From positions 24,846-88,845 of the forward strand of contig CALRHH010000003.1 of the NCBI GenBank assembly GCA_943359395.1: 64,000 nt of DNA, in the 5' to 3' direction. Under the pieces are notes generated by a model. That model saw only the letters and a list, made by a program, of their open reading frames with translations. It was not told the DNA's origin and ran no database searches. Positions within the stretch are counted from its first letter, which is position 1. The number at the start of each line of letters is the position of its first letter. A program made the position numbers and the translations under genes. This stretch comes from Candidatus Nomurabacteria bacterium. Lineage in GTDB: Bacteria > Patescibacteriota > Minisyncoccia > Phycocordibacterales > UBA2100. Positions 1 to 64,000 of this stretch are shown piece by piece.

Positions 1-48
1 GATTCAACGTGGATTTTAGGCACCTACTTCACGGCTCTCCGGGACGGC

Positions 49-843
49 ATGCCCCTCTTCCCCGATGCCCTCGCGGCACCCATCACGAACCTCGTCATCT
101 TCATGCAAGTAATCGGGAGTTGGTTCTTGCTCTCCAAAAGACGGGTGCTCCAACGGATGGCATTCTTGTACGCTCTCGCTTTTCATCTGTACTCCGGCGT
201 ATTCGTACTCTATTTTTATCCTTCAGTATCACTTCCTCCTGTACTTATCCTGTTCGGTGCCATGTACCGGCATACCCCGGTTCCATTCTCCAAAAAGACG
301 ATAGCCGGGTGGACTGTGATTGCGCTGGTCGCGATTTTCCAATTACTCGGTTTTACCGCTCCTGGTGACCGCCGGATGACACTCGAGGGGAATAAGTTCG
401 GTATGTTCATGTTCGAGGCGAACCACCAATGCATCGTTACGATCGGGACGTACAGTAAAAAAACTCCTAACGTGCGGCCGGATTGGGAAACCCCCGCGGG
501 GACACGGTGCCCAGGTTTCTTCTGCCTGGTCAAAACGACGACCAGTAAGACATCTGAAAATCTGTCGCTTCGCGAAGAGCGATACGAGTCGGGCACCGCA
601 TGGAACCGGTGCTACCCTTACGAATGGTGGTCCCGCCTCCACTCCCGCTGCGCACAAAACCAAAACATCGACCGGATTTCTCTCAAAATTGACCATTCGA
701 TTAACGGCGGGCCATTCTATCGCACCGTTGATGTGTCGGACATATGCGATGTACCCTATCATCCATTCGGTGGTAATACCTGGATTAAGGGGCCCCCGGA
801 AGCTCCTCTCATCGGGTACCCCGTCACGAACACGTATAACTAA
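49..843 (+). CDS. Membrane protein, function unknown; may be 5'-truncated at the window edge. Several hydrophobic helices N-terminally, hydrophilic Cys-containing C-terminal half.
   Basis: ORF translation shows multiple TM-like stretches (LVIFMQVIGSWFLL, FLYALAFHLYSGVFVLYFY, VLILFGAMY). The ORF begins 48 nt from the window edge, so the true start may lie upstream. Confidence 0.3.
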   Translation: MPLFPDALAAPITNLVIFMQVIGSWFLLSKRRVLQRMAFLYALAFHLYSGVFVLYFYPSVSLPPVLILFGAMYRHTPVPFSKKTIAGWTVIALVAIFQLLGFTAPGDRRMTLEGNKFGMFMFEANHQCIVTIGTYSKKTPNVRPDWETPAGTRCPGFFCLVKTTTSKTSENLSLREERYESGTAWNRCYPYEWWSRLHSRCAQNQNIDRISLKIDHSINGGPFYRTVDVSDICDVPYHPFGGNTWIKGPPEAPLIGYPVTNTYN

Positions 844-1020
844 TAAATCATATGGAAAACGGCACAACAACACTCATTGTCCTGAAAGAACTGGCTGGTA
901 ACCCGCCTCCCCACTTGAACGCCATCCAAGAATTGCTCGCGCCGCACGTCGGACTCCTTACGACACTCTGGATCTCCGTGTGGATAACGACAGCCGCCGT
1001 TCTCCTCGTACAACCCTGGC

Positions 1021-2730
1021 ATGCATACAAAGAACATAAGAATAACCAAAGCAATTAGTGAGCGCGGGAAGTACGAAGACTTGCGCGAGGCAATATCATC
1101 TACCGTATTCGTCCAAGCTGAAAAAGGTGCCGTTATCATCGGCTCTGAGCCCACAGGTGAGCGTAACCCGTGGATATTCGATTTCCGGGCACTTTTGCTG
1201 CAGTCGAAGTGGCTCGACAGATACGCGGAGATATTCTGGGAGCGTTATGCGTCGAATCCTCCATTCCAAGTAGGCGGTATCGAAACGGCTGGCATCGCAC
1301 TGGTCGCGGCAATCGTGATGAAAGGAGAGGAGCGCGGCACCCCAGTCAATGGTTTTTACATACGAAAGTCACGGAAGCGTCAGGGACTCGTGAAGTATAT
1401 TGAAGGCACGCTCAACGATTTGCCTATCGTCCTTGTCGACGACCTCATGAATTCGGGGCAAAGTATCGACAAAGGTATTGATATTCTTTCGCAAGAAGGG
1501 AAAAAAGTCACTGGCGTATTCGTCATCCTCGCCTTCCGTACAGATGATGCTTATGTGCATCTCAAAGAAAAAGGGGCTTCTCTTACACACCTGTTCACTC
1601 TCACCGATTTCGGTATGCCGCTTTTAAGATCGAAGGCGCCGGAAATTCCGGACGACTCTTTCGACGTCATGTGGCGCTACGCAGCACCGAACCCCAGCTA
1701 TCACCTCGTCGTACAAAAATCAGCCCCTGTTCTGGATGACGAAAGAGTCTTTCTTGGTTGCGACGACGGAACATTCCGGGCACTGAATCAAAAGACGGGG
1801 GAGATCGACTGGGAATTTTCTGTCGGCCACCATCCGCGAGGCAAAGGTATTCTCTCGTCCCCCACGCTTCACGAAGGCGTCGTCTACTTTGGCGCGTACG
1901 ACGGCGTCGTGTATGCGCTTGACGCGAAGACTGGGAAAAAGATATGGAGTTACGACGACGCCGATTGGATAGGCTCCTCACCCGACGTTGCCTCAGACCT
2001 CGGCCTCCTTTTCATCGGACTCGAATTCGGACTCTGGAGAAAACGGGGCGGCATTGCGGCGCTTGACCTAAAAACGGGAGTGCCGCGCTGGACTGCATAC
2101 CACACAGACTTAACGCACGGCTCCCCGCTCTACATCCCGGAAGAGTCCTTCGTAGTAATCGGGAGCAACGACGGTGCCTTGTATGCATACGATGCAAAGA
2201 CGGGTAGCTTGCGCTGGAAGTATCCGTCGCGGGGAGATATAAAAACGCGCCCGGCGTATGATACGAAACGACGTATTGTCATCTTCGGTTCAATGGATGG
2301 TACTCTCTACGTGCTCTCGGCGCGGGACGGCTCCCCTCTCTACGCCCGCGAGACCGGTGCCGGGATATATTCGACACCGCTCGTCCACGGCGACACCGTA
2401 TACGTCGCATCACTCGATAAATGTATCTATGCGATAAATAGTGTAAATTGGAAAGACCGCTGGGTGTATGAAACGAAAGGGCGCATCTTTGCCTCCCCGC
2501 TGATTACCGGCGATTCACTATGGATTGGTTCGAACGACGGCAGACTTTATGAGCTCAACCCCGATACCGGTACACTCAAACATTTCTTTCAAGCAACAGA
2601 GCGTATTGTAAACGCCGCCTGTTACAATGCCTCAACGAAAAGATTCTTTGTGCCAACTGTAGCGAACGAACTCTATTGTATCGAACGAAATAGCGGCGAC
2701 CGGACACTCATAGAGGCCTCTTCTATATAA
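1021..2730 (+). CDS. Fusion protein: N-terminal type I phosphoribosyltransferase domain (PRPP-binding loop VLVDDLMNSGQS) joined to a C-terminal PQQ-repeat beta-propeller.
   Basis: PRPP-binding signature V-L-V-D-D-x-x-x-S-G characteristic of type I PRTases (OPRT/APRT-like). Downstream are repeated ~40-aa units of form 'G.VYA.DAKTG...W' typical of PQQ/BamB-like propeller blades (at least 7 recognisable). Compound hairpin terminator directly follows. Confidence 0.6.
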   Translation: MHTKNIRITKAISERGKYEDLREAISSTVFVQAEKGAVIIGSEPTGERNPWIFDFRALLLQSKWLDRYAEIFWERYASNPPFQVGGIETAGIALVAAIVMKGEERGTPVNGFYIRKSRKRQGLVKYIEGTLNDLPIVLVDDLMNSGQSIDKGIDILSQEGKKVTGVFVILAFRTDDAYVHLKEKGASLTHLFTLTDFGMPLLRSKAPEIPDDSFDVMWRYAAPNPSYHLVVQKSAPVLDDERVFLGCDDGTFRALNQKTGEIDWEFSVGHHPRGKGILSSPTLHEGVVYFGAYDGVVYALDAKTGKKIWSYDDADWIGSSPDVASDLGLLFIGLEFGLWRKRGGIAALDLKTGVPRWTAYHTDLTHGSPLYIPEESFVVIGSNDGALYAYDAKTGSLRWKYPSRGDIKTRPAYDTKRRIVIFGSMDGTLYVLSARDGSPLYARETGAGIYSTPLVHGDTVYVASLDKCIYAINSVNWKDRWVYETKGRIFASPLITGDSLWIGSNDGRLYELNPDTGTLKHFFQATERIVNAACYNASTKRFFVPTVANELYCIERNSGDRTLIEASSI

Positions 2731-2733
2731 AAA

Positions 2734-2772
2734 GCGGAGGTGCGTTGCATCGGTTGATGCATCGTACCTCCG
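2734..2772. terminator. Compound GC-rich hairpin (GCGGAGGT...ACCTCCGC with an inner ATGCATC-GGTT-GATGCAT palindrome). Bidirectional terminator between the + strand PRTase-PQQ gene and the - strand small secreted peptide gene.
   Basis: Perfect 8-bp outer stem and nested inner palindrome read directly. A-run on one side gives a U-tract for the minus-strand transcript. Confidence 0.45.
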
Positions 2773-2821
2773 CATGCACCGGAGAAAACTATCTCCGAGT
2801 GTCAGGTGGCCACGGGGCCTT

Positions 2822-3052
2822 TTATTTCGGGAAAAACTGATTGCAGACCCCGGCACCATGCTTCTTGATGTTGTAACCGAGCTTCCGCCGGTTGTCCAGG
2901 CACTCGGCCCGGGTTCTCGGCAGCGGCAGAACCATCGTCTTCCCGTCGATCGTCGTCCGGGTAATGAACTGCCCCCGCTGGGCTTCAGCCGAGGAGACGG
3001 AGGCCGCCGCGAGCAGCACGCCCGCAACGGCAATCTTCAACAATGTCTTCAT
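2822..3052 (-). CDS. Small secreted protein (76 aa) with N-terminal signal peptide and basic ~55-aa mature region with two Cys. Last gene downstream of the ligase operon.
   Basis: N-terminus MKTLLKIAVAGVLLAAASVSSAEA is a classical Sec signal peptide with AxA cleavage site. Sits immediately downstream, same strand, of the 3146-9540 operon and is followed by a terminator hairpin. Confidence 0.4.
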   Translation of the reverse strand: MKTLLKIAVAGVLLAAASVSSAEAQRGQFITRTTIDGKTMVLPLPRTRAECLDNRRKLGYNIKKHGAGVCNQFFPK

Positions 3053-3145
3053 CAGAAGCTCCCATCTGCTGCGGGATGGATTTGGTGCGGACTCAATGCC
3101 CGCTCCGCAGCTGGCTGGAATTATACCTCATATTTTTTACAAAAG

Positions 3146-4453
3146 TCAAGCCCCGCCCCTCACCTGGCCCGCCCCGGGACGCGTGCTTTCGTCGATCACT
3201 ATCCTGCTTTTGCCCCGGGGAGCTAATGGAATATTTTCGACAATCTCCACGCCGACGCGCACATCCTTCCCTACGAGTTTTCCGAGGCTTTCTTTTACGC
3301 GCTCTTCCACACCGGCGTAAAATGCCGGGCCCGGGATGATGCGCGCTACGATTTCGCCGTCAGACTTCTTTGCAATCTGATACTGGAAGATGTAATTCAT
3401 AAAACCGTCCATCGCGCCGTCAAACTCGAGATGATGAATCCGGCGTGCGGGAAACGTGAGGTATGCGGAGTAGCGTCCCTTAATCCACAGACGGGGCGAA
3501 CGCAATCCGCAAGCACATGGCTCATAAGAAATCCTTCCGCGATCCCCCGTATCGTATCTGATAAAGGGCATGCCATAGTTTAAAAGGTCAGTGGCGATGA
3601 TTTTTCCTTCCACGCCCGGCGAAGCCTCCGCATACGAATCGTCCGTAATTTCGATAATGACCGATTCCGTATTCACATGAAAGCCGTCATGCCGGGCACA
3701 CTCCACTCCGACGACACCTATTTCCTCGAGACCATAGCGGTCATATATTTCACAACCCAGAGTATCTTCGACAAACCTGCGTACCGACGGAAAAAGCATC
3801 TCCCCGAACGAAAGTACGAATCGCAATTCGGGACGCGGAAGCGCCGGATTCTTTGAAACGAGCCGGGACATTTCAAGCAAAATTGACGGGTATGCTGACA
3901 AGACTTCAGCCTTAAAGGCCGCCATTCGCGCAAGCGCCTGCCTCGGATTGCTCAGAAACTCTCCGACGGGGACAAAAAGGTGCGACTCACTCGACAAGCC
4001 CCGTATCTTAATGCGGACGATACGTACTGTGGCGAGACTGCTGAGCGGCTCTCCGCGCCACCAGAGAAAACGGAATGAGGCAAAATCGATGTATTTGTCG
4101 ATGACGGCTTCTTCACTCATGAGAAACCGGAAGGGCGTACCGGCAGTCCCCGACGTAACGTACCAAAATGAATGCACGGCCTGACTACTGTCAATGTATT
4201 CTTCCGGCATTTTCCCTTCGAATGTCCGCTTACTCGTGACGGGGAGGCGGGACATGTCCGCAAGAGAACGGATGGAGTCCGGCTCTATCCCCTTTTCCCT
4301 GAGGAAAGTGCGCCAAAGCGGAACATGCAGATAGGCATGCCGGAGAAGTTTCCGCATGTGTTTCTCTTGCCATCGTTTTTGTGCCGAGGGGGAGCGTCTG
4401 TGCAAAACGCAAAATCGTGCGAACGCAAAACGTTCTGTGATTCGACGTATCAT
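3146..4453 (-). CDS. Adenylate-forming enzyme of the phenylacetate-CoA ligase (PaaK) / CapK / coenzyme F390 synthetase family.
   Basis: Motif YVTSGTAGTPFRF matches the P-loop-like AMP-binding motif of PaaK-family ligases (consensus xSGTTGxP). Size (~435 aa) and overall architecture are typical. Overlaps the upstream paralog by 4 nt (translational coupling). Confidence 0.6.
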   Translation of the reverse strand: MIRRITERFAFARFCVLHRRSPSAQKRWQEKHMRKLLRHAYLHVPLWRTFLREKGIEPDSIRSLADMSRLPVTSKRTFEGKMPEEYIDSSQAVHSFWYVTSGTAGTPFRFLMSEEAVIDKYIDFASFRFLWWRGEPLSSLATVRIVRIKIRGLSSESHLFVPVGEFLSNPRQALARMAAFKAEVLSAYPSILLEMSRLVSKNPALPRPELRFVLSFGEMLFPSVRRFVEDTLGCEIYDRYGLEEIGVVGVECARHDGFHVNTESVIIEITDDSYAEASPGVEGKIIATDLLNYGMPFIRYDTGDRGRISYEPCACGLRSPRLWIKGRYSAYLTFPARRIHHLEFDGAMDGFMNYIFQYQIAKKSDGEIVARIIPGPAFYAGVEERVKESLGKLVGKDVRVGVEIVENIPLAPRGKSRIVIDESTRPGAGQVRGGA

Positions 4454-5802
4454 GATTTATTTTCAAAATCTCTAATGAAGTATACGGCTTTCCCGCTCTT
4501 CGCCTCAGGGATGGTACCAGTGAGCTCCCACTGTATCCGCACACGGGGGTGCAGGAGCCTCACCATGAGCGCATCAAGAGATTCTTTATGCGCGTCAAAG
4601 GAAGAGCCGGGCACAACCTTCATGACAAAAGAAACTTTGCCCGTCTGGATTATCTGATATTGACGGATAGAGTCCCTGTAAGAACCCAGCGCGTACGCGA
4701 TATCGAGTAACGAGACAGTACGACTATCCTCGAGTTCGATGAGTTCAGTGGTCCTGCCCTTGAAGGTCAGCGTACGGAGTGTCCGGCCACACGCGCAGAG
4801 AGAATCCGTCATGACGCCGGTATCTCCGATTTCATAGCGGATGAAAGGCATCACGCGGTTGTCAAATGTCGTGACGAGAATACGGCCCTCGCGCCCTGGA
4901 GGCAGCGGGAGATTATTCTCGTCCACGACCTCGACGTACGCCCACTCTTCGCTTATGTGCATGTTGTGAAGCTCACATTCATATCCCAAGAATCCCACCT
5001 CCCGCGATGCGTAGAGCGTGAAGAGTTCTGTTTTCATGACACGTTCTACATACGCGCGGTCTGATTCCGTAAGGTGCTCCCCCGCCACCATAGCCACGCG
5101 CACCGGGAGTTCTATTCCGAGTTTCTCCATTTGCCGCGCGAGTTCAACGACCCAGGACGTGTATCCGTACAGTATAAAGCCCTTCCTGAGTTGACGTCCG
5201 AGTTCTTTAAAATCGTTCACCCGGTGCCGGATGCTGTTATATCCGCGGATATAGAACCACACGTGCCTGTAGAACGTGAACCCATTCCGGGGCCGTGCAC
5301 GCATGTACACGATGGGAAACCGTTTGCCTGTGCTGCGAAATATGCGTTCGGTCACGGCAAAACTCCGAAGAGAAGCATGCCAATCTTGAAGAAAGTGGAA
5401 GGGTTTCCCCGTTGATCCCGACGTATAATCGGGGTCGCTTTTGGCCAGAAGAGACGCGTCCGTAATATAGTCCATACGTTTCCCGACCAACGCTTTTTTC
5501 AGGGTGACGGGGAGTTTCGAGAGAATTTCCCGCGGTGACATTGAGGCATCTACCCCAGCTGTATTGAATACGTCTCTCCAGTAAGGAACATGAGTTACGT
5601 GGTGAAATAAATCTTTCAATCGCTCATCCTGAATCCTCTCAATACGCTCCCGTGACCAATACTGACTCTTCATCAACACGTACGTATCGAGAAAAAGAGG
5701 GATGTGCCTAAAAATACTTCTATATAAAAATTTGCTCGTCCAAATACGGTCGCTGCGCAAACCGTGTTTGAGTAAAATCGCTTCGCTCACGCTCGTAAAC
5801 AT
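4450..5802 (-). CDS. Second PaaK/CapK-family adenylate-forming ligase, paralogous to the downstream gene.
   Basis: Motif YTSGSTGKPFHF (AMP-binding loop of PaaK-like ligases). C-terminal 'RYEIGD' region resembles the PaaK C-terminal domain. ~450 aa. Confidence 0.6.
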   Translation of the reverse strand: MFTSVSEAILLKHGLRSDRIWTSKFLYRSIFRHIPLFLDTYVLMKSQYWSRERIERIQDERLKDLFHHVTHVPYWRDVFNTAGVDASMSPREILSKLPVTLKKALVGKRMDYITDASLLAKSDPDYTSGSTGKPFHFLQDWHASLRSFAVTERIFRSTGKRFPIVYMRARPRNGFTFYRHVWFYIRGYNSIRHRVNDFKELGRQLRKGFILYGYTSWVVELARQMEKLGIELPVRVAMVAGEHLTESDRAYVERVMKTELFTLYASREVGFLGYECELHNMHISEEWAYVEVVDENNLPLPPGREGRILVTTFDNRVMPFIRYEIGDTGVMTDSLCACGRTLRTLTFKGRTTELIELEDSRTVSLLDIAYALGSYRDSIRQYQIIQTGKVSFVMKVVPGSSFDAHKESLDALMVRLLHPRVRIQWELTGTIPEAKSGKAVYFIRDFENKS

Positions 5803-5854
5803 ATAGCGGAATGATACTGCTTGCCCGAATACACGTCTACGCTCGAGCTTTTGC

Positions 5855-6742
5855 TCACTTCCTCAGCAATTGACGCTCTAATTCCGGTACCGAAATATTG
5901 CACTCCCTGTATTGTTCGTGAAATTTTTCTCTCAGCGCATTTCTTGATGCGTCAATCATAGGACGTATCCGTTCGTACCCATCGCGCTTATACCTGAGGG
6001 CAAGATTGGTCCAGACAGATTGATACACGATGCGTTTGAACGTGTACGCGTTACTCCAGTGCCTGAACAGGAGTTCGGGATTATTGAGGACAAAATCTAC
6101 GAGCGGCTGGCGCAGATACGAGAGACATAGCTCGGGTGTGCTGAAGTGAAAATACGGTTCGTGTGCAGTCGAATTATCCTTACACCATTCGAGCGGGATG
6201 GCATTACCGTTTGAAAATGGGAGGAAAAGGTCGGACCGAGTAATGACGGGTTTCGTACGATCTACGTCGTAGACCTGCTCGCCGCTGCAGAGCACCGCAT
6301 ACCCTCCCCTCTCCTCGACATGTTCCATGAGACGTATTTGTATATACCTGAAGGGGTGTACCGCGGGATATCGCTCATAGGCAGCAACGCCAGAAGAGAT
6401 GAAGGAGGTGATGTTCAGAGGAACTATTTCCTGGTGCACGCCACGATCACGGCACCACTGTGCAGCGTAGTGAATGTCGTGTTGATTGAGGCCGTCTTCA
6501 AATTCGAGCGTCAGTACGGAAAAAGGAATCTGCTGGTCGTAGAACGCCTGACACGCCACTTCGCTGTCTATTCCACCACTCGAACACACCCAAAGAGGTT
6601 TCTTGGCTTTATGAGCTATCGAATGCGCGGCGGTATATATTTCTTCCTTCCAAATTGCTGGCTCACGGCTACAGGGGGTAAAGCGGAGCGAGAATGCACC
6701 ATCCTTTTCTTTGCCTCCGGCTTCGAAAGTAAATGCGGTCAT
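5855..6742 (-). CDS. PP-loop ATP pyrophosphatase superfamily protein (adenine-nucleotide alpha-hydrolase fold; asparagine-synthetase-C-domain / QueC / TilS-like class).
   Basis: Canonical PP-loop SGGxDS present as VCSSGGIDSEV near the N-terminus. ~295 aa, too short to carry a glutaminase domain. 4-nt overlap with the upstream Cys-rich gene. Confidence 0.55.
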   Translation of the reverse strand: MTAFTFEAGGKEKDGAFSLRFTPCSREPAIWKEEIYTAAHSIAHKAKKPLWVCSSGGIDSEVACQAFYDQQIPFSVLTLEFEDGLNQHDIHYAAQWCRDRGVHQEIVPLNITSFISSGVAAYERYPAVHPFRYIQIRLMEHVEERGGYAVLCSGEQVYDVDRTKPVITRSDLFLPFSNGNAIPLEWCKDNSTAHEPYFHFSTPELCLSYLRQPLVDFVLNNPELLFRHWSNAYTFKRIVYQSVWTNLALRYKRDGYERIRPMIDASRNALREKFHEQYRECNISVPELERQLLRK

Positions 6743-7947
6743 GATGTACGGCTGAACGAACGAATTTGTTCCATAGGGTCAATACCGAGATTCCTCAGAC
6801 CTTGTTGGCATACGCCATCATCGCTTCCGCATATCTCCCGCATGCGTTCCATCGATGTTCCAATCCGATTTAGAAAAAAGAAGAGCCCTTGATAACAGAT
6901 GGTTCTCATGGGAACATCCGACATAGCGGCGCAATACAAGGCAAGTGGCTTCGTCCGATCTTCTGTCGCAACGGCAAGCTTGCCGATAATGCATGACGCT
7001 TCCGCCTGCCGGCTTCCGAGCCCCTGGCAGGACTTGACCGCGGCGGGTGTGTTCGTCAACACCAGGTAAGAACCACTAGACCCCATTCCGCTGAAACAAG
7101 CGGTTCGCGCCATAGCTTCCCCATACGATTCACACACGTTTTTCACAATTTCAAGCGACTGCGCTTCAGAAACGTCCTGCCGCCTGAGAGTGGCATAGAC
7201 CATCCGCGGGAAGTACCGGAAACAAGCGCGCATTTCGGGCAATGAGGGAAAATCGCAGAGGGAGCGCAGGGAATCCTTATCCGGATACTCGATGTCGGGC
7301 GGAGAAGTCATGCTTCTTGACGAGAGAATGTCGGCGTATTCCATCGTAACGCCGTTGTAACATTGATTGAGCATGGAGCCGGATACTTCTCGGCACACTG
7401 CAAATGCCGGCTCAAACTTCTGATATACTTGGAAAAGCGCATGCCCCACGCCATGGCAGGTCCCGATGTTTGTACATAGTCGCTTTCCGACTTTCCGCAA
7501 CTCATCCACGCTCATATGCGCGAGATTTAGTTTTTCGTAGTCTATCCCGAGTTCCTCGGCGAAAGCTCCCCCGATAATCCCGTGGATACAAGCTGAATCG
7601 CAGGCACGGTTGCACTGAGAGATTGCGGCTTCGACGTCGTGATACCTTGTATACATCTGTTGCCCGACAACGTGACCTACGTAATGGCACCACATCGGTC
7701 CAGAGCGGGCCGATAGTATATCCATGAGATCGGCGCCGCCCGTAAGCTCGAGCAGTTTTTTTATCTCAGGCCGGACACACGCCACCCCATCTTTTTCGCC
7801 GGCACAGGCCGATACGCCCGCGAGCGCGCTCCTGAATTTGTATGAAGGCCACCACTGATTGTAAAGAGATTTTGCTCCAAGAACTCCAAGGATTGCGGCG
7901 ACAATGACCAGTCCGAGCACAATCCCGCGCACATCAAAAAAACGCAT
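6739..7947 (-). CDS. Membrane-anchored (single N-terminal TM), strongly Cys-rich extracytoplasmic protein of unknown function with recurring C-x(n)-HG-[VI]-GH / C..G..G motifs.
   Basis: N-terminal helix IVLGLVIVAAILGVLGA. More than 20 Cys in ~370 extracytoplasmic residues. Repeated motifs WCHYVGHVVG, CHGVGHALFQ, CIHGIIGGAF, CFSGMGSSGS read directly from the translation. Confidence 0.45.
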   Translation of the reverse strand: MRFFDVRGIVLGLVIVAAILGVLGAKSLYNQWWPSYKFRSALAGVSACAGEKDGVACVRPEIKKLLELTGGADLMDILSARSGPMWCHYVGHVVGQQMYTRYHDVEAAISQCNRACDSACIHGIIGGAFAEELGIDYEKLNLAHMSVDELRKVGKRLCTNIGTCHGVGHALFQVYQKFEPAFAVCREVSGSMLNQCYNGVTMEYADILSSRSMTSPPDIEYPDKDSLRSLCDFPSLPEMRACFRYFPRMVYATLRRQDVSEAQSLEIVKNVCESYGEAMARTACFSGMGSSGSYLVLTNTPAAVKSCQGLGSRQAEASCIIGKLAVATEDRTKPLALYCAAMSDVPMRTICYQGLFFFLNRIGTSMERMREICGSDDGVCQQGLRNLGIDPMEQIRSFSRTS

Positions 7948-9142
7948 ACCTCATTGTACTCGACAAGCCAGATAGCGACCATCCGTTACTATTCAGGAAA
8001 TCCCTAAACGGCGGGTGGAGGGCGGACATTTGACTGAAACGGTCGTAGCTATACCAGCGGCCTTGAGTACCCGTCGGACCGGCGAGCATCGTTTCGCGCA
8101 TAAATGCAAAAAACGAATTTTTGTGTACATTCGGATGTGCTTCCATACGTTCAATCATTCTGTCCAGGTGTCCCCTAACCTCGGGTAGGCGTGCATCGCC
8201 GTCAATCGCATATATAAAAGTCGCCAGCGAGAAATCAGTATAGACGAGTCTTGCTTCTATCATGATATTCCCTTGCTCGTCCGCCGTCCGCCGCTCTTGG
8301 TAATAATCAAACACTTTTTGAAACGCCGCTTCCGCCTTGGGTAAATTCTCATGACGCACGAGAGCAATTGACGCATTCAAAAAACCTTGAAAATAATAGA
8401 AAGCCGGCGCCTGCACTTCCCAATACGGCCTCCCAAGAATCCTTTTTTCTTCTTCGGGAAACAGTATGTTCGTATCATCCAGGATTTTCTCAATCGACCG
8501 AATATGCCTATCCAAATTACTTGTCGAAAGTTTTTCTATCCCGTCAAAATGTTTGAATATACTTGTTGCATGCCAGATACCCACTTTAAAGTACGCGACG
8601 CTTGTCGGATATTTTGAGAGTGAATATTCGGCGAGGTTTTTCAACGATCCGACATCGTCACCCGGAATACGCAGCTCTCCGTACGGCTCACCTTTGAAAA
8701 TCTCGTCAATGAGCTGAGGTTCCATTGCGGTCGTTATGTATCCCAAGAGTCGATTGATGAGGAGTGCCTGATTGTAGGGGCTTCCCGGGTAAGTGAGTAA
8801 CTGCTCCTTCGTAAGGCGCACCGCCTCAAGTTGTTTTTGCATATCGCCGCCCCAGAAATCCGCGACGACAGTCGCGGTTATCGCCCGCTGTCCGGCAACG
8901 CTGCTTGTACCTGTCGTTTGGAGTATCTTTTGAGCACTTTCTTGTGTGGCGAGAAAATCCCCCTTCTCAGTTAAATCATAGGTAAGCTCAAGGTCGCGAG
9001 TGATTGTTGTTTGTGGGAGCCCGAAGAAAGTCCGGAACGTTGATTGCGGCGCCGTGAACTCATAGAGGATAAAAAGCGCGGCGCATAAGACGGCAGTTGC
9101 GATTACCGGTCCTGTAACGCTCGAGCGGGACATCATATTCAT
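7934..9142 (-). CDS. Membrane-anchored protein of unknown function (N-terminal TM GPVIATAVLCAALFILYEF, ~370-aa extracytoplasmic domain). Start set at the internal MNMMS Met whose ATG overlaps the upstream stop (ATGA).
   Basis: The long ORF (to 9229) begins with an Arg/Trp-rich stretch that is just the alternative-frame reading of the GGGDC-coding repeat. The Met at 9140-9142 forms an ATGA overlap with the stop of the upstream small gene, which is typical translational coupling. Confidence 0.45.
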   Translation of the reverse strand: MNMMSRSSVTGPVIATAVLCAALFILYEFTAPQSTFRTFFGLPQTTITRDLELTYDLTEKGDFLATQESAQKILQTTGTSSVAGQRAITATVVADFWGGDMQKQLEAVRLTKEQLLTYPGSPYNQALLINRLLGYITTAMEPQLIDEIFKGEPYGELRIPGDDVGSLKNLAEYSLSKYPTSVAYFKVGIWHATSIFKHFDGIEKLSTSNLDRHIRSIEKILDDTNILFPEEEKRILGRPYWEVQAPAFYYFQGFLNASIALVRHENLPKAEAAFQKVFDYYQERRTADEQGNIMIEARLVYTDFSLATFIYAIDGDARLPEVRGHLDRMIERMEAHPNVHKNSFFAFMRETMLAGPTGTQGRWYSYDRFSQMSALHPPFRDFLNSNGWSLSGLSSTMRYAFF

Positions 9143-9540
9143 GGACAATCGCCGCCGCCATCGCCACCGCCGCCACAATCGCCGCCGCCACAATCGCCGC
9201 CGCCATCGCCCCCACAACTGCCGCCACAATCTCCGCCGCCGCAGGCGGGTACCTCAGGGATTGGGGCGTCTGCATGGGCGATTCCAACTGTGTCGGATGC
9301 CCACGGAGAATACCCCGTCTTCGACGACGAGCCAAAGAGGACCAGAATGAACCCTATTGCCACAAGAAATACCGACGGAAGGTACCTTCCCGACGACTCC
9401 CCACCATTATGTGCATTTTCTGCGGTATCGTTATCGGACATAGAGTTTAATTGTTGCGCAACAATGCAACTATTGTACTCCTCCGTCCCGTCGCTGAAAA
9501 CAGGACGTGTGGATAAAAAGTGCGGGCCATCCGGACGCAT
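9139..9540 (-). CDS. Small membrane protein with one TM helix and a C-terminal Cys/Gly/Asp tail made of imperfect (GGGDC)n repeats. Alternative start at Met34 (ATG 9438-9440) would give ~100 aa.
   Basis: Translation ends ...PACGGGDCGGSCGGDGGGDCGGGDCGGGGDGGGDCP. TM segment YLPSVFLVAIGFILVLF. Encoded by a 15-nt tandem DNA repeat (ACAATCGCCGCCGCC, the reverse complement of GGC GGC GGC GAT TGT). First gene of the coupled operon. Confidence 0.45.
   Translation of the reverse strand: MRPDGPHFLSTRPVFSDGTEEYNSCIVAQQLNSMSDNDTAENAHNGGESSGRYLPSVFLVAIGFILVLFGSSSKTGYSPWASDTVGIAHADAPIPEVPACGGGDCGGSCGGDGGGDCGGGDCGGGGDGGGDCP
9145..9245. repeat. Imperfect 15-nt tandem repeat (~6 units) encoding the GGGDC pentapeptide repeat on the minus strand.
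   Basis: Units acaatcgccgccgcc / atcgccaccgccgcc read directly. Produces spurious Arg/His-rich ORFs in the other frames. Confidence 0.8.
9449..9464. promoter_or_regulatory. Perfect 16-bp palindrome ATTGTTGCGCAACAAT between the ArsR-family gene and the divergent operon. Candidate operator.
   Basis: Read directly. Lies 8 nt upstream of the Met34 ATG of the small GGGDC gene and ~115 bp from the ArsR start. ArsR/SmtB-family repressors typically bind imperfect 12-2-12 inverted repeats near their divergent targets. Confidence 0.35.
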
Positions 9541-9577
9541 TGCGAGAGCGCATAAATAGTTGCATACTTCAGAAACT

Positions 9578-9880
9578 ATGAAGATCCGTCGACCGCTCCC
9601 CCGCTCCGCCTATGAGAGGAACGCGGAAACGTACAAGATATTGGCAAATTCAAAACGTCTGGAGATTTTAAATTTGCTTCGCGAACAGGAAATGGCCGTG
9701 CAAGATTTAGTGAAGATTCTCAAAATATCGAAGGCAAATGTGTCCCAGCACTTAGCGTTGCTCCGCCACGAGAAGTTGGTCACGGTGCGGCGGAAAGGAT
9801 TGAATGCGTATTACAATATTGTGGACCCGCGGATAGTAGAACCGTGCCGTATTCTTTACCAGCTTTTCCAAAAATCGTAG
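9578..9880 (+). CDS. ArsR/SmtB-family winged-helix transcriptional regulator, divergent from the GGGDC-ligase operon.
   Basis: HTH region LANSKRLEILNLLREQEMAVQDLVKILKISKANVSQHLALLRHEKLVTVRRKG matches the ArsR family pattern (..R..IL..L...E..V.EL.......Q..VSHHL..L...GLV...R.G). The Cys/His metal-sensing motifs of metal-responsive members (ELCVCDL, DxHx10H) are absent. ATG at 9578 preferred over TTG at 9560. Confidence 0.7.
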   Translation: MKIRRPLPRSAYERNAETYKILANSKRLEILNLLREQEMAVQDLVKILKISKANVSQHLALLRHEKLVTVRRKGLNAYYNIVDPRIVEPCRILYQLFQKS

Positions 9881-10046
9881 CGAGTGTACGTCGTGCGTAC
9901 GGAAATTGGAATGCTCTCACATAAGTGTCCACACCCACCGTCTTGTTTTTGCATGAAAGCGCAGTTGATGCGTTGTCTGTCACGGACATAAGAACATGGT
10001 ACAGTGCATACATCAGAAAAAGTAATTCTTCATACGCCCAAAATCT

Positions 10047-10742
10047 ATGTTTTTTAGAGATATCTTTAGCCGGACTCGTCACTCGATTCGCAGATTGAAG
10101 CCTCCGGTTCTGTATAGTGCGGTTGTAGATACAAGTAACTACACGTTGCTGGCAATCGGGACGTACACCCCCGCTTTACTTTTTTTGAACGAGTCGACGA
10201 TGGACACAGAGTATGTGCCGAGTGCGACGCTCGCCGACGACGTACTTCTTGTAATCAAGCCGGGACCCCGCGCGTATCCGGAGTTGTCGTGGGACAGCTC
10301 TAAGCGGACATTTAAGAAAACGAATCCCGCTATTGTCACAGAAGATATGCGGGAGCGCGCAGTGTTTGCTTCCCGGAAGGCACAGGCGATTGCGCAAGTT
10401 ATCCGAATGATAAATCGCTTCAGGAGCAGGATAAGCACTGGTTTTTTATTCCAAGAGGTTATCTATGCCGAGAAGGAAAGACAGGCCCGGGGCCTGAAAG
10501 ATGCAGGCTTTGCAGAAAAAAGTGGGGCCGAAGCTCCATACGTCGTCCAGTATGCCGACTTCTGCGGAATTCCGCTCCGGCAAGCGGCCGAGGAAATATT
10601 GCTTCAGGCTCAGCTCGACCACGAGCACCTTGCAAAGACGGAAAAAATACGGCTCGCTCTATTCAAAAAGATACGACTCGCAAAAACAAAGGAGGAGTTG
10701 GACGAAATTATCAACACCTACCGGGACGACGGGGTGGTATGA
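10047..10742 (+). CDS. Hypothetical protein, translationally coupled (ATGA) to the downstream PP-loop gene. True start may be the internal Met (MDTEYV, ~10198).
   Basis: ORF only. No recognisable motifs. 4-nt overlap with the next gene. Confidence 0.3.
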   Translation: MFFRDIFSRTRHSIRRLKPPVLYSAVVDTSNYTLLAIGTYTPALLFLNESTMDTEYVPSATLADDVLLVIKPGPRAYPELSWDSSKRTFKKTNPAIVTEDMRERAVFASRKAQAIAQVIRMINRFRSRISTGFLFQEVIYAEKERQARGLKDAGFAEKSGAEAPYVVQYADFCGIPLRQAAEEILLQAQLDHEHLAKTEKIRLALFKKIRLAKTKEELDEIINTYRDDGVV

Positions 10743-11836
10743 CGCGGCTCATCTACGCCCTCCCTTCAGCGATAGGCACTCCTTCCAACCTCGAACATCC
10801 GGGGATGCGACGCTACTCCTTGTTTTTCAAGCTCTACGGGAATTGGACAATACCGGTCGACAGGACCGGCACCGTCGCCATGCCCGTGAGAACTCTCTCG
10901 CTTTTCCCTATCCCGCAGTTCCGGCCGTTTTCGAAAACATTCGAAGAGCTCTGCGACGAGCGCGCCATACAGGTGCTCGCCGGTGCCGAAAGGCTTTCGA
11001 CTACCATGTACGTACTGTACTCAGGCGGGATAGACAGTACCTGCCTTCTCGTGTCCTTGCTCAAACACGCGACGCCAGAACAAAGGGAACATATCGTCGT
11101 GCTTCTGTCCCATGAGTCCATCGTGGAGAACCCTCGATTTTACGATGAGCATATCCGCGGGAAACTCCGCGTGGGCTCAAGCATTTCATTCACTGAGCTT
11201 ATTGGGGAAGACCGCTACTTGCTCTCCGCCGAGCACAACGACATGGTCATGGGGTCGGAGAAAATCGGAAAAATGATGACGCAGTACGGCCCTGAAAGCA
11301 TTTACCGGCCGTACAACCGGGAGACGGTTGCCGGACTTTTCTCGGCTGTGTTGTCTGGAGATACGGATATGGCTTATTTTTACGTGGATCTCTTCGAGCG
11401 TATACGCGACGTCGCGCCCGTGCCTATAGAAAACAACATGGATTTCCTCTGGTGGGCGAATTTCGTGGTCAAGTGGCAATCATGTTTCCATTACATCCTT
11501 TTGTTCACACCTCCGCGCAACGCGCACAAAGTCACGCAAAAGTATCTCGACAAGCGATTCATTTCTTTCTACAACACCGACGAGTTCCAGTTGTGGAGCA
11601 TGAACAACCCTGACAAACGCATCAAAGACACATGGAAGAGTTACAAGTGGGTGTGCAAGGACATCATTTACAAGTACAACAAGGATGCGGAGTATCGTGA
11701 CAACAAGACAAAAAAAGGCTCGCTTCTTCCTCTCATAGGATTTAATCCTCCATTTCGTTTTATTGCCGAGAATATGCGCTTTAGCAATGACGTACAGTTG
11801 GAAGAATACTTTAGTCCAGTAAATGACTTCACGTAA
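10739..11836 (+). CDS. Second PP-loop ATP pyrophosphatase superfamily protein, paralog-like to 5855-6742.
   Basis: PP-loop motif YVLYSGGIDSTCLLVSL. Start may be internal, since ~95 aa precede the PP-loop. Confidence 0.5.
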   Translation: MTRLIYALPSAIGTPSNLEHPGMRRYSLFFKLYGNWTIPVDRTGTVAMPVRTLSLFPIPQFRPFSKTFEELCDERAIQVLAGAERLSTTMYVLYSGGIDSTCLLVSLLKHATPEQREHIVVLLSHESIVENPRFYDEHIRGKLRVGSSISFTELIGEDRYLLSAEHNDMVMGSEKIGKMMTQYGPESIYRPYNRETVAGLFSAVLSGDTDMAYFYVDLFERIRDVAPVPIENNMDFLWWANFVVKWQSCFHYILLFTPPRNAHKVTQKYLDKRFISFYNTDEFQLWSMNNPDKRIKDTWKSYKWVCKDIIYKYNKDAEYRDNKTKKGSLLPLIGFNPPFRFIAENMRFSNDVQLEEYFSPVNDFT

Positions 11837-11920
11837 GAGGGGCGGCACACTTCTCTCACGTCGCCGTACTATGCGGCAGTCTACTCAGGTCTTCAAGATT
11901 GCCGATGCTATACTTTCCGC

Positions 11921-13450
11921 ATGAAAAAAGATGCGCGTGTACTATTGGCGACACTCGCACTCATTGTCGCCGGCACTTTAGCGCTCAGTGCCCTTCCCGA
12001 AACGCGAGCGAAGCCCAATATAATTCTCATATCAATTGATAGTTTGCGACCCGACCATATGGGAATCTACGGATATTCACGGGAAACTACTCCGTACATT
12101 GACGCCTGGGCAAAAAACTCCGTCGTGCTCGATAACTATTTCGCCGCGGCGTACCTCACTCCCATTTCTGAAACGAGCGTCCACACGGGAAAGTACCCTT
12201 TTACAAACGGCGTCATTAATTTTGAATCCGGACTCTCAAGCGGAACACGCACGCTCGCAGAAATACTTCAAAACAACGGCTGGCAGACTGCCGCATTTGG
12301 CTCATCGCCTGAATTCAGCCGTGAGAGGCCGGCGTTGTTCCGGAATTTCTCGCGGGGATTTGACGTGTATGAGTTTGAAAAAAATGACGCGAATATAGCT
12401 TGGTATGGTAGAGGAAATTCGCCCGTTCCCGATGCTATCGCCTGGATGAATAAGACGGGGGGTTCGGGCGATAAACCTTTTTTTGTCTGGCTCGTCATCG
12501 GTAGTGCCCACTGGCCGTACGGCCAGGATGAGCCGGTGCATTTTAGCGACCCGGAATATGACGGATTCTTCAACGTACCCGCGAAGGCCTTCGAGAGTAC
12601 GTTGGCCGCGCTTTTCAACGGCCGCTACGGTCGTGTATACAACGGCGCTATGTACGACAACGGTAAAATAATCAAAAATGACGCATCGGCAGACCTCAAA
12701 TACATAGTCGACCGTTATGACGATGGCCTCGTCTCGACCGATCGGTCGCTGAAAAATCTTTTCGAATTTCTCAACATGCCGCAGATGCACAACACCATCG
12801 TAATCTTGCAATCGGAACACGGCGAAGACCTGGGAGATCGCGGCACTGTCGCCCATTACGATATTTCAGACGTCACCGTTCATGCGCCGCTCATCATACA
12901 AATGCCAGGGCTTCCCGCACATCGCTCCAGCACTCTCGTTTCAGGCGTTGACCTCGCGCCCACGCTCCTCAGCGCACTCAACCTCGACAGTGAAGCGGCC
13001 GGCATGGACGGAAAAAGCTTTTATCCATTTCTCTCCAGCTCCGAGGGCGTCTCGCGTACTGAAGTGTTTCTCGCCCGGACTCCGTTGTGGGAGAGAGTCA
13101 TTGCTCCACCCGAGCCTTGGCTCGCGCCATTCGTGGCGGAGGACAACATCGAACATTTCTACGATACGGGGATCCGGACGGACGATTGGAAGTTGATACA
13201 CCGGCTCGCGCGAGACGCTATCGCGCAATACTCTTGGTATGGACGTCTTACGGGTGTACCTGTTGTATTACCTGAATATCAGCTCTATGACCTCAAGAAC
13301 GACCCCGAAGAACGAAACGATGTCTATGACACACGTAAGAATGACAACGTGGTGAGTGCCTTGCGGGACAAATTGAACGCGTGGGAGAAAAAGATGAATG
13401 AGTCTTTGCCGAGCTATTCACCTCCTGAGCAAATACAGCCATACTTCTAA
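11921..13450 (+). CDS. Secreted/membrane-anchored sulfatase-family (alkaline-phosphatase superfamily) enzyme. Candidate phospho-transferase (LtaS/EptA/OpgB-like) rather than a true sulfatase.
   Basis: Signal peptide MKKDARVLLATLALIVAGTLALSA. N-terminal IDSLRPDHMGIYGY metal-binding start typical of PF00884-type enzymes. No clear C/S-x-P-x-R formylglycine motif around the TP...TG region. Confidence 0.6.
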   Translation: MKKDARVLLATLALIVAGTLALSALPETRAKPNIILISIDSLRPDHMGIYGYSRETTPYIDAWAKNSVVLDNYFAAAYLTPISETSVHTGKYPFTNGVINFESGLSSGTRTLAEILQNNGWQTAAFGSSPEFSRERPALFRNFSRGFDVYEFEKNDANIAWYGRGNSPVPDAIAWMNKTGGSGDKPFFVWLVIGSAHWPYGQDEPVHFSDPEYDGFFNVPAKAFESTLAALFNGRYGRVYNGAMYDNGKIIKNDASADLKYIVDRYDDGLVSTDRSLKNLFEFLNMPQMHNTIVILQSEHGEDLGDRGTVAHYDISDVTVHAPLIIQMPGLPAHRSSTLVSGVDLAPTLLSALNLDSEAAGMDGKSFYPFLSSSEGVSRTEVFLARTPLWERVIAPPEPWLAPFVAEDNIEHFYDTGIRTDDWKLIHRLARDAIAQYSWYGRLTGVPVVLPEYQLYDLKNDPEERNDVYDTRKNDNVVSALRDKLNAWEKKMNESLPSYSPPEQIQPYF

Positions 13451-13456
13451 CCTGCC

Positions 13457-14914
13457 GTGCTACGATGTGATTCCAATATGAAAACACGCAAAGCATATTC
13501 TCGCGGTTTTTCCGTCGCCTTCGGATTAGCGGCAGTTGCCCTCGTCGCAATTTTCATTTTTGTACTGACCCGGCCGGCGCAGCACCCTGCAGTATGTCCG
13601 GATTGTAATGTGATTATCGTTGGCATTGATACGCTCCGGGCGGACCGGGTGCACGCGTTTGGTTACCAGAGGGAAACGACGCCGAATCTCGACAAGCTCG
13701 CGACAAATGGATACGTCTTTACCAATGCCGTCTCCGCTTCCAGCTGGACCGTTCCGTCTTTCATGTCGATTATGACGAGCGTGTATCCGTCGGTTCACAA
13801 GGTGGTCAATAAATTTTCGACCTTCAATGCGAAAGAGAAGAAAATATCAAATCTCAAAGAACTCTCGCCGCAGATAACGACGCTTGCAGAGGCAATGAGA
13901 AAAGCCGGGTACGCAACCGGCGGATTCACGGGCGATGCCGGGGTTTCCGGTCAATTCGGATACAAAGAGGGGTTCGACGTGTACACCGACGAAAAAGCGT
14001 TCGGCGGCCTTTCAAACAGTGAGGGGCACGCGCTCGGATGGCTCGACTCGCTGCAAAAAGACAAGAAATTCCTCATGTTTTTCCACGGATACGATTTGCA
14101 CGGGCAGTTTGATATACCAATCGACCTGCAGCGCTTCGTTCCCTCAGGGTACCGAGGTTCGCACACCGGTTTGCATGACGACGAAGCGGCGTTGAGGGAG
14201 GCGCAGCTCCACGGACCGCTGTCTTACAACGACGCCGATGTGGAGTTCTGGAATGGTTTATATGACAGCAAGATCCGTGCGGCGGACGAACAACTGGGTC
14301 ATTTTCTCGCGGAGCTCGAAAAGCGCGACGTGCTCAAGAATACCGTAATCATCGTGCTTTCGGATCATGGCGAGGAGTGGTTTGAACACGGCGGCATCGA
14401 CCACGGCCATACACTCTACGATGAACTCGTCCATGTGCCGCTCGTCATACACGTACCCGGCGGCGGCACTGCATCAATACCTGGGCAAATTTCCACTATG
14501 GATGTGGCGCCGACAATCTTCGACATACTCGGCATCATTCCTGATGATGCGTTTAGGAAGCAGGCGTACGGTCAAAGCCTCGTACCTTATTTCTCCGGCA
14601 AAAAAGACGGCCGTGATGTATTCCTTGAGACGGACTACCGCGACGCTATTCATAAACGTGCCGTGCGCAGTGCAGATGGATGGAAATACATCCGTAACAT
14701 GGTGAACGGAGAGGAGGAACTCTACGATTTGAATGCTGATCCTGCGGAGAAACAAAATCTCATTTCATCAAGGCAGAAAAAAGCTGATGATTTGAAGGCA
14801 AAGCTCTTCGCGCACATCACGAATGACCTTCACGCCGACCCTGCGGCTCGTTTTGAAGTAGGGTGTCTGCCGGTCTATCCGACCGAATGTCTCGAGAAAG
14901 CCGTGCTGCAATAA
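13457..14914 (+). CDS. Second membrane-anchored sulfatase-family (alkaline-phosphatase superfamily) enzyme.
   Basis: TM anchor VAFGLAAVALVAIFIFVL. Then IVGIDTLRADRVHAFGY. Putative nucleophile region SSWTVPSFMS has Thr where sulfatases carry Cys/Ser and lacks the Arg of CxPxR, which fits LtaS/EptA-type transferases. Confidence 0.6.
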   Translation: MLRCDSNMKTRKAYSRGFSVAFGLAAVALVAIFIFVLTRPAQHPAVCPDCNVIIVGIDTLRADRVHAFGYQRETTPNLDKLATNGYVFTNAVSASSWTVPSFMSIMTSVYPSVHKVVNKFSTFNAKEKKISNLKELSPQITTLAEAMRKAGYATGGFTGDAGVSGQFGYKEGFDVYTDEKAFGGLSNSEGHALGWLDSLQKDKKFLMFFHGYDLHGQFDIPIDLQRFVPSGYRGSHTGLHDDEAALREAQLHGPLSYNDADVEFWNGLYDSKIRAADEQLGHFLAELEKRDVLKNTVIIVLSDHGEEWFEHGGIDHGHTLYDELVHVPLVIHVPGGGTASIPGQISTMDVAPTIFDILGIIPDDAFRKQAYGQSLVPYFSGKKDGRDVFLETDYRDAIHKRAVRSADGWKYIRNMVNGEEELYDLNADPAEKQNLISSRQKKADDLKAKLFAHITNDLHADPAARFEVGCLPVYPTECLEKAVLQ

Positions 14915-15046
14915 AAGATGCGGCTGCCAAGACTGCCGGAACTCGACCTTCTCAAGCTTTCCCTTGGCTCTTTCGTAGGCCTTATGGAAAACCCCGGAGA
15001 GACGGACGATTTCTTGTCACACGAGGAGCGGATGGTCAATCAATAC

Positions 15047-15080
15047 AAAAACCGCCCGCTGTATGGCGGGCGGTCTTTTG
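15047..15080. terminator. Bidirectional rho-independent terminator (ACCGCCCGC-TGTATG-GCGGGCGGT followed by TCTTTTG) between the convergent sulfatase-like and DctP-like genes.
   Basis: 9-bp GC stem with flanking A-run/T-run read directly. Confidence 0.6.
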
Positions 15081-15097
15081 AAACATGGCGCGACTCA

Positions 15098-16132
15098 CTA
15101 GGAATTTTGAATCCGCTTCACCAAGTCTTTTGAGTTGAAATAGTCGGCATACATATCGTATACCTTTGATGTGATGTCCTTAAACTTCTCTATTTCGCCT
15201 GCCGGCATACGGACAACCTCGACACCCTCGCGCTCACACTGCGAGAGAATATTCGGAATATCTGCAACCGATTCTTTGCGCTCCAAGCGTGCGGCGTTTT
15301 GAGCGGCCTTGACCATGATTTTCTGCGTCTTGCTGTCAAGCGACTGAAAGAAGTCCTGATTTACGATGATGGAGGTGAGGAAGAGGCTGTGCGCTGTATC
15401 ATTGACGTACTTGAACGACTTATTGTGTTCGAGAGGAAATACGCGCACATACGTCGATTCGCCGGCATCAATAACGCCTTCGTCCGCCGCCCTGTTCATC
15501 TCCTCAAGAGGAATTCCTTCGTAATGAGTAGCGCCAAGAAGCTCAAACGTATCGACGGCTATAGGGCTGCGACTGGTGCGAACCCTCATCCCCTTCCAGG
15601 AATCAACCGTGTCGGCTCTGAAATTCGCCGGGACAATGCGGTATCCGCCCGAGTAGGTGAAGCTCATCGCTTTAATGTTGGATTGCTTCGATACACCCGC
15701 TAATAGTTCGGCTCCGATTTCTCCGTCGAGAACAGCGTCCGCATGCTTGTGGTCACGAAACAGGAACGGGAGGTCGAGAGCGTGCAGGTCCTTGTTGTGA
15801 TCGGCAAGCCACGTCGTATAAATATGGCTCATCTCAATTGCACCCGAATCAATAAGCCCGAGCAAGGCATCTTTAGTGATTTTCTTACCGTTGTTGTATT
15901 TCGTTGCATAATCACTGAGCGAGAGAACCTCGATGTCGAATTTTCCACCTGTTTTTTCATTCACCTCTTTGGTGAATCTCTCGGCCACCTTCAGGAAGAG
16001 CCCTATCGGCTCATGCGCTATTACCCAGCGAATTTTTTTGGTCATATTATTTATTCTTAATTTGATAATTGCTGCTAATGAAGTGTTGTTGCACCACCAA
16101 ACAATAGGTCGACAAACGCCTATTGTATACAT
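15098..16132 (-). CDS. DctP-like (TRAP-type) solute-binding protein homolog with no adjacent DctQ/DctM permease. Likely start at MTKKIRW (~16045).
   Basis: N-terminal 'IRWVIAHEPIGLF..AERF...V.E.T.G.F.IEV' and 'GLIDSGAIEMSHIY' resemble the DctP family signatures (W.lahv.....h, qaGaiDm). No obvious signal peptide. Confidence 0.45.
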   Translation of the reverse strand: MYTIGVCRPIVWWCNNTSLAAIIKLRINNMTKKIRWVIAHEPIGLFLKVAERFTKEVNEKTGGKFDIEVLSLSDYATKYNNGKKITKDALLGLIDSGAIEMSHIYTTWLADHNKDLHALDLPFLFRDHKHADAVLDGEIGAELLAGVSKQSNIKAMSFTYSGGYRIVPANFRADTVDSWKGMRVRTSRSPIAVDTFELLGATHYEGIPLEEMNRAADEGVIDAGESTYVRVFPLEHNKSFKYVNDTAHSLFLTSIIVNQDFFQSLDSKTQKIMVKAAQNAARLERKESVADIPNILSQCEREGVEVVRMPAGEIEKFKDITSKVYDMYADYFNSKDLVKRIQNS

Positions 16133-16227
16133 GGTACCCCTTTAGGGAGCTCTATAGAAAATGAACTGTGGATAACAGGCAGAGCATGGCAATAAAGCAA
16201 GCCGCCCACCCCTTCCCCGGAGAACGA

Positions 16228-17067
16228 TCATCCGGCGGCCTCGATATGGAGGGGTCCGCTTATTGCATCCGATGCCCAGTGGAGGCGCAGGTTGGGGTAC
16301 GGACGGGCGACCCACATGCCGCCGATAGGTTCCCACGTCTCGTGTCCGGGATGAAAACCAAAATAAGGCCGGAGCATAACGTTATACGGCGTTCCACCGA
16401 TATCCATCTTCATGGGGGCGATAAACGGCTGGAGGAGCATATGCTGATTCCGCTGAAGTGCTTCCGTTATTTGAGTGCGCGTGGACTTTCCCTTGAGGCC
16501 TCGACCCCAGGTAAACACGTCGTGAGCCTGCATCCCGTTCACCGGTTTTACGGTAAACGATCCGTGCCAAGGCAACATCGCTTCGTCGCTGACTTCTCTC
16601 CACCAGCCGAGCTTGATTCCGTAGGATTTACTATGCCGGTACCACAGCGGCGTGACCGAGCGGGCGGTAAGTAAACCGAACAGTTCTTTGAACCGGGGGT
16701 CGTCTCTACGCATCCCATTACGGATGAAAAGAAGGGCACCGCTTTCTGTCGCCTCGGGAAGGGGTATCTCAGGGAGCCATAGATGCTCGTCTTGAGTAGT
16801 ATTTGGAATAGGACCGACGACGAGCGAAAATGGCGGCCACACCTTTTCTTTAAAATTGGTAAGTGTATTCTTGAAATCAGATGAAACAATCGCCCCGTAA
16901 CCCATACCGATAGGACAGCTTTCTATTTCGTACGAGAGAAAATCCTTTTTGTCGCCGGAGAGAACTCCGTCGAAACGCGCGACGATGCTCGGGACGCCCC
17001 ATTGTGTTTGCGGAAACGTCCCTTCTTGGGGATATACCTTCCCCCATGCATCAAGTGTCGCGACCAT
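16228..17067 (-). CDS. Conserved hypothetical, paralog of 17824-18747. Weak ATP-grasp-like ligase features.
   Basis: Shares extended blocks with its paralog (…QPFIAPMKMDIGGTPYNVMLRPYF…WASDAISGPL). Order of motifs (R.D.V…YE.E.C…K-containing 'FTVKPVNG'… 'LQPFI..M.MDI') is reminiscent of the ATP-grasp fold, but this is not diagnostic. Confidence 0.35.
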   Translation of the reverse strand: MVATLDAWGKVYPQEGTFPQTQWGVPSIVARFDGVLSGDKKDFLSYEIESCPIGMGYGAIVSSDFKNTLTNFKEKVWPPFSLVVGPIPNTTQDEHLWLPEIPLPEATESGALLFIRNGMRRDDPRFKELFGLLTARSVTPLWYRHSKSYGIKLGWWREVSDEAMLPWHGSFTVKPVNGMQAHDVFTWGRGLKGKSTRTQITEALQRNQHMLLQPFIAPMKMDIGGTPYNVMLRPYFGFHPGHETWEPIGGMWVARPYPNLRLHWASDAISGPLHIEAAG

Positions 17068-17154
17068 CTGTTTTGTTACAACAGTAAGGTATGGTGAATG
17101 TGATGTCTGTCGTATAGGAGAATATCCGGCCGGCGTGCGTATATGTGCGGATAT

Positions 17155-17739
17155 TCATGAATGAGCGTGCTCTTGTATAAGTTCCCAGAGGGCGGAAATC
17201 TTCTGGTCGGCAATCTGTTGTGCGGCGATTCCCTCTTTGCCGGAAGTCCGGTGAAAAAAAATGGGGGTGGCTGGCGGAAACGGCTGCTGTTTTGCATGCG
17301 CCTTCTCACGCCTCCGTAAAGCACCGTCAACGGATTCTATTTTGCCTGCCTGACGTATACGTTCCAAGCGTACTCTAACCGAAGCTTCGTCGGATTCTAT
17401 CCACACAAAAACTACTGGCGTGTAGTACTTTCGTGCTTCTGACAGAAAATACTCACGTGGGATATCACGGTGAAATGTATCGTCTACGACGACATCCGGG
17501 TACATTTTCGACAACAGAGGAAAATCTTTGCAAACGTTTTCGTATACTTTTACGCGGTCCTTATCCGTCCTTGGTTGCAGGATTCTGAAATCGCCACGCC
17601 GGTCGAACGTTGGGTGCCGGATTTTCTTCCTATCAATATCGTAGTGATACAATCCGAATCTTGCCGCAAGCTGATCGGCAAGCGTCCGCGCCCCGTTTCC
17701 AAGTAACCCGCCAAGTACGACAAGCATACGTGAGCACAT
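17155..17739 (-). CDS. P-loop NTPase/kinase-like protein with a degenerate Walker A (GGLLGNGART, no Lys).
   Basis: N-terminal LVVLGGLLGNGARTLADQLAARFG resembles AAA_33/gluconate-kinase-type small kinases but lacks the canonical GK[ST]. May be a pseudo-kinase or use a different fold. Confidence 0.3.
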   Translation of the reverse strand: MCSRMLVVLGGLLGNGARTLADQLAARFGLYHYDIDRKKIRHPTFDRRGDFRILQPRTDKDRVKVYENVCKDFPLLSKMYPDVVVDDTFHRDIPREYFLSEARKYYTPVVFVWIESDEASVRVRLERIRQAGKIESVDGALRRREKAHAKQQPFPPATPIFFHRTSGKEGIAAQQIADQKISALWELIQEHAHS

Positions 17740-17823
17740 AGTAGCCCCGTGTGAGAAAATTGCATACAGCCGTGAAGAAAATCATGGAAGAAGTATGCTA
17801 CCCTATAGTCCCGTAACTGAATC

Positions 17824-18747
17824 ATGAAACTCAAATCTATCCGGCATCACGACCAGACGTTTACATACACTGACCACACCCTGACATTCCCCTCGTTCGC
17901 CACAGATGCGCTCCATCGTGCACTTGTGCAGTGGCAAAAGGTCTTTCCCCGCGAAGAGACGCTCATACAGATGCGGCACGACGTGCCGAGCCTGTTCGTG
18001 CGTTTCGACTGCGTCATTTCGCCGGCGGGCGATGTCCGGATATACGAATTGCAGGAGGGGTGCGCATGGGTCGGATACACGGGAATCGCGAACTCGGCAT
18101 TCCGTGGGATTCGCGACAGAATAGTTCAGGAGGAATGGCCTCATCTTAGGGTACTTCGCTCAGACAAGCAGACCGACAAAGACGATGACTTGTGGCTCTC
18201 GCGCTCGAATATCACGGAGGCACTCAGGAGTCCGGACCCACTTATGGTGCGAAGCAACATGCCGCTTCTCGCGGAGGAACTACGCACCATCATCATCAGG
18301 AAATCCGTACGACCCGTCATGATGCACAACGACAAGAGCTACGGCGAGGCTCTCGGATGGTGGCGGGTGGTGGATTGGGAGGAGAGTTCACACGGAGAAG
18401 AGAAGATTCCATGGCACGAGGCCTTCGTATTGAAACCGCGGTTCGGGTTCGGGAGTTCGGATATCATGCTCTGGAATCCACATAACCGCGTCGGGAGAGC
18501 GACACGGACTCAGGTACTGCGCGTGCTCAAAAGACGCGGCACGATGTACCTCCAGCCTTACATACCCCCAATGCATATGGATATCGACGGTACTCCGTAT
18601 AATTTTATATACCGGCCGTATTTCATATACTCCGGAAAACAAAAACAGTGGGTGCCGGCCCATGGTATATGGACCGCGCGTCCGCATCCCGCTCTCAGAA
18701 TCCACGGAGCATCCGATGCGATAAGCGGCCCGCTCAAGATGCAATAG
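17824..18747 (+). CDS. Conserved hypothetical, paralog of 16228-17067 (ATP-grasp-like features), divergently transcribed.
   Basis: Blocks VRFDCVISPAGDVRIYELQEGC, FVLKPRFGFGSSD, YLQPYIPPMHMDIDGTPYNFIYRPYF, GASDAISGPL align with the paralog. Confidence 0.35.
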   Translation: MKLKSIRHHDQTFTYTDHTLTFPSFATDALHRALVQWQKVFPREETLIQMRHDVPSLFVRFDCVISPAGDVRIYELQEGCAWVGYTGIANSAFRGIRDRIVQEEWPHLRVLRSDKQTDKDDDLWLSRSNITEALRSPDPLMVRSNMPLLAEELRTIIIRKSVRPVMMHNDKSYGEALGWWRVVDWEESSHGEEKIPWHEAFVLKPRFGFGSSDIMLWNPHNRVGRATRTQVLRVLKRRGTMYLQPYIPPMHMDIDGTPYNFIYRPYFIYSGKQKQWVPAHGIWTARPHPALRIHGASDAISGPLKMQ

Positions 18748-18887
18748 CACATACCCAACCTCCCGTTTGAAGCGTTAATCCTCAGACGCACCAGCGTGCT
18801 AAACTCGCGTCATGACTTGGCGGAAAGCGCAGGGTATCGGAATAGACGTACTGGCAATATCGACCATGGCGAGAGAGAAACCAAATA

Positions 18888-18914
18888 GAAGGGGCGCCTA
18901 CAACGGCGCCCTTC
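18888..18914. terminator. Convergent terminator hairpin GAAGGGGCGCC-TACAAC-GGCGCCCTTC.
   Basis: 10-bp GC-rich stem between the + strand gene ending at 18747 and the - strand small gene ending at 18935. Confidence 0.5.
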
Positions 18915-18934
18915 TCAGGTTTGCCGAGCATCAG

Positions 18935-19174
18935 TCAGCGCCGCTCAACGCGGGTGTCCTGAACCTTGCGGGACATCCACTCGCCAGTCTGCATACACGC
19001 GGCGTGGAACTTGGGGCACTCCCCGAGACACTTTTGCGAGCTGTTAAACTCTGTGGTGCAGACCCGCACGCACATTTTGCGATAGCCAGTGCAGGTCTCA
19101 GCACTCGCCGTCGACGAAACGGCAAACACCGCCCCGGCGCACAAGGCAACGGTCAGAAGAGCAATTCTCCGCAT
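18935..19174 (-). CDS. Small secreted Cys-rich protein (79 aa; signal peptide plus ~55-aa mature peptide with 6 Cys).
   Basis: Signal peptide MRRIALLTVALCAGAVFAVSSTASA. Mature ETCTGYRKMCVRVCTTEFNSSQKCLGECPKFHAACMQ… has 6 Cys, consistent with 3 disulfides. Terminator hairpin downstream. The overlapping + strand ORF is low-complexity and less likely to be real. Confidence 0.4.
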   Translation of the reverse strand: MRRIALLTVALCAGAVFAVSSTASAETCTGYRKMCVRVCTTEFNSSQKCLGECPKFHAACMQTGEWMSRKVQDTRVERR

Positions 19175-19413
19175 GATTCCCTCCTCGGAAATGCGAGCCT
19201 ATCGCGACATTCTTGCGTCACGATTTCAGACTGCGCTCACAATACAATTGTTAGTACCATGAGTCAATTCTAGAGAAACCCCTCAATCAAAGAACCCCGT
19301 CCGATGGGATTTAAAATCTCTGCGCCGCAGTCCCTGGGAGCTTGCGGCGTGAATCTAAAGCCGCCCTTGGAGGGCATATTTGTTTATGGTCTCCGCATTG
19401 GATGCGTCGCCCG

Positions 19414-19451
19414 TGATTTTCTGATTTCTCTTGGAGAGAAATCAGAAAATC
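19414..19451. terminator. Perfect 17-bp inverted repeat (TGATTTTCTGATTTCTC-TTGG-GAGAAATCAGAAAATCA) that starts on the rpsJ stop codon. Terminator-like hairpin without a strong U-tract.
   Basis: Read directly. The arms are exact reverse complements. Confidence 0.45.
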
Positions 19452-19866
19452 ACATCATCTTAACGTCTATTGAAACTCCGGACGGAAGGTCGATATTGGT
19501 CAATGCTTCAATGACTTTCGGCGCAGGATTCAAAATATCTATCATGCGCTTGTGGATGCGCATTTCGAACTGCTCGCGGGAGTCTTTATCGATAAATGCG
19601 GCACGGTTGACGGTGTATTTCTTTATATCGATAGGGAGCGGCACAGGACCGATGACTGTCGCATTGTAGCGAGCGGCAGTGTCGATGATTTGCTTCACGG
19701 ACTTGTCGAGGATGCCGTGCTCGTAGGCGCGGACCTTGATACGGAGGCGGTGAGCAGAATCAGATTTCTTAGCGCGTGGAGTAGGTGCAACGGAAGAGCC
19801 GTCTGCCGACTTGGCAGATTTGGCGCGCGGCTTGCGTGCCTTTTTGACTGTCTCTTCCGCTGTCAT
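19450..19866 (-). CDS. rpsJ: 30S ribosomal protein S10 (NusE) with an N-terminal Lys/Ala-rich ~40-aa extension.
   Basis: Core RLRIKVRAYEHGILDKSVKQIIDTAARYNATVIGPVPLPIDIKKYTVNRAAFIDKDSREQFEMRIHKRMIDILNP is unmistakably S10. The listed 423-aa ORF is an upstream in-frame extension antisense to the histidine kinase gene and is rejected. The ATG at 19864-19866 (MTAEETVKK) is the preferred start. Confidence 0.85.
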   Translation of the reverse strand: MTAEETVKKARKPRAKSAKSADGSSVAPTPRAKKSDSAHRLRIKVRAYEHGILDKSVKQIIDTAARYNATVIGPVPLPIDIKKYTVNRAAFIDKDSREQFEMRIHKRMIDILNPAPKVIEALTNIDLPSGVSIDVKMM

Positions 19867-20148
19867 AGAACCCGAAGAGTATGCACCAGCTCGCCTGAAA
19901 ACGCAAGAGTGTGGCCTTCGCACACAGATACCTGTTGCCAGAGCATAACGCGAGCCACATACTAGAACAATGCTTGGACTCGGATGGGTTGTTTTTGTTG
20001 CTGAGGTTTTCCTGTCCATCTTTTTTGGTGCAATCTTCTGGCATTTTTGGACACACTCCGCAATGAGTCGCCCCGTCGCCACTCGAGCCATCATTGTATA
20101 CGCGTCGGGCTGCATTGTATTCCTCCTCTTCACGCTTTTTCTACCGAT

Positions 20149-21360
20149 ATGACCGACCTCCCCCCAGAAGACGAGCAAGTGCTCCTCGTCGTGCACAAAC
20201 ACTGGGCATCCCTTCTCCGTGAAGCCGCACTCACCTTGATACCGGGCTTCATCATTCTCGGGATTCTTTTTCTCTTTAGTGGTCTGCCGCTCACTTTGGC
20301 TGACACGTCGGTACACGCCATTATCGTGCTGCTCATACCGTTTTGTTTCCTCACTCTCTGGACGATACTCGCCATCCAGTGGACGAACTACTACCTCGAC
20401 ATGTTTGTCGTAACGGACCGACGCATCTTCTATACGACTCAGATAAACTTTACCGAACGAACCACCGCGCAGTGGCACCTTCACGACGTGAATCATGTGC
20501 AAGTCCATTTCAGCGGTCTTTTCGAATCGTTCTTCAAGTACGGATCCCTCGTTATTGAAGGTCGTGAAGAAGATACCTCCGCAAAAATAGAGGGAGTTCC
20601 AGACCCTGAGTACGTCGCCGCCGTCATTCTCAAACAGGGTGACCAGTATGGGCAGCTCAAAGAAACGGCGCGGAAACAGCGCGAACTCCTGCACTTCTTC
20701 AGCCACGAAGTGAAGGGCCACCTCGCCAAGAGCAAGGCGGCTTTCGCTTCTATAGTGGAAGGCGACTACGGTCCTCTTCCCTCTCCCCTCGACTCAATGG
20801 CGCATGCAGCGCTCGACGACTCGCAAAAGGGGGTGGATACTGTCATGTCGATGCTGGATAACTCCGATTCCGCAAGCGGCGCCATGCACTTCGACAAAAA
20901 GCTATTTGACCTCTCCACAACCACGCGACGGGTTGCGGATGAATTCCGCGAGCGCGTGCAAAAGAAGGGGCTCACCTTCTTGCTCTCAATCGACAACTCC
21001 TGCGTCGTAGAGGGCGACGAACAGAAATTCGAACAACATGTCCTCAGAAACCTCCTCGAAAACGCATTGCGCTACACCCCAGCAGGACATATCGAGGTAA
21101 CGCTCGAGCGCAGCGCGAGCGGCATTCGCCTCTCGGTCGCGGATACGGGAATCGGCATCAGCGAAAAAGATATGGGAAAACTCTTTACGGAAGGCGGCCA
21201 CGGCGAACATTCAAAAGAAACCAACACAGAATCCACCGGCTACGGACTCTTCGTCGCGAAGCAAGTGGTGGAAGGGACAGGGGGACGCATCTGGGCGAGC
21301 TCAAGCGGACCGAGCGCGGGCTCAAATTTTTTCGTCGAGTTTCCTTCAGCATCTATATAA
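20149..21360 (+). CDS. Sensor histidine kinase: membrane-embedded bacterial PH (YdbT-like) N-terminal domain, HisKA and HATPase_c domains. No cognate response regulator nearby.
   Basis: C-terminal G-box region GTGIGISEKDMGKLFTEGGHG…STGYGLFVAKQVVEGTGGRIWASS. Phospho-acceptor region LHFFSHEVKGHLA (H-box). Start chosen at MTDLPPEDEQVLLVVHKHWASLL, a bPH_2-like opening. Confidence 0.7.
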   Translation: MTDLPPEDEQVLLVVHKHWASLLREAALTLIPGFIILGILFLFSGLPLTLADTSVHAIIVLLIPFCFLTLWTILAIQWTNYYLDMFVVTDRRIFYTTQINFTERTTAQWHLHDVNHVQVHFSGLFESFFKYGSLVIEGREEDTSAKIEGVPDPEYVAAVILKQGDQYGQLKETARKQRELLHFFSHEVKGHLAKSKAAFASIVEGDYGPLPSPLDSMAHAALDDSQKGVDTVMSMLDNSDSASGAMHFDKKLFDLSTTTRRVADEFRERVQKKGLTFLLSIDNSCVVEGDEQKFEQHVLRNLLENALRYTPAGHIEVTLERSASGIRLSVADTGIGISEKDMGKLFTEGGHGEHSKETNTESTGYGLFVAKQVVEGTGGRIWASSSGPSAGSNFFVEFPSASI

Positions 21361-21366
21361 AAAATC

Positions 21367-21398
21367 GAGGGCGCGCAAGCCGTAGCAAGCGCGCCCTC
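21367..21398. terminator. Bidirectional terminator GAGGGCGCGC-…-GCGCGCCCTC between convergent genes.
   Basis: 10-bp perfect GC stem read directly, with an A/T-rich flank. Confidence 0.5.
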
Positions 21399-21463
21399 AG
21401 AAACACCAGCAGGTACGGAGCCCCTTTCGCTGAGTTTGATTCTCAGTTTCTCTAGAGCGAGAC

Positions 21464-21886
21464 CTATTTCCGATCGGGGTCGAACGCAAAGGCAACGACT
21501 GATGCGCGATATGCGGCCATTTCACGCTCCGCCTTGAGTCGCTCGACGTCCATCATGAGTGTCAGCCGATCCTTTGTAGGCGAATCAGCCATCTCGACGA
21601 CTTTCTTCATTGTGTCGAGTTGGGCGATGAGAACTATTCCGATTTCAGCGAGCCAGTCATGCACAACCTCGCACGCATCTTTGTGTGCGATGTTGCGCTC
21701 GTGCCGACACCATTCCTTTTTTCGCTTCTGAGCTTCATTCACCCCGCCGTTAATCTTTTTTATTGCGGCGATGATTTCAGGCTTGGTCAGCAATTTGTTT
21801 GCTGACATCTTCTGGTCGGCGGCCTGAGCGACGCAGAGGCTGCCGACCAGCAATCCCGCAAACGCGGCACTAAGGATTCTGAGCAT
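21464..21886 (-). CDS. Secreted hypothetical protein (signal peptide, helical, charged).
   Basis: MLRILSAAFAGLLVGSLCVAQA signal peptide. An AT-rich promoter-like region lies upstream at 21890-22060. Confidence 0.35.
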   Translation of the reverse strand: MLRILSAAFAGLLVGSLCVAQAADQKMSANKLLTKPEIIAAIKKINGGVNEAQKRKKEWCRHERNIAHKDACEVVHDWLAEIGIVLIAQLDTMKKVVEMADSPTKDRLTLMMDVERLKAEREMAAYRASVVAFAFDPDRK

Positions 21887-22062
21887 GACGTTCCCTTTCT
21901 CCGGTTATGCCAATTTAATCCCGCAACAGCGCAAGGATTTTCAACAGGTTTAATTATACCATATATACTGTAATTTGCAAGCTAATATGTGGATAATCCT
22001 TTATTCTTCGTACTGTCCCCTTTTGGGTAATATACCCTGCATCATACTGTTATCATGGTCAC

Positions 22063-22776
22063 ATGATCGGTAAGTGGGCTGGAATTCTCGTACTAACTGC
22101 AGCTACGGGATTTATCTTGTATTTCGAGAATGCGACGCTTCGTCCCCAGCCGCAGACACTCACCGCGCAGGCAGCGGGCGCACAGTCAAAGTATGATACC
22201 AAAGCAGCTGATTCACAGTGCCCCCAGCCAAGCGAGACAGCTGGATACAATAAAGACGTAGCTTTTGATGCTGTGTATGAGGATTGTGGTGTCACGCCCC
22301 CGCCAGAGCATACGGGGCAAACTGCCTCAGCTGTCCTCGCCGTGAATTGTCCGAAAAAGAGGAATCTCTATGGTAAGCCTTGCGTGGGTGATTTTATCAA
22401 AGCGTCTTGCAGTAAGCCCAATTTCTGCGATGGTCAGATGCCGAAATCTGAGTGCTACAACGGCAAGGAATGGGTGAAGAAGTGCGAAGTGACAAAAGTG
22501 GCTGGGGCAGAAATCACCAAACCATTCGACGTTGCTGCCACGGGCGACTTAGCGGGCGTAAAAGCCCCTGTAACGCCAAAAGTACCGACGCCGCCAATTC
22601 AAGGAGACACAATCAAAGCCGCATACAGCACAGATGAATTAAGTGCCGCCGCGCGCAAGGCTCCCGCCGCAACAAGAATAGAACCTACTATCCAGGCACC
22701 TGCAGCACCTGCAGCACCTGCATCCCCAGCGCCTGTAGCGCCGGCTGGTCCAGCGCTCAGTCCAGACTCGATTTAG
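22063..22776 (+). CDS. Membrane-anchored extracellular protein with a Cys-rich middle domain (10 Cys) and a Pro/Ala-rich C-terminus.
   Basis: TM WAGILVLTAATGFILYF. Cys-rich region then PAAPAAPASPAPVAPAGPA tail. Upstream TTGCAA…TGGATAAT promoter-like hexamers. Confidence 0.35.
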   Translation: MIGKWAGILVLTAATGFILYFENATLRPQPQTLTAQAAGAQSKYDTKAADSQCPQPSETAGYNKDVAFDAVYEDCGVTPPPEHTGQTASAVLAVNCPKKRNLYGKPCVGDFIKASCSKPNFCDGQMPKSECYNGKEWVKKCEVTKVAGAEITKPFDVAATGDLAGVKAPVTPKVPTPPIQGDTIKAAYSTDELSAAARKAPAATRIEPTIQAPAAPAAPASPAPVAPAGPALSPDSI

Positions 22777-22836
22777 ACATCAAACAACACGCGTCCCTCC
22801 AATACCGCACCGCAAGGAAATTATCCCCTACAAGAC

Positions 22837-24012
22837 TTGGCTCGAGCACAGACGACTTTTCAAAATCCAAATGCCCCAAGCGGATACCAGAGCTGGAGCT
22901 CCCGCCCGAGCAGCGGGTATATTTCCGGTTTTGCGTCTCTCATTGGCGGACTCTTCTCGGTTCCCGCCAACACGGTCGTCACCTACATACAATCTTTCCT
23001 CGGCTCTTCCCAGCCAACACCAAAGACCCCTCCTCCGACACAAACACAACCCGTCATCGTACAAAATATCGTACTCGCCCCAAACACTCTTATCGCCCCG
23101 CCTTCGCCCGATATCCTTGCACAAATTCTCGCTATCGGAAATCAGCAGGGCAAAAACCTCCCATCGACAGTTCAAAAAGTGACAGCGGCCGATACTACCG
23201 CCACGGTCTCTCCTGCCCCGTCCGTCTCCTCTACACCGCAAGAGCAGACGACAAACCCCACAACCGTACCGGGCAACGAGTCCAGACCGGCGAAATCGGC
23301 TGCAGACCTCTTGCCGAGCGACCAAGTCAGCACACTCTCAGACTCGCGGAAGGAGGCGGACGCGACGAGCACAGAGAGCACGTCGAGTCCCCGGTGGATT
23401 GAGCCTGAGGTTGTAGAGGTCGGTGTACCTGTCGATATCACGTACCCCGCAATCTACGAATCAGTCCTTGCCTACATCAACGGAGACTGGACTCAGAGAC
23501 TCCGCACAGCAACTCAGAATAAAGCCGCTCTCGCGCAGGCGGAATCGGAGCGCGCGGCAATCGTCGCCTATATTGAATCGCTTCAGGAAGCGCGAGCAGC
23601 GGGCATTTGTGATGAGATGTGTTCCGCTGCACTCTCGGCGCTTCAAAGAGACCTCCCCGAATGGCAATCGCGGGTAGATGAGTTGCAAACGGCGGTCAGG
23701 AAAGATGCTGAGCCGCAGCCCGTTCCCCCACCGACCGTCGGACAGATTAGCCGTGTGGCCGACAGCTTGGTCAGCCCTTTGTACGAAGTTCCGAGTGTGC
23801 CCGCTCCTCGAAGCGCTTCTGCACCTCCTGCGGTTGTAAGCGTAAGCTCGCAGGAAACCCTCCCTCCGCCGAGCGAAGTCAAGGGAGAAGCAACTATCTT
23901 GCGAATAGTACGGGGCATCTGGGAATCCTTAAAGTCATGGTTCTTGCCATCCGCGCAAGCGCCACGAGAAAAATGCTCGCTCTTCCTCTCGCTCTTCGGG
24001 AGGTGTAAGTAA
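22837..24012 (+). CDS. Pro/Thr/Ser-rich hypothetical protein with a hydrophobic segment and a C-terminal coiled-coil-like region.
   Basis: ORF only. Low-complexity composition. Confidence 0.3.
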   Translation: MARAQTTFQNPNAPSGYQSWSSRPSSGYISGFASLIGGLFSVPANTVVTYIQSFLGSSQPTPKTPPPTQTQPVIVQNIVLAPNTLIAPPSPDILAQILAIGNQQGKNLPSTVQKVTAADTTATVSPAPSVSSTPQEQTTNPTTVPGNESRPAKSAADLLPSDQVSTLSDSRKEADATSTESTSSPRWIEPEVVEVGVPVDITYPAIYESVLAYINGDWTQRLRTATQNKAALAQAESERAAIVAYIESLQEARAAGICDEMCSAALSALQRDLPEWQSRVDELQTAVRKDAEPQPVPPPTVGQISRVADSLVSPLYEVPSVPAPRSASAPPAVVSVSSQETLPPPSEVKGEATILRIVRGIWESLKSWFLPSAQAPREKCSLFLSLFGRCK

Positions 24013-24029
24013 CACGGTAGAGACACTCA

Positions 24030-24518
24030 CTACGCGCCCGCAAGGTCAGCGTAGTTGAAGAGTACACCAAACGCTTTGCACCACGTGAGGACGTAGCGAT
24101 ACCGCGCTATATCTACCCCAGCAGGAATCTCGTAATTGATATTCCCCTCCGTCGCACGCACTTGACCGAGGTCTATAAAGTCCATTGCTTCCATATCTTT
24201 GGCAAGATACACACGGATATCTGGGCCGTTGAGTGTCTTGAAATTCTCGTAGCGCACATACGCCTTACCGTCAGCCCGCACAATGCGCGCCGTCCCCGAG
24301 GCAGGATGGCCGGCCGTACCTATCACCTGCGCTGGCAACGTAACCTCCCGTGCGGACACAGGAGCCGTTTCGTTCGCCTGAATATGTATGAAGAGCGGAG
24401 AGAGACCGTAGTAAGCAAGCGCAAGAACGGGAACCATCAAGATAGCCCCAAAAATGTAGAGTGCTTTCGTCTTCACCCTGTCATTATACCGCCCAGGTTT
24501 TAGAGTAAAAAGTGGCAT
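24030..24518 (-). CDS. Membrane-anchored DM13-domain protein.
   Basis: Segment GTAGHPASGTARIVRADGKAYVRYENFKTLNGPDIRVYLAKD matches the DM13 domain signature (G.v.G.a.i….lrlenf.t.nGPDl.vyL). N-terminal TM. Confidence 0.45.
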   Translation of the reverse strand: MPLFTLKPGRYNDRVKTKALYIFGAILMVPVLALAYYGLSPLFIHIQANETAPVSAREVTLPAQVIGTAGHPASGTARIVRADGKAYVRYENFKTLNGPDIRVYLAKDMEAMDFIDLGQVRATEGNINYEIPAGVDIARYRYVLTWCKAFGVLFNYADLAGA

Positions 24519-24552
24519 ACATAATAAGCCTGCAACCGCAGGCTTATTATGT
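24519..24552. terminator. Terminator hairpin ATAATAAGCCTGC-AACC-GCAGGCTTATTAT downstream of the DUF1697 gene and immediately upstream of the DM13 start.
   Basis: 13-bp perfect stem read directly. Confidence 0.55.
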
Positions 24553-24558
24553 ATGGGT

Positions 24559-25242
24559 TCAGGCGAGGATTTTTTCGATGGTGTTCCAATTTCGGGTGGT
24601 TATCTTCTTGCCGTACGATGCGCCGAGAAGTTTCATCACATCAGGCGTCTGCATCTTGGGATTGATTTCGAGCCAACTGTATACCTCGCCCGGAGTCACC
24701 TTCAGCACCGCATATTCATCGGTAAGACGCTGAGCCTTCATCGGTGAAGCTGGCTTCTCCGCGAGGAATGTCACATAGCGACGCGTCTGCGGGGTAACCT
24801 TGATGCCCTTGAATGGATTGGCCTTCTGCATTGTCTCTAGCTCCCCCACTGTGCGCACAATGACCCCGACATCAAATCCGAATTTCTTCTTGAGTGCCCC
24901 TTCAATCGTTTTCACGAGCGCGCTCGGCGTAGTCTTTCCCGAAGGGAAACGAACATTGCCGCTCGCGAGAAATGTCTGAACATCTTTGTACCCAAGTGAT
25001 TCCATGAGGGCGGCGAGCGCAGCCATTTTCACGATGCGCCTCCCCACATTAATCCCCAACAAAAACGCAACGTATTCCACTTCCGCATTATACCAAACCC
25101 GGTAGTCTGGCAAAAAATCCCGCTTGCACGGCGGGACCCTTGGGATACACCAACAGCTGAGACTAGCGTTCTGTGGAAATACGATTGAACCACTCCCCGA
25201 GCTTTCCCGCATTCTTCGCGCGGACCAAGGCGGCAGCGGCAC
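24559..25242 (-). CDS. DUF1697-family protein. True start is probably internal, because the 5' end of the ORF overlaps the upstream gene.
   Basis: YVAFLLGINVGRRIVKMAALAALMESLGYKDVQTFLASGNVRF matches the conserved DUF1697 N-terminal pattern (…LLRGINVGG.n.v.Ma.L…..lG…v.TyiaSGNvvF). Confidence 0.5.
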   Translation of the reverse strand: MPLPPWSARRMRESSGSGSIVFPQNASLSCWCIPRVPPCKRDFLPDYRVWYNAEVEYVAFLLGINVGRRIVKMAALAALMESLGYKDVQTFLASGNVRFPSGKTTPSALVKTIEGALKKKFGFDVGVIVRTVGELETMQKANPFKGIKVTPQTRRYVTFLAEKPASPMKAQRLTDEYAVLKVTPGEVYSWLEINPKMQTPDVMKLLGASYGKKITTRNWNTIEKILA

Positions 25243-26275
25243 TGACTATTCCCTTTTCGGCCTCGGTCGGAATGATGATGGTGATGCCGTCTCTGATGAA
25301 GCCCGTTCGGGCAGTCACCTCTTGCTCAATGGAGAGCTTTCGCTCTTTGAGCGCGAGTGTCTGTGCTTCCTCGGCAACAATATTCTGTTGGTCGGGAGTG
25401 AGAGATGCAAAGACAGTGCCGTTCATAACCATAAGCGTCAAAAACAAGTTGTGCTCTGTCTGAAGGACGGTCTTAATCTTATTGAATGCGGCGGGAGCTT
25501 TCGAACGATACGATTCGACGCGTATCATTTCTGCCTCTATCACCTGCAGACTGTCGTTCGCAATTCCCTCTTCCCACGCAGTCGATTGTTCGGGAACGTT
25601 ACTCTGCACAACGACACCCAATCCCTGCAAAAAGTCCTTCGAAAGGTACTGGACGGATGACGTGCGAAGGCCCGTGAGGTCGGCCAGCGACGAGATTGGT
25701 TTCGTCGTGAAAATGTCTCGATATCCGCCACTGTACGTAAAAGAGAGCGCATGAAGCTTCCCGCCAGAACCCGTATTTACCACGTCGCGCAACGCGTCCC
25801 CCACTGGCCCGTCGAGAACACGCGCAACCTGTTCGTGACTTGAAAATATCCCTGGTGCGTTGAGGATATCAAGCGGGTAGAGCGCGGGGTAAAGCTCTGA
25901 GTAACTAGTCACAGAAACCTGAGACATATCGGCTGCACCGCTATTCACCTCGGCGAGTCCTAAAGTATAAGTGGTTTTCGGACTACTGTAATCAACCGCG
26001 GAATAATTCGGGTCCACCAAGCGTATCGTGATAGCTCCTTGTGTACGCTGGTTGACCTTATCAGCAAATTCCTGGAGAAGAGCAACGTTATCGGTATTAT
26101 CCGGCTTGTGCGCCATGATAAAAGTGAGCGTCCGAGTCGCGACGGGGGTTGTCGCATAGTTTGCAAAGACGTAGTACCCGATTCCCGCTATTGCGAGAAC
26201 TGCAATTACGAGATAGGTGCTCCTGCTAGATGTCATATATATCGAGTACCGTAGTACAGTAACAATATAGCACAA
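25163..26275 (-). CDS. Membrane-anchored DctP-like (TRAP-type) solute-binding protein homolog. Second orphan copy.
   Basis: TM anchor STYLVIAVLAIAGIGYYVF. LTFIMAHKPDNTD…FADKVNQRTQGAITIRLV and EVNSGAADMSQVSVTSY resemble DctP family motifs. No DctQM nearby. Confidence 0.45.
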   Translation of the reverse strand: MCYIVTVLRYSIYMTSSRSTYLVIAVLAIAGIGYYVFANYATTPVATRTLTFIMAHKPDNTDNVALLQEFADKVNQRTQGAITIRLVDPNYSAVDYSSPKTTYTLGLAEVNSGAADMSQVSVTSYSELYPALYPLDILNAPGIFSSHEQVARVLDGPVGDALRDVVNTGSGGKLHALSFTYSGGYRDIFTTKPISSLADLTGLRTSSVQYLSKDFLQGLGVVVQSNVPEQSTAWEEGIANDSLQVIEAEMIRVESYRSKAPAAFNKIKTVLQTEHNLFLTLMVMNGTVFASLTPDQQNIVAEEAQTLALKERKLSIEQEVTARTGFIRDGITIIIPTEAEKGIVSAAAALVRAKNAGKLGEWFNRISTER

Positions 26276-26308
26276 TGTTTTCTACAATGTCACTCTACTC
26301 CCCAAAAC

Positions 26309-26725
26309 TCATTTCCTACGAAGAAACTCCTCCCCCGCCACCTTCGCGACAGGAGTTACGGCGAAGTGTATAGCGTAGAGAAGCCCGCCGATAATAGCGA
26401 GATTCTTCAGGATTTGCGTAAGGCTTACATAATCCCAAAAGCCCCAGTATACGACGAGGGTCAGAATGAAGGTGAGGACCGAGATGCTGTAGGCGGCAAT
26501 CTTCGTTTTAAAACCAAAAAGTAGCGCGAGCCCGCACCCGAGCTCAACGATGATTGCAATCGCGACCACAATTTCCGGCATCGGGAATCCGTGCGAACCC
26601 ATAAAAAGTACGGAACCCGGAAAATCAAGGAGCTTCGACGCCCCATGAAAGATGAAAAGCAACGAGAGAAGTACCCGTCCCGCAACAGGTAGGTGTGTCT
26701 CTAGCAATGAGTGGCTCGGATTCAT
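26309..26725 (-). CDS. DoxX-family small membrane protein.
   Basis: VAGRVLLSLLFIFHGASKLLDFPG…IAIIVELGCGLALLFG matches the DoxX pattern (4 TM, conserved H/G/K). Confidence 0.6.
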   Translation of the reverse strand: MNPSHSLLETHLPVAGRVLLSLLFIFHGASKLLDFPGSVLFMGSHGFPMPEIVVAIAIIVELGCGLALLFGFKTKIAAYSISVLTFILTLVVYWGFWDYVSLTQILKNLAIIGGLLYAIHFAVTPVAKVAGEEFLRRK

Positions 26726-26744
26726 ATGTGAGGGGTGAAGTTGC

Positions 26745-27248
26745 TCATAATTTCCGCACAGTGTCGAGCTGCTCGACCATGTCGAGGTCGCTATCGCGCA
26801 TGAGTACTATCGCTGCAGCGGTACACTTCCCGCTTTTCACATCATCAAGCGTCACCCGATGATCCATCTTTCCATCACATATCAGTACTGATCTATTCTG
26901 TGAGCAAATACCGAACGTCTTCCCAGCCTCAGGGCTGTAAAAATAAAAAAATGGGTGTTTTTCGGAAGAAAAAGGCTTGTCCCGACCTAAATCGGTGTAT
27001 ACGAGCGATGCGTCTGGGTATTCCTTCTTTATACGCAAACCAGAATCAGGCTCGTGGAGTTGAGTATACACATCGGCTATTTTTCCAGACATACCCGTAG
27101 TAGTAATACGCTTCAACACAGCAACAGGCGTGCCTTGCGCGTCACGTCCCGCCTTCATAAATCCGAGTACGCCAAGCAGTGCAATGAGCACAAATCCAAC
27201 AACCCACATTTGCCGACGCTTAAGATGTGTAGAAAGATAAAAATTCAC
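26745..27248 (-). CDS. Membrane-anchored hypothetical protein.
   Basis: N-terminal TM WVVGFVLIALLGVLGFM. No motifs. Confidence 0.3.
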   Translation of the reverse strand: MNFYLSTHLKRRQMWVVGFVLIALLGVLGFMKAGRDAQGTPVAVLKRITTTGMSGKIADVYTQLHEPDSGLRIKKEYPDASLVYTDLGRDKPFSSEKHPFFYFYSPEAGKTFGICSQNRSVLICDGKMDHRVTLDDVKSGKCTAAAIVLMRDSDLDMVEQLDTVRKL

Positions 27249-27293
27249 CTCCGCATTGTATCACTGGGAGATTCCGAGCCTTACCCAGACAAC

Positions 27294-27322
27294 AAAACCC
27301 CGCCGAGGGGCGGGGTTTTGTT
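27294..27322. terminator. Rho-independent terminator downstream of tuf (AAAACCCCGCC-GAGG-GGCGGGGTTTT).
   Basis: Perfect 7-bp GC stem flanked by A-run and T-run. Functional in both orientations. Confidence 0.7.
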
Positions 27323-27351
27323 TGCGAACGATTCCCGTTTGAAGACTTGGA

Positions 27352-28554
<1,203 letters not shown>

Positions 28555-28937
28555 ATAATTTAATTCCTTAAAACTAATAATCGGGATAAATCCCTCATAT
28601 CATGTCTTCGCTCGGATGAAGTGTAAGTGAAACTTCCACTTCAGTTCCTCGCTAGCCACGATAATTTATAATCTGCGCCAACGCTTTGGATGAGGCGAGA
28701 GCCTCGGTGCTCGGCGTATTCCTTGCGGGAGATATCCTTCGTTTAAAGCGGTTCGCTAGGCCGCACGGTGGAAATCCCGGACAAAATAATACGCACAGAG
28801 CGTGCGTCGGGACATAGTAGCAGAAGCCGCTTTTGCGTCAAGCTTTTGTGCGCGTCCAGTACATTTGGCACTCTTTGCAGGATGGTGTAATGCGAAAACT
28901 CGAGGTCGGAAACACCGGGGACGTAAAGATGTTTGTA

Positions 28938-30179
28938 TCAAAACCATCGCTTGAAAACATCCAACAGGCAGCCGAAGAACGTCGAGCAGTTTGGAGCATT
29001 CCCGGAAAAAAGATATTCCCCTTTGTCCACGAGTTGGTCCGGCCCTTTTTCGACTTCTGGAATTATGGAATGCGCGAGGATGTATGGGTCATGACGGATT
29101 CCTGTGACCATCCACGAGATCTCTTTGCCCGGCAGACCGCCGCCCACGACAAACGTATTGTCCTTCACTTCGTGCTTCACGTGCAGTTCCGGCATCGGCG
29201 CATCGATCGGGCGCAAGAAATACTGGAAGTCTTTGTTGAGCGCCTCGAAATATGCCGGCAAACGTATGGTCGCCATACCATCTTTCCCGATGACGGCGGT
29301 GCCCGCGTACTCATTGAGCGCATCCGGCGATTCGACGAATGAGTGGTACAGCAGCTCGTTTGCCGGATCCGCAGGATTGTCGATGACGAACGTCCCCGAT
29401 CCTTTGGTGAGATTACTGGAGACCGTTATGTTGCCAACGACCGATACCGCTTTGTTGATGCTGAGGTTGCGTGAAGAGGAGGGTAGGGTCCACGTAATTG
29501 AAACAGAGCCGGCGGTGCCACCTGAGCCGTTAGAGCCATCAGACGTGTATCCACCGCAAAACGGGTCTATGGAACCCGCAGGACTCCCGGCACCTCCGCT
29601 ACCGCCCGAACCAACGGTCACTGTGATATTTTGGCCCGTCGTGGGTGCACCAGCACCACCCGATGCCCACGTCTTGACCGCCTTTCCACCCGCGCCACCG
29701 GAACCACCAGAACCGCCTGAGGCCTGAGAGCCATTTCCCCCTGCTCCGCCACCCCCGCCGCCACTCCCTCCACCAGTAGTATTGGTGTCGCCCCCCGATG
29801 CGGTGCCGCTAGAGCCAGCGCTCCCGTTTTGGGATGCATATTGCCCCCCCGAACCGCCACCTCCGCTCCCACCGCTTACAGTGACCGAAGAGGCGAAAGA
29901 ACTTGCTCCACCACTTCCACCAGAACCGCCCAGAGCATAGGGATTAGTTGCGCTATTGCAGTATTCCCCTGAGCTAAGCCAGGCGGAACCGCCCGCTCCT
30001 CCTGCCCCGCCACCCCCTGCGCCGTTTACCGTCACCGTGAGCGAGCCGTACGAGGGAACGGTGAATGTGCCTGATGATGTGAAGTTCTGGGAACCAGCAA
30101 AGGCAAGCGCAGGCAATGCAAAGATGGCGAATGAGGCAAGCGCCAAGACTCCTAATCGATGTAGCGGCGTTATTTGCAT
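28938..30179 (-). CDS. Secreted Gly/Ser-rich protein with a conserved ~170-aa C-terminal domain (paralog 1 of 3). N-terminus resembles 'glycine-rich domain' proteins of tail-fibre type.
   Basis: Signal peptide …ALPALAFA. Then GSQNFTSSGTFTVPSYGSLTVTVNGAGGGG… poly-Gly/Ser run. C-terminal block FVIDNPADPANELLYHSFVESP…ISWMVTGIRHDPYILAHSIIPEVEKGP shared with the two neighbouring genes. Confidence 0.5.
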   Translation of the reverse strand: MQITPLHRLGVLALASFAIFALPALAFAGSQNFTSSGTFTVPSYGSLTVTVNGAGGGGAGGAGGSAWLSSGEYCNSATNPYALGGSGGSGGASSFASSVTVSGGSGGGGSGGQYASQNGSAGSSGTASGGDTNTTGGGSGGGGGGAGGNGSQASGGSGGSGGAGGKAVKTWASGGAGAPTTGQNITVTVGSGGSGGAGSPAGSIDPFCGGYTSDGSNGSGGTAGSVSITWTLPSSSRNLSINKAVSVVGNITVSSNLTKGSGTFVIDNPADPANELLYHSFVESPDALNEYAGTAVIGKDGMATIRLPAYFEALNKDFQYFLRPIDAPMPELHVKHEVKDNTFVVGGGLPGKEISWMVTGIRHDPYILAHSIIPEVEKGPDQLVDKGEYLFSGNAPNCSTFFGCLLDVFKRWF

Positions 30180-30778
30180 AACGGTTCAAAGACGCACTCC
30201 CCTTTATCGAGGAGCGCGCTGGGACCCTTCTCGACTTCAGGAACGATAGGATGCGCGAGGATGTACGGGTCGTGACGGATTCCTGTGACCATCCAGCTCA
30301 CCTCGCCGCCTGGTGCACCGCCGCCGATGACGAACGCGTTGTCTTGTATCTTTTGTTTAATGTACAGATTGGGCATCGACGCGTTCATTGGGAAGAATTG
30401 ATAAGTGGAATCCTTGTTGAGTGCCTCAAAGTAATCCGGTAGTTGAATTGTCGCTTCGCCTTTTCCATCGAACTGTGCGATTCCATTGTATTGATTCAGC
30501 GTATCGGGCGATTCGACGAACGAATGGTACAGGAGTTTGTTGGCAGGGTCCGTCGGATGGTCGATGACGAAGGTGCCTGCACCTTTGGAGATTGAGCCTG
30601 TGATATCAAACGTGCTCTTCGTAAGCAGGTTTGCATTGATGGTGAGCGCCGCTCGCGCCACAGGAGTGAGGGCGATAATCATGACAACGCCAACTCCGAG
30701 AATAAAGTATCGTCTCATACTATTTTTGTTTCGTGCTCGTCGCATACAATTCCGGATGAATGTACATGCCCTGCGCAT
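30170..30778 (-). CDS. Short paralog (2 of 3): signal/TM anchor plus the conserved C-terminal domain only, no Gly-rich region.
   Basis: FVIDHPTDPANKLLYHSFVESPDTLNQY…VSWMVTGIRHDPYILAHPIVPEVEKGP aligns block for block with the C-termini of the flanking genes. Confidence 0.5.
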   Translation of the reverse strand: MRRACTFIRNCMRRARNKNSMRRYFILGVGVVMIIALTPVARAALTINANLLTKSTFDITGSISKGAGTFVIDHPTDPANKLLYHSFVESPDTLNQYNGIAQFDGKGEATIQLPDYFEALNKDSTYQFFPMNASMPNLYIKQKIQDNAFVIGGGAPGGEVSWMVTGIRHDPYILAHPIVPEVEKGPSALLDKGECVFEPLCK

Positions 30779-32210
30779 ACGGGGCGCCCGCGCCTTTCTG
30801 TACTTCCGGAATTATTGGATTCGCGAGGATGTACGGGTCGTGCCGCACGCCGGTCACCATCCAGCTCACCTCTCCGCCAGGGCTCCCGCCCGCGATGGTG
30901 AAAACCGGAGTGCCTAACAATCCGAGAAAGCGCGGTTTTACCTTAACCGAAAGATGCAAATCCGGCATCGCAACCTCAATTGGCGTTGCGAAATAGCGGA
31001 AGTCTTTGTTGAGCGGCAAAAAATAGGTTGGCAGAGATATTGTCGCCTTGCCGGCATCATCGAGCGTCGCGCGGCCGACGTACACATTCATCACCTCCGG
31101 TGATTCCACGAACGAGTGGTAGAGCAATTTGTTCTTCGGGTCGAGCGGATGGTCGATAACGAACGAGCCTGAGCTCTTGGAGAGCGCGCCGGTGATATTG
31201 AGGTCGCCGTTGATAGTAACGGCCTTGTTGATAGTGAGTGTGGGCGACGCCGTCGTGAAGTTCTGAATGCTTCCGTATCCGGTGCCGTTGGAGTTGGTCG
31301 CATAGGCGCGTACGTAGTATGTGGTGCCCGTCGACAACGATGAGACGGCCCCGCTAAAAGAGCCTGTCCCCGATTTCGAGCCGAGCGTCGTGGTCGCAAT
31401 GACGGTCGTGAGCGTCGAAACAGTACCGTAAGCAAATCCGTGTTGTGTCGCGTCCGAACCGTTGGTCGCGGCAATGGAGCCGTTGAGCGTCGCACTGTTT
31501 ATCGTCACACCCGAAGCGGCCGAGGTGGTCACGGTGGGTGCAGCGGGGTCCGTCCACGTAATGGAGACGGAGCCCTTGGTGCCTGCATTGCCAGCGGTGC
31601 CCGACGCTGCACACCCCGCGCTTGTCCCTCCGCCGCCAGGGGTCCCTCCGTTTCCGACGGTGACCGTTATGCCCGCGCCCGGGGTAAGTTGGCCTACGGA
31701 GTAGGTTTTTACCGCTTTCCCTCCGGCAGCGCCATTCCCGCCAGTGCCGCCGCCGGGAAGTTGTTGACAATCTGGGTTTGCTGTAAAACCGCCGCCACCG
31801 CCGGTGCCGCCGCCTGCCCCTGCCCCTGTAGTGTTCGTGTCGCCGCCAGAAGCAGTGCCGCTGGAACCGTTGGAACCGGTACTTCCGGCACTAGAACCGC
31901 CGCCGCCATCTTGCGTGCCGCCGCCACCGCCGGTGCCGAAGCCGCCGCCGTTACCGATAACGTTGCCGTTGAAAGACACGGTTCCTCCTGATGTCCCCGC
32001 AGAACCATCCCCGCCGTTACCATAGAAAATATATGCCCCTCCACCGCCGCCTCCACCGCCGCCACCAGACCCGTTCACCGTGACGGTGAGCGACACGTAC
32101 GTTGGCACAGTAAAGGTGCCGCTTGAGGTGAAATTCTGCGAACCAGCAAAGGCAAGCGCAGGCAATGCGAAAAGTAGCAGCATTAGAAAAAGCACTCGCG
32201 CTTTCGGCAT
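30720..32210 (-). CDS. Secreted Gly/Ser/Thr-rich protein with conserved C-terminal domain (paralog 3 of 3). Longest copy.
   Basis: Signal peptide region nearly identical to paralog 1 (LPALAFAGSQNFTSSGTFTVP). A 29-nt identical DNA tract is shared with 30091-30119. C-terminal FVIDHPLDPKNKLLYHSFVESP…VSWMVTGVRHDPYILANPIIPEVQKG. Confidence 0.5.
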   Translation of the reverse strand: MPKARVLFLMLLLFALPALAFAGSQNFTSSGTFTVPTYVSLTVTVNGSGGGGGGGGGGAYIFYGNGGDGSAGTSGGTVSFNGNVIGNGGGFGTGGGGGTQDGGGGSSAGSTGSNGSSGTASGGDTNTTGAGAGGGTGGGGGFTANPDCQQLPGGGTGGNGAAGGKAVKTYSVGQLTPGAGITVTVGNGGTPGGGGTSAGCAASGTAGNAGTKGSVSITWTDPAAPTVTTSAASGVTINSATLNGSIAATNGSDATQHGFAYGTVSTLTTVIATTTLGSKSGTGSFSGAVSSLSTGTTYYVRAYATNSNGTGYGSIQNFTTASPTLTINKAVTINGDLNITGALSKSSGSFVIDHPLDPKNKLLYHSFVESPEVMNVYVGRATLDDAGKATISLPTYFLPLNKDFRYFATPIEVAMPDLHLSVKVKPRFLGLLGTPVFTIAGGSPGGEVSWMVTGVRHDPYILANPIIPEVQKGAGAPYAQGMYIHPELYATSTKQK

Positions 32211-32256
32211 CGATTTATTCTATCACTCGCCCGCTCCGGAAGGATGCGGGTGTTAC

Positions 32257-34398
32257 TTACTTCCTGCTTGCGATAACGAGGTCGGCAGCACTCTTCGGGA
32301 CAATCGCGTAGTGGCTGAATTCGAGGTTGGGGACGCCGCGGCCTTCGGTAAGGGATCGGAGCTGTGTGGTAAATCCAAACAATTCTGAAAGCGGCACTTT
32401 GGCCGTGATGACGCGTGCTTGTCCGCGCTCGCCCATCGCCTCGATAGCACCACGCTTCGAATTAATCATGCCGGTCACGTCACCCATGAACTTCTCAGGG
32501 ACAACGACTTCCAATTTCATGATTGGTTCGAGCAATACCGGCTTCGCTTTTTGCATAGCCTCTTGCATCGCGTTGATAGCCGCGAGCTTGAATGCGATTT
32601 CAGATGAGTCTACGTCGTGATACGAGCCGTCGTACAGCTCGACGGAAATGTCGACGACGGGGAATCCCGCTTGGATGCCACGCTCCATCGCTTCGATAAG
32701 ACCCTTTTTTACCGGCTGGATGTATTCCTGCGGAATGACGCCTCCTTTGATGTTGTTGATGAATTCGAAATGGTCTTCGCGGTCCACGTTGTTTTTGAGT
32801 TTCTTGCCTTCCTCCAACGGCTCCAATGGCTTGATGCGAATCTTGACGTGACCGTATTGGCCGCGACCTCCTGTCTGCTTGATGTGTTTGTATTCGACAT
32901 CCGCGGTGCCTTGAATGGTTTCGCGGTACGCGACCTGCGGCTTGCCCGTCGTTGCCTGCACGCCGAATTCGCGCTTCATGCGGTCAACGATAATTTCCAA
33001 GTGGAGCTCGCCCATTCCCGATACGATGGTTTCCATCGTTTCAGGGTCCGACTTGATGCGGAAGGTCGGATCTTCGTCGGAAAGCTTCGAGAGTGCCATA
33101 CCCATTTTCTCTTGGTCTGCTTTTGTGTTTGGCTCGATGCGCATTGAGACCACTGGCTCTGGGAATACGATTGATTCGAGTGCGATTGGGTGCGCGACGT
33201 CACAGAGAGTATGGCCGATTTTCACTTCTTTCATACCGACAGCTGCAGCGATTTCTCCTGCATAGACCGTCTTCACATCTTCACGCTTATCAGCCTGCAA
33301 GCGCACGATGCGTCCGACGCGTTCCTTCTTGTTGTTGGCAGAGTTGTATACCGTATCGCCGGCTGTGAATGTGCCTGAGTACACGCGGAAGAACGAAAGC
33401 TGTCCCACGAATGGGTCGGTCTGGATTTTGAAAACGAGTGCAGCGAAGGGAGCCTCATCGGATGCAGGACGAGTCTCTTCTGCGCCTGTATCCGTATTGA
33501 TGCCTTTTGATTCCGGCATGTCCTTCGGGCACGGGAGGTAATCCACGACCGCATCGAGTACGAGCTGCACGCCTTTGTTTTTGAGTGATGAGCCCGTGAG
33601 TACGGGGAAGATTTTGTTGGCGATGACACCCTTGCGAAGTGTCTTGCGGAGTGTTTCGAGTGGAATCTCTTTTCCATCCAAGAATTCAGCCATGACCGCA
33701 TCGTCATTCTCGACAATTCTCTCCACGAGCTCTGCGCGATACTTGTTCGCATCGGCCATCATGTCTGCGGGAATGTCATATGCAATGACATTTTTTCCCA
33801 TCTCTCCTTCAAATTTGTATGCCTTCATTGAGAGCAGGTCGATGATTCCCTCGAATTTATCTTCAAGTCCTATTGGGAGTTGGAATCGAACTGCCTTGTT
33901 TGAAAGCCGGTCCAAGATGCTTGCGTATGACTTTTCAAAAGATGCACCCGTGCGGTCGAGCTTGTTGATGTAGCAGATGCGGGGCACATTCGCCTCTTCT
34001 GCGTAACGCCAGTTGGTCTCGGATTGCGGCTCGACGCCGGCGACGCCGTCGAAGACGACAACTGCACCATCAAGCACGCGCATTGAACGCTTCACTTCTG
34101 AAGTAAAGTCGATGTGTCCAGGGGTGTCGATGATATTGAAACGGACTTTTTCGGAGAGGTCGGTGCCCATGTACGAGGGGTTCCAGAAACACGTGATGGC
34201 GGCGGCGGTGATGGTGATACCGCGCTCGCGCTCTTGTTCCATCCAGTCGGTGACTGTGTTGCCTTCGTGTACCTCACCGATTTTGTGCGACTCGCCTGTG
34301 TAATACAAAATACGCTCGGATGTGGTCGTTTTGCCCGCATCCACGTGCGCCACTATCCCAAAATTTCTCACCTTCTCCAACGGGTAATCTCTACTCAT
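32257..34398 (-). CDS. fusA: Elongation factor G.
   Basis: NFGIVAHVDAGKTTTSERILYYTG, DTPGHIDF and other full-length EF-G hallmarks. 713 aa. Confidence 0.95.
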   Translation of the reverse strand: MSRDYPLEKVRNFGIVAHVDAGKTTTSERILYYTGESHKIGEVHEGNTVTDWMEQERERGITITAAAITCFWNPSYMGTDLSEKVRFNIIDTPGHIDFTSEVKRSMRVLDGAVVVFDGVAGVEPQSETNWRYAEEANVPRICYINKLDRTGASFEKSYASILDRLSNKAVRFQLPIGLEDKFEGIIDLLSMKAYKFEGEMGKNVIAYDIPADMMADANKYRAELVERIVENDDAVMAEFLDGKEIPLETLRKTLRKGVIANKIFPVLTGSSLKNKGVQLVLDAVVDYLPCPKDMPESKGINTDTGAEETRPASDEAPFAALVFKIQTDPFVGQLSFFRVYSGTFTAGDTVYNSANNKKERVGRIVRLQADKREDVKTVYAGEIAAAVGMKEVKIGHTLCDVAHPIALESIVFPEPVVSMRIEPNTKADQEKMGMALSKLSDEDPTFRIKSDPETMETIVSGMGELHLEIIVDRMKREFGVQATTGKPQVAYRETIQGTADVEYKHIKQTGGRGQYGHVKIRIKPLEPLEEGKKLKNNVDREDHFEFINNIKGGVIPQEYIQPVKKGLIEAMERGIQAGFPVVDISVELYDGSYHDVDSSEIAFKLAAINAMQEAMQKAKPVLLEPIMKLEVVVPEKFMGDVTGMINSKRGAIEAMGERGQARVITAKVPLSELFGFTTQLRSLTEGRGVPNLEFSHYAIVPKSAADLVIASRK

Positions 34399-34452
34399 AT
34401 TTTGATGCGGGGTTAGCGACGACCTGCCCCGTAGTCAACGCGCAGCGTTGTA

Positions 34453-34504
34453 CTACTGGGGTGCCGAAATTTCGTACTTTTTCGAGTGGGTAATCGCGTG
34501 ACAT
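34453..34504 (-). pseudogene. Relic of a fusA 5' end: encodes MSRDYPLEKVRNFG, identical to the first 14 residues of EF-G, then diverges and stops. Lies ~100 bp upstream of the real fusA start.
   Basis: Reverse complement of 34463-34504 = ATG TCA CGC GAT TAC CCA CTC GAA AAA GTA CGA AAT TTC GGC, versus real fusA ATG AGT AGA GAT TAC CCG TTG GAG AAG GTG AGA AAT TTT GGG. 15 nt differences, all synonymous. Confidence 0.5.
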
Positions 34505-34672
34505 ATCTTTAAATAAAAACGCCGCAAACGGCGTTGCACTAATGTAACGGAAATCGGAGTGAAAAGCAATCTTCTCGACACACTCAAGCCTATACTATAT
34601 AAATCCGATAGGACTGGTCCTGGTCCTGCACTACCAAATCCCTGTACAACCAAGACATAAAGGAGGAGACCG

Positions 34673-35215
34673 GTGAATATTCGAAACCCGCCTACAGTGC
34701 GCCTGTTCCCGAAACAAGCCGCTTATAATGCGTTCGACCTGCTTGCTTACGCGAATCTAGAATTCGGCGATGACGTCCCGCCCCTTCCTCTGCCCCCGAT
34801 GCTGATGCTTCACCGCATCATCGACATCAACGAGGTCGGCGGCAAGGACGGCAAAGGTTGCGCCGTTGCCGAATACGATGTACGGCCCGACGACTTCTAC
34901 TTCAAGTACCACTTCAAGAACAACCCGCTTATGCCCGGGGTCTATGGCCTCGATAGCGTGCTCCAGCTTGCGGGCTTCATGTTGGCGTGGACGGGCCCCC
35001 GCGGCGACGGTATGGCGGTTGGTGTTGACGGAGTAAAATTCCGCAACAAGATCACCCCGGACTCCGCTACCATCCGTATCGGCGTCGAGGTCAAGCAGAT
35101 TAGGCCCGGAAAAACTTCTATTATCCGGGCTTCCGGCTGGGTCAGAGACAGCACCAAGCTTATCTCCGAGATGGATGAGGTTGTGGTCGGCGTGGTAGCC
35201 AGAAAGGCCGCGTGA
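34673..35215 (+). CDS. FabA/FabZ-like hotdog-fold (3-hydroxyacyl-ACP) dehydratase, encoded antisense inside the str operon between rpsG and fusA. GTG start preceded by AAGGAGG.
   Basis: LPPMLMLHRIIDINEVGGKDGKGCAVAEYDVRPDDFYFKYHFKNNPLMPGVYGLDSVLQLAGF fits the FabZ/FabA signature (LPHR.P.LLvDrv…g….a.k.V..ne.fF.GHFp..PvmPGVl.iEa.aQ). Strong SD AAGGAGG 6 nt before GTG. Confidence 0.6.
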   Translation: MNIRNPPTVRLFPKQAAYNAFDLLAYANLEFGDDVPPLPLPPMLMLHRIIDINEVGGKDGKGCAVAEYDVRPDDFYFKYHFKNNPLMPGVYGLDSVLQLAGFMLAWTGPRGDGMAVGVDGVKFRNKITPDSATIRIGVEVKQIRPGKTSIIRASGWVRDSTKLISEMDEVVVGVVARKAA

Positions 35216-35287
35216 CGCGCTTGTGCGTGACGCACAACGCGGACGGGGAATGTTTTCCCGCCCGCGTTTGCTATTTATACTGAGAAA

Positions 35288-35749
35288 TTACCACGCGAAG
35301 TGGGCGAACGCTTTGTTTGCCTCAGCCATTCTGTGAGTCGTTTCTTTCTTAGTGACCGCGGCCCCTTCACCCTTATGCGCAGCTTGAATTTCAGCGAGAA
35401 GACTCTCGTGCATTGGCTTGCCCTTGGTACCTTCGGCAGCTTCTACAATCCAGCGCATACCGAGTGCCATTTTGCGAGCCGGATTCACTTCGCGCGGAAC
35501 CTGATAGTTGGCACCACCGACACGGCGTGAGCGTACTTCTACGGCAGGAGAGGCTTTTTCGAGCGCCTCTTCAAGAATGAGAAGGGGGTCCCCTTCTTTC
35601 TTCAATTCATCCATCACCCTGTAGACGATTTTGCGGGCAGTATCTTTTTTTCCGCACTCCATTACGTAGTTAATGAGCTTGGCAACCTTGAAAGAGCCGT
35701 AGACTTCGTCCGGCTGAGGCTGTTTTCTATTTTTGATAGGGCGTCGCAT
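35288..35749 (-). CDS. rpsG: 30S ribosomal protein S7.
   Basis: Full-length S7-like sequence (…KFINYVMECGKKDTARKIVY…ANYQVPREV…). Sits immediately after rpsL. Confidence 0.9.
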   Translation of the reverse strand: MRRPIKNRKQPQPDEVYGSFKVAKLINYVMECGKKDTARKIVYRVMDELKKEGDPLLILEEALEKASPAVEVRSRRVGGANYQVPREVNPARKMALGMRWIVEAAEGTKGKPMHESLLAEIQAAHKGEGAAVTKKETTHRMAEANKAFAHFAW

Positions 35750-35754
35750 AAAAA

Positions 35755-36171
35755 TTACTTGGCAGCTTTCGGTTTCTTTGCACCGTAGTTCGAACGGCCA
35801 CGACGGCGTTTCTCTACACCCGTAGCATCCAATTTTCCGCGAACGATAGTGTAGCGTACGCCGATGTCCTTCACGCGACCGCCGCGGATAAGGACAACTG
35901 AGTGCTCTTGCAGATTGTGGCCTTCTCCTGGGATGTAAGCGGTAACTTCCATGCCGTTGGTGAGGCGTACGCGGGCGATTTTACGGATTGCAGAGTTTGG
36001 TTTGCGAGGCGTCTTTGTAGTAACACGGGTGCAAACGCCGCGCTTAAAAGGAGCTGCATAGAATGAAGGTCGATTCTGGAGCGTATTGAAACCGCGCGAA
36101 AGCGCGATGGTCTTCGTGCGCCACGTCTTTTTGACTCGACTCTTGCGCGTAAGCTGATTTATCGTAGACAT
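35755..36171 (-). CDS. rpsL: 30S ribosomal protein S12.
   Basis: [12 protein letters not shown]…PKKPNSALRK-like core ([19 protein letters not shown]…[24 protein letters not shown]). Confidence 0.9.
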
Positions 36172-36413
36172 GTTTACTCTGAGCTCGTCGAACGAGCAAA
36201 TGAAAACTCCCAGAGGGAGTCCGAGGAGTGTACCCCATGAGATAAAAAAGTCCAGCGTTTTGAGTACAGCAGCTTACCAACAAGCTCAATATGACCATGA
36301 GTATCATCGGATAAATCATATCTCACGGGGTGTACTACCTGCATTGCGCGAGCGCAAGCTTTCGTATAGATTTCGGGCTGCGTTGGTCGCATTGAAGCAT
36401 TTGGGAGGACAAA

Positions 36414-36689
36414 ATGAGCGGAAGACAACATCTACAGGTAAACGTGACGGCTGGTCCCAACGGAATGAATTACACTGCCAATCGACTTCCCCCTGGCGAA
36501 AAGCTTGTCGCCACTCTGAAGTACGAGCGGGCACCGAAGGGAAATGCCTGGCTTCTTGAACAAGCCGTGACAACGGGAGCCACGATATTCGAACGAAAAC
36601 CGTCCGACGAAAAGACCGTTGTGTCCTACAACCGTATCGATGTGTGCATTGACGAGTTTGTAAGACGACCTGAGCAAGCGAAAAGATAA
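36414..36689 (+). CDS. Small hypothetical protein (91 aa) with a good SD (GGGAGG) and a strong terminator directly downstream.
   Basis: tgGGAGGacaaaATG context, followed by the 36717-36757 hairpin. Confidence 0.3.
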   Translation: MSGRQHLQVNVTAGPNGMNYTANRLPPGEKLVATLKYERAPKGNAWLLEQAVTTGATIFERKPSDEKTVVSYNRIDVCIDEFVRRPEQAKR

Positions 36690-36716
36690 TCCACCCGCAT
36701 GTGAGGCGAAGGGGAA

Positions 36717-36757
36717 TAAAACGCGCCGTCCAGTGTGGACGGCGCGTTTATGTTTTA
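36717..36757. terminator. Strong bidirectional rho-independent terminator (AAACGCGCCGTCCA-GTGT-GGACGGCGCGTTTATGTTTT).
   Basis: 13-bp perfect stem plus T-run read directly. Confidence 0.75.
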
Positions 36758-37447
36758 GACACCCGTAATTGCGTGGGCGATTCCGTATACGAGGGTGCCA
36801 AAGGCTCCTCCCAAAACAACGATGAGGAGGAGAACGATTCCGAAACCGAGGAAGGGATTTTGTTCCATGCGGTCGCGAAGTGCATCGTACCCAAAACTCT
36901 TCGGGAGAAGGCTCGACAAAATCTTCGAACCGTCGAGTGGGGGTACGGGGATAAGGTTAAGAAGCATGAGCGAGACGTTGATAGCGACGATGTAGAGGAG
37001 AACACCTGCTGTGTCGGGGAAAATATTCAGGCGTATGACGAGACTCGTAATGAGTGCAATCACGAGGTTTGATGCGGGCCCAGCCGCAGCCACTATGGCT
37101 TCCCCCCAGCGAGGTGAACGAAAAAGGTTGTAGGGATTATAGGGAACGGGCTTCGCCCAGCCGAAAATAAAACCCCCGGGAGAGAGTGCGCAAAGGACAG
37201 GGAGAAGGATCGAGCCAAAAACGTCGATGTGCGGAATCGGATTGAGGGTGAGACGCCCCGCATATCGGGCGGTCGGGTCTCCGAGCGCGTCGGCCGCGAC
37301 GCCGTGCATCACCTCGTGGATGATGACCGAGAAGATGATTATCACTACTACGAAAACGGTGTCGAGAAATTCCATATGTTGAGAAATACTAACATATAGT
37401 TGTTTCCGTTGCGTTTGCTTCCACGCAGTGCTAAGATGCCGCGACAT
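36755..37447 (-). CDS. Site-2 protease (peptidase M50) family membrane metalloprotease.
   Basis: HEVMHGVAADALGD (HExxH in TM) and …NPIPHIDVFGSILLP… (LDG-like region) are typical of M50/SpoIVFB-type proteases. Multiple TM helices. Confidence 0.6.
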   Translation of the reverse strand: MSRHLSTAWKQTQRKQLYVSISQHMEFLDTVFVVVIIIFSVIIHEVMHGVAADALGDPTARYAGRLTLNPIPHIDVFGSILLPVLCALSPGGFIFGWAKPVPYNPYNLFRSPRWGEAIVAAAGPASNLVIALITSLVIRLNIFPDTAGVLLYIVAINVSLMLLNLIPVPPLDGSKILSSLLPKSFGYDALRDRMEQNPFLGFGIVLLLIVVLGGAFGTLVYGIAHAITGV

Positions 37448-37690
37448 ATGGCTCGTGTTTGCGACATAACAGGCAAAAGCTCACAGGTAGGCGGTGGGTA
37501 TTCCAACCGCGTCCGCGCGACCAAATTCAACCCGACAGGCAAACGCCGTCGCCAAGTTAACCTCCAGAAGAAAACTCTTTTCATTCCTGAACTCGGCAAG
37601 AAAGTGACTGTGCGTGTTTCTGCAAAAGGACTCAAGACTATGAAGAAGCGCGGGGCGTTTCTCACACTCAAGAAAGCTGGCCTCGTATAG
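37448..37690 (+). CDS. rpmB: 50S ribosomal protein L28.
   Basis: MARVCDITGKSSQVGGGYSNRVRATKFNPTGKRRR…VTVRVSAKGLKTMKKRG matches L28 (MSRVCQVTGK…N.SH…TKRRF.PNL… RVSAKG…). Terminator hairpin follows at 37705-37740. Confidence 0.7.
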   Translation: MARVCDITGKSSQVGGGYSNRVRATKFNPTGKRRRQVNLQKKTLFIPELGKKVTVRVSAKGLKTMKKRGAFLTLKKAGLV

Positions 37691-37704
37691 CTCTCCAAAG
37701 CAAA

Positions 37705-37740
37705 AAACAAGAGCCCGGGGGTCGCCCCGGGCTCTTTTTC
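37705..37740. terminator. Rho-independent terminator after rpmB (AGAGCCCGGGG-GTCG-CCCCGGGCTCTTTTT).
   Basis: 11-bp perfect stem plus T-run. Confidence 0.75.
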
Positions 37741-37758
37741 ACGCCAATCCAGACTAGG

Positions 37759-39006
37759 TCAGGTCGGATTCGTTGCACGTCTCATCAGACGCGGAACTAC
37801 CGCCAGAATCAGGATTGCTGCCAGAATATCGAGACTGGCTCCGATCCAGAGCAATTGCTCCCAGGTTACGAGCTTTCCCTTCACGAGGTAACTCGACGCC
37901 CAAGGTGCGATCGCGCCGAACCCTTTCGCGGTGTACAGCAGACAGAAGATTGCGGCGATGTTACGCTTTCTGAACATATCGCCGATGAGCGCTGGGAACA
38001 GGCCGAAAATCTCACCGTAGGCGAAAAAGACGAGACCCGTTAACACCACGAACATCATTGGATTGTGTAGCTCGTAGGACAGCCAGACGAATCCGATCGC
38101 TTCAAGGCAAAACGCAATACCCATGGCGGGCGGACGACCTGTGCGATCGGAGAGTTTCCCGAAGAAAAGGCGAGAAAGTCCGTTCGCAAGACTGTCCAGC
38201 ATGATTGTCCATGTCAGTACCCCTTGAGTAACCCAGAGGAACGTCAGCTGAACATCTCGCATACCGAAACTAGACGCCATTGGACCTCGCTGGGCGATAA
38301 TCATCGAACCGCTCAGCGCCACGAGCACGAACGCCAGATAAACCACGACGAACGCCGCGATCCCGTGAGGAATCGAGACAATTGCGCGTTTGGATTCTTC
38401 AGATTCACGCGCAATTTCATTCTCGGGCCATGACCGCATAAAGAACGCGAGTGCGGCCACAAGGAGTCCGAGAATGATACCGAGCTTTTCGAGCGTAACC
38501 TGATATCCGAAATCGCGAATCCAATGACTGATAGGCAGGAACGGCAGAATGAAGAAGGTGCCGCCGCCATACCCAAACGCAGTCACTCCAAGCGCGATTC
38601 CCCGACTTTTACCGGGCGCCCACTTGAGGGCACTCCCGTAGCAAGCGGCGGTAAGGGCGCCCACACCGATGCCCGTGACCAACCCACCTTGCCAGAGCAA
38701 CTCCACTGATGCTGCGTGCGCTTCAGTGGAAAGTCCGACATACAACATCACCGCACCGAACAATGCGACAATGCGCGGACCGGCAAACGATCGGTCGACC
38801 AAAATACCAAGCACGCCTGTGGTCACGGCTTGCGCCATGCCAAACGTGAAGTAGGTAAATTGGATATTTGCCTTCCCCCAGCGGGTCACATCGTCAATTG
38901 GGTTGACGAATTGTGTCCACGTATATTGAGGAAAGGATGCAACCATCAACATTGCCATGCAGACAAATATCTGCACTTTTGCATTCATTGTGAGACCTTG
39001 CCTCAT
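37759..39006 (-). CDS. Major facilitator superfamily transporter (oxalate/formate antiporter-like subfamily).
   Basis: 12 predicted TM segments. MFS-type motifs (G..VDR.GRRP-like 'LSDRTGRPPAMG'). Confidence 0.6.
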   Translation of the reverse strand: MRQGLTMNAKVQIFVCMAMLMVASFPQYTWTQFVNPIDDVTRWGKANIQFTYFTFGMAQAVTTGVLGILVDRSFAGPRIVALFGAVMLYVGLSTEAHAASVELLWQGGLVTGIGVGALTAACYGSALKWAPGKSRGIALGVTAFGYGGGTFFILPFLPISHWIRDFGYQVTLEKLGIILGLLVAALAFFMRSWPENEIARESEESKRAIVSIPHGIAAFVVVYLAFVLVALSGSMIIAQRGPMASSFGMRDVQLTFLWVTQGVLTWTIMLDSLANGLSRLFFGKLSDRTGRPPAMGIAFCLEAIGFVWLSYELHNPMMFVVLTGLVFFAYGEIFGLFPALIGDMFRKRNIAAIFCLLYTAKGFGAIAPWASSYLVKGKLVTWEQLLWIGASLDILAAILILAVVPRLMRRATNPT

Positions 39007-39102
39007 CGGTAAGCCCTTCCATGTTTCAGTTTAAGAACAACGCAGCCCACATCGTTGTAACATCCTCATTACAAGCAAACAACCTTGCTTATCGCACACC
39101 AC

Positions 39103-39960
39103 TTAGCGGATCCATAGCCGTGTACCGTCTGTCACAAACGTCACTGTCCCCTGTGCGCAAGTATCGAACGTGGGTATGTTGAATCTCACAAATCTATCCA
39201 TCACTTCCTTGCTTGGATGACCGTATTTATTATCACACCCGCGCGAAAAAACGGCGTATTCCGGAGCGACGTATCCGAGGAAGAGGTCCGATGAGGAGGT
39301 CTTGGAACCGTGGTGCCCTGCCTTTAATACATTGGAACGAAGCGCCGAACCGTCGAGTGAGACAAGATAATTCTCTATCGATTGCGGCGCATCGCACGAA
39401 AACATAAATGCCGTCGTGCCGTAGACGAGTCGCGCGACCACGCAGCCGTCGTTGGTATCGATATGCGGCATGAGCCGGTCAGGAGACAGTATTTCAAGGT
39501 ACGCGCTTCCTCCAAGTTCAATGATTTGTCCCCGCATAGCGACAATATCGCGCGCTTTCTCATCCGCAATCGTTTTGTTGAGGGCGGAGAATGTCGACGT
39601 ATCGCTTTCAACGCTGGAGTGAACAACCGCGTCCACCCGATAGCGCGCAAGGACATCAATGAGACCATTGACGTGGTCGGCATCGGGATGTGTCGGGATG
39701 ATGACGTCAATCGAACGGTCGTACCACGGAACTACTCTGGAAAGCTCCCGCAACACTTTGGTACTCGGTCCGCCGTCGATAAGCACTTGCCGACCGCTTG
39801 GTGCCTCTATGAAAATAGAATCCCCCTGACCAACATCAAGAAACGAAACCGTGAGGAGCCCATGTTGGTCTTCGCGCATCACTGCGTACCAGAGACATCC
39901 AGTAATAATGAGGAGCAAAAGTATCGTTATGCCTTTAACCTGCAGGCTCCGTCGCATCAC
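39103..39960 (-). CDS. Membrane-anchored metallo-beta-lactamase-fold hydrolase of the ComEC C-terminal-domain type.
   Basis: LTVSFLDVGQGDSIFIEAPSGRQVLIDGG and HPDADH motifs match the ComEC/Rec2 lactamase_B domain. N-terminal TM. Confidence 0.55.
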   Translation of the reverse strand: MMRRSLQVKGITILLLLIITGCLWYAVMREDQHGLLTVSFLDVGQGDSIFIEAPSGRQVLIDGGPSTKVLRELSRVVPWYDRSIDVIIPTHPDADHVNGLIDVLARYRVDAVVHSSVESDTSTFSALNKTIADEKARDIVAMRGQIIELGGSAYLEILSPDRLMPHIDTNDGCVVARLVYGTTAFMFSCDAPQSIENYLVSLDGSALRSNVLKAGHHGSKTSSSDLFLGYVAPEYAVFSRGCDNKYGHPSKEVMDRFVRFNIPTFDTCAQGTVTFVTDGTRLWIR

Positions 39961-40000
39961 GTAATTCTACTCTCGCAAACCAAAGTGATATAATCTACCG

Positions 40001-40600
40001 ATGCACACATACAAAGCAAAGAAATTCAACTTGCCTTCGCTCGAAGGAATCTCCGACGAATCGGTGAAGCAGCACATCGGTCTCTACGAAGGCTACGTGA
40101 AAAATTTCAACGCCATCACGAGCGCGGCAGTAGAGCTTATGGACGACAGCGAGAAAAACGCTCACGCAATCTCCGAGCTGTGGCGCCGCCGGAGCTTCGA
40201 ATTTGGCGGCATGCGACTTCACGAACACTACTTTGAGCAACTCGAAGGAGGAGCGAAGGCACCAGATACCTCAAGTTCTTTCTGGCAGCAGATCGCGGCA
40301 GAATTTCCTATGAACGGAGAAGGTCAGCCCCAGCTCGTACTGAAAAACATCGGCAACATGCGCGGCCCAGGGTGGGCAATTCTCTATTGGGATTCTGTCG
40401 GCAGATGCTTCCAAACAGGCTTCACGGGTGAACAACATCAGGGGCACTTCGTCACACTCCCCATTATCCTCGCGCTCGACGTATGGGAGCATGCATTTCT
40501 ACTCGACTACGGCACCACAGGCAAAGGCAAATACATTGACGCATTCTTCAAGAATCTGAATTGGGGGGTTATTGAGAAGAGGTTCGCGGAGGTGAGATGA
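40001..40600 (+). CDS. sodA: Fe/Mn superoxide dismutase.
   Basis: N-terminal LP.L.y….lep.is…h…H…Y pattern and C-terminal DVWEHAFLLDY signature (consensus D.WEHAYY). Confidence 0.85.
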   Translation: MHTYKAKKFNLPSLEGISDESVKQHIGLYEGYVKNFNAITSAAVELMDDSEKNAHAISELWRRRSFEFGGMRLHEHYFEQLEGGAKAPDTSSSFWQQIAAEFPMNGEGQPQLVLKNIGNMRGPGWAILYWDSVGRCFQTGFTGEQHQGHFVTLPIILALDVWEHAFLLDYGTTGKGKYIDAFFKNLNWGVIEKRFAEVR

Positions 40601-40747
40601 CAGCCCTTCGACAAGCATAGGGTACTTCATCTCGCTTAATCTTGTGGTGTTTACACTGAGCGAGCACAGCGAGTCGAAGTGTGGAGAAGGTGCTTGCACC
40701 CCCTTGGGCATGGTATCCTTTAGACATTAGGATAATATATATACATT

Positions 40748-41188
40748 ATGAAACTCGATAGAGCGATTTTAGTGGTGTTTTTAGGTAATTATTTGATAAA
40801 TACGGTTCTTGCAGCCGTGGTCGCACTTGTTCCAGCATCGACAAGCGGCGGGATACTCACCGCACAATATGTCACCTTTGTCATACTCTCAGCTGTCCTC
40901 GTAGGAGCACTCACGTGGTGGTACGGTGCACGCGACCTCAAGAGCGGCGCCATCTTCGGTGCCACAGGCTTCGTGGTTGCCATCGCGACGGCATTTGTTA
41001 CGGGAGTTTCGGGAGTCTTATCGCAGACTGGCTCGCTCTCGGCAGTCATCGGGGTTCTCCCCAACTTCTGGCCATTCCTCGCCAACTGGTCTACCCTCGT
41101 CCTCGCTGGTTACTGGATAATTCCAGCAGCAGCATACGGATGGTACGCACAGCCAAAGGCAGCAGCTTCAATGAGCGGAGGGATGTAG
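40748..41188 (+). CDS. Membrane protein, unknown function (4 TM).
   Basis: Hydrophobic segments only. Terminator follows at 41209-41240. Confidence 0.3.
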   Translation: MKLDRAILVVFLGNYLINTVLAAVVALVPASTSGGILTAQYVTFVILSAVLVGALTWWYGARDLKSGAIFGATGFVVAIATAFVTGVSGVLSQTGSLSAVIGVLPNFWPFLANWSTLVLAGYWIIPAAAYGWYAQPKAAASMSGGM

Positions 41189-41208
41189 CCTTCCTTGCAA
41201 ACCAAATT

Positions 41209-41240
41209 GAAAGGCGCGACCAACTGGTCGCGCCTTTTTC
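41209..41240. terminator. Rho-independent terminator (AAAGGCGCGACC-AACT-GGTCGCGCCTTTTT).
   Basis: 12-bp perfect stem plus T-run. Confidence 0.75.
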
Positions 41241-41575
41241 GATTTAGTCGGCCGAAGCGGACTTTGCTTAATCGAGCTTGTTGGGATGTATCCTAAAGGA
41301 GCCACTGGCCGAAGGATTTCTTGCCTGGTCGTCAGAATCCTTTTCAATCTCAGTTTTGGCCTCGAGGTTATCATGACCAAGAATCGACTCGGCCTCGATT
41401 GCCTGCCTCCCGACAGGACCACCCCCATCTTCGAGAAGACGGAAGTTCGCTGTACCGGGAACTCGTAAGCCCTCTTCGGCGGTGCGTCTTGCTTCGTCTG
41501 AATCCACTGGTGTATTCCTTTGCGGCTTAGGTTTTTCCATACTCAACTCAATGCAAATAGTAGCACACTGAGTCC

Positions 41576-43114
41576 CTACTCAACAACAGAGCTCGGCGAA
41601 TGAGTCAGCCGATTATACCTCCAAGAAAAAATCACCGCGTATACGAGCAGGAGCCACCATGCGCTAAAGGCAGAAATCGAGACGGCGGCAAACGGAAGCG
41701 CGGCGAAGAATTTGGCGACTCCGATAATGTACGCGAGCAGAAGGTATGCAGGAAACGCGAGCGGGACAGCGTACGAGCCGGCAATCATGCCGCCTACCGC
41801 TGCAACAAACGACGCGAACATCGCAAGAGGTACCGCCACGAGGGCGAGGAGGTTTGCGGGGAGTGCGACCAATGAGAGCAATCCGTTCTGATAGAGCAGC
41901 AGAGGCAGCACCACAAGCTGCGTCGCAAAAGTCGAGGAGACAATCTCGCGCACGCCGAACCGCTCCGTGAGCCAAAGCAGCCGTTCAGTGAATACAGGCG
42001 TAAAAGAAATGAGTCCGAGCGTTGCAAGCGTAGACAATTGGAAGCTCGGGTCAAACGCAAGCTCGTATGGATTCCACAACACCATCAGTGACGCCACGAC
42101 TCCGAGGATGCGCCCCGCGAGGTAGGTGCGTCCCGTGGCACGCGCCAACACCGCGACAAAAGCCATCGCTCCGGCGCGCACGGCACTTGCTGCTCCGCCC
42201 GACATGAGCATGAAAAAGAGCACGGCCAATCCGCTCCCGCCGAACTGGAAGACTCTTGGCAGTGACGTGAGCACATATGAAATCGCATTGATAACGACAG
42301 TTATGTTGTGTCCTGAAAGAACAACCATGTGAATGAGCGATGCACGCTGAAAGTCTGCAGACAGTTCTTTGCCTATAGAGCGCTTGTCCCCCACCGTAAT
42401 CCCGCCTGCGAGTCCCGCCTCGGGTTCCGGGAGTACGGCAGTTTCGCCGCTGAGGTACTCGTGCTTAACGCGTATCGCCACGGCTTTCAGGACGTTTCCC
42501 CGATTACCCTCCGTCTTTTCTATCTGCGCGAAAGCGAGCTGATAGCCGATACCATCCTTTGCAAGATATTCTGGATAGCGGAACTGCCGACCGAACCCCG
42601 TATCAAAAGCCTCGGGGAGTCTGAGCGTGCCGACGGCGCGCACATTGTCGCCATACAAGACCTCCGTATGTGGAGGGACCGACGCAATCACACCCGCACT
42701 TACTGGAGTGGTGCTGCTTGCCCCGTTAGAAGCACCGCTTCTAACGGGGCTTGCGACAACGAGCCGCTCGACGTGCAGAGAAATTCGGACTCCAGTGTCG
42801 CGTACATCTGGTTCCGCTGTCACATATCCTTCTAGTGTTACAGGGCTATCGAGCCGTTCGGTAAGTGAAGCATCTCCTTCAAGAGTCGCTGCATGCATTC
42901 GCGCAACTCCCCCCGCGAAAGCAAGAAATACCACTGATACGATGATGAGCGGTTTCTTTCGTGATACATCGAGGAAAGCGAGTGCGAGCATTGCCGTCGC
43001 AAGAAGGAGCCCGAAAGCAACCACCGAGAGACCGAGTGGCGTAAACGAACGCACGAAAACACCTATCAGAAATCCCGCGACGAGTGTCCAGAGAACCTCC
43101 GTCCTCATGGACAC
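41576..43114 (-). CDS. ComEC/Rec2-like DNA-uptake channel protein, N-terminal (DUF4131-like) plus polytopic 'competence' membrane domain, without the lactamase domain.
   Basis: Long polytopic membrane domain with …LHMVVLSGHNITVV… and the Ala/Leu-rich TM bundle typical of PF03772. The MBL-fold domain is encoded separately at 39103-39960. Confidence 0.45.
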   Translation of the reverse strand: MSMRTEVLWTLVAGFLIGVFVRSFTPLGLSVVAFGLLLATAMLALAFLDVSRKKPLIIVSVVFLAFAGGVARMHAATLEGDASLTERLDSPVTLEGYVTAEPDVRDTGVRISLHVERLVVASPVRSGASNGASSTTPVSAGVIASVPPHTEVLYGDNVRAVGTLRLPEAFDTGFGRQFRYPEYLAKDGIGYQLAFAQIEKTEGNRGNVLKAVAIRVKHEYLSGETAVLPEPEAGLAGGITVGDKRSIGKELSADFQRASLIHMVVLSGHNITVVINAISYVLTSLPRVFQFGGSGLAVLFFMLMSGGAASAVRAGAMAFVAVLARATGRTYLAGRILGVVASLMVLWNPYELAFDPSFQLSTLATLGLISFTPVFTERLLWLTERFGVREIVSSTFATQLVVLPLLLYQNGLLSLVALPANLLALVAVPLAMFASFVAAVGGMIAGSYAVPLAFPAYLLLAYIIGVAKFFAALPFAAVSISAFSAWWLLLVYAVIFSWRYNRLTHSPSSVVE

Positions 43115-43521
43115 TATGTGGCCTCGTCTACCGCCTCGTTGACGAGTCTGTCTGCTTCAGCATTTTGCTCTCGAGGAATGTGTACGAAATGATGTTTAGG
43201 AAAATCTGCGAGCAGCGCTCGCACCTTCGCAACTTGCGGCTTGAGAGTTGGTTCTTTTATCTTCCAATTTCCCAATATCTGTTCGACGGCGAGCTTAGAA
43301 TCCATTCTTACTTCTATTTCCCGCCCTCCAAGTCCGCGCACTTTCGCGTCGTGGAGCGCGAGCGCCACGGCTTCGTATTCTGCCCAATTGTTAGTCTGAC
43401 TCCCAAGAAACTGCTTACCCTCAAACAAGAGTCTCTCTCCCTCAAGGGCCTGAAACCCCGCCCCAGCGGGGCCTGGATTATTGCGCGCCCCGCCATCCGT
43501 GTAGATTATGATTTTTTTCAT
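43114..43521 (-). CDS. rnhA: Ribonuclease HI.
   Basis: MKKIIIYTDGGARNNPGPAGAG…NNWAEYEAVALAL…HIPREQNAEADRL — the DEDD catalytic pattern of RNase H1. The ORF-track start is extended upstream, so the Met at 43519-43521 is preferred. Confidence 0.75.
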   Translation of the reverse strand: MKKIIIYTDGGARNNPGPAGAGFQALEGERLLFEGKQFLGSQTNNWAEYEAVALALHDAKVRGLGGREIEVRMDSKLAVEQILGNWKIKEPTLKPQVAKVRALLADFPKHHFVHIPREQNAEADRLVNEAVDEAT

Positions 43522-44162
43522 TACACTACTGCGGGAGCCTCTACTTGAAACGATAATGTGCGGTACGCGTGCGCGATAGCGAGCGACGACACGGAACCTG
43601 ATACAAGCAGCCCTACAACCAGACAGAGGAATCCAAGAATATTCACAAGTACGATGAGCCCAATCATTTTTAGAAGCTGCCATTTGTGACCGTCTGTGAT
43701 ACGAGCACTTTCTTTAAGTGCCTCGAAAGGCTTGAGTTTGCGCTCCATCACAAGGTACGGGACAAACATGTATCGTAAGCCCCACAGTATTCCGGGGACT
43801 ATGAGGAGAATGAGTCCTACGACGACAATGATGCCGACGAGCATGGAAGCTCCAACGTACTTCCAGAAAGGATGCGGCGCCCACAAGTCACTGAATGTGA
43901 CAGAGTCCGCGTTATTCTGCGCCTTCAGCACGACTTGAATTGACCCCATTTTTGCCAAGATTGAAATGACCGCCATGGCAAGCCCGACGAAGACGATCAG
44001 CGCGATTGTAGATGGCGAGTTCTGGATACTATCTCCCATTCTGAAACTTGTTCCGCCGGATAGTACACCGACAATGAAGGTGACGCCGGCGAAGAACCAT
44101 GGACGCTTCTTGAAAGTCTCCCACCCAAATCCAATCATCGCACCCGCTCTGAATGTATTCAT
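43521..44162 (-). CDS. Polytopic membrane protein, unknown function.
   Basis: 5-6 TM segments. No motif. Confidence 0.35.
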   Translation of the reverse strand: MNTFRAGAMIGFGWETFKKRPWFFAGVTFIVGVLSGGTSFRMGDSIQNSPSTIALIVFVGLAMAVISILAKMGSIQVVLKAQNNADSVTFSDLWAPHPFWKYVGASMLVGIIVVVGLILLIVPGILWGLRYMFVPYLVMERKLKPFEALKESARITDGHKWQLLKMIGLIVLVNILGFLCLVVGLLVSGSVSSLAIAHAYRTLSFQVEAPAVV

Positions 44163-44236
44163 ATGACCACGCTAGCATGGGCAACAGAAAAGCCAATAGC
44201 CCCTGTGTATACGATGCTACACAAGCTACTCAATTC

Positions 44237-45904
44237 TCACGGGACAGGGAGGAAGTCGACAATACGCAAGGCGAGTCCACCGTGGTAGGAATCACGCTCT
44301 ATGGTCGCAAGCACATTTGCAAACAATCCTGGCTCTGGCGAAAGAGAGAAGTCGTGAGGGGACTTGAAGAACTCAAAACCCCGGACCGACTTGCCGCTCT
44401 CGCGGCACTCGAGCACGACCTCGACGTGATTTTGCTCTTTTCCAAAACGCTTTACGCCTGTAATGGTCGTATTACTCAAAAGGAAGAGGGGCTTGGGGTT
44501 TCCGACACCAAAGGGTGCAAGTCTTGAAATCTCTTTGAATAGAATCCCTGAAATATCAGAGAGCATTACGGATACATCGTGCTCGAGCGTGCCGAGAGGA
44601 GAACGGAGAGGCAGGGTATCGATGGCGCGGGCAAGCGTCTCTGGTAACCGATGTACATGTTCGTGCGAGACGGTGAAGCCACCCGACGCGGCATGTCCTC
44701 CGTATTCCTCAAAGACATCGCCGGCATTCTGAAAGAGGTCGAGGAGGGAAACGTCTCCATCGGAACGGCATGAGCCCTTGAGCTTGCCGTTTGCATCGCG
44801 TCCCCACATACATACGATACCGCCGCGGTCTCCCATAATAGAATTCGCCGCAAGACCCAAAAGGGCAGGTTTCCATTCGGGATTACCCAAGACGACTACA
44901 CGGTCTTTCTCTGTAAATCTCTCTTTCACGTGTGCGCGTGCTTGTTTTACCAAACCTGCCACCACGCCTTTTCGCCGTGCATTCAACTTTTCGAGCTGAG
45001 CTGTCACCTTCTCAGCTTCCCCGATGTCGCGCGTGACCAAGAACCGAAGCGCCAAGTCGGGCTCGTCCATGCGTGATGCGGCATTGATGCGAGGGGCAAT
45101 AGAAAATCCTATGTCACTCTCGGAGAGCTCACTCTGACGCAAGCGCAGCGTGCTGCAGACAGCCCGGATACCGGGACGTGGTGACTTGCGCAATACTTGG
45201 ATGCCCCAGTGAGTGAGCACGCGATTTTCTCCGACGAGCGGAACCATATCGGCAATAGTCGCGATTGCGACCGTATCGAGAAGCCACTTTTCCCAGCCGT
45301 CTTGTATCTTTTGAAAACGCCCCGCGCCTCTCTTTTTTCCCTCTGAAAGCGTCGCTTGAACGAGCTTGAATGCGACCGCGGCTCCGCAGAGGTGTGGAAA
45401 CGGGTAGGGAGATATCTTCGGATTGAGTACCGCAACGGCGTCGGGGAGAGACGCTGAAATCTCGTGGTGGTCTGTCACAATGACGTCCACGCCTTTTTCT
45501 TTTGCAAAGCGTACGGCATCGACCGCCGTTGTCCCGACGTCGATTGTAATGATGAGTTTCACGTCACGGGCGGCGAGCGCTTCTATCGCGGTCGTGTGAA
45601 ATCCATAACCCTCCCTATCACGATGCGGCAGGTACACTTCGAAATTCTCGTATTCAAGCTTGGTGAAAAAATCTGAGAAAAGTGCGGCGCCCGGGATTCC
45701 GTCGCAATCAAAATCAGCATAGATGGCGATGCGCTCATTCCGTTCTACTCCCTGCAGGAGGCGCCCCACCGCCACGTCCATTCCGTGTAACAAGGATGGA
45801 CTGTGCGTATGAAGGCCATAGTCTGGATTGAGAAATGCCGCGACGTCCGATTCCAATGCGATACCGCGTTTTTCGAGCAACGAACGGACAATTCTAGAAT
45901 ACAT
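44237..45904 (-). CDS. recJ: Single-stranded-DNA-specific exonuclease RecJ (DHH/DHHA1 family).
   Basis: DFDCDGIPGAALF (motif I), VIVTDHHE (DHH motif), GGHAAS (DHHA1 GGH motif). Confidence 0.8.
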   Translation of the reverse strand: MYSRIVRSLLEKRGIALESDVAAFLNPDYGLHTHSPSLLHGMDVAVGRLLQGVERNERIAIYADFDCDGIPGAALFSDFFTKLEYENFEVYLPHRDREGYGFHTTAIEALAARDVKLIITIDVGTTAVDAVRFAKEKGVDVIVTDHHEISASLPDAVAVLNPKISPYPFPHLCGAAVAFKLVQATLSEGKKRGAGRFQKIQDGWEKWLLDTVAIATIADMVPLVGENRVLTHWGIQVLRKSPRPGIRAVCSTLRLRQSELSESDIGFSIAPRINAASRMDEPDLALRFLVTRDIGEAEKVTAQLEKLNARRKGVVAGLVKQARAHVKERFTEKDRVVVLGNPEWKPALLGLAANSIMGDRGGIVCMWGRDANGKLKGSCRSDGDVSLLDLFQNAGDVFEEYGGHAASGGFTVSHEHVHRLPETLARAIDTLPLRSPLGTLEHDVSVMLSDISGILFKEISRLAPFGVGNPKPLFLLSNTTITGVKRFGKEQNHVEVVLECRESGKSVRGFEFFKSPHDFSLSPEPGLFANVLATIERDSYHGGLALRIVDFLPVP

Positions 45905-45980
45905 GCGTGCGGTATATAGTATCTCGTATATGGTATCTAGTATACGACATACGAAATACTAAATACGATATACTGCATTT

Positions 45981-46394
45981 ATGACTTCTGATTGCCTGTT
46001 CTGCAAAATTACTGCGCGGGAGATTCCCGCCCAAGTCGTATACGAAGATGGGGATACTCTTGCATTCCTTGATATAAACCCTATCAATCCCGGACACACC
46101 CTCGTCATCCCGAAAGAGCATTCGAAGGATATATTCGATATTGATGAGAAAAATTGGGCAGCCGTCATGAGAACATCGCGCATCGTCGCTCACGCCCTTG
46201 AGAAAGCTTTGAAAACTGACGGCATAAACCTCGGTATGAATAATCGCGCGGGTGCGGGACAAATGATATTTCACGCACACGTGCACGTGATGCCTCGTAC
46301 GGTGGGAGACCCCCACAGGCCATGGCCGGGACGACCATATGCAGAAGGGGAGTTTGTCGCAATGGGAGAAAAACTCCGTGCAGCCCTGAAGTAG
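45981..46394 (+). CDS. HIT-family (histidine triad) nucleotide hydrolase.
   Basis: CLFCKI…A…VYEDGDTLAFLDINPINPGHTLVIPKEH and HAHVHVMPR (H-x-H-x-H-xx) motif. Confidence 0.8.
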   Translation: MTSDCLFCKITAREIPAQVVYEDGDTLAFLDINPINPGHTLVIPKEHSKDIFDIDEKNWAAVMRTSRIVAHALEKALKTDGINLGMNNRAGAGQMIFHAHVHVMPRTVGDPHRPWPGRPYAEGEFVAMGEKLRAALK

Positions 46395-46401
46395 AATCTC
46401 T

Positions 46402-47265
46402 TTACTGCCAGCAGAGACTAATTGGCTCTCCGATTATTTGTTCAAGATATGCGAGTGCCTCGCGTGAGCCTCCGATTCCGTCGATGAGTCCGCTCTCAAG
46501 TGCTTGTTGCCCAAGCATCGTAGAACCGTCAGCGAGTGCGTCCACCTTTTCAATTGGCAGACCCCGGTATCCCGCGACCTGCTTCACAAAAGTCTCCCGC
46601 AATATATTGAGGTCGCGGGTAATCAGCTCTCGCTCAGCGCCCGTCAGCGGCTTATCAGGACTAAAGGTATCTTTGAACGGTCCCGACGAAAGTTGCTCGT
46701 ATATCAGACCTTCGTTTTTATTCTTCTCTGATTGATTCACAAATGAGTAGGTCGCTCCGATAGAACCGACGGTTGAATCTTCGAGGGCAAGGATGCGATT
46801 CGCGGCCGCGGCGACGAGATAACCGGACGAAACACCGCCGCCGTGTATCACCGCGATAGAGGGCTTCCCGAAAGCCCGTATGGCATTTGCGATTTCCTGC
46901 CCCGCCTCGGAGCCTCCTCCAAACGAGTCGACGTCAACCAAAAGCGCTTTGATGTTTTGGTTCTCCTCCGCGGCTTTCAGTCCGTACTGTACATCGGTCG
47001 CGACGGTGTAATTGGGTGTCAAGACCGTACTCGCGGCATCATTGAGCATGAGGGTATCCGTAACAGGGACGTCTGCTCGCGTATTCACGATGTTGCCGTA
47101 CACCTGAAGGTCGAGTACGTTACAAGCAGAAAAAGAATCCGTACTCCCTGCAGACTGCACCGCCTGCGTAATGAACGGAGCCGCAGCAGACCCAACAGCC
47201 GATGCGATTATTACTGCACCCAGAAAAAGTATGGTCTTAGGGGAGAAATTATCTTCCATTCGCAT
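46402..47265 (-). CDS. sppA: Signal peptide peptidase SppA (S49 family), membrane-anchored.
   Basis: …ALLVDVDSFGGGSEAGQEIANAI…AVIHGGGVSSGYLVAAAANRILA… matches the S49/ClpP-fold pattern. Confidence 0.6.
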   Translation of the reverse strand: MRMEDNFSPKTILFLGAVIIASAVGSAAAPFITQAVQSAGSTDSFSACNVLDLQVYGNIVNTRADVPVTDTLMLNDAASTVLTPNYTVATDVQYGLKAAEENQNIKALLVDVDSFGGGSEAGQEIANAIRAFGKPSIAVIHGGGVSSGYLVAAAANRILALEDSTVGSIGATYSFVNQSEKNKNEGLIYEQLSSGPFKDTFSPDKPLTGAERELITRDLNILRETFVKQVAGYRGLPIEKVDALADGSTMLGQQALESGLIDGIGGSREALAYLEQIIGEPISLCWQ

Positions 47266-47319
47266 AGAATAGCACCCTTTAACGCGAGGCTCTTGCCACG
47301 TCTTCTAAATTGTGGAGAT

Positions 47320-48447
47320 TTAGCTGAGCACCTCTATGCCAGGCAGTGTCCCCTTCAATAGATACTCCAGCATGGCACCGCCGCCGGTTGAGAGAAAGCC
47401 TAAGCTCTCTTGCGCTACGCCTGTCTTTTCTATCGCGGCAATAGTGTCGCCGCCGCCGATTACCTTTTGTGCCTCGCTTTTCGCAATCAATTCCGCGATT
47501 CCCTGCGTGTAATGAATGTACCCGCTCTCGTACATACCGGTCGGACCTGCCCAGAGAATAAATTTTGCACTTGCAATATGCGGAGAAAGCATCGCGACGG
47601 TATCAGGTCCGATGTCTACAATCTTGTCATCGGCTTCAACATCTTGCGGTTTTTTCACGTGCGACTGACCGTCAGGTCGCTCAACGGTCACGTCGACAGG
47701 CGCAAGAAAGTTTGAGTGTTCCAAAATAGATGCGTCGGGCAATTCCTTGGATATGAGTGAGCGACCGACGGGGAGACCTCGCGCCTTGAATACATCGTTG
47801 GCAAGTGCGCCCGTAACAAACACGCGGTCATACTTTTCAAGAAGTAATTTGATGAGTGGAGCCTTTGTCTCAAATTTGGCACCACCGAGGATGGCGAAGG
47901 ACAGATGTCCAGGTGCACGCGCGGCATCAATCTGACGAACTTCCTCACGAACGAGAATGCCTGCGTACGAGGGTAAGAATTTCGTGATGTTGACCATTGT
48001 CGTACTCTCGCGGTGAATGCTCGGAAACGCATCGTTTACGTACATATCCGCGAGCGACGCGAGTTCTTGCGCAAAGGCGTCACTTCCCTCAATCTCACGC
48101 GGGTCCTGCTGTAGATTTTCAAGGAGAACAATGTTCCCGTCTTTCATCGCGGTCACAGCATCATTCACGAGCGGACCGGAGAGCGCAGGAACAAAGAAGA
48201 CGGAAAAATACGCTTTCATTGCCTTTGCCACGGGCGCCATAGTAGCCTTCGGGTCCCGACCAATCTTGGCAATCACGATAACGCGCGCTTCGTTCTTAAT
48301 AAGGAATTTGATAGTAGCGAACGATTGTTTCAAACGAAAAACATCCGTGACCTCTCCCTCGTCATTTACGGGCAAGTCTAGACCAGCACGCAATAAAACC
48401 CGCTTTCCCTTTAACTCGCCTGCAGGAATTTCATCGATACATTTCAT
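47320..48447 (-). CDS. pgk: Phosphoglycerate kinase.
   Basis: LKGKRVLLRAGLDLPVNDEGEVTD…RLKQS..TIKFL (N-terminal PGK pattern, 'RvDfNVP'-like), hinge region, C-terminal GGGDT…GGGA ATP-binding motifs. Confidence 0.8.
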   Translation of the reverse strand: MKCIDEIPAGELKGKRVLLRAGLDLPVNDEGEVTDVFRLKQSFATIKFLIKNEARVIVIAKIGRDPKATMAPVAKAMKAYFSVFFVPALSGPLVNDAVTAMKDGNIVLLENLQQDPREIEGSDAFAQELASLADMYVNDAFPSIHRESTTMVNITKFLPSYAGILVREEVRQIDAARAPGHLSFAILGGAKFETKAPLIKLLLEKYDRVFVTGALANDVFKARGLPVGRSLISKELPDASILEHSNFLAPVDVTVERPDGQSHVKKPQDVEADDKIVDIGPDTVAMLSPHIASAKFILWAGPTGMYESGYIHYTQGIAELIAKSEAQKVIGGGDTIAAIEKTGVAQESLGFLSTGGGAMLEYLLKGTLPGIEVLS

Positions 48448-48452
48448 GCTAA

Positions 48453-49199
48453 CTATCCAAGTGAACTCATAAGAATACTGAATCGCTCGGCATTGATGCT
48501 CACGTGGCCTACGATAAATCCCTGCACGCCGCTTTCTTGGAGCATCGGGAGCGCATTTGATTCAGTCGTGGCGCCTCCGTACAGAACTTTGGTATTCATT
48601 CCCGTCTCTCCCTTCAGCCCAACGATTGTCTTACGGATGAATATCGCCATCTCATGCATATCGCGCGGACTCATAGATTTCTCGCCGCCAATCGCCCAGA
48701 CAGGCTCGTATCCCACGAGCACCTTGGCAACTTTGCCTGGTTCTACGTGCGAAAAACCCGCACGCAACTGCTCTTTTACCGCGCTGTAATGTTCGCCGTT
48801 GTGCGAGCGTTCCCGTTCGCCGACACAGAGGACCGGCGTTACACCCGAAGCGAGCGCAGCGGCAACGACGTTCCCTGCACTCTCACTCGTTTCTCCTTTT
48901 GCGCGCTGCTCTGAGTGCCCTACGATAACGTACTCCGCCCCCGCTTCTTTTGCTTGAAGAATAGAGGTATCTCCCGTATATGCTCCGCTCCCCTCGGCAT
49001 TTACATTTTGAGCTGCAAAAGCGATGTGCTTGCCCTTGTATCGAGCTCGCAGCTCTCGCAAAAAGATGGTCGGAGGTGCCACGATAAGGATTACGTTCTT
49101 GGAAGCCCCGGCGGCCTTGCGTGTCGCATCAAAAAGCTGCTTCGCCTCGCGCATCGTTACAGGATTCATCTTCCAATTTGCAACGACGATAGATTTCAT
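48453..49199 (-). CDS. tpiA: Triosephosphate isomerase.
   Basis: VVANWKMN, IVGHSEQR (catalytic His/Glu region), 'GGAT' C-terminal motif. Confidence 0.85.
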   Translation of the reverse strand: MKSIVVANWKMNPVTMREAKQLFDATRKAAGASKNVILIVAPPTIFLRELRARYKGKHIAFAAQNVNAEGSGAYTGDTSILQAKEAGAEYVIVGHSEQRAKGETSESAGNVVAAALASGVTPVLCVGERERSHNGEHYSAVKEQLRAGFSHVEPGKVAKVLVGYEPVWAIGGEKSMSPRDMHEMAIFIRKTIVGLKGETGMNTKVLYGGATTESNALPMLQESGVQGFIVGHVSINAERFSILMSSLG

Positions 49200-49287
49200 T
49201 TGCCGATTGTATCACGCATAAAAAACTTGAGCGCGGCCTGCCTAGATGTGCAGGTCGCGCTCAGTGTTTTTCGACAAGGAACGGAAT

Positions 49288-49791
49288 TCAGCGGGGACCG
49301 TAGAGATCGGGATCTGGTCCACTGAAATCGGGATAGGGTTCCCCGCCCGCCCGCCAAAACAAGAATTTCTCCTGCCGCGGGGTGCGCTTAATCGGCAACT
49401 CGCCGGTCACGAACCGTGCAATGAAGTCGTCGGCGGCGATGATGGCGACCGCGACGACCACGCCCCCAGTCGGGCACGCCACAGCCCAGACGACAGAATA
49501 CTTCCAGTGACGCTTGACTTCGTACTGGAAGCGCTTCATCTGGCGCTTGGTCATCTTTTTGAGCGGGACCGGCTTGCCGACGGCAAGAATGCCCTCACCC
49601 AAGACACAGGCAACGACCTTTACGACCGCACCCGTATTATTTTTGGAACTGCCCGACTCATTGCTCGTGGAACCGCCAGGGTCAGGACAGCCGCCTTTGC
49701 AGCCGCCCCCACCACCGCCAATGTCCGCCATCGCAACTGACGAGACAAAGACCATGAACGCTGCGACTACCGCAGCGACGATATGTTTCAT
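49288..49791 (-). CDS. Small secreted Gly-rich hypothetical protein.
   Basis: Signal peptide MKHIVAAVVAAFMVFVSSVAMA, then a GGGGGGCKGGCPDPGG low-complexity region. Confidence 0.3.
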   Translation of the reverse strand: MKHIVAAVVAAFMVFVSSVAMADIGGGGGGCKGGCPDPGGSTSNESGSSKNNTGAVVKVVACVLGEGILAVGKPVPLKKMTKRQMKRFQYEVKRHWKYSVVWAVACPTGGVVVAVAIIAADDFIARFVTGELPIKRTPRQEKFLFWRAGGEPYPDFSGPDPDLYGPR

Positions 49792-49867
49792 CGATACATC
49801 TCCTCTTTCCGCCGCTGTCTCGCAACGGTGGCGATATTATGTAAGGAAAATCCACTTTGCGCAAGTT

Positions 49868-51388
49868 CTACTGCTCCCGCCACAGCTGCAGGAGGTAATC
49901 ACTACCGATACCGGGCGTAAAAGGCGCTGGATTAAAGGCTTGGAGCCTATCGTAACTCTCGTATCGGTTAAGAAATCCGGACGTATTCGCTCCGGGGCAA
50001 TATGAACTTGAGTAAGACCACTGAGTACCGACACGCTTATTCGAGACAATGGTGCCGTTCAGAGTCAGCGATGTTCTTTTGTCGTACGGTGCCTCCTCAC
50101 AATCGTAGAGGTTACGGCCGTAGTATCCATTTTGTGCGACAAACGTCCCTCGTACAGACATGACGGTCGGAGTATTTTCCGGATACATAATTGAATTTTC
50201 CGCTATAACGGTAAGTCCCGTAGTTCCGTCCGTCGTCTGGTAGTTTATGTTGTTGGGAATCAAGACGTCGGGGTTGTACGGACTCGATACGTCCGCATCT
50301 GCGGCTACCACTGTAATTTTACCTAGAACAGTACCTTCAATCCATGTGCGCGCCTTCGAGTAAATAATGGCACAGCCAGACGGAACCGTGAATGGTGAGC
50401 CCGTGAGTTCCGTTTCGGCCGCAATCCTATAGTAGTCGTGCAGCCACGTGCTCCCCGTATCAACGTGCTGGCTCCAATTCCACGATGTGGCCGTAACGCT
50501 ATAAATTCGCACGGTACCGTTACTCTGAAATATTATGTGGTACCCCTTCTGTTCGTTTTTCGCGACGGTGGAGTAGGTACTCCCCTTTTTGACGTTACCC
50601 ACGTACGTCTCGGTCCCCGAAAGAAAGATACCGCTCGCCCTTGCATACGTCTCAAGGTTGGTAAACGAAGTCGAGATACTTCCAAAGTCTATCGATTGCA
50701 CTGGATACAACCAGAGCGCAGAGCCGCTACCAGCACCAAATACGCCCGCCTTTGTCTGCGTCGGTGAACAGCCGAACGATGAGCTGCATTGCCACGTGGA
50801 AACGGCGCTCGAGACAGTTGAATTATTTGTTCCGTCCATTCGAATACCGAGATTGTTGAAGTACGGTCCGGTGATTTGGCGGTCGGAACCCGCCCACACG
50901 TCACTATTGAGGAGGTTTGAATACTCTCCGACGGAAGGTCTCATGTAGCGCGCCAAAAGCGTCCGTTTAAACGTGGGGTCCACGCTGGCGGATCCCGTCG
51001 AGGAAAGATCCACCCACTGCGTCCTCCCGCATTGAAGTGCGGCCGTCGCTGTAATGGTGGCGCTTCCAACCGTACCTCCCTCAGGGTCAGATACGACGTA
51101 TGTAGTCGGTAGCGAACTGAGCCCCGCGCCCGTCGACATTATTGTTCCGCCCGCAGCCGTGTTGTGCGCAATGAGCCATCGAAAATTCTCGAGTCCTGCC
51201 TCGGCAATATGAAGTGCTTGCTCACCGGCAAAGAGAGCGCGTCCATACCTCCCTTGCTGTAAAGCGTAGCTCGAGATCGTACCCAAAATGAGCATAAAAA
51301 CTACCGTGAACCCAACAACCATGAGTGTCGTCATGCCCGCTTGCGGTGAACGGGGAATGCTAGGACGAGAGACGCGGGAATGTTCCAT
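49868..51388 (-). CDS. Type IV pilus minor pilin / PilX-like assembly protein (hydrophobic N-terminal helix, large extracellular domain).
   Basis: N-terminal GMTTLMVVGFTVVFMLILGTISSYA resembles prepilin-type N-terminal helices. In the pilus gene block. Confidence 0.4.
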   Translation of the reverse strand: MEHSRVSRPSIPRSPQAGMTTLMVVGFTVVFMLILGTISSYALQQGRYGRALFAGEQALHIAEAGLENFRWLIAHNTAAGGTIMSTGAGLSSLPTTYVVSDPEGGTVGSATITATAALQCGRTQWVDLSSTGSASVDPTFKRTLLARYMRPSVGEYSNLLNSDVWAGSDRQITGPYFNNLGIRMDGTNNSTVSSAVSTWQCSSSFGCSPTQTKAGVFGAGSGSALWLYPVQSIDFGSISTSFTNLETYARASGIFLSGTETYVGNVKKGSTYSTVAKNEQKGYHIIFQSNGTVRIYSVTATSWNWSQHVDTGSTWLHDYYRIAAETELTGSPFTVPSGCAIIYSKARTWIEGTVLGKITVVAADADVSSPYNPDVLIPNNINYQTTDGTTGLTVIAENSIMYPENTPTVMSVRGTFVAQNGYYGRNLYDCEEAPYDKRTSLTLNGTIVSNKRVGTQWSYSSSYCPGANTSGFLNRYESYDRLQAFNPAPFTPGIGSDYLLQLWREQ

Positions 51389-51390
51389 AA

Positions 51391-51996
51391 TTAGCGGCGA
51401 ATGATATTCCGCATCGCGGCGGAAGAACGGAATGTCACCGAGACAGGGGGTTTGTTTACATCTACGTCGACGACAATATTCGCAGTCACAAAACGCAACC
51501 CTAAAATATTAGTGTAATTGAGTATCTGGACGCCACTCGCATCAAAGTAGGTAAATGCGCCGAGTGCTTGTGATATATTCCTGACATTTTCGGCAATAAT
51601 AGTCGCCACTTCTGCACCAGTATAGGCTGGAGGATCTCCCGTCGGGTTTACTATTCCCTCATACAGATTCGTACCTTGTACGTAGTAATGCACTCTCTCG
51701 ATGGCCGAATCGCTGTCGACATCCGCATAAAATACAAAATCATTGGCCGCGAGAGAAACAACGGGATACGCTCCGTTGCTCGAATACGCCGCCTCGCGAA
51801 TCGTTCGAACCATTCTGTCGATGCCACGTTGTGCCGAGGTCACGGCGGTCGCTTCCTGCAGGGCGAAACTGCTCGTACGGTAAAAATAGAGGAGAGAAGA
51901 TACGATGGCCACCATCGTCACGGCGAACATCCCCACCCAAACGACAACCTCGAGGAGTGAGAGCCCGCGGATATGCCTTGAATTTGTCGCGTACAT
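51391..51996 (-). CDS. Prepilin-type N-terminal cleavage/methylation domain protein (pilin/pseudopilin).
   Basis: RGLSLLEVVVWVGMFAV: G|(F/L)(S/T)L(L/I)E class III signal peptide motif. Confidence 0.5.
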   Translation of the reverse strand: MYATNSRHIRGLSLLEVVVWVGMFAVTMVAIVSSLLYFYRTSSFALQEATAVTSAQRGIDRMVRTIREAAYSSNGAYPVVSLAANDFVFYADVDSDSAIERVHYYVQGTNLYEGIVNPTGDPPAYTGAEVATIIAENVRNISQALGAFTYFDASGVQILNYTNILGLRFVTANIVVDVDVNKPPVSVTFRSSAAMRNIIRR

Positions 51997-51997
51997 A

Positions 51998-53803
51998 TTA
52001 GTTGAGTAGGACGGAACTACGCGTCGTCCCGCTTACGGACATCGAGCCGTTCGTACTGGTCGAATATCCTGAGGCGGAAACGACCAGTGTGTACGTACCA
52101 GATGAAAGACTACTGAAGATGGTCTGGCCACATCGGTCAGCGGTTTGCGTTGTGTCATATCCGGTCTTATACAGACGGACCGTCGCGTACGGGATGAAGC
52201 TTCCCGTCGCCGCCGAGCGCACATCCACGGCGAGTGCATGCGATGAGTGCGCGACGAGGTAAATGTCACTCACCGTTTGTGATCCCGCCACGAGAGAGAA
52301 CTTCGTTGACGTATCGAGCAGCTGAGGACTTTCTAATACCCCGTGGCAGGCTGACGCAATATCGTACACCGAGCCACTGGACTTAAATTCGTATGTGTCC
52401 CACTCCATGTTCGGTAACACAACACTCGCGCCCGCACCGCTGTTTTGACTTGTGCTGTATTTGTACTGAGTACCCGAAGGACCCGTCCCGATAGTCTTGG
52501 CCCCTACTAAAGTAAACACGACGTTCGGCAAGGGGTTGGGGCCGTAGTCGTACGAGATTGTATAAGAGTCTATTGACGGGGTGACGGAGGGACTGGCTGA
52601 TGTCAAAATTGATGCAACGCGAATAGACGGGTATGTTGTCGTCGATACATTCAGAAGGCTAATCGTCGAAGTGCCGATTCCCGCACTATTACCGGGAATT
52701 GCCGAGTCTGGGATAAGTGTCGTGCCCGAACCATCGTAAAAACGAAACAAAATTGAGGTTTGAGCGGGAGTTGATGTCGACGCGGAAAAGCTCTTCCACT
52801 TGCTAAGCGTCGTCGGCGCGATTGCAATAGATTGCAAATCGCCCGTCGCGGGATAGGAGCCCGCGCTCCCCGTGAGACGTACCACGCCACTCGCAACGGT
52901 AGTGGTAGCCGAACTCGCGATTTTACTCGAATCGGTGAACGTATCGGTCCACGTAGCGGGAAGGATTGGAGTCCACGTGTTGATTGTTTTTTGTGCCAAT
53001 ACATCGATACCGAATTGCCATGTTTTCGTCTGATTTGGAAATACGATGAGATGAGCTGGGCTCGGACTCGTATTCTGGGCGGTGACGCCATACGTCTGGT
53101 CTGATGAGTAGTCGGTCTTCGTTACCGTAATTTGGTACGCTCCAGTTGTCGTTGCGCCGATAAAGGAGGCCGTGCCGTTAACATTTGTATAAGTGGTGAA
53201 ATCAATAGCGAGACTCGCTGGCGTTGTCCCAGAATTTACGACGTGTATCTGAGCGTTTGAGACAGGCTGTGAGGACGAGTTAACGACGTTGAGTGTGAGG
53301 GTCCCTCCCGGGACCGCCGTTTCAATCCCGTTGCCGCCCGGACTCATGCGCGACAGTACAGTGATGTGCCTCTCCGTTCCACGGGATGTCCAATACACGT
53401 CGGAACGAAGCGCCTTGTAGTCGGCTGTAATGCTGTTGGTGTCAGCGCCGCCCAAGCCGTCCCCCGAGTCATCGGCATACTGAATGAACGTGCGGCGCGT
53501 ATAGGAGACACCGTTCAAGACGACTGTCTCTGTCTGCGGAATTATTCCTGCAGGTATTCCTCCTACCGTCCCGACTTGCGCATATGTAAGGCTGCGGATA
53601 TATTCCATGCGTTCATTGGCGAGCGCGATGGCTCCTGCGCGCGCCTTGCTGTTGAGGACGACATCAACCGACAATTGAAATGCGGCGAAAATCCCCAAAA
53701 AGACGACGAGCATGAGCGCCGTGCCCACAACGGTGTCCATCAGAGTCATCCCTCGCGAACGAGAAGCTGGCACAGTATAATCTGGAGAAATATATCTTTT
53801 CAT
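51998..53803 (-). CDS. Large pilin-like protein (prepilin-type N-terminus followed by ~550-aa Ser/Thr-rich extracellular region).
   Basis: RGMTLMDTVVGTALMLVVFLGIFAAF N-terminus. Co-located with pilB/pilC. Confidence 0.4.
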   Translation of the reverse strand: MKRYISPDYTVPASRSRGMTLMDTVVGTALMLVVFLGIFAAFQLSVDVVLNSKARAGAIALANERMEYIRSLTYAQVGTVGGIPAGIIPQTETVVLNGVSYTRRTFIQYADDSGDGLGGADTNSITADYKALRSDVYWTSRGTERHITVLSRMSPGGNGIETAVPGGTLTLNVVNSSSQPVSNAQIHVVNSGTTPASLAIDFTTYTNVNGTASFIGATTTGAYQITVTKTDYSSDQTYGVTAQNTSPSPAHLIVFPNQTKTWQFGIDVLAQKTINTWTPILPATWTDTFTDSSKIASSATTTVASGVVRLTGSAGSYPATGDLQSIAIAPTTLSKWKSFSASTSTPAQTSILFRFYDGSGTTLIPDSAIPGNSAGIGTSTISLLNVSTTTYPSIRVASILTSASPSVTPSIDSYTISYDYGPNPLPNVVFTLVGAKTIGTGPSGTQYKYSTSQNSGAGASVVLPNMEWDTYEFKSSGSVYDIASACHGVLESPQLLDTSTKFSLVAGSQTVSDIYLVAHSSHALAVDVRSAATGSFIPYATVRLYKTGYDTTQTADRCGQTIFSSLSSGTYTLVVSASGYSTSTNGSMSVSGTTRSSVLLN

Positions 53804-53838
53804 TTTCCTTTCAGCTGTACCATACCAGCCTGCGGTCG

Positions 53839-55140
53839 CTAAATGTTCTCCGAGAGGGAGTAGATTGGACTTATCATCGAGACCGCAAAGAACCCAACCG
53901 CCCCTCCGATAATGAGCATGAGGAATGGCTCGATGATAGTCGACATATCTTTGGTCTTGCGGTCCACTTCAACCTCATAAAATACCGCGAGGCGTTTCAG
54001 CATTTCCGCAGTTTGTCCGGTCTCTTCGCCAACCGCCATCATTTCGCCCACGAATGCGGGGTAAAGGTCTTCTCGTCGCATGAACGCTGCCGAGAGAGGT
54101 TGACCTCCGCCCACGGCGACAGATGCATCTTTTATGACATTTCGGAAATATGAATTCTGTACGACTTCACCCACGATATCGAGCGATGTAATCACATCGA
54201 CACCCGAAGAAAGGAGCGAGGCGAGTGTGCGTGCCGTGCGTGCCGCATTGACTTCGCGTACCATCACGCCGATGAGCGGCAGATGTATAAAGAAGAAATC
54301 CAACCCTCTTTTTCCCCACGACGTGTGGGCAATGATGTACAAAAGTGCAACTGCCCCAAGCATGCCTCCGACCGCCACGAGGGTGTACTGGACAAGGAAG
54401 TCGCTGATACCAATGACCACTTGAGTCGAGGCAGGCAGGTCCGCGTTCATTTCTTTGAACGTCTGCGCCAAGGTCGGCACGACCTCTATCATCATGACAA
54501 TACCGATACCGAATATCGCTATCAAAATGATGCACGGATAAATGAGTGCCCCCCGTATCTTCTTCTTCAATTCATACATCCGCTCCATTTGGTCGGATGT
54601 GACGGTAAGAGCGGACGAGAGGTCCCCCCCTTCTTCTCCCGCACGGACCATGGCAACGAATATCTTTGGAAACACGCGCGGGAATTTTGCGAGGGCGGCG
54701 TGGAGAGTCTCACCCCGACGGACATCGGAAGAAACCTGTGAGACAATTAGAGACATTTTTGGGTTCTTTGTCTGTCTCTCGATGACCGCCAAGGCGCGCG
54801 CAAGCGCCAATCCCGCGCTCAACATCGCGCCCAGATTGCGGGAAAAAAGGATCTTTTCGTACTCAGATATACGGGAAATCTTTGCGTTCCAGTACGCCAT
54901 TGAACGCCAGCTCGTGTCGTTTGATTCTTCGAGTGAAATTATTTTGCCTCCTTCCTGCCGCACGACATCATAGAGTTCAAATCGGTCGGCGGCTTCGCCG
55001 ACGCCTTTGTATACTTCTCCGTCACTTTTTTCAGCAGTGTAGGTGAACTTCATCCACGTAAGTATACCCCGTGAGATAAACATGAAGGCTGTTTTATGCA
55101 CTTTTTTCTTCAGTATCAAACTCGCGCGTCGACAGGACAA
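53839..55140 (-). CDS. pilC: Type IV pilus assembly platform protein PilC (GspF family).
   Basis: Two T2SF repeats. ALIYPCIILIAIFGIGIVMMIEVVPTLAQTF motif typical of PilC/GspF. Confidence 0.8.
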   Translation of the reverse strand: MSCRRASLILKKKVHKTAFMFISRGILTWMKFTYTAEKSDGEVYKGVGEAADRFELYDVVRQEGGKIISLEESNDTSWRSMAYWNAKISRISEYEKILFSRNLGAMLSAGLALARALAVIERQTKNPKMSLIVSQVSSDVRRGETLHAALAKFPRVFPKIFVAMVRAGEEGGDLSSALTVTSDQMERMYELKKKIRGALIYPCIILIAIFGIGIVMMIEVVPTLAQTFKEMNADLPASTQVVIGISDFLVQYTLVAVGGMLGAVALLYIIAHTSWGKRGLDFFFIHLPLIGVMVREVNAARTARTLASLLSSGVDVITSLDIVGEVVQNSYFRNVIKDASVAVGGGQPLSAAFMRREDLYPAFVGEMMAVGEETGQTAEMLKRLAVFYEVEVDRKTKDMSTIIEPFLMLIIGGAVGFFAVSMISPIYSLSENI

Positions 55141-55200
55141 TCGTCATCTGTATCTCATTGGGTATAGCGCGCAAAACGCTTGTGCTTACTTTTTTCCACC

Positions 55201-56958
55201 CTACTCGGTGATAACGCGCAACACTTCTTCAATAGTAGTAACCCCTTGCGCCGCTTTGAAAATACCGTCCTCGCTCATCGTGAGCATGCCTTCGCTCCGA
55301 GCCTGTTTCTCAATCGCATCTCCCGTTTCGTTTTTCATCACGAGCTCTTTGATCGTCGAGGTCATCGGCAAGACTTCATAAATTCCAACGCGTCCCGAAT
55401 ATCCCGAAGGAGTCTGACCATTCTCTTTTTGCTTGTAGAAAGAGACATTTTTCCATGTGGCATTTGCCGCGACTGCCTTTTCTTCCTTGAGTGCTTTCAG
55501 CACGGTTCCCACATCTACCACACGTTCAAGCTGTGTTTGTTCATCGCGCGAGAGTTCGTATTTTTCCTTGTCGGGCGAGAGTTTGCGCACGAGTCGCTGT
55601 CCGATGATGACACGGAGCGTGGAGACGAGGAGAAATGGCTCAACGCCCATGTCGAGTAATCGCGCGACAGCACCTGCCGCAGAGTTGGTGTGCAGCGTCG
55701 AGAGTACGAGGTGTCCCGTGAGTGCGGCGTTGATTGCAAGCGACGCAGTTTCTTTGTCGCGGATTTCACCAACCATGACGATGTCCGGGTCCTGGCGAAC
55801 GAGAGAGCGCAGACCGTTGGCAAAGGTGAATCCGATATCGGGCCGTACCTGTGTCTGGTTGATACGCGGCATCTGATATTCAATAGGGTCCTCAATAGTG
55901 GATATGTTCACATCGGGTGTATTCACGATATCGAGCAGCGTGTAGAGTGTCGTCGATTTTCCGGCGCCTGTCGGACCGGTGGTCAGTATCATGCCGGTTG
56001 TCTTGCGCATCGCTTCGTGCATGCGCTCAAGACCACTGCCATGGAATCCAACGCTTTCGAGCGTAAATCCGGAAATGGAGTCCCGCAAAAGGCGCATAAC
56101 AATCTTCTCTCCATAATAGGTTGGCAAAATTGACACACGGAATGAAATTTTCTCACCGCCACTCTCGGCTCCGAAGCGACCGTCCTGCGGTAAGCGATGT
56201 TCGTCGAGACGCATGTTTGCCAAGACTTTGATACGCGCAGTGAGTGCGGCGGCGGCATGCTTCGGAAGCTCCATCGCGTCGTGCAAGATTCCGTCGATAC
56301 GGTAACGAATGAGGAGTGTTTGCTCGAGGGGCTCTATGTGAATATCCGAGGCGTTCTGCGCGTTCGCATGTCTAATGAGCGTGTCGACGATGCGTACCGC
56401 GGGAATACCTTCTGCTATCTCTTTCAAGTCTACCTCTTTTCCCTCACCCGCCGCGACAAGGTCGGCAGCGGTTTTCTCAAGAGCAGCTGTCTCACGCCCG
56501 ATGACATCTCCGAGATTATCTTTGAGTCCTTGCTGGTACTGCTTAAGTGCCGTTTTGATGGAATCGACATCGGTGAGTCGTGGCAAAACCTTGAGATGCG
56601 TCTTCTTCTTTATGAAGTCTATCGCCGCCAAATCATCAGTGTCGAGCATCGCCACTTCGAGCTCTTCCGCATTGTGATTGTACGCGATGATGTTATTGCG
56701 TCGTGCGACGGGCTCAGGAATCATTGAGAGGACATCGTATTTAATCGTCGTCCCGACGAGCGACACGAATGGAATACCGAGGATGTAAGCGTAGGTGCGA
56801 CGCAGCTCGTCTTCGCCGATTGCATTCTTCGCTTTCAAGACATCCCCCACCTGTTGCCCCGTCTTCTTCGCCTCAACATCAGCGGCATCAAAATCTTTTT
56901 GCGAAACGAGCCCCGCATCAGCGAGAAATGATTTGAGGTGTGTGTCCGAGATGTACAT
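55201..56958 (-). CDS. pilB: Type IV pilus assembly ATPase PilB (GspE family) with N-terminal GSPII_E_N domain.
   Basis: Walker A ILTTGPTGAGKSTTLY, Walker B/Asp box MVGEIRD, His box TLHTN, tetracysteine-like region absent but overall GspE layout. Confidence 0.85.
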   Translation of the reverse strand: MYISDTHLKSFLADAGLVSQKDFDAADVEAKKTGQQVGDVLKAKNAIGEDELRRTYAYILGIPFVSLVGTTIKYDVLSMIPEPVARRNNIIAYNHNAEELEVAMLDTDDLAAIDFIKKKTHLKVLPRLTDVDSIKTALKQYQQGLKDNLGDVIGRETAALEKTAADLVAAGEGKEVDLKEIAEGIPAVRIVDTLIRHANAQNASDIHIEPLEQTLLIRYRIDGILHDAMELPKHAAAALTARIKVLANMRLDEHRLPQDGRFGAESGGEKISFRVSILPTYYGEKIVMRLLRDSISGFTLESVGFHGSGLERMHEAMRKTTGMILTTGPTGAGKSTTLYTLLDIVNTPDVNISTIEDPIEYQMPRINQTQVRPDIGFTFANGLRSLVRQDPDIVMVGEIRDKETASLAINAALTGHLVLSTLHTNSAAGAVARLLDMGVEPFLLVSTLRVIIGQRLVRKLSPDKEKYELSRDEQTQLERVVDVGTVLKALKEEKAVAANATWKNVSFYKQKENGQTPSGYSGRVGIYEVLPMTSTIKELVMKNETGDAIEKQARSEGMLTMSEDGIFKAAQGVTTIEEVLRVITE

Positions 56959-57578
56959 ACCCTATGATTATATCAGTCCCCGGCGACTGGATTCTCAATC
57001 CACAACGTCACATTGTGCGTATATGTACTGAGTATAGAATTGCTGTGTTGTCGTCATAGGTGATGCATCAGACGTATGAATCTCGACCAAGACCCGAATG
57101 CGAACATAATGAAGAGTCCTGAGCTTCAAGAAGCAATGGATCTGCGGGGTAGAATATCGGACATCATGGGGCAAGTGAAACAAGGTAACCCTGCTGTCTA
57201 TGAAATGCTGGGCGGTGAGGAGTCACAAGATTTATTGGATGGCGCGCTTAGTTCCCGTACTGATGACGTTTCGCTTATTGCACAATATAGCGAAGCATGG
57301 AAAAGTGGTCTTGCTGTCTTGGAAGAGATAAAGACAATGCATAGTTCCAAAGCCCCCGAAGACGCCCTCCGCAAAAAAGGTGAAGAATTTCAGAGTAGCA
57401 TGGGATTCGATACATTCCTGTATATAGCCCCTAGCGGGGTCCTCTTCCAAAGAAGAAAGAAGTAGCGCGTGATGGCTGCAAGCTGTCTTGACCTTAGAAT
57501 AATTCGGTGTATACTGGCCTGCATAAGTTCCGCCTCTGGCGGGCGCTTTTTTTAGAAGACTTCAAAAAACACAAAAAT

Positions 57579-58919
57579 ATGGCTCTACTCGACCTCAAAT
57601 CACTCAACTCTGCTCTCGACGAATTGCAGACGGAGCGCGGCATTTCGCGCGAATCCGTCGTAGATGCCCTCTCAACAGCCCTCGCCGCCGCATACCGTCG
57701 CGAATACGGCAAGCGCGGACAAATAATCCGCGCCACATTCAATCCTGCGACGGGAGATATGGAGTTTCGTCAGGCAAAAATTGTCGTCGACAAGACGCTC
57801 GTCCGCGGGGAGGGTGATGAGCCTACGGGTGACGACGACCATCGTTCACGCTTCAATCCAGAGCAGCATATCATGATTGAAGATGCGCGTCGCATCAAAA
57901 AAGATTCCACGCTCGACGAAGAAATATCGTTCCCGCTCGAAACGCAGGAAGATTTCGGCCGCATCGCCGCACAAGCCGCAAAGCAGGTCATCATGCAGAA
58001 GGTGCGCGAGGCTGAGCGCACGAGTATTATCCAAGAATACGGACAACGTGAGGGTGATATCGTAACGGGCCATGTCCAGCGCTTCGAGCGCGGCAACCTC
58101 TTTGTCGACCTCGGTCGTGCGACCGCCATTCTTCCCTACGACGAGCAGATTCCGGGGGAGCGCTACCGTCAGGGAGAGCGCGTCCGCGCGCTTCTCTTGC
58201 GCGTGGACGAAGGTGTCCGCGGTACGTTCATCCGTCTCTCCCGTTCGCATCCGCGCTTCCTCACAAAATTGTTCGAGGCCGAGGTGCCCGAAATGGCCAG
58301 CGGCATCGTAGAGGTCAAGGGCATTGTCCGCGAACCGGGCAGCCGCGCAAAAATCGCCGTGTTTTCCAAAGACGACCACATCGACCCCGTCGGCGCACTT
58401 GTCGGCCAGCGAGGCGTCCGAGTCGCCGTCGTTACATCTGAATTGGGGGGTGAGAAAATCGACGTCGTCGAATGGTCAGAGAAGACCGAAGATTTCGTTA
58501 AAGAATCTCTGAAACCCGCTCAGGTCTTGGCGATAGAGCTCAACGAAGAAGAGAACCGCGCTATTGTACAAGTCGCCGAGGACCAGCAATCACTCGCTAT
58601 CGGTCGCGGTGGACAAAATGTCCGTCTCGCCGCCCGCCTCACGGGCTGGAAAATTGATATCCGTAGTACGGGCGGAGAGCACATAGCGGCAACGGACGGC
58701 TCGGAAGCTCCCGCAGTGCAAGATACGCAAGTAGAAGATATCTCCCAGAAAGAAAGCGGGTTTGAAGAAACAAAAAAGGAGATGGGTGAGGATGATGAAG
58801 CAGCTGACACTGGCGAGAAAAATATCGACCCCGTCGCTCAAGATCGCGATATCGCATCTGAGAAAGTTGAAGAACAGCAGGAGGAAGTGATTACAGACAA
58901 AGAAAAAGACGCCGAATAG
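57579..58919 (+). CDS. nusA: Transcription termination/antitermination factor NusA (N-domain, S1, KH, acidic C-terminal tail).
   Basis: MALLDLKSLNSALDELQTERGISRESVVDALSTALAAAYRREYG (NusA N-terminus), S1 domain IVTGHVQRFERGNLFVDLG, KH GIGRGGQNVRLAARLTGWKIDI. Confidence 0.8.
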   Translation: MALLDLKSLNSALDELQTERGISRESVVDALSTALAAAYRREYGKRGQIIRATFNPATGDMEFRQAKIVVDKTLVRGEGDEPTGDDDHRSRFNPEQHIMIEDARRIKKDSTLDEEISFPLETQEDFGRIAAQAAKQVIMQKVREAERTSIIQEYGQREGDIVTGHVQRFERGNLFVDLGRATAILPYDEQIPGERYRQGERVRALLLRVDEGVRGTFIRLSRSHPRFLTKLFEAEVPEMASGIVEVKGIVREPGSRAKIAVFSKDDHIDPVGALVGQRGVRVAVVTSELGGEKIDVVEWSEKTEDFVKESLKPAQVLAIELNEEENRAIVQVAEDQQSLAIGRGGQNVRLAARLTGWKIDIRSTGGEHIAATDGSEAPAVQDTQVEDISQKESGFEETKKEMGEDDEAADTGEKNIDPVAQDRDIASEKVEEQQEEVITDKEKDAE

Positions 58920-58937
58920 GTACCGGGGTGAGGTTCT

Positions 58938-58972
58938 GAGCGGGGTTGTGCATAGCACAGCCCCGCTTTTTT
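58938..58972. terminator. Rho-independent terminator after nusA (GAGCGGGGTTGTGC…GCACAGCCCCGCTTTTTT).
   Basis: Near-perfect 12-bp stem plus T6. Confidence 0.7.
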
Positions 58973-59028
58973 CCCGTTCCACATAGCCGACACTTTCCAA
59001 AAACGACCTTTCTGTTACACTCTCTCTT

Positions 59029-59565
59029 ATGAATCTTTGGCACGACATACCGCTTGGCGATGGCGCACCTGAGGAATTCAACACCATCATCGAAATACCG
59101 CGCGGTTCGCACAACAAATATGAGATAGACAAAGACACCGGTCTCATCAAGCTCGACCGCGTCAATTTCTCTGCAGCACCGTATCCATTTGATTATGGAT
59201 TTGCCCCGCGGACACTTTGGGAAGACGGCGATGCGCTTGACGTGGTATTACTCACGACCAATCCTATTCCCTCAGGGATTCTCGTCACCGTTCGACCTGT
59301 TGGCCTCATGAAAATGATTGACGGCGGCGAATCCGACGACAAAGTACTCTGTGTACCGACCGATGATATTCGGTTTGACGACGTACATGACCTTGCAGAC
59401 ATCAATCCACACACCCTCAAAGAGATGCGGCACTTCTTTGAACACAACAAGGCGCTCAAGAAGAAGCCCGTTCAAATATCAATTACCGGATTTGAAGGTC
59501 GCGCTGCGGCTCTCGCAGCGGTCAGACGCTCTGTCGAACTCTATAAAGAGAAATTCGGAAAATAA
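59029..59565 (+). CDS. ppa: Inorganic pyrophosphatase (family I).
   Basis: IIEIPRGSHNKYEID…DGDALDVV…DDKV motifs (Asp-rich metal site) of soluble PPases. Confidence 0.85.
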   Translation: MNLWHDIPLGDGAPEEFNTIIEIPRGSHNKYEIDKDTGLIKLDRVNFSAAPYPFDYGFAPRTLWEDGDALDVVLLTTNPIPSGILVTVRPVGLMKMIDGGESDDKVLCVPTDDIRFDDVHDLADINPHTLKEMRHFFEHNKALKKKPVQISITGFEGRAAALAAVRRSVELYKEKFGK

Positions 59566-59627
59566 CCCCCCACTCAGTAAGATTCCTTCCATCCCCACGT
59601 CTACTGGTACTGAGATGGTAGAATGTT

Positions 59628-60446
59628 TTGAATAGTCCTCCTTATCAAGAGTCATTAACTATACATTTTGGCATGCAAAACTTAATAAGAATCTCGCTCC
59701 TTCCTCTCGTGGCGACACTGATTCTCAGTCTGGCAGGAGTAACGTACGCAGAAGACGGAAGTGCGGAGACGTCCGTGACTGTCGGAGCGACGACGTCTCG
59801 GTCCAAGCCTCGACCAACCCCTTTGCAGGTAATGCAAGAGAAAAAGGCTCGGCTGCTCGAAAATGCGAGGAGTATTCGACAAAACTTGCGCGGTGACTTG
59901 CAGGAGGAACGGGCGGAAACGCGCGTAGAGCTGAGAGCTGCGACCTCAGGACCTGAGCGTCGCGACATCATCAAAGGAAGCCTCGAGGACCGAAAAGAAG
60001 TCCGGGCAGACGCACGGGCGGAAATTAAAGGAAACATAAAGGAACGCCTCCAAGCGCTTATAAAAACGCATGTCGGATCTATCATTCGCCGCCTCGGCGC
60101 CGCATTCAAACAATTCGACAACATCATCGAGCGTATCGACTCACGTATACAGAAACTGAAACAGCGAGGCGTCGACACCTCATCCGTAGAAGCATCGCTT
60201 TCAACCTCAGCGAGCCTAGTCGCGACCGCAAAAGAGAACGCAGGAGCGCTCTCAACCCTCGTTGGATCTGTTAGCGAGTCCAGTGATGCCGCATCAGTCA
60301 AAGAACAGCTCCGTACCGCTACCGACAAAGCGACCGCGAGCGTGAAAGCGGCACACCGTGCGCTCCTCGAGACGGCGAAGATGCTCTCGGCGATTATACG
60401 CGCTTCGGCAAGTGTAGAATCGAGCTCATCTACGGAAGAAAATTAA
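59628..60446 (+). CDS. Secreted coiled-coil protein, unknown function. True start likely MQNLIRISLLPLVATLILSLAGVTYA.
   Basis: Signal peptide and charged heptad-like repeats. Resembles the C-terminal domain of the anti-sigma-like protein at 62812. Confidence 0.35.
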   Translation: MNSPPYQESLTIHFGMQNLIRISLLPLVATLILSLAGVTYAEDGSAETSVTVGATTSRSKPRPTPLQVMQEKKARLLENARSIRQNLRGDLQEERAETRVELRAATSGPERRDIIKGSLEDRKEVRADARAEIKGNIKERLQALIKTHVGSIIRRLGAAFKQFDNIIERIDSRIQKLKQRGVDTSSVEASLSTSASLVATAKENAGALSTLVGSVSESSDAASVKEQLRTATDKATASVKAAHRALLETAKMLSAIIRASASVESSSSTEEN

Positions 60447-60463
60447 TCACCACCAAAAAATCT

Positions 60464-60796
60464 ATGGAACCAAACACACCGGCAGAATCCAATACCCAAG
60501 GATACACAACACCTTCCGTGCTCACGAAGAGCTCTTCCGGACCCATTATCGGAGCCGTCATCATAATCGTGCTCCTCGTCTTCGGCGGTCTCTACGTATG
60601 GATGCAGGGACCTACAGATAAGATGAGCGACCTCCCCCTCATCCCAGGTGACCCGAGCGAAAACGAAGCATGGATACCAGAATCCACCACCTCCGATGCT
60701 GCCGCTGACATTGAAGCCGAGCTTACCGCAACGGATATGGACGCATTCGAAGCACAAATGAACGCAGACGCGGCGGCGGCGTCCAAAAGCTTGTAA
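60464..60796 (+). CDS. Small single-TM protein (paralog of the next gene).
   Basis: SSGPIIGAVIIIVLLVFGGLYVW TM. Acidic C-terminus. Confidence 0.3.
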   Translation: MEPNTPAESNTQGYTTPSVLTKSSSGPIIGAVIIIVLLVFGGLYVWMQGPTDKMSDLPLIPGDPSENEAWIPESTTSDAAADIEAELTATDMDAFEAQMNADAAAASKSL

Positions 60797-60819
60797 TCCG
60801 AGATGCTACAATTGAGTCG

Positions 60820-61038
60820 ATGCCCTCGTCCAACCAAACACCCTTTGACCTTACCGACCACCTCCTACCCCCCGCGCCAAAACCTTCGGCTGGTCCCATC
60901 GTCGGTATCGTAATCATCATTACCTTTCTCATTATTGGTGCACTGTACTTTTGGGGCGCTCACCTCAACGCGCAAAGTCCCGAAGATACTTTGCCTCTCA
61001 TTTTAGACGACGACTCCTCGGCGGTGCAGTCGAGCTAG
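60820..61038 (+). CDS. Small single-TM protein (paralog of the preceding gene).
   Basis: SAGPIVGIVIIITFLIIGALYFW TM shared with 60464-60796. Confidence 0.3.
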   Translation: MPSSNQTPFDLTDHLLPPAPKPSAGPIVGIVIIITFLIIGALYFWGAHLNAQSPEDTLPLILDDDSSAVQSS

Positions 61039-61139
61039 TTTGCGGCGACCGCCGTTTGCAGGTAAACCCCGTTAGATAATCCAGCAATCTTTGGTTTCAA
61101 AAACTCGACGAACGTTATCTAACGGGGTAAACTCCTCCG

Positions 61140-62231
61140 ATGCAATTACAGAACGTGAAAGTAACTCGCGACGATGCTGCGTGGGAGACGGAAGTGAAAG
61201 CCGAGATACCCGCGGAGGTGCTTGCGCATTACCGCACCGCGGCATTGAAAGAAATTAAGAAGACCGCGAAATTGGACGGCTTTCGTCCGGGCAAGGCTCC
61301 CGAAGAAAAGATTATCCAAGTATACGGAGAAAGTGTGATACTGCGTGAAGCTGTACAACATGCCATTGAGCACGAGCTCCCCGAGCTTCTTGCGGCTCAA
61401 AAGCTACTTATTATAGAATCTCCACGCGTGACAACCGACACGCCAGAACTGGGCAAGCCTGTTACCTTCACCGCACGTGCCGCACTTGCTCCTTCAATCG
61501 AATTACCAGATTACAAAAAGATTGCGGCGAAACACACCGCAGAAAAAGAAAAGGTCGTCGTCACGGACCAAGAACACGCACAAGCACTCACTCACTTGCG
61601 CAGAGAGCGCTCCCGCATCGACAAGATAGAAAGTGGTACCGACGCTCAGAAAGCTGCGGAAGAATCGCGTGCAGCAGAGGAGAAAGACCTCCCGGAGCTC
61701 GATGACGCATTCGTCCAATCACTTGGATACGAAAGCGCAGAGAAATTCGCCGAGGTACTCCGCGTAAACATAAAAACTGAAAAAGAAATGCAGGCGCAAG
61801 AGAAGCGACGGGCCCTTATTCTCGATGAACTCGTGAAGGACTCCAAGATATCCTACCCGTCGGCGCTACGCGAGTACGAACTCGACGACATGGAAGCCCG
61901 GCTTAAGGACGACCTCACGCGCATCGGACAGACGCTCGAGGCGTACTTTGCACAAACTAAGAAAACCCGGGAGCAGATTCGTACTGAATGGAAGGATGCT
62001 GCCGACAAACGGGCGAAAGTCCGCCTTATACTCACCGAAATAGCCCGGAAAGAATCTATCAGCCCAGACGAGAAAGCGCTTGAACATCAACTCGAACAGG
62101 CTCGCAAGCAATACCCCGCCGCAGACGCAATAGCGCTGCGTGCGCACATCTCACACGCGATGCGCAACGATGCAACCCTACGATTTTTGGAGGGAAACGC
62201 AGAGCTGCCGAAGCACCGCCACGAACACTAG
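61140..62231 (+). CDS. tig: Trigger factor (short form; PPIase domain apparently reduced or absent).
   Basis: N-terminal ribosome-binding domain with the GFRPGKAP signature (consensus GFR.GK.P). C-terminal helical arm domain. 363 aa versus ~430 typical. Confidence 0.6.
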   Translation: MQLQNVKVTRDDAAWETEVKAEIPAEVLAHYRTAALKEIKKTAKLDGFRPGKAPEEKIIQVYGESVILREAVQHAIEHELPELLAAQKLLIIESPRVTTDTPELGKPVTFTARAALAPSIELPDYKKIAAKHTAEKEKVVVTDQEHAQALTHLRRERSRIDKIESGTDAQKAAEESRAAEEKDLPELDDAFVQSLGYESAEKFAEVLRVNIKTEKEMQAQEKRRALILDELVKDSKISYPSALREYELDDMEARLKDDLTRIGQTLEAYFAQTKKTREQIRTEWKDAADKRAKVRLILTEIARKESISPDEKALEHQLEQARKQYPAADAIALRAHISHAMRNDATLRFLEGNAELPKHRHEH

Positions 62232-62278
62232 GAAACAAGCGGCGCACAAAGAGGGGTATGTGCTAAGGTAAGAATGTT

Positions 62279-62815
62279 ATGGATGAGACGTCTCAGCAAG
62301 AGGGAGAAGAGGAATTCCTTATGGCCTATGACACGTACAGTGATGCGATTTTCCGGTTTCTGACGATGAAGATTGCCGACCGTGAAACAGCGCGCGACCT
62401 CACCCAAGAAACGTTCACCCGCGCGTGGGACTTTTACAGAGAGGGCGGTGTCGTCCGAGATTGGAAGCCATTCCTCTATCAAACCGCATACAACCTCGTT
62501 GTAGACGTGTATCGGAAAAAGAAGTCTGTTTCGCTCGACGCGCTCATTGATGACCATGGATTCGGCGTCTCCGACGACAGCAGCGAAGAAAAGAAGGCGA
62601 TAACAAAGGCAGAAATGTCTCTCGTCCGAAAAGGAATCGATGCTCTCAATGAGGTGTATCGTGAAGTGATTCTCCTCCGCTATTCTGAAGGTCTCCAACC
62701 GAAAGACATCGCCAACATTACTGGTCTTTCAGAAAACGTCGTGTCTGTCCGAATACACCGCGGCGTCGAAAAACTGCGAACAATCCTTTCCTCACCTACC
62801 GACCACCAACTATGA
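62279..62815 (+). CDS. ECF (group 4) sigma-70 family RNA polymerase sigma factor.
   Basis: Region 2 AYDTYSDAIFRFLTMKIADRETARDLTQETFTRAW and region 4 HTH VILLRYSEGLQPKDIANITGLSENVVSVRIHRGVEKLR. Confidence 0.8.
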   Translation: MDETSQQEGEEEFLMAYDTYSDAIFRFLTMKIADRETARDLTQETFTRAWDFYREGGVVRDWKPFLYQTAYNLVVDVYRKKKSVSLDALIDDHGFGVSDDSSEEKKAITKAEMSLVRKGIDALNEVYREVILLRYSEGLQPKDIANITGLSENVVSVRIHRGVEKLRTILSSPTDHQL

Positions 62816-63945
62816 GTACCTCACATTTTTCACATAATGACGAACGGGAACTAGAGTCCTGTGTTAAGGCAGTGCTCCGCATTTCGCTCGACCAATCAGA
62901 CAAGGCGGCTATGCGGGCGCATCTTTTGGAGTACGCACACATGAAACCACTCCGCCCGCACGCTTCGGCGCATCCCGCGTACCCTATCCTCGACAAGATC
63001 TCCGTCTTTTTCGCACAACACTCCATGCCGTTTATTACCGCTGCGCTCATCCTGACAATCGGAGGTAGCACTGTTGCCGCGGCTGAGAGTGCGCTCCCCG
63101 GCGAGTTTCTCTACCCCATAAAAATACACGTAACGGAGGAGGTACGCGCCACGCTCGCGACATCTGCAAAAGCAAAAGCGGATTGGTCCGTCGTGCGGGC
63201 AGAGCGCAGACTTGAGGAGGCGGCTACTCTTGCCGTCGCGGGTAGGCTCGATGAAGCAACCCGGGCCGAAATCGACATCAACATCGACGCGCAAGTCGAG
63301 AGCGCAGGTAAAAATCGTGCAGAGCTTGCGGGGAAGAATGACCCCTCCGCACAAGAAGTGCAAACCAACATAGGTTCCATTCTCGTCGCCCGCGCCAACA
63401 TCCTTGGCAGCAAGCAAGCAAATATTGCGAGCGCCGATGCGGGAATCAGCTTACGCGCGACCGTCGTCGCACCGACGGTACCCCCACCCCCGATGATTGC
63501 GACAACGAGTATGACGGCGCAGACATTGTCTGCTGACGAGTCCGTGTCTCCCGAAGCAGTCCGCAAGGGTGAGCGGACAGCTGCAAACGCTCGACTCCAA
63601 GCCTCTAAAAAATACCTCGACTCCAGCAAGACGCTTCGTCCTGAAGCGCGTGAGACCGTACAATCACGCATCAGGGAAGTGACCGAGGCGATTACATCGG
63701 GAGACGTTGATGCCGCACGTGGAAATACCGACGGAGCCGCATCGAGTTTCACATCCGCGCTCAAAGCCGCAACCGACATCGAGACGATTATCGCCGAATC
63801 ACAAAACGCCTCTTCTACGGGCACGAGTACGCCACAAAACGCCACAAGCACGTACAGTGCGACATCTTCTCTCAACGCCACGTCAACGGCATCCACCACA
63901 GAAAGCGGGGCAGATGTTCGCGAGATAGTAAATACTGGATTATAG
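62812..63945 (+). CDS. Membrane-anchored anti-sigma-factor-like protein (cytoplasmic N-domain, one TM, extracytoplasmic coiled-coil/Ser-Thr-rich domain), translationally coupled (ATGA) to the ECF sigma gene.
   Basis: 4-nt overlap with sigma gene. TM FITAALILTIGGSTVAAA. Gene-pair architecture typical of ECF sigma/anti-sigma modules. Confidence 0.45.
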   Translation: MSTSHFSHNDERELESCVKAVLRISLDQSDKAAMRAHLLEYAHMKPLRPHASAHPAYPILDKISVFFAQHSMPFITAALILTIGGSTVAAAESALPGEFLYPIKIHVTEEVRATLATSAKAKADWSVVRAERRLEEAATLAVAGRLDEATRAEIDINIDAQVESAGKNRAELAGKNDPSAQEVQTNIGSILVARANILGSKQANIASADAGISLRATVVAPTVPPPPMIATTSMTAQTLSADESVSPEAVRKGERTAANARLQASKKYLDSSKTLRPEARETVQSRIREVTEAITSGDVDAARGNTDGAASSFTSALKAATDIETIIAESQNASSTGTSTPQNATSTYSATSSLNATSTASTTESGADVREIVNTGL

Positions 63946-64000
63946 GAAGCAAAAATTTGCGCGCTTGCCCACTTGGTGTACACTCCTCTCTGTATGAACA

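Follow-up and report, generated by a model that had tools for sequence, protein, structure and literature searches.

EF-G is among the most abundant and essential of bacterial proteins and, to our knowledge, neither autoregulation nor a dedicated leader device is known for EF-G or its gene, fusA. Short conserved open reading frames (ORFs) ahead of other genes are well established as regulatory leader or arrest peptides, as in trpL-type attenuation and in SecM, MifM and ErmCL, and the MIRU repeats of mycobacteria carry small translationally coupled ORFs. Duplicated gene ends are found at integration sites, for example those of phage 21 and e14 in icd and those of islands in tRNA 3′ ends, and homology-facilitated illegitimate recombination occurs during natural transformation. 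This latter term is used, among others, in PMC6382021. When RRF is inactivated in Escherichia coli, more of the ribosomes that have completed an upstream ORF read an overlapping downstream ORF devoid of a Shine-Dalgarno (SD) sequence (PMC9955659), and Rickettsia palindromic elements (RPEs) are found both between genes and in frame within reading frames (PMC10969869).

Here we analyze the fusA locus of an uncultured Patescibacteria (CPR) bacterium, contained in a stretch of 64,000 nt (the window); gene regulation in CPR bacteria is almost unexplored. In this locus fusA is preceded by a short ORF that begins with a recoded copy, or relic, of the EF-G N-terminus. Comparison with other loci and contigs, designated by L-numbers (L001, L003, etc.), leads us to consider it on balance probable that the relic is the start of a translated upstream ORF, kept by selection and coupled to fusA, and not a recently dead fragment. 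The literature that we searched contains no description matching this upstream-ORF module, and no dedicated leader or autoregulatory device for fusA.

The rpsG-fusA junction and the duplicated start of fusA

The genes rpsL, rpsG and fusA (Table 1) have the coordinates and strands proposed in an earlier, sequence-only reading of this DNA. That reading also recognized, upstream of fusA and on the same strand, a segment encoding EF-G residues 1-14 (MSRDYPLEKVRNFG), and translation from the ATG at 34504 confirms the identity in this frame and strand. Its count of 15 differences in 42 nt has to be corrected to 14, all of which are synonymous as claimed. Were 14 substitutions to fall at random, all would be synonymous with a probability of approximately 7e-11. 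Two saturated synonymous encodings are expected to differ at 10.4 positions (maximum 18; P=0.07 for at least 14), and the 14 observed differences thus fit the saturated synonymous change that had been suggested. On the other hand, the relic does not diverge and terminate after codon 14, as was thought: what follows is a mobile palindrome inserted in frame, not decay, past which the relic resumes with codons 15-17 (ATC GTC GCT vs. ATA GTG GCG in the functional copy). Once the palindrome is removed, the relic consists of 17 codons with 17 differences in 51 nt from the functional copy, all of them synonymous, and the similarity of the two copies ends exactly at the coding boundary. The two 14-codon copies are separated by 64 nt (~25 nt without the palindrome), and no second copy of the 63-nt spacer exists in the window within 3 mismatches. 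The stop codon of the upstream ORF, TAG (34393-34391), overlaps fusA codons 2-3 (ATGAGTAG), giving an 8-nt overlap in another frame.

Table 1. Coordinates of features at the fusA locus and elsewhere in the window.
Feature	Position	Strand	Basis
rpsL (ribosomal protein S12)	35755..36171	-	Pfam Ribosom_S12_S23, E=1.9e-34
rpsG (ribosomal protein S7)	35288..35749	-	Pfam Ribosomal_S7, E=1.5e-48
Inverted repeat AACGCGGACGGGGAA-TGTT-TTCCCGCCCGCGTT	35236..35268	.	Read off sequence; between convergent rpsG and FabA-like gene
FabA-like hotdog dehydratase gene, 180 aa	34673..35215	+	Pfam FabA, 8e-33; antisense to str genes
fusA promoter-like motif	34541..34569	-	Conservation upstream of fusA
5′ leader hairpin	34518..34535	-	Inverted repeat; kept in relatives
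Upstream ORF, 37 codons: MSRDYPLEKVRNFG[TPVVQRCALTTGQ]VVANPASKYE(stop)	34391..34504	-	ORF reading; homologous ORFs in relatives
Relic of fusA codons 1-14	34463..34504	-	14 synonymous differences vs. functional copy
In-frame palindromic insertion, 39 nt	34423..34461	-	Hairpin fold; family copies elsewhere; excision restores relic frame
Relic of fusA codons 15-17	34415..34422, plus A at 34462	-	ATC GTC GCT = IVA
Short leader of functional start, AACCCCGCATCAAAAT	34399..34414	-	Without Shine-Dalgarno motif; homologous to module tails in relatives
Functional copy of duplicated segment (fusA codons 1-17)	34398-34348	-	Sequence comparison
fusA (EF-G, 713 aa)	32257..34398	-	TIGR00484, 1033 bits
Decayed relic of fusA C-terminus	28872..28916	-	tblastn E=0.006 within window
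tuf	27352-28554		

Upstream of the relic lies a promoter-like motif, TTGCTT (34569-34564) and TACATT (34546-34541) separated by 17 nt, that is conserved as TTGC(T/A)TTT..GATTTCCG(C/T)TACATTA in front of fusA at many Patescibacteria loci with differing upstream genes. This conserved motif was not flagged by a sigma-70 consensus scan; it would be fusA's own promoter, an assignment made solely from conservation. The small hairpin noticed earlier near 34516-34536 is real (AACGCCG-TTTG-CGGCGTT, 7 bp on the minus strand, followed by a U/A-rich run to the ancestral start) and is kept in relatives with compensatory changes (ACGCCC-TCG-GGCGT, ACGCGC-ACA-GCGCGT and others), and a hairpin of like design precedes tuf at 28807-28791. 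In module-free relatives (L003, L021 and others) motif and hairpin lead straight into fusA; what follows them in the window is the relic ATG, not the fusA ATG. Their conservation, whatever the upstream gene, supports the earlier suggestion that rpsL-rpsG is uncoupled from fusA.

The sequence upstream of the fusA start at 34398, GCTAACCCCGCATCAAAAT, contains no SD motif; a strong one does occur in this genome, in front of the neighbouring FabA-like gene (AAGGAGGAG, 34660-34668). Folding predicts a fusA start that is for the most part unpaired, so that direct initiation is possible, which argues against a leader function. The fold of the whole leader is no better than that of shuffled sequence (z=-0.79), with no conserved alternative RNA structure, and an Rfam E-value search of 34250-34750 gave matches at chance level only (best E=3.7 and 6.6). 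A long-range helix between the relic and GGTCGTCGC, predicted in the window, was discarded as it is not conserved in relatives. No sarcin-ricin loop mimicry was found in the hairpin on inspection by eye, and no known arrest motif was seen in the upstream-ORF peptide.

The opposite-strand hotdog gene within this junction has the GTG start and strong SD attributed to it. Of the FabA/FabZ dehydratase signature noticed earlier, in a gene then called FabZ-like, FabA is retained (PF07977, 113 bits, 8e-33; NF003509, 148.9 vs. a cutoff of 124) and FabZ is rejected (TIGR01750, 42 vs. 155; NF000582, 41 vs. 113), with the FabA equivalog level not being reached (TIGR01749, 148 vs. 238). The protein is ~40% alignable to E. 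coli FabA, and the catalytic His (YHF) and Asp (GLDS) are conserved. The 44 window ORFs scanned contain no fatty-acid synthesis domains of a FAS-II context (FabB, ACP). Its orthologues in relatives, 37-60% identical, are found at the same position, including loci without the relic (L003-L012, L088, L092-L094), and the relic module is also found without the FabA-like gene (L022, L035, L056), so that the relic is not the breakpoint of a hotdog-gene insertion, as had been surmised. Judging from this distribution, the FabA-like gene is an independent, older cargo of the rpsG/fusA insertion hot spot. The inverted repeat separating it from rpsG would probably act as a terminator for both genes; our terminator scan missed it because its T-run is interrupted.

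Dispersed palindromes and displaced gene ends

The palindrome within the relic (34461-34423; CCCC-A-GTAGT-A-CAACGC-TGC-GCGTTG-ACTAC-GGGG-CAGG) forms a hairpin of -21.6 kcal/mol (z=-3.9) and belongs to a family that becomes visible only once a variable centre is allowed for. At least 18 distinct copies of 20-54 nt were found (fusA 5′, fusA 3′, rpmB 5′, within comEC and at other sites), sharing conserved feet around variable centres and sitting preferentially at the ends of translation genes. Each of the 13 copies that were folded gives a single hairpin with a CCCC/GGGG foot (z -1.8 to -7.9), folds being judged for each sequence separately and a single MAFFT alignment being out of structural register. 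Insertion has occurred after codon 12 or codon 14 of the relic, depending on the locus, and palindromes nest inside one another in L065. A copy 1 nt different from that of the window occupies another place in the fusA 5′UTR of L088 and L092-L094, and comparison with the L003 leader shows it there as a clean insertion of 38 nt. A parallel case is rpmB of L028, ahead of which a member of the palindrome family splits a relic (MARTCDITG), and palindrome excision restores the reading frames of both the fusA and the rpmB relics. Very small palindromes can thus insert in-frame into reading frames. Neither target-site duplications nor terminal inverted repeats were identified at the palindromes, and a scan of 44 of the 67 window ORFs detected no transposase or integrase domain.

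The opposite end of fusA shows the same hot-spot process: a decayed relic of its C-terminus (GVSDLEFSHYTILQR vs. GVPNLEFSHYAIVPK, 9/15 identical) lies with three inserted ORFs (28938-32210) on one side and tuf on the other. The low identity of this untranslated relic indicates that untranslated relics do decay, which favours a leader function for the upstream one. Untranslatable fusA 3′ relics in L057, L088/L094 and L091 have almost only synonymous differences from the functional end, indicating that divergence of this kind can arise by joining alleles of diverged genomes. The junctions of the str operon are hot spots for cassettes (the FabA-like gene, toxin-antitoxin pairs, unknown surface proteins) at which displaced gene ends persist as recoded relics, and the locus illustrates the remodelling of compact operons of essential genes. 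Such relics may mislead start-codon calling and pass for pseudogenes or assembly errors during annotation.

As regards the origin of the two fusA starts, target-site duplication was excluded, as their similarity ends at the coding boundary and is broken by synonymous differences only. An integrase-mediated island was likewise rejected for the fusA 5′ event (no integrase, no cargo in the 64 nt between the copies), and so was DGR-like mutagenic copying (the changes in the relic are not adenine-specific). The saturated synonymous sites and the stop at the coding boundary agree with the earlier proposal that a diverged fusA end was brought in by recombination. Codon distance to relatives does not tell which copy is foreign: L019, L027 and L076 come nearest to the relic (3-4 differences), L022 is only 1 difference away from the functional copy, and both allele types circulate among close relatives (L088, L093).

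The upstream ORF in relatives and its possible explanations

Ten more distinct upstream ORFs that mimic the EF-G N-terminus are located ahead of fusA in related Patescibacteria, and at least 10 other assemblies, originating from different studies, contain homologous modules. Eight distinct loci are of the palindrome type (window, L022, L035, L056, L087, L089, L090, L096) and three of other types (L039, L064, L016). The EF-G proteins of the carriers are 83-96% identical. All 11 ORFs open with M-x-x-DYPLEKVRN: codons 4-12 have undergone at least 18 synonymous and 0 nonsynonymous changes (P ~2e-12 if neutral), and codons 2-3 and the tail are variable. As each relic differs from its own functional copy at 4-10 of 27 nt, the relics are not refreshed by intragenomic conversion. 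Palindrome excision restores 17-18 EF-G residues in the window, L056 and L096, and ...VRNFG in L022, L035, L087, L089, L090 and L039. The module tails are homologous but no more than 52-90% identical, and palindrome classes differ even among close relatives, both of which speak for an old module, as do the segment identities between the window and L089 given below.

The frame and the position of the ORF end are also kept, with 9/11 upstream ORFs ending on or right beside the fusA ATG and an ATG-to-ATG spacing of 2 mod 3 in 9/11 loci despite several indels. In eight related loci stop and start overlap as ATGA; the window is offset by one base and closed by TAG, and the geometry departs also in L064 and in L016 (stop 13 nt upstream). 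Codon 2 of fusA is AGY in 10/11 upstream-ORF loci vs. 20/68 others (Fisher p=1.7e-4, uncorrected for phylogeny), which matters because the ATGA overlap needs AGY. The upstream ORF has been lost or was never present, with the palindrome kept, in L020, L071, L088 and L092-L094, and is thus dispensable in some lineages. A search of the peptide against 1.84 billion representative proteins returned one irrelevant match, indicating that these ORFs have gone unrecorded by gene callers. Conservation in relatives supports the alternative mentioned in the sequence-only reading, a maintained upstream leader ORF.

We propose that the upstream ORF, instead of being a decaying leftover, probably serves as a ribosome-delivery leader of an undescribed kind. 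In an ancestor of a Kaiserbacteria-like lineage, recombination with a diverged fusA allele may have put a new leader and new fusA codons 1 to ~18 before the gene body, so that the resident start with its first 17-18 codons would have been stranded ~65 nt upstream. Small mobile palindromes would later have entered the stranded piece, in the window as the 39-nt in-frame copy after codon 14. Transcription of fusA from its putative own promoter (TTGCTT-17-TACATT) would give an mRNA opening with the conserved 5′ hairpin and U-rich run. We infer that translation is initiated at the ancestral ATG and proceeds over 37 codons, palindrome included; the ORF ends at the TAG overlapping fusA codons 2-3, from where ribosomes would restart at the SD-less fusA ATG by termination-reinitiation coupling. 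The argument for selection is weaker if the 5′ modules arose repeatedly instead of once.

Such repeated origin belongs to an unlikely alternative in which the relic is a neutral recombination scar, a stub of the resident fusA 5′ end carrying an upstream ORF without a role. Homology-facilitated illegitimate recombination or repeated site-directed insertion, involving a diverged allele, would have produced it, and the perfect amino acid match would result from its functional-gene origin together with frequent re-creation or exchange, not from selection. The same relic/palindrome/functional-end architecture is indeed present at the untranslatable 3′ ends of fusA (L057, L088/L094, L091) and rpsG (L094), with synonymous-only divergence extending to the stop codons. 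A scar also agrees with the coding-boundary limit of similarity, with the loss of the upstream ORF in some lineages (L020), with the ComEC encoded in the window, which makes DNA uptake plausible, and with mosaic identity patterns (window vs. L089: leader 0.92, relic 0.67, palindrome 0.70, tail 0.60, functional 42 nt 0.90, gene body 0.91). However, DYPLEKVRN has stayed invariant through all those synonymous changes although EF-G differs by up to 17% and the tails have diverged, the frame and stop/start overlap have been kept through indels, and the older untranslated fusA 3′ relic of the window has decayed; moreover, the junction after codon 17/18, common to all types, argues for one old event.

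Among readings that do assign the ORF a role, it is doubtful that it acts as a homeostatic sensor of EF-G activity or ribosome recycling, with slow RRF/EF-G-dependent release, or stalled translocation through the hairpin, causing more restarts on the overlapping, SD-less fusA AUG, so that EF-G synthesis would rise when EF-G is limiting. The stop/start overlap, the missing SD and a stable hairpin inside the ORF are compatible with this, as is the increase of E. coli ribosomes on an SD-less overlapping ORF upon RRF inactivation (PMC9955659), and the peptide-level conservation suggests that the nascent chain matters; yet the peptide has no known arrest motif, no conserved alternative RNA structure or Rfam match was obtained, and the overlap geometry differs in the window, L016 and L064. 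With similarly little confidence we raise the wider idea that some Patescibacteria regulate abundant translation genes by "self-mimic" leader ORFs (fusA, and rpmB in one genome), with EF-G autoregulation. If true, the leader's nascent chain would reproduce the N-terminus of the protein under regulation, and through termination on an SD-less start that it overlaps, EF-G synthesis would become sensitive to EF-G/RRF-dependent recycling or to translocation across the embedded hairpin. It is highly improbable that the true N-terminus is encoded by the upstream copy, with the relic codons connected to fusA codon 15 or 18 by T4 gene 60-type bypass or by loss of a ~106-nt RNA segment. Conservation of both copies at the protein level speaks for it, as do a hairpin directly following the putative take-off site and, in several loci, Asn or Gly codons at both junctions that the same tRNA could read, but no stop follows take-off (codon 12, 14 or 17), the upstream frame is open as far as the fusA ATG and terminates precisely there, which bypass would not require, the palindrome position (after codon 12 or 14) and the gap (80-281 nt) vary, and no ribozyme or intron family matches. 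The source being a metagenome-assembled genome, an assembly or chimera artefact was considered and found next to inconceivable, because a 2.9-kb contig assembled independently (L001) shows the identical arrangement and homologous modules recur in other assemblies.

Comparison with described systems

How the proposed leader ORF may have arisen can be compared with integration-site duplication, where functional and displaced ends likewise differ mainly synonymously, coming from different lineages, and where repeated events leave nested relics, as in L094. The fusA case differs in having no integrase and essentially no cargo (~25 nt without the palindrome), and its displaced 5′ copy still initiates an ORF. 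Homology-facilitated illegitimate recombination, combining a crossover in a conserved gene with an illegitimate joint, would leave just such stubs where essential genes are tightly packed, and ComEC is encoded in the window; for this locus that route is a conjecture, the microhomology at the joint being not reconstructable. The palindromes resemble RPE, MITE and REP-like elements in being short and dispersed, with feet that are conserved and centres that vary, and in occurring both between genes and in frame within reading frames. They are smaller (20-54 nt vs. ~150 bp for RPEs) and differ in their preference for translation-gene ends and in their nesting (L065).

With regard to function, the phage GA coat-lysis junction (AUGA or UAAUG type) likewise has a short ORF ending on or beside an SD-less start, and in the MIRU-type repeats, as here, a small repeated element contains or extends the ORF. 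Differently from these coupled small ORFs, the fusA one starts with the recoded first 12-18 residues of the downstream protein, this mimic peptide is conserved over deep divergence, and it stands before an essential translation factor with its own putative promoter. Regulatory leader and arrest peptides share with it a short conserved upstream ORF, a constrained peptide and a hairpin before the regulated start; the fusA leader differs from them in having no terminator/antiterminator alternative, arrest motif or SD sequestration, and in that its peptide mimics the N-terminus of the very protein that would be regulated. A conserved ORF that copies this N-terminus and ends on the fusA start is a directly testable candidate for an EF-G leader device.

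The recoded fusA start and its leader

The upstream ORF that runs into fusA opens with codons for MSRDYPLEKVRNFG, exactly residues 1-14 of EF-G, and its TAG lies inside fusA codons 2-3 (ATGAGTAG); the same arrangement is found, identical, in a separately assembled contig (L001). The sequence-only reading had counted 15 nucleotide differences between this relic and the functional fusA start, all of them synonymous. A recount gives 14 of 42, and all 14 are indeed synonymous (P ~ 7e-11 under neutral drift), which is the level of two saturated synonymous encodings (expected 10.4, maximum 18). The apparent divergence of the relic past codon 14, also noted in that reading, is caused by a palindrome insert: once it is excised in silico, the upstream ORF reads MSRDYPLEKVRNFGIVA, restoring 17 EF-G residues, with 17 of 51 nucleotides differing from the functional copy, again all synonymously.

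Scanning of the collection for DNA encoding the 14-residue peptide retrieved 72 Patescibacteria loci, many of which carry the same promoter-like motif and retain the leader hairpin via compensatory changes, irrespective of the upstream gene. In the related locus L003, the region from the FabA-like gene to fusA reads TTGCTTTT...GATTTCCGTTACATTA, continues with a short hairpin and then a run rich in U, and leads directly into the fusA ATG. Since in the window motif and hairpin precede the relic ATG, the relic occupies the exact fusA start position of relatives. Together with the inverted repeat behind rpsG, this leader supports the earlier proposal of transcriptional uncoupling of rpsL-rpsG from fusA, which we infer here as well. 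The tuf leader (28791-28841, minus) is built like that of fusA (TTGACG...TACTAT, short hairpin, U-rich run), and rpmB has a promoter-like TTGCTT...TAAGAT near its start (37415-37437, plus); this layout may be general for highly expressed genes of this organism.

Features of the fusA region and copies of the palindrome family
Feature	Position	Strand	Remarks
rpsL	35755-36171	minus	
rpsG	35288-35749	minus	
Inverted repeat	35236-35268		between convergent rpsG and FabA-like genes
FabA-like gene	34673-35215	plus	180 aa; GTG start; SD AAGGAGGAG; between rpsG and fusA
fusA promoter-like motif	34569-34564, 34546-34541	minus	TTGCTT, 17 nt, TACATT
5' hairpin	34535-34518	minus	downstream of motif, then relic ATG
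Upstream ORF	ATG 34504 to TAG 34393-34391	minus	37 codons
Palindrome	34461-34423	minus	39 nt, within upstream ORF
fusA	32257-34398	minus	
Family copy	42721-42749		perfect 29-nt palindrome CCCCGTTAGAAGCGGTGCTTCTAACGGGG inside ComEC ORF 41576-43114 (minus)
Long hairpin	61067-61127		feet CCCCGTTAGA...TCTAACGGGG; 13 nt upstream of ORF 61140-62231
Family copies	other fusA leaders		
Family copy	L088, L092-L094		clean 38-nt insertion at a different 5'UTR point; one base from window's
Family copy	L028		upstream of rpmB
Family copies	L057, L088/L094, L091		immediately past fusA stop

The module in relatives and its palindromes

In a Kaiserbacteria genome (L022), the functional fusA 5' end is 1/42 nt from that of the window, and the upstream ORF (MARDYPLEKVRNPAGKRYALPTGHASVANFALNI, then stop) ends in ATATGA on the fusA ATG. 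More versions of the module, drawn from genome loci and from a search of metagenomes for the spacer motif, occur in L035, L056, L087 (identical in L091), L089, L090 and L096, and other types of upstream ORF in L039 (27 aa), L016 (61 aa) and L064 (92 aa); EF-G of module carriers is 83% to 96% identical to the window's. The long N-terminal-mimic ORFs of L064 (1304-1625) and L016 (7480-7678), in which the relic extends to codon 17, have in common GI(V/I)AP(V/I)V...LLEN...PRFST...TGKL. Residues 4-12 (DYPLEKVRN) are invariant in 11 of 11 upstream ORFs, with at least 18 synonymous changes in their codons; residues 2-3 and the tails are variable. At each locus the relic differs from its own genome's functional copy at 4-10 of 27 nucleotides; intragenomic conversion therefore fails to account for the constancy. 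Several indels notwithstanding, 9 of the 11 loci keep the distance between the two ATGs at 2 mod 3, giving an ATGA overlap; in the window it is off by one base, and the frame is still closed by the TAG in AGT-AGA. Codon 2 of fusA is AGY at 10/11 loci with an upstream ORF vs 20/68 others (p=1.7e-4, phylogeny not corrected for). Note also that in L028 (1851-1908, minus) a 20-codon upstream ORF ahead of rpmB (L28) opens with a relic of the rpmB N-terminus, MARTCDITG once a 41-nt member of the palindrome family is excised, vs the real MARVCDITG.

The window's palindrome folds as a hairpin (-21.6 kcal/mol, z=-3.9) and belongs to a family with conserved feet (CCCC-R-GTAG ... CTAC-GGGG-CAGG) and a variable centre; palindromes can be 97% identical where the fusA genes are only 76% identical (L035 vs L087). 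Their removal in L056 and L096 restores 18 EF-G residues. In a second class (38-nt palindrome; L022, L035, L087, L089, L090) and in L039 (unrelated 20-nt palindrome) there is one identical insertion site, after codon 12, and removal gives ...VRNFG then stop. As excision restores the relic, the relic is the older element and the palindromes were inserted into it later; all types share its 3' junction, after codon 17/18. The comEC copy, read through in the competence-protein frame as ...SPVRSGASNGAS..., looks like an RPE-like in-frame insertion. The longer hairpin at 61067-61127 possibly belongs to the family by its matching feet, its membership being uncertain, and the ORF behind it looks by eye like tig (trigger factor). 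A second palindrome type, CCTGCCTGCCGGCAGGCAGG, is present in fusA leaders (L065, 2184-2236; L031-L033; L039); in L065 it and a family copy are nested, the second type lying at the apex of a hairpin with CCCC/GGGG feet, which suggests that palindromes insert into one another.

The FabA-like gene and the relics of gene ends

The antisense gene, previously taken for a FabZ-like hotdog gene, is FabA-like instead: FabZ models score far under their cutoffs, and the protein matches Pfam FabA (8e-33), scores over the NCBIfam NF003509 cutoff and has both catalytic residues of E. coli FabA, His and Asp; it falls short of the strict equivalog cutoff of TIGR01749. Of the 67 window ORFs, 44 were scanned, and none of these proved to be a fatty-acid synthesis partner. 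Homologues are rare (8 by word-index search) and lie antisense between rpsG and fusA wherever flank length allows a check. Copies at this chromosomal position (L092/L094, L089, L003) are 37-60% identical to the window protein where EF-G and S7 are 94-98% identical, so the cassette has either evolved very fast or undergone allelic replacement; the divergent promoter region is conserved. The gene occurs without the relic (L003-L012, L088, L092-L094) and the relic without the gene (L022, L035, L056); they are therefore independent features, and the relic does not mark the breakpoint of the gene's insertion.

The two fusA 5' copies resemble each other in their coding part alone, with no relation between the stretches that precede their ATGs; this, and the synonymous-only differences, rule out target-site duplication followed by drift. 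At the other gene end, in L057, L088/L094 and L091, the fusA stop is followed by a palindrome and then by the final 5-16 codons over again, differing almost only synonymously, even TAA vs TAG. Judged from such sequences, the pattern is what joining of ends from diverged alleles would produce, in keeping with the earlier suggestion that a divergent fusA 5' end was joined by recombination. The probable route is recombination by a single crossover in the conserved gene plus an illegitimate joint, at a place where essential genes are tightly packed; ComEC is encoded near the locus. The fusA-tuf junction of the window is also interrupted, by ORFs 28938-30179, 30170-30778 and 30720-32210 (one a 496-aa Gly-rich protein; none of the three with Pfam hits) and then a decayed fusA C-terminal relic (GVSDLEFSHYTILQR; 28872-28916, minus; 9/15 identical). 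L043 has a second EF-G C-terminal fragment (50 aa, 76% identical, about 2421-2570) ~650 nt past the stop of fusA, which ends at about 3212. In L094 (2025-4126 and 8340-9162; also L088) the fusA 3' end is represented by three nested relics and that of rpsG by two, the remains of one insertion after another at junctions of the str operon; the small cassettes between them have predicted products that look, by eye, like a ParE-like toxin-antitoxin pair, a nucleotidyltransferase/HEPN pair and a secreted protein.

Proposed role of the upstream ORF and comparison with known systems

We lean, with modest confidence, towards the relic ORF being a translated, selected leader, an alternative that the sequence-only reading had raised and that conservation in relatives favors. 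Ribosomes would initiate at the ancestral start, read the upstream ORF and, upon termination, restart at the SD-less fusA ATG. This is preferred because the untranslatable 3' relic decays (9/15), whereas the 5' relic stays perfect throughout although module tails are only 52-90% identical between lineages. The same perfection speaks against a neutral scar, which we consider less likely, even though the upstream ORF has been lost in some lineages (L020, L071), folding predicts an unpaired fusA start, and the 3' relics show synonymous-only divergence with no need of selection. Feedback via EF-G/RRF-dependent recycling is an attractive candidate role of the upstream ORF that we regard as improbable; in E. 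coli, an overlapping downstream ORF that lacks an SD was read more when RRF was inactivated (PMC9955659).

No Rfam family matches the fusA leader, and no leader ORF of fusA turned up in literature searches. Closest among known systems are leader peptides and coupled small ORFs for the upstream ORF, RPE/REP-like palindromes (PMC10969869) for the mini-palindrome, and gene-end duplication at integration sites. What is new is the combination: ahead of fusA (and of rpmB in L028) stands a conserved upstream ORF that mimics the start of the gene it precedes and is interrupted, in frame, by a mini-palindrome.
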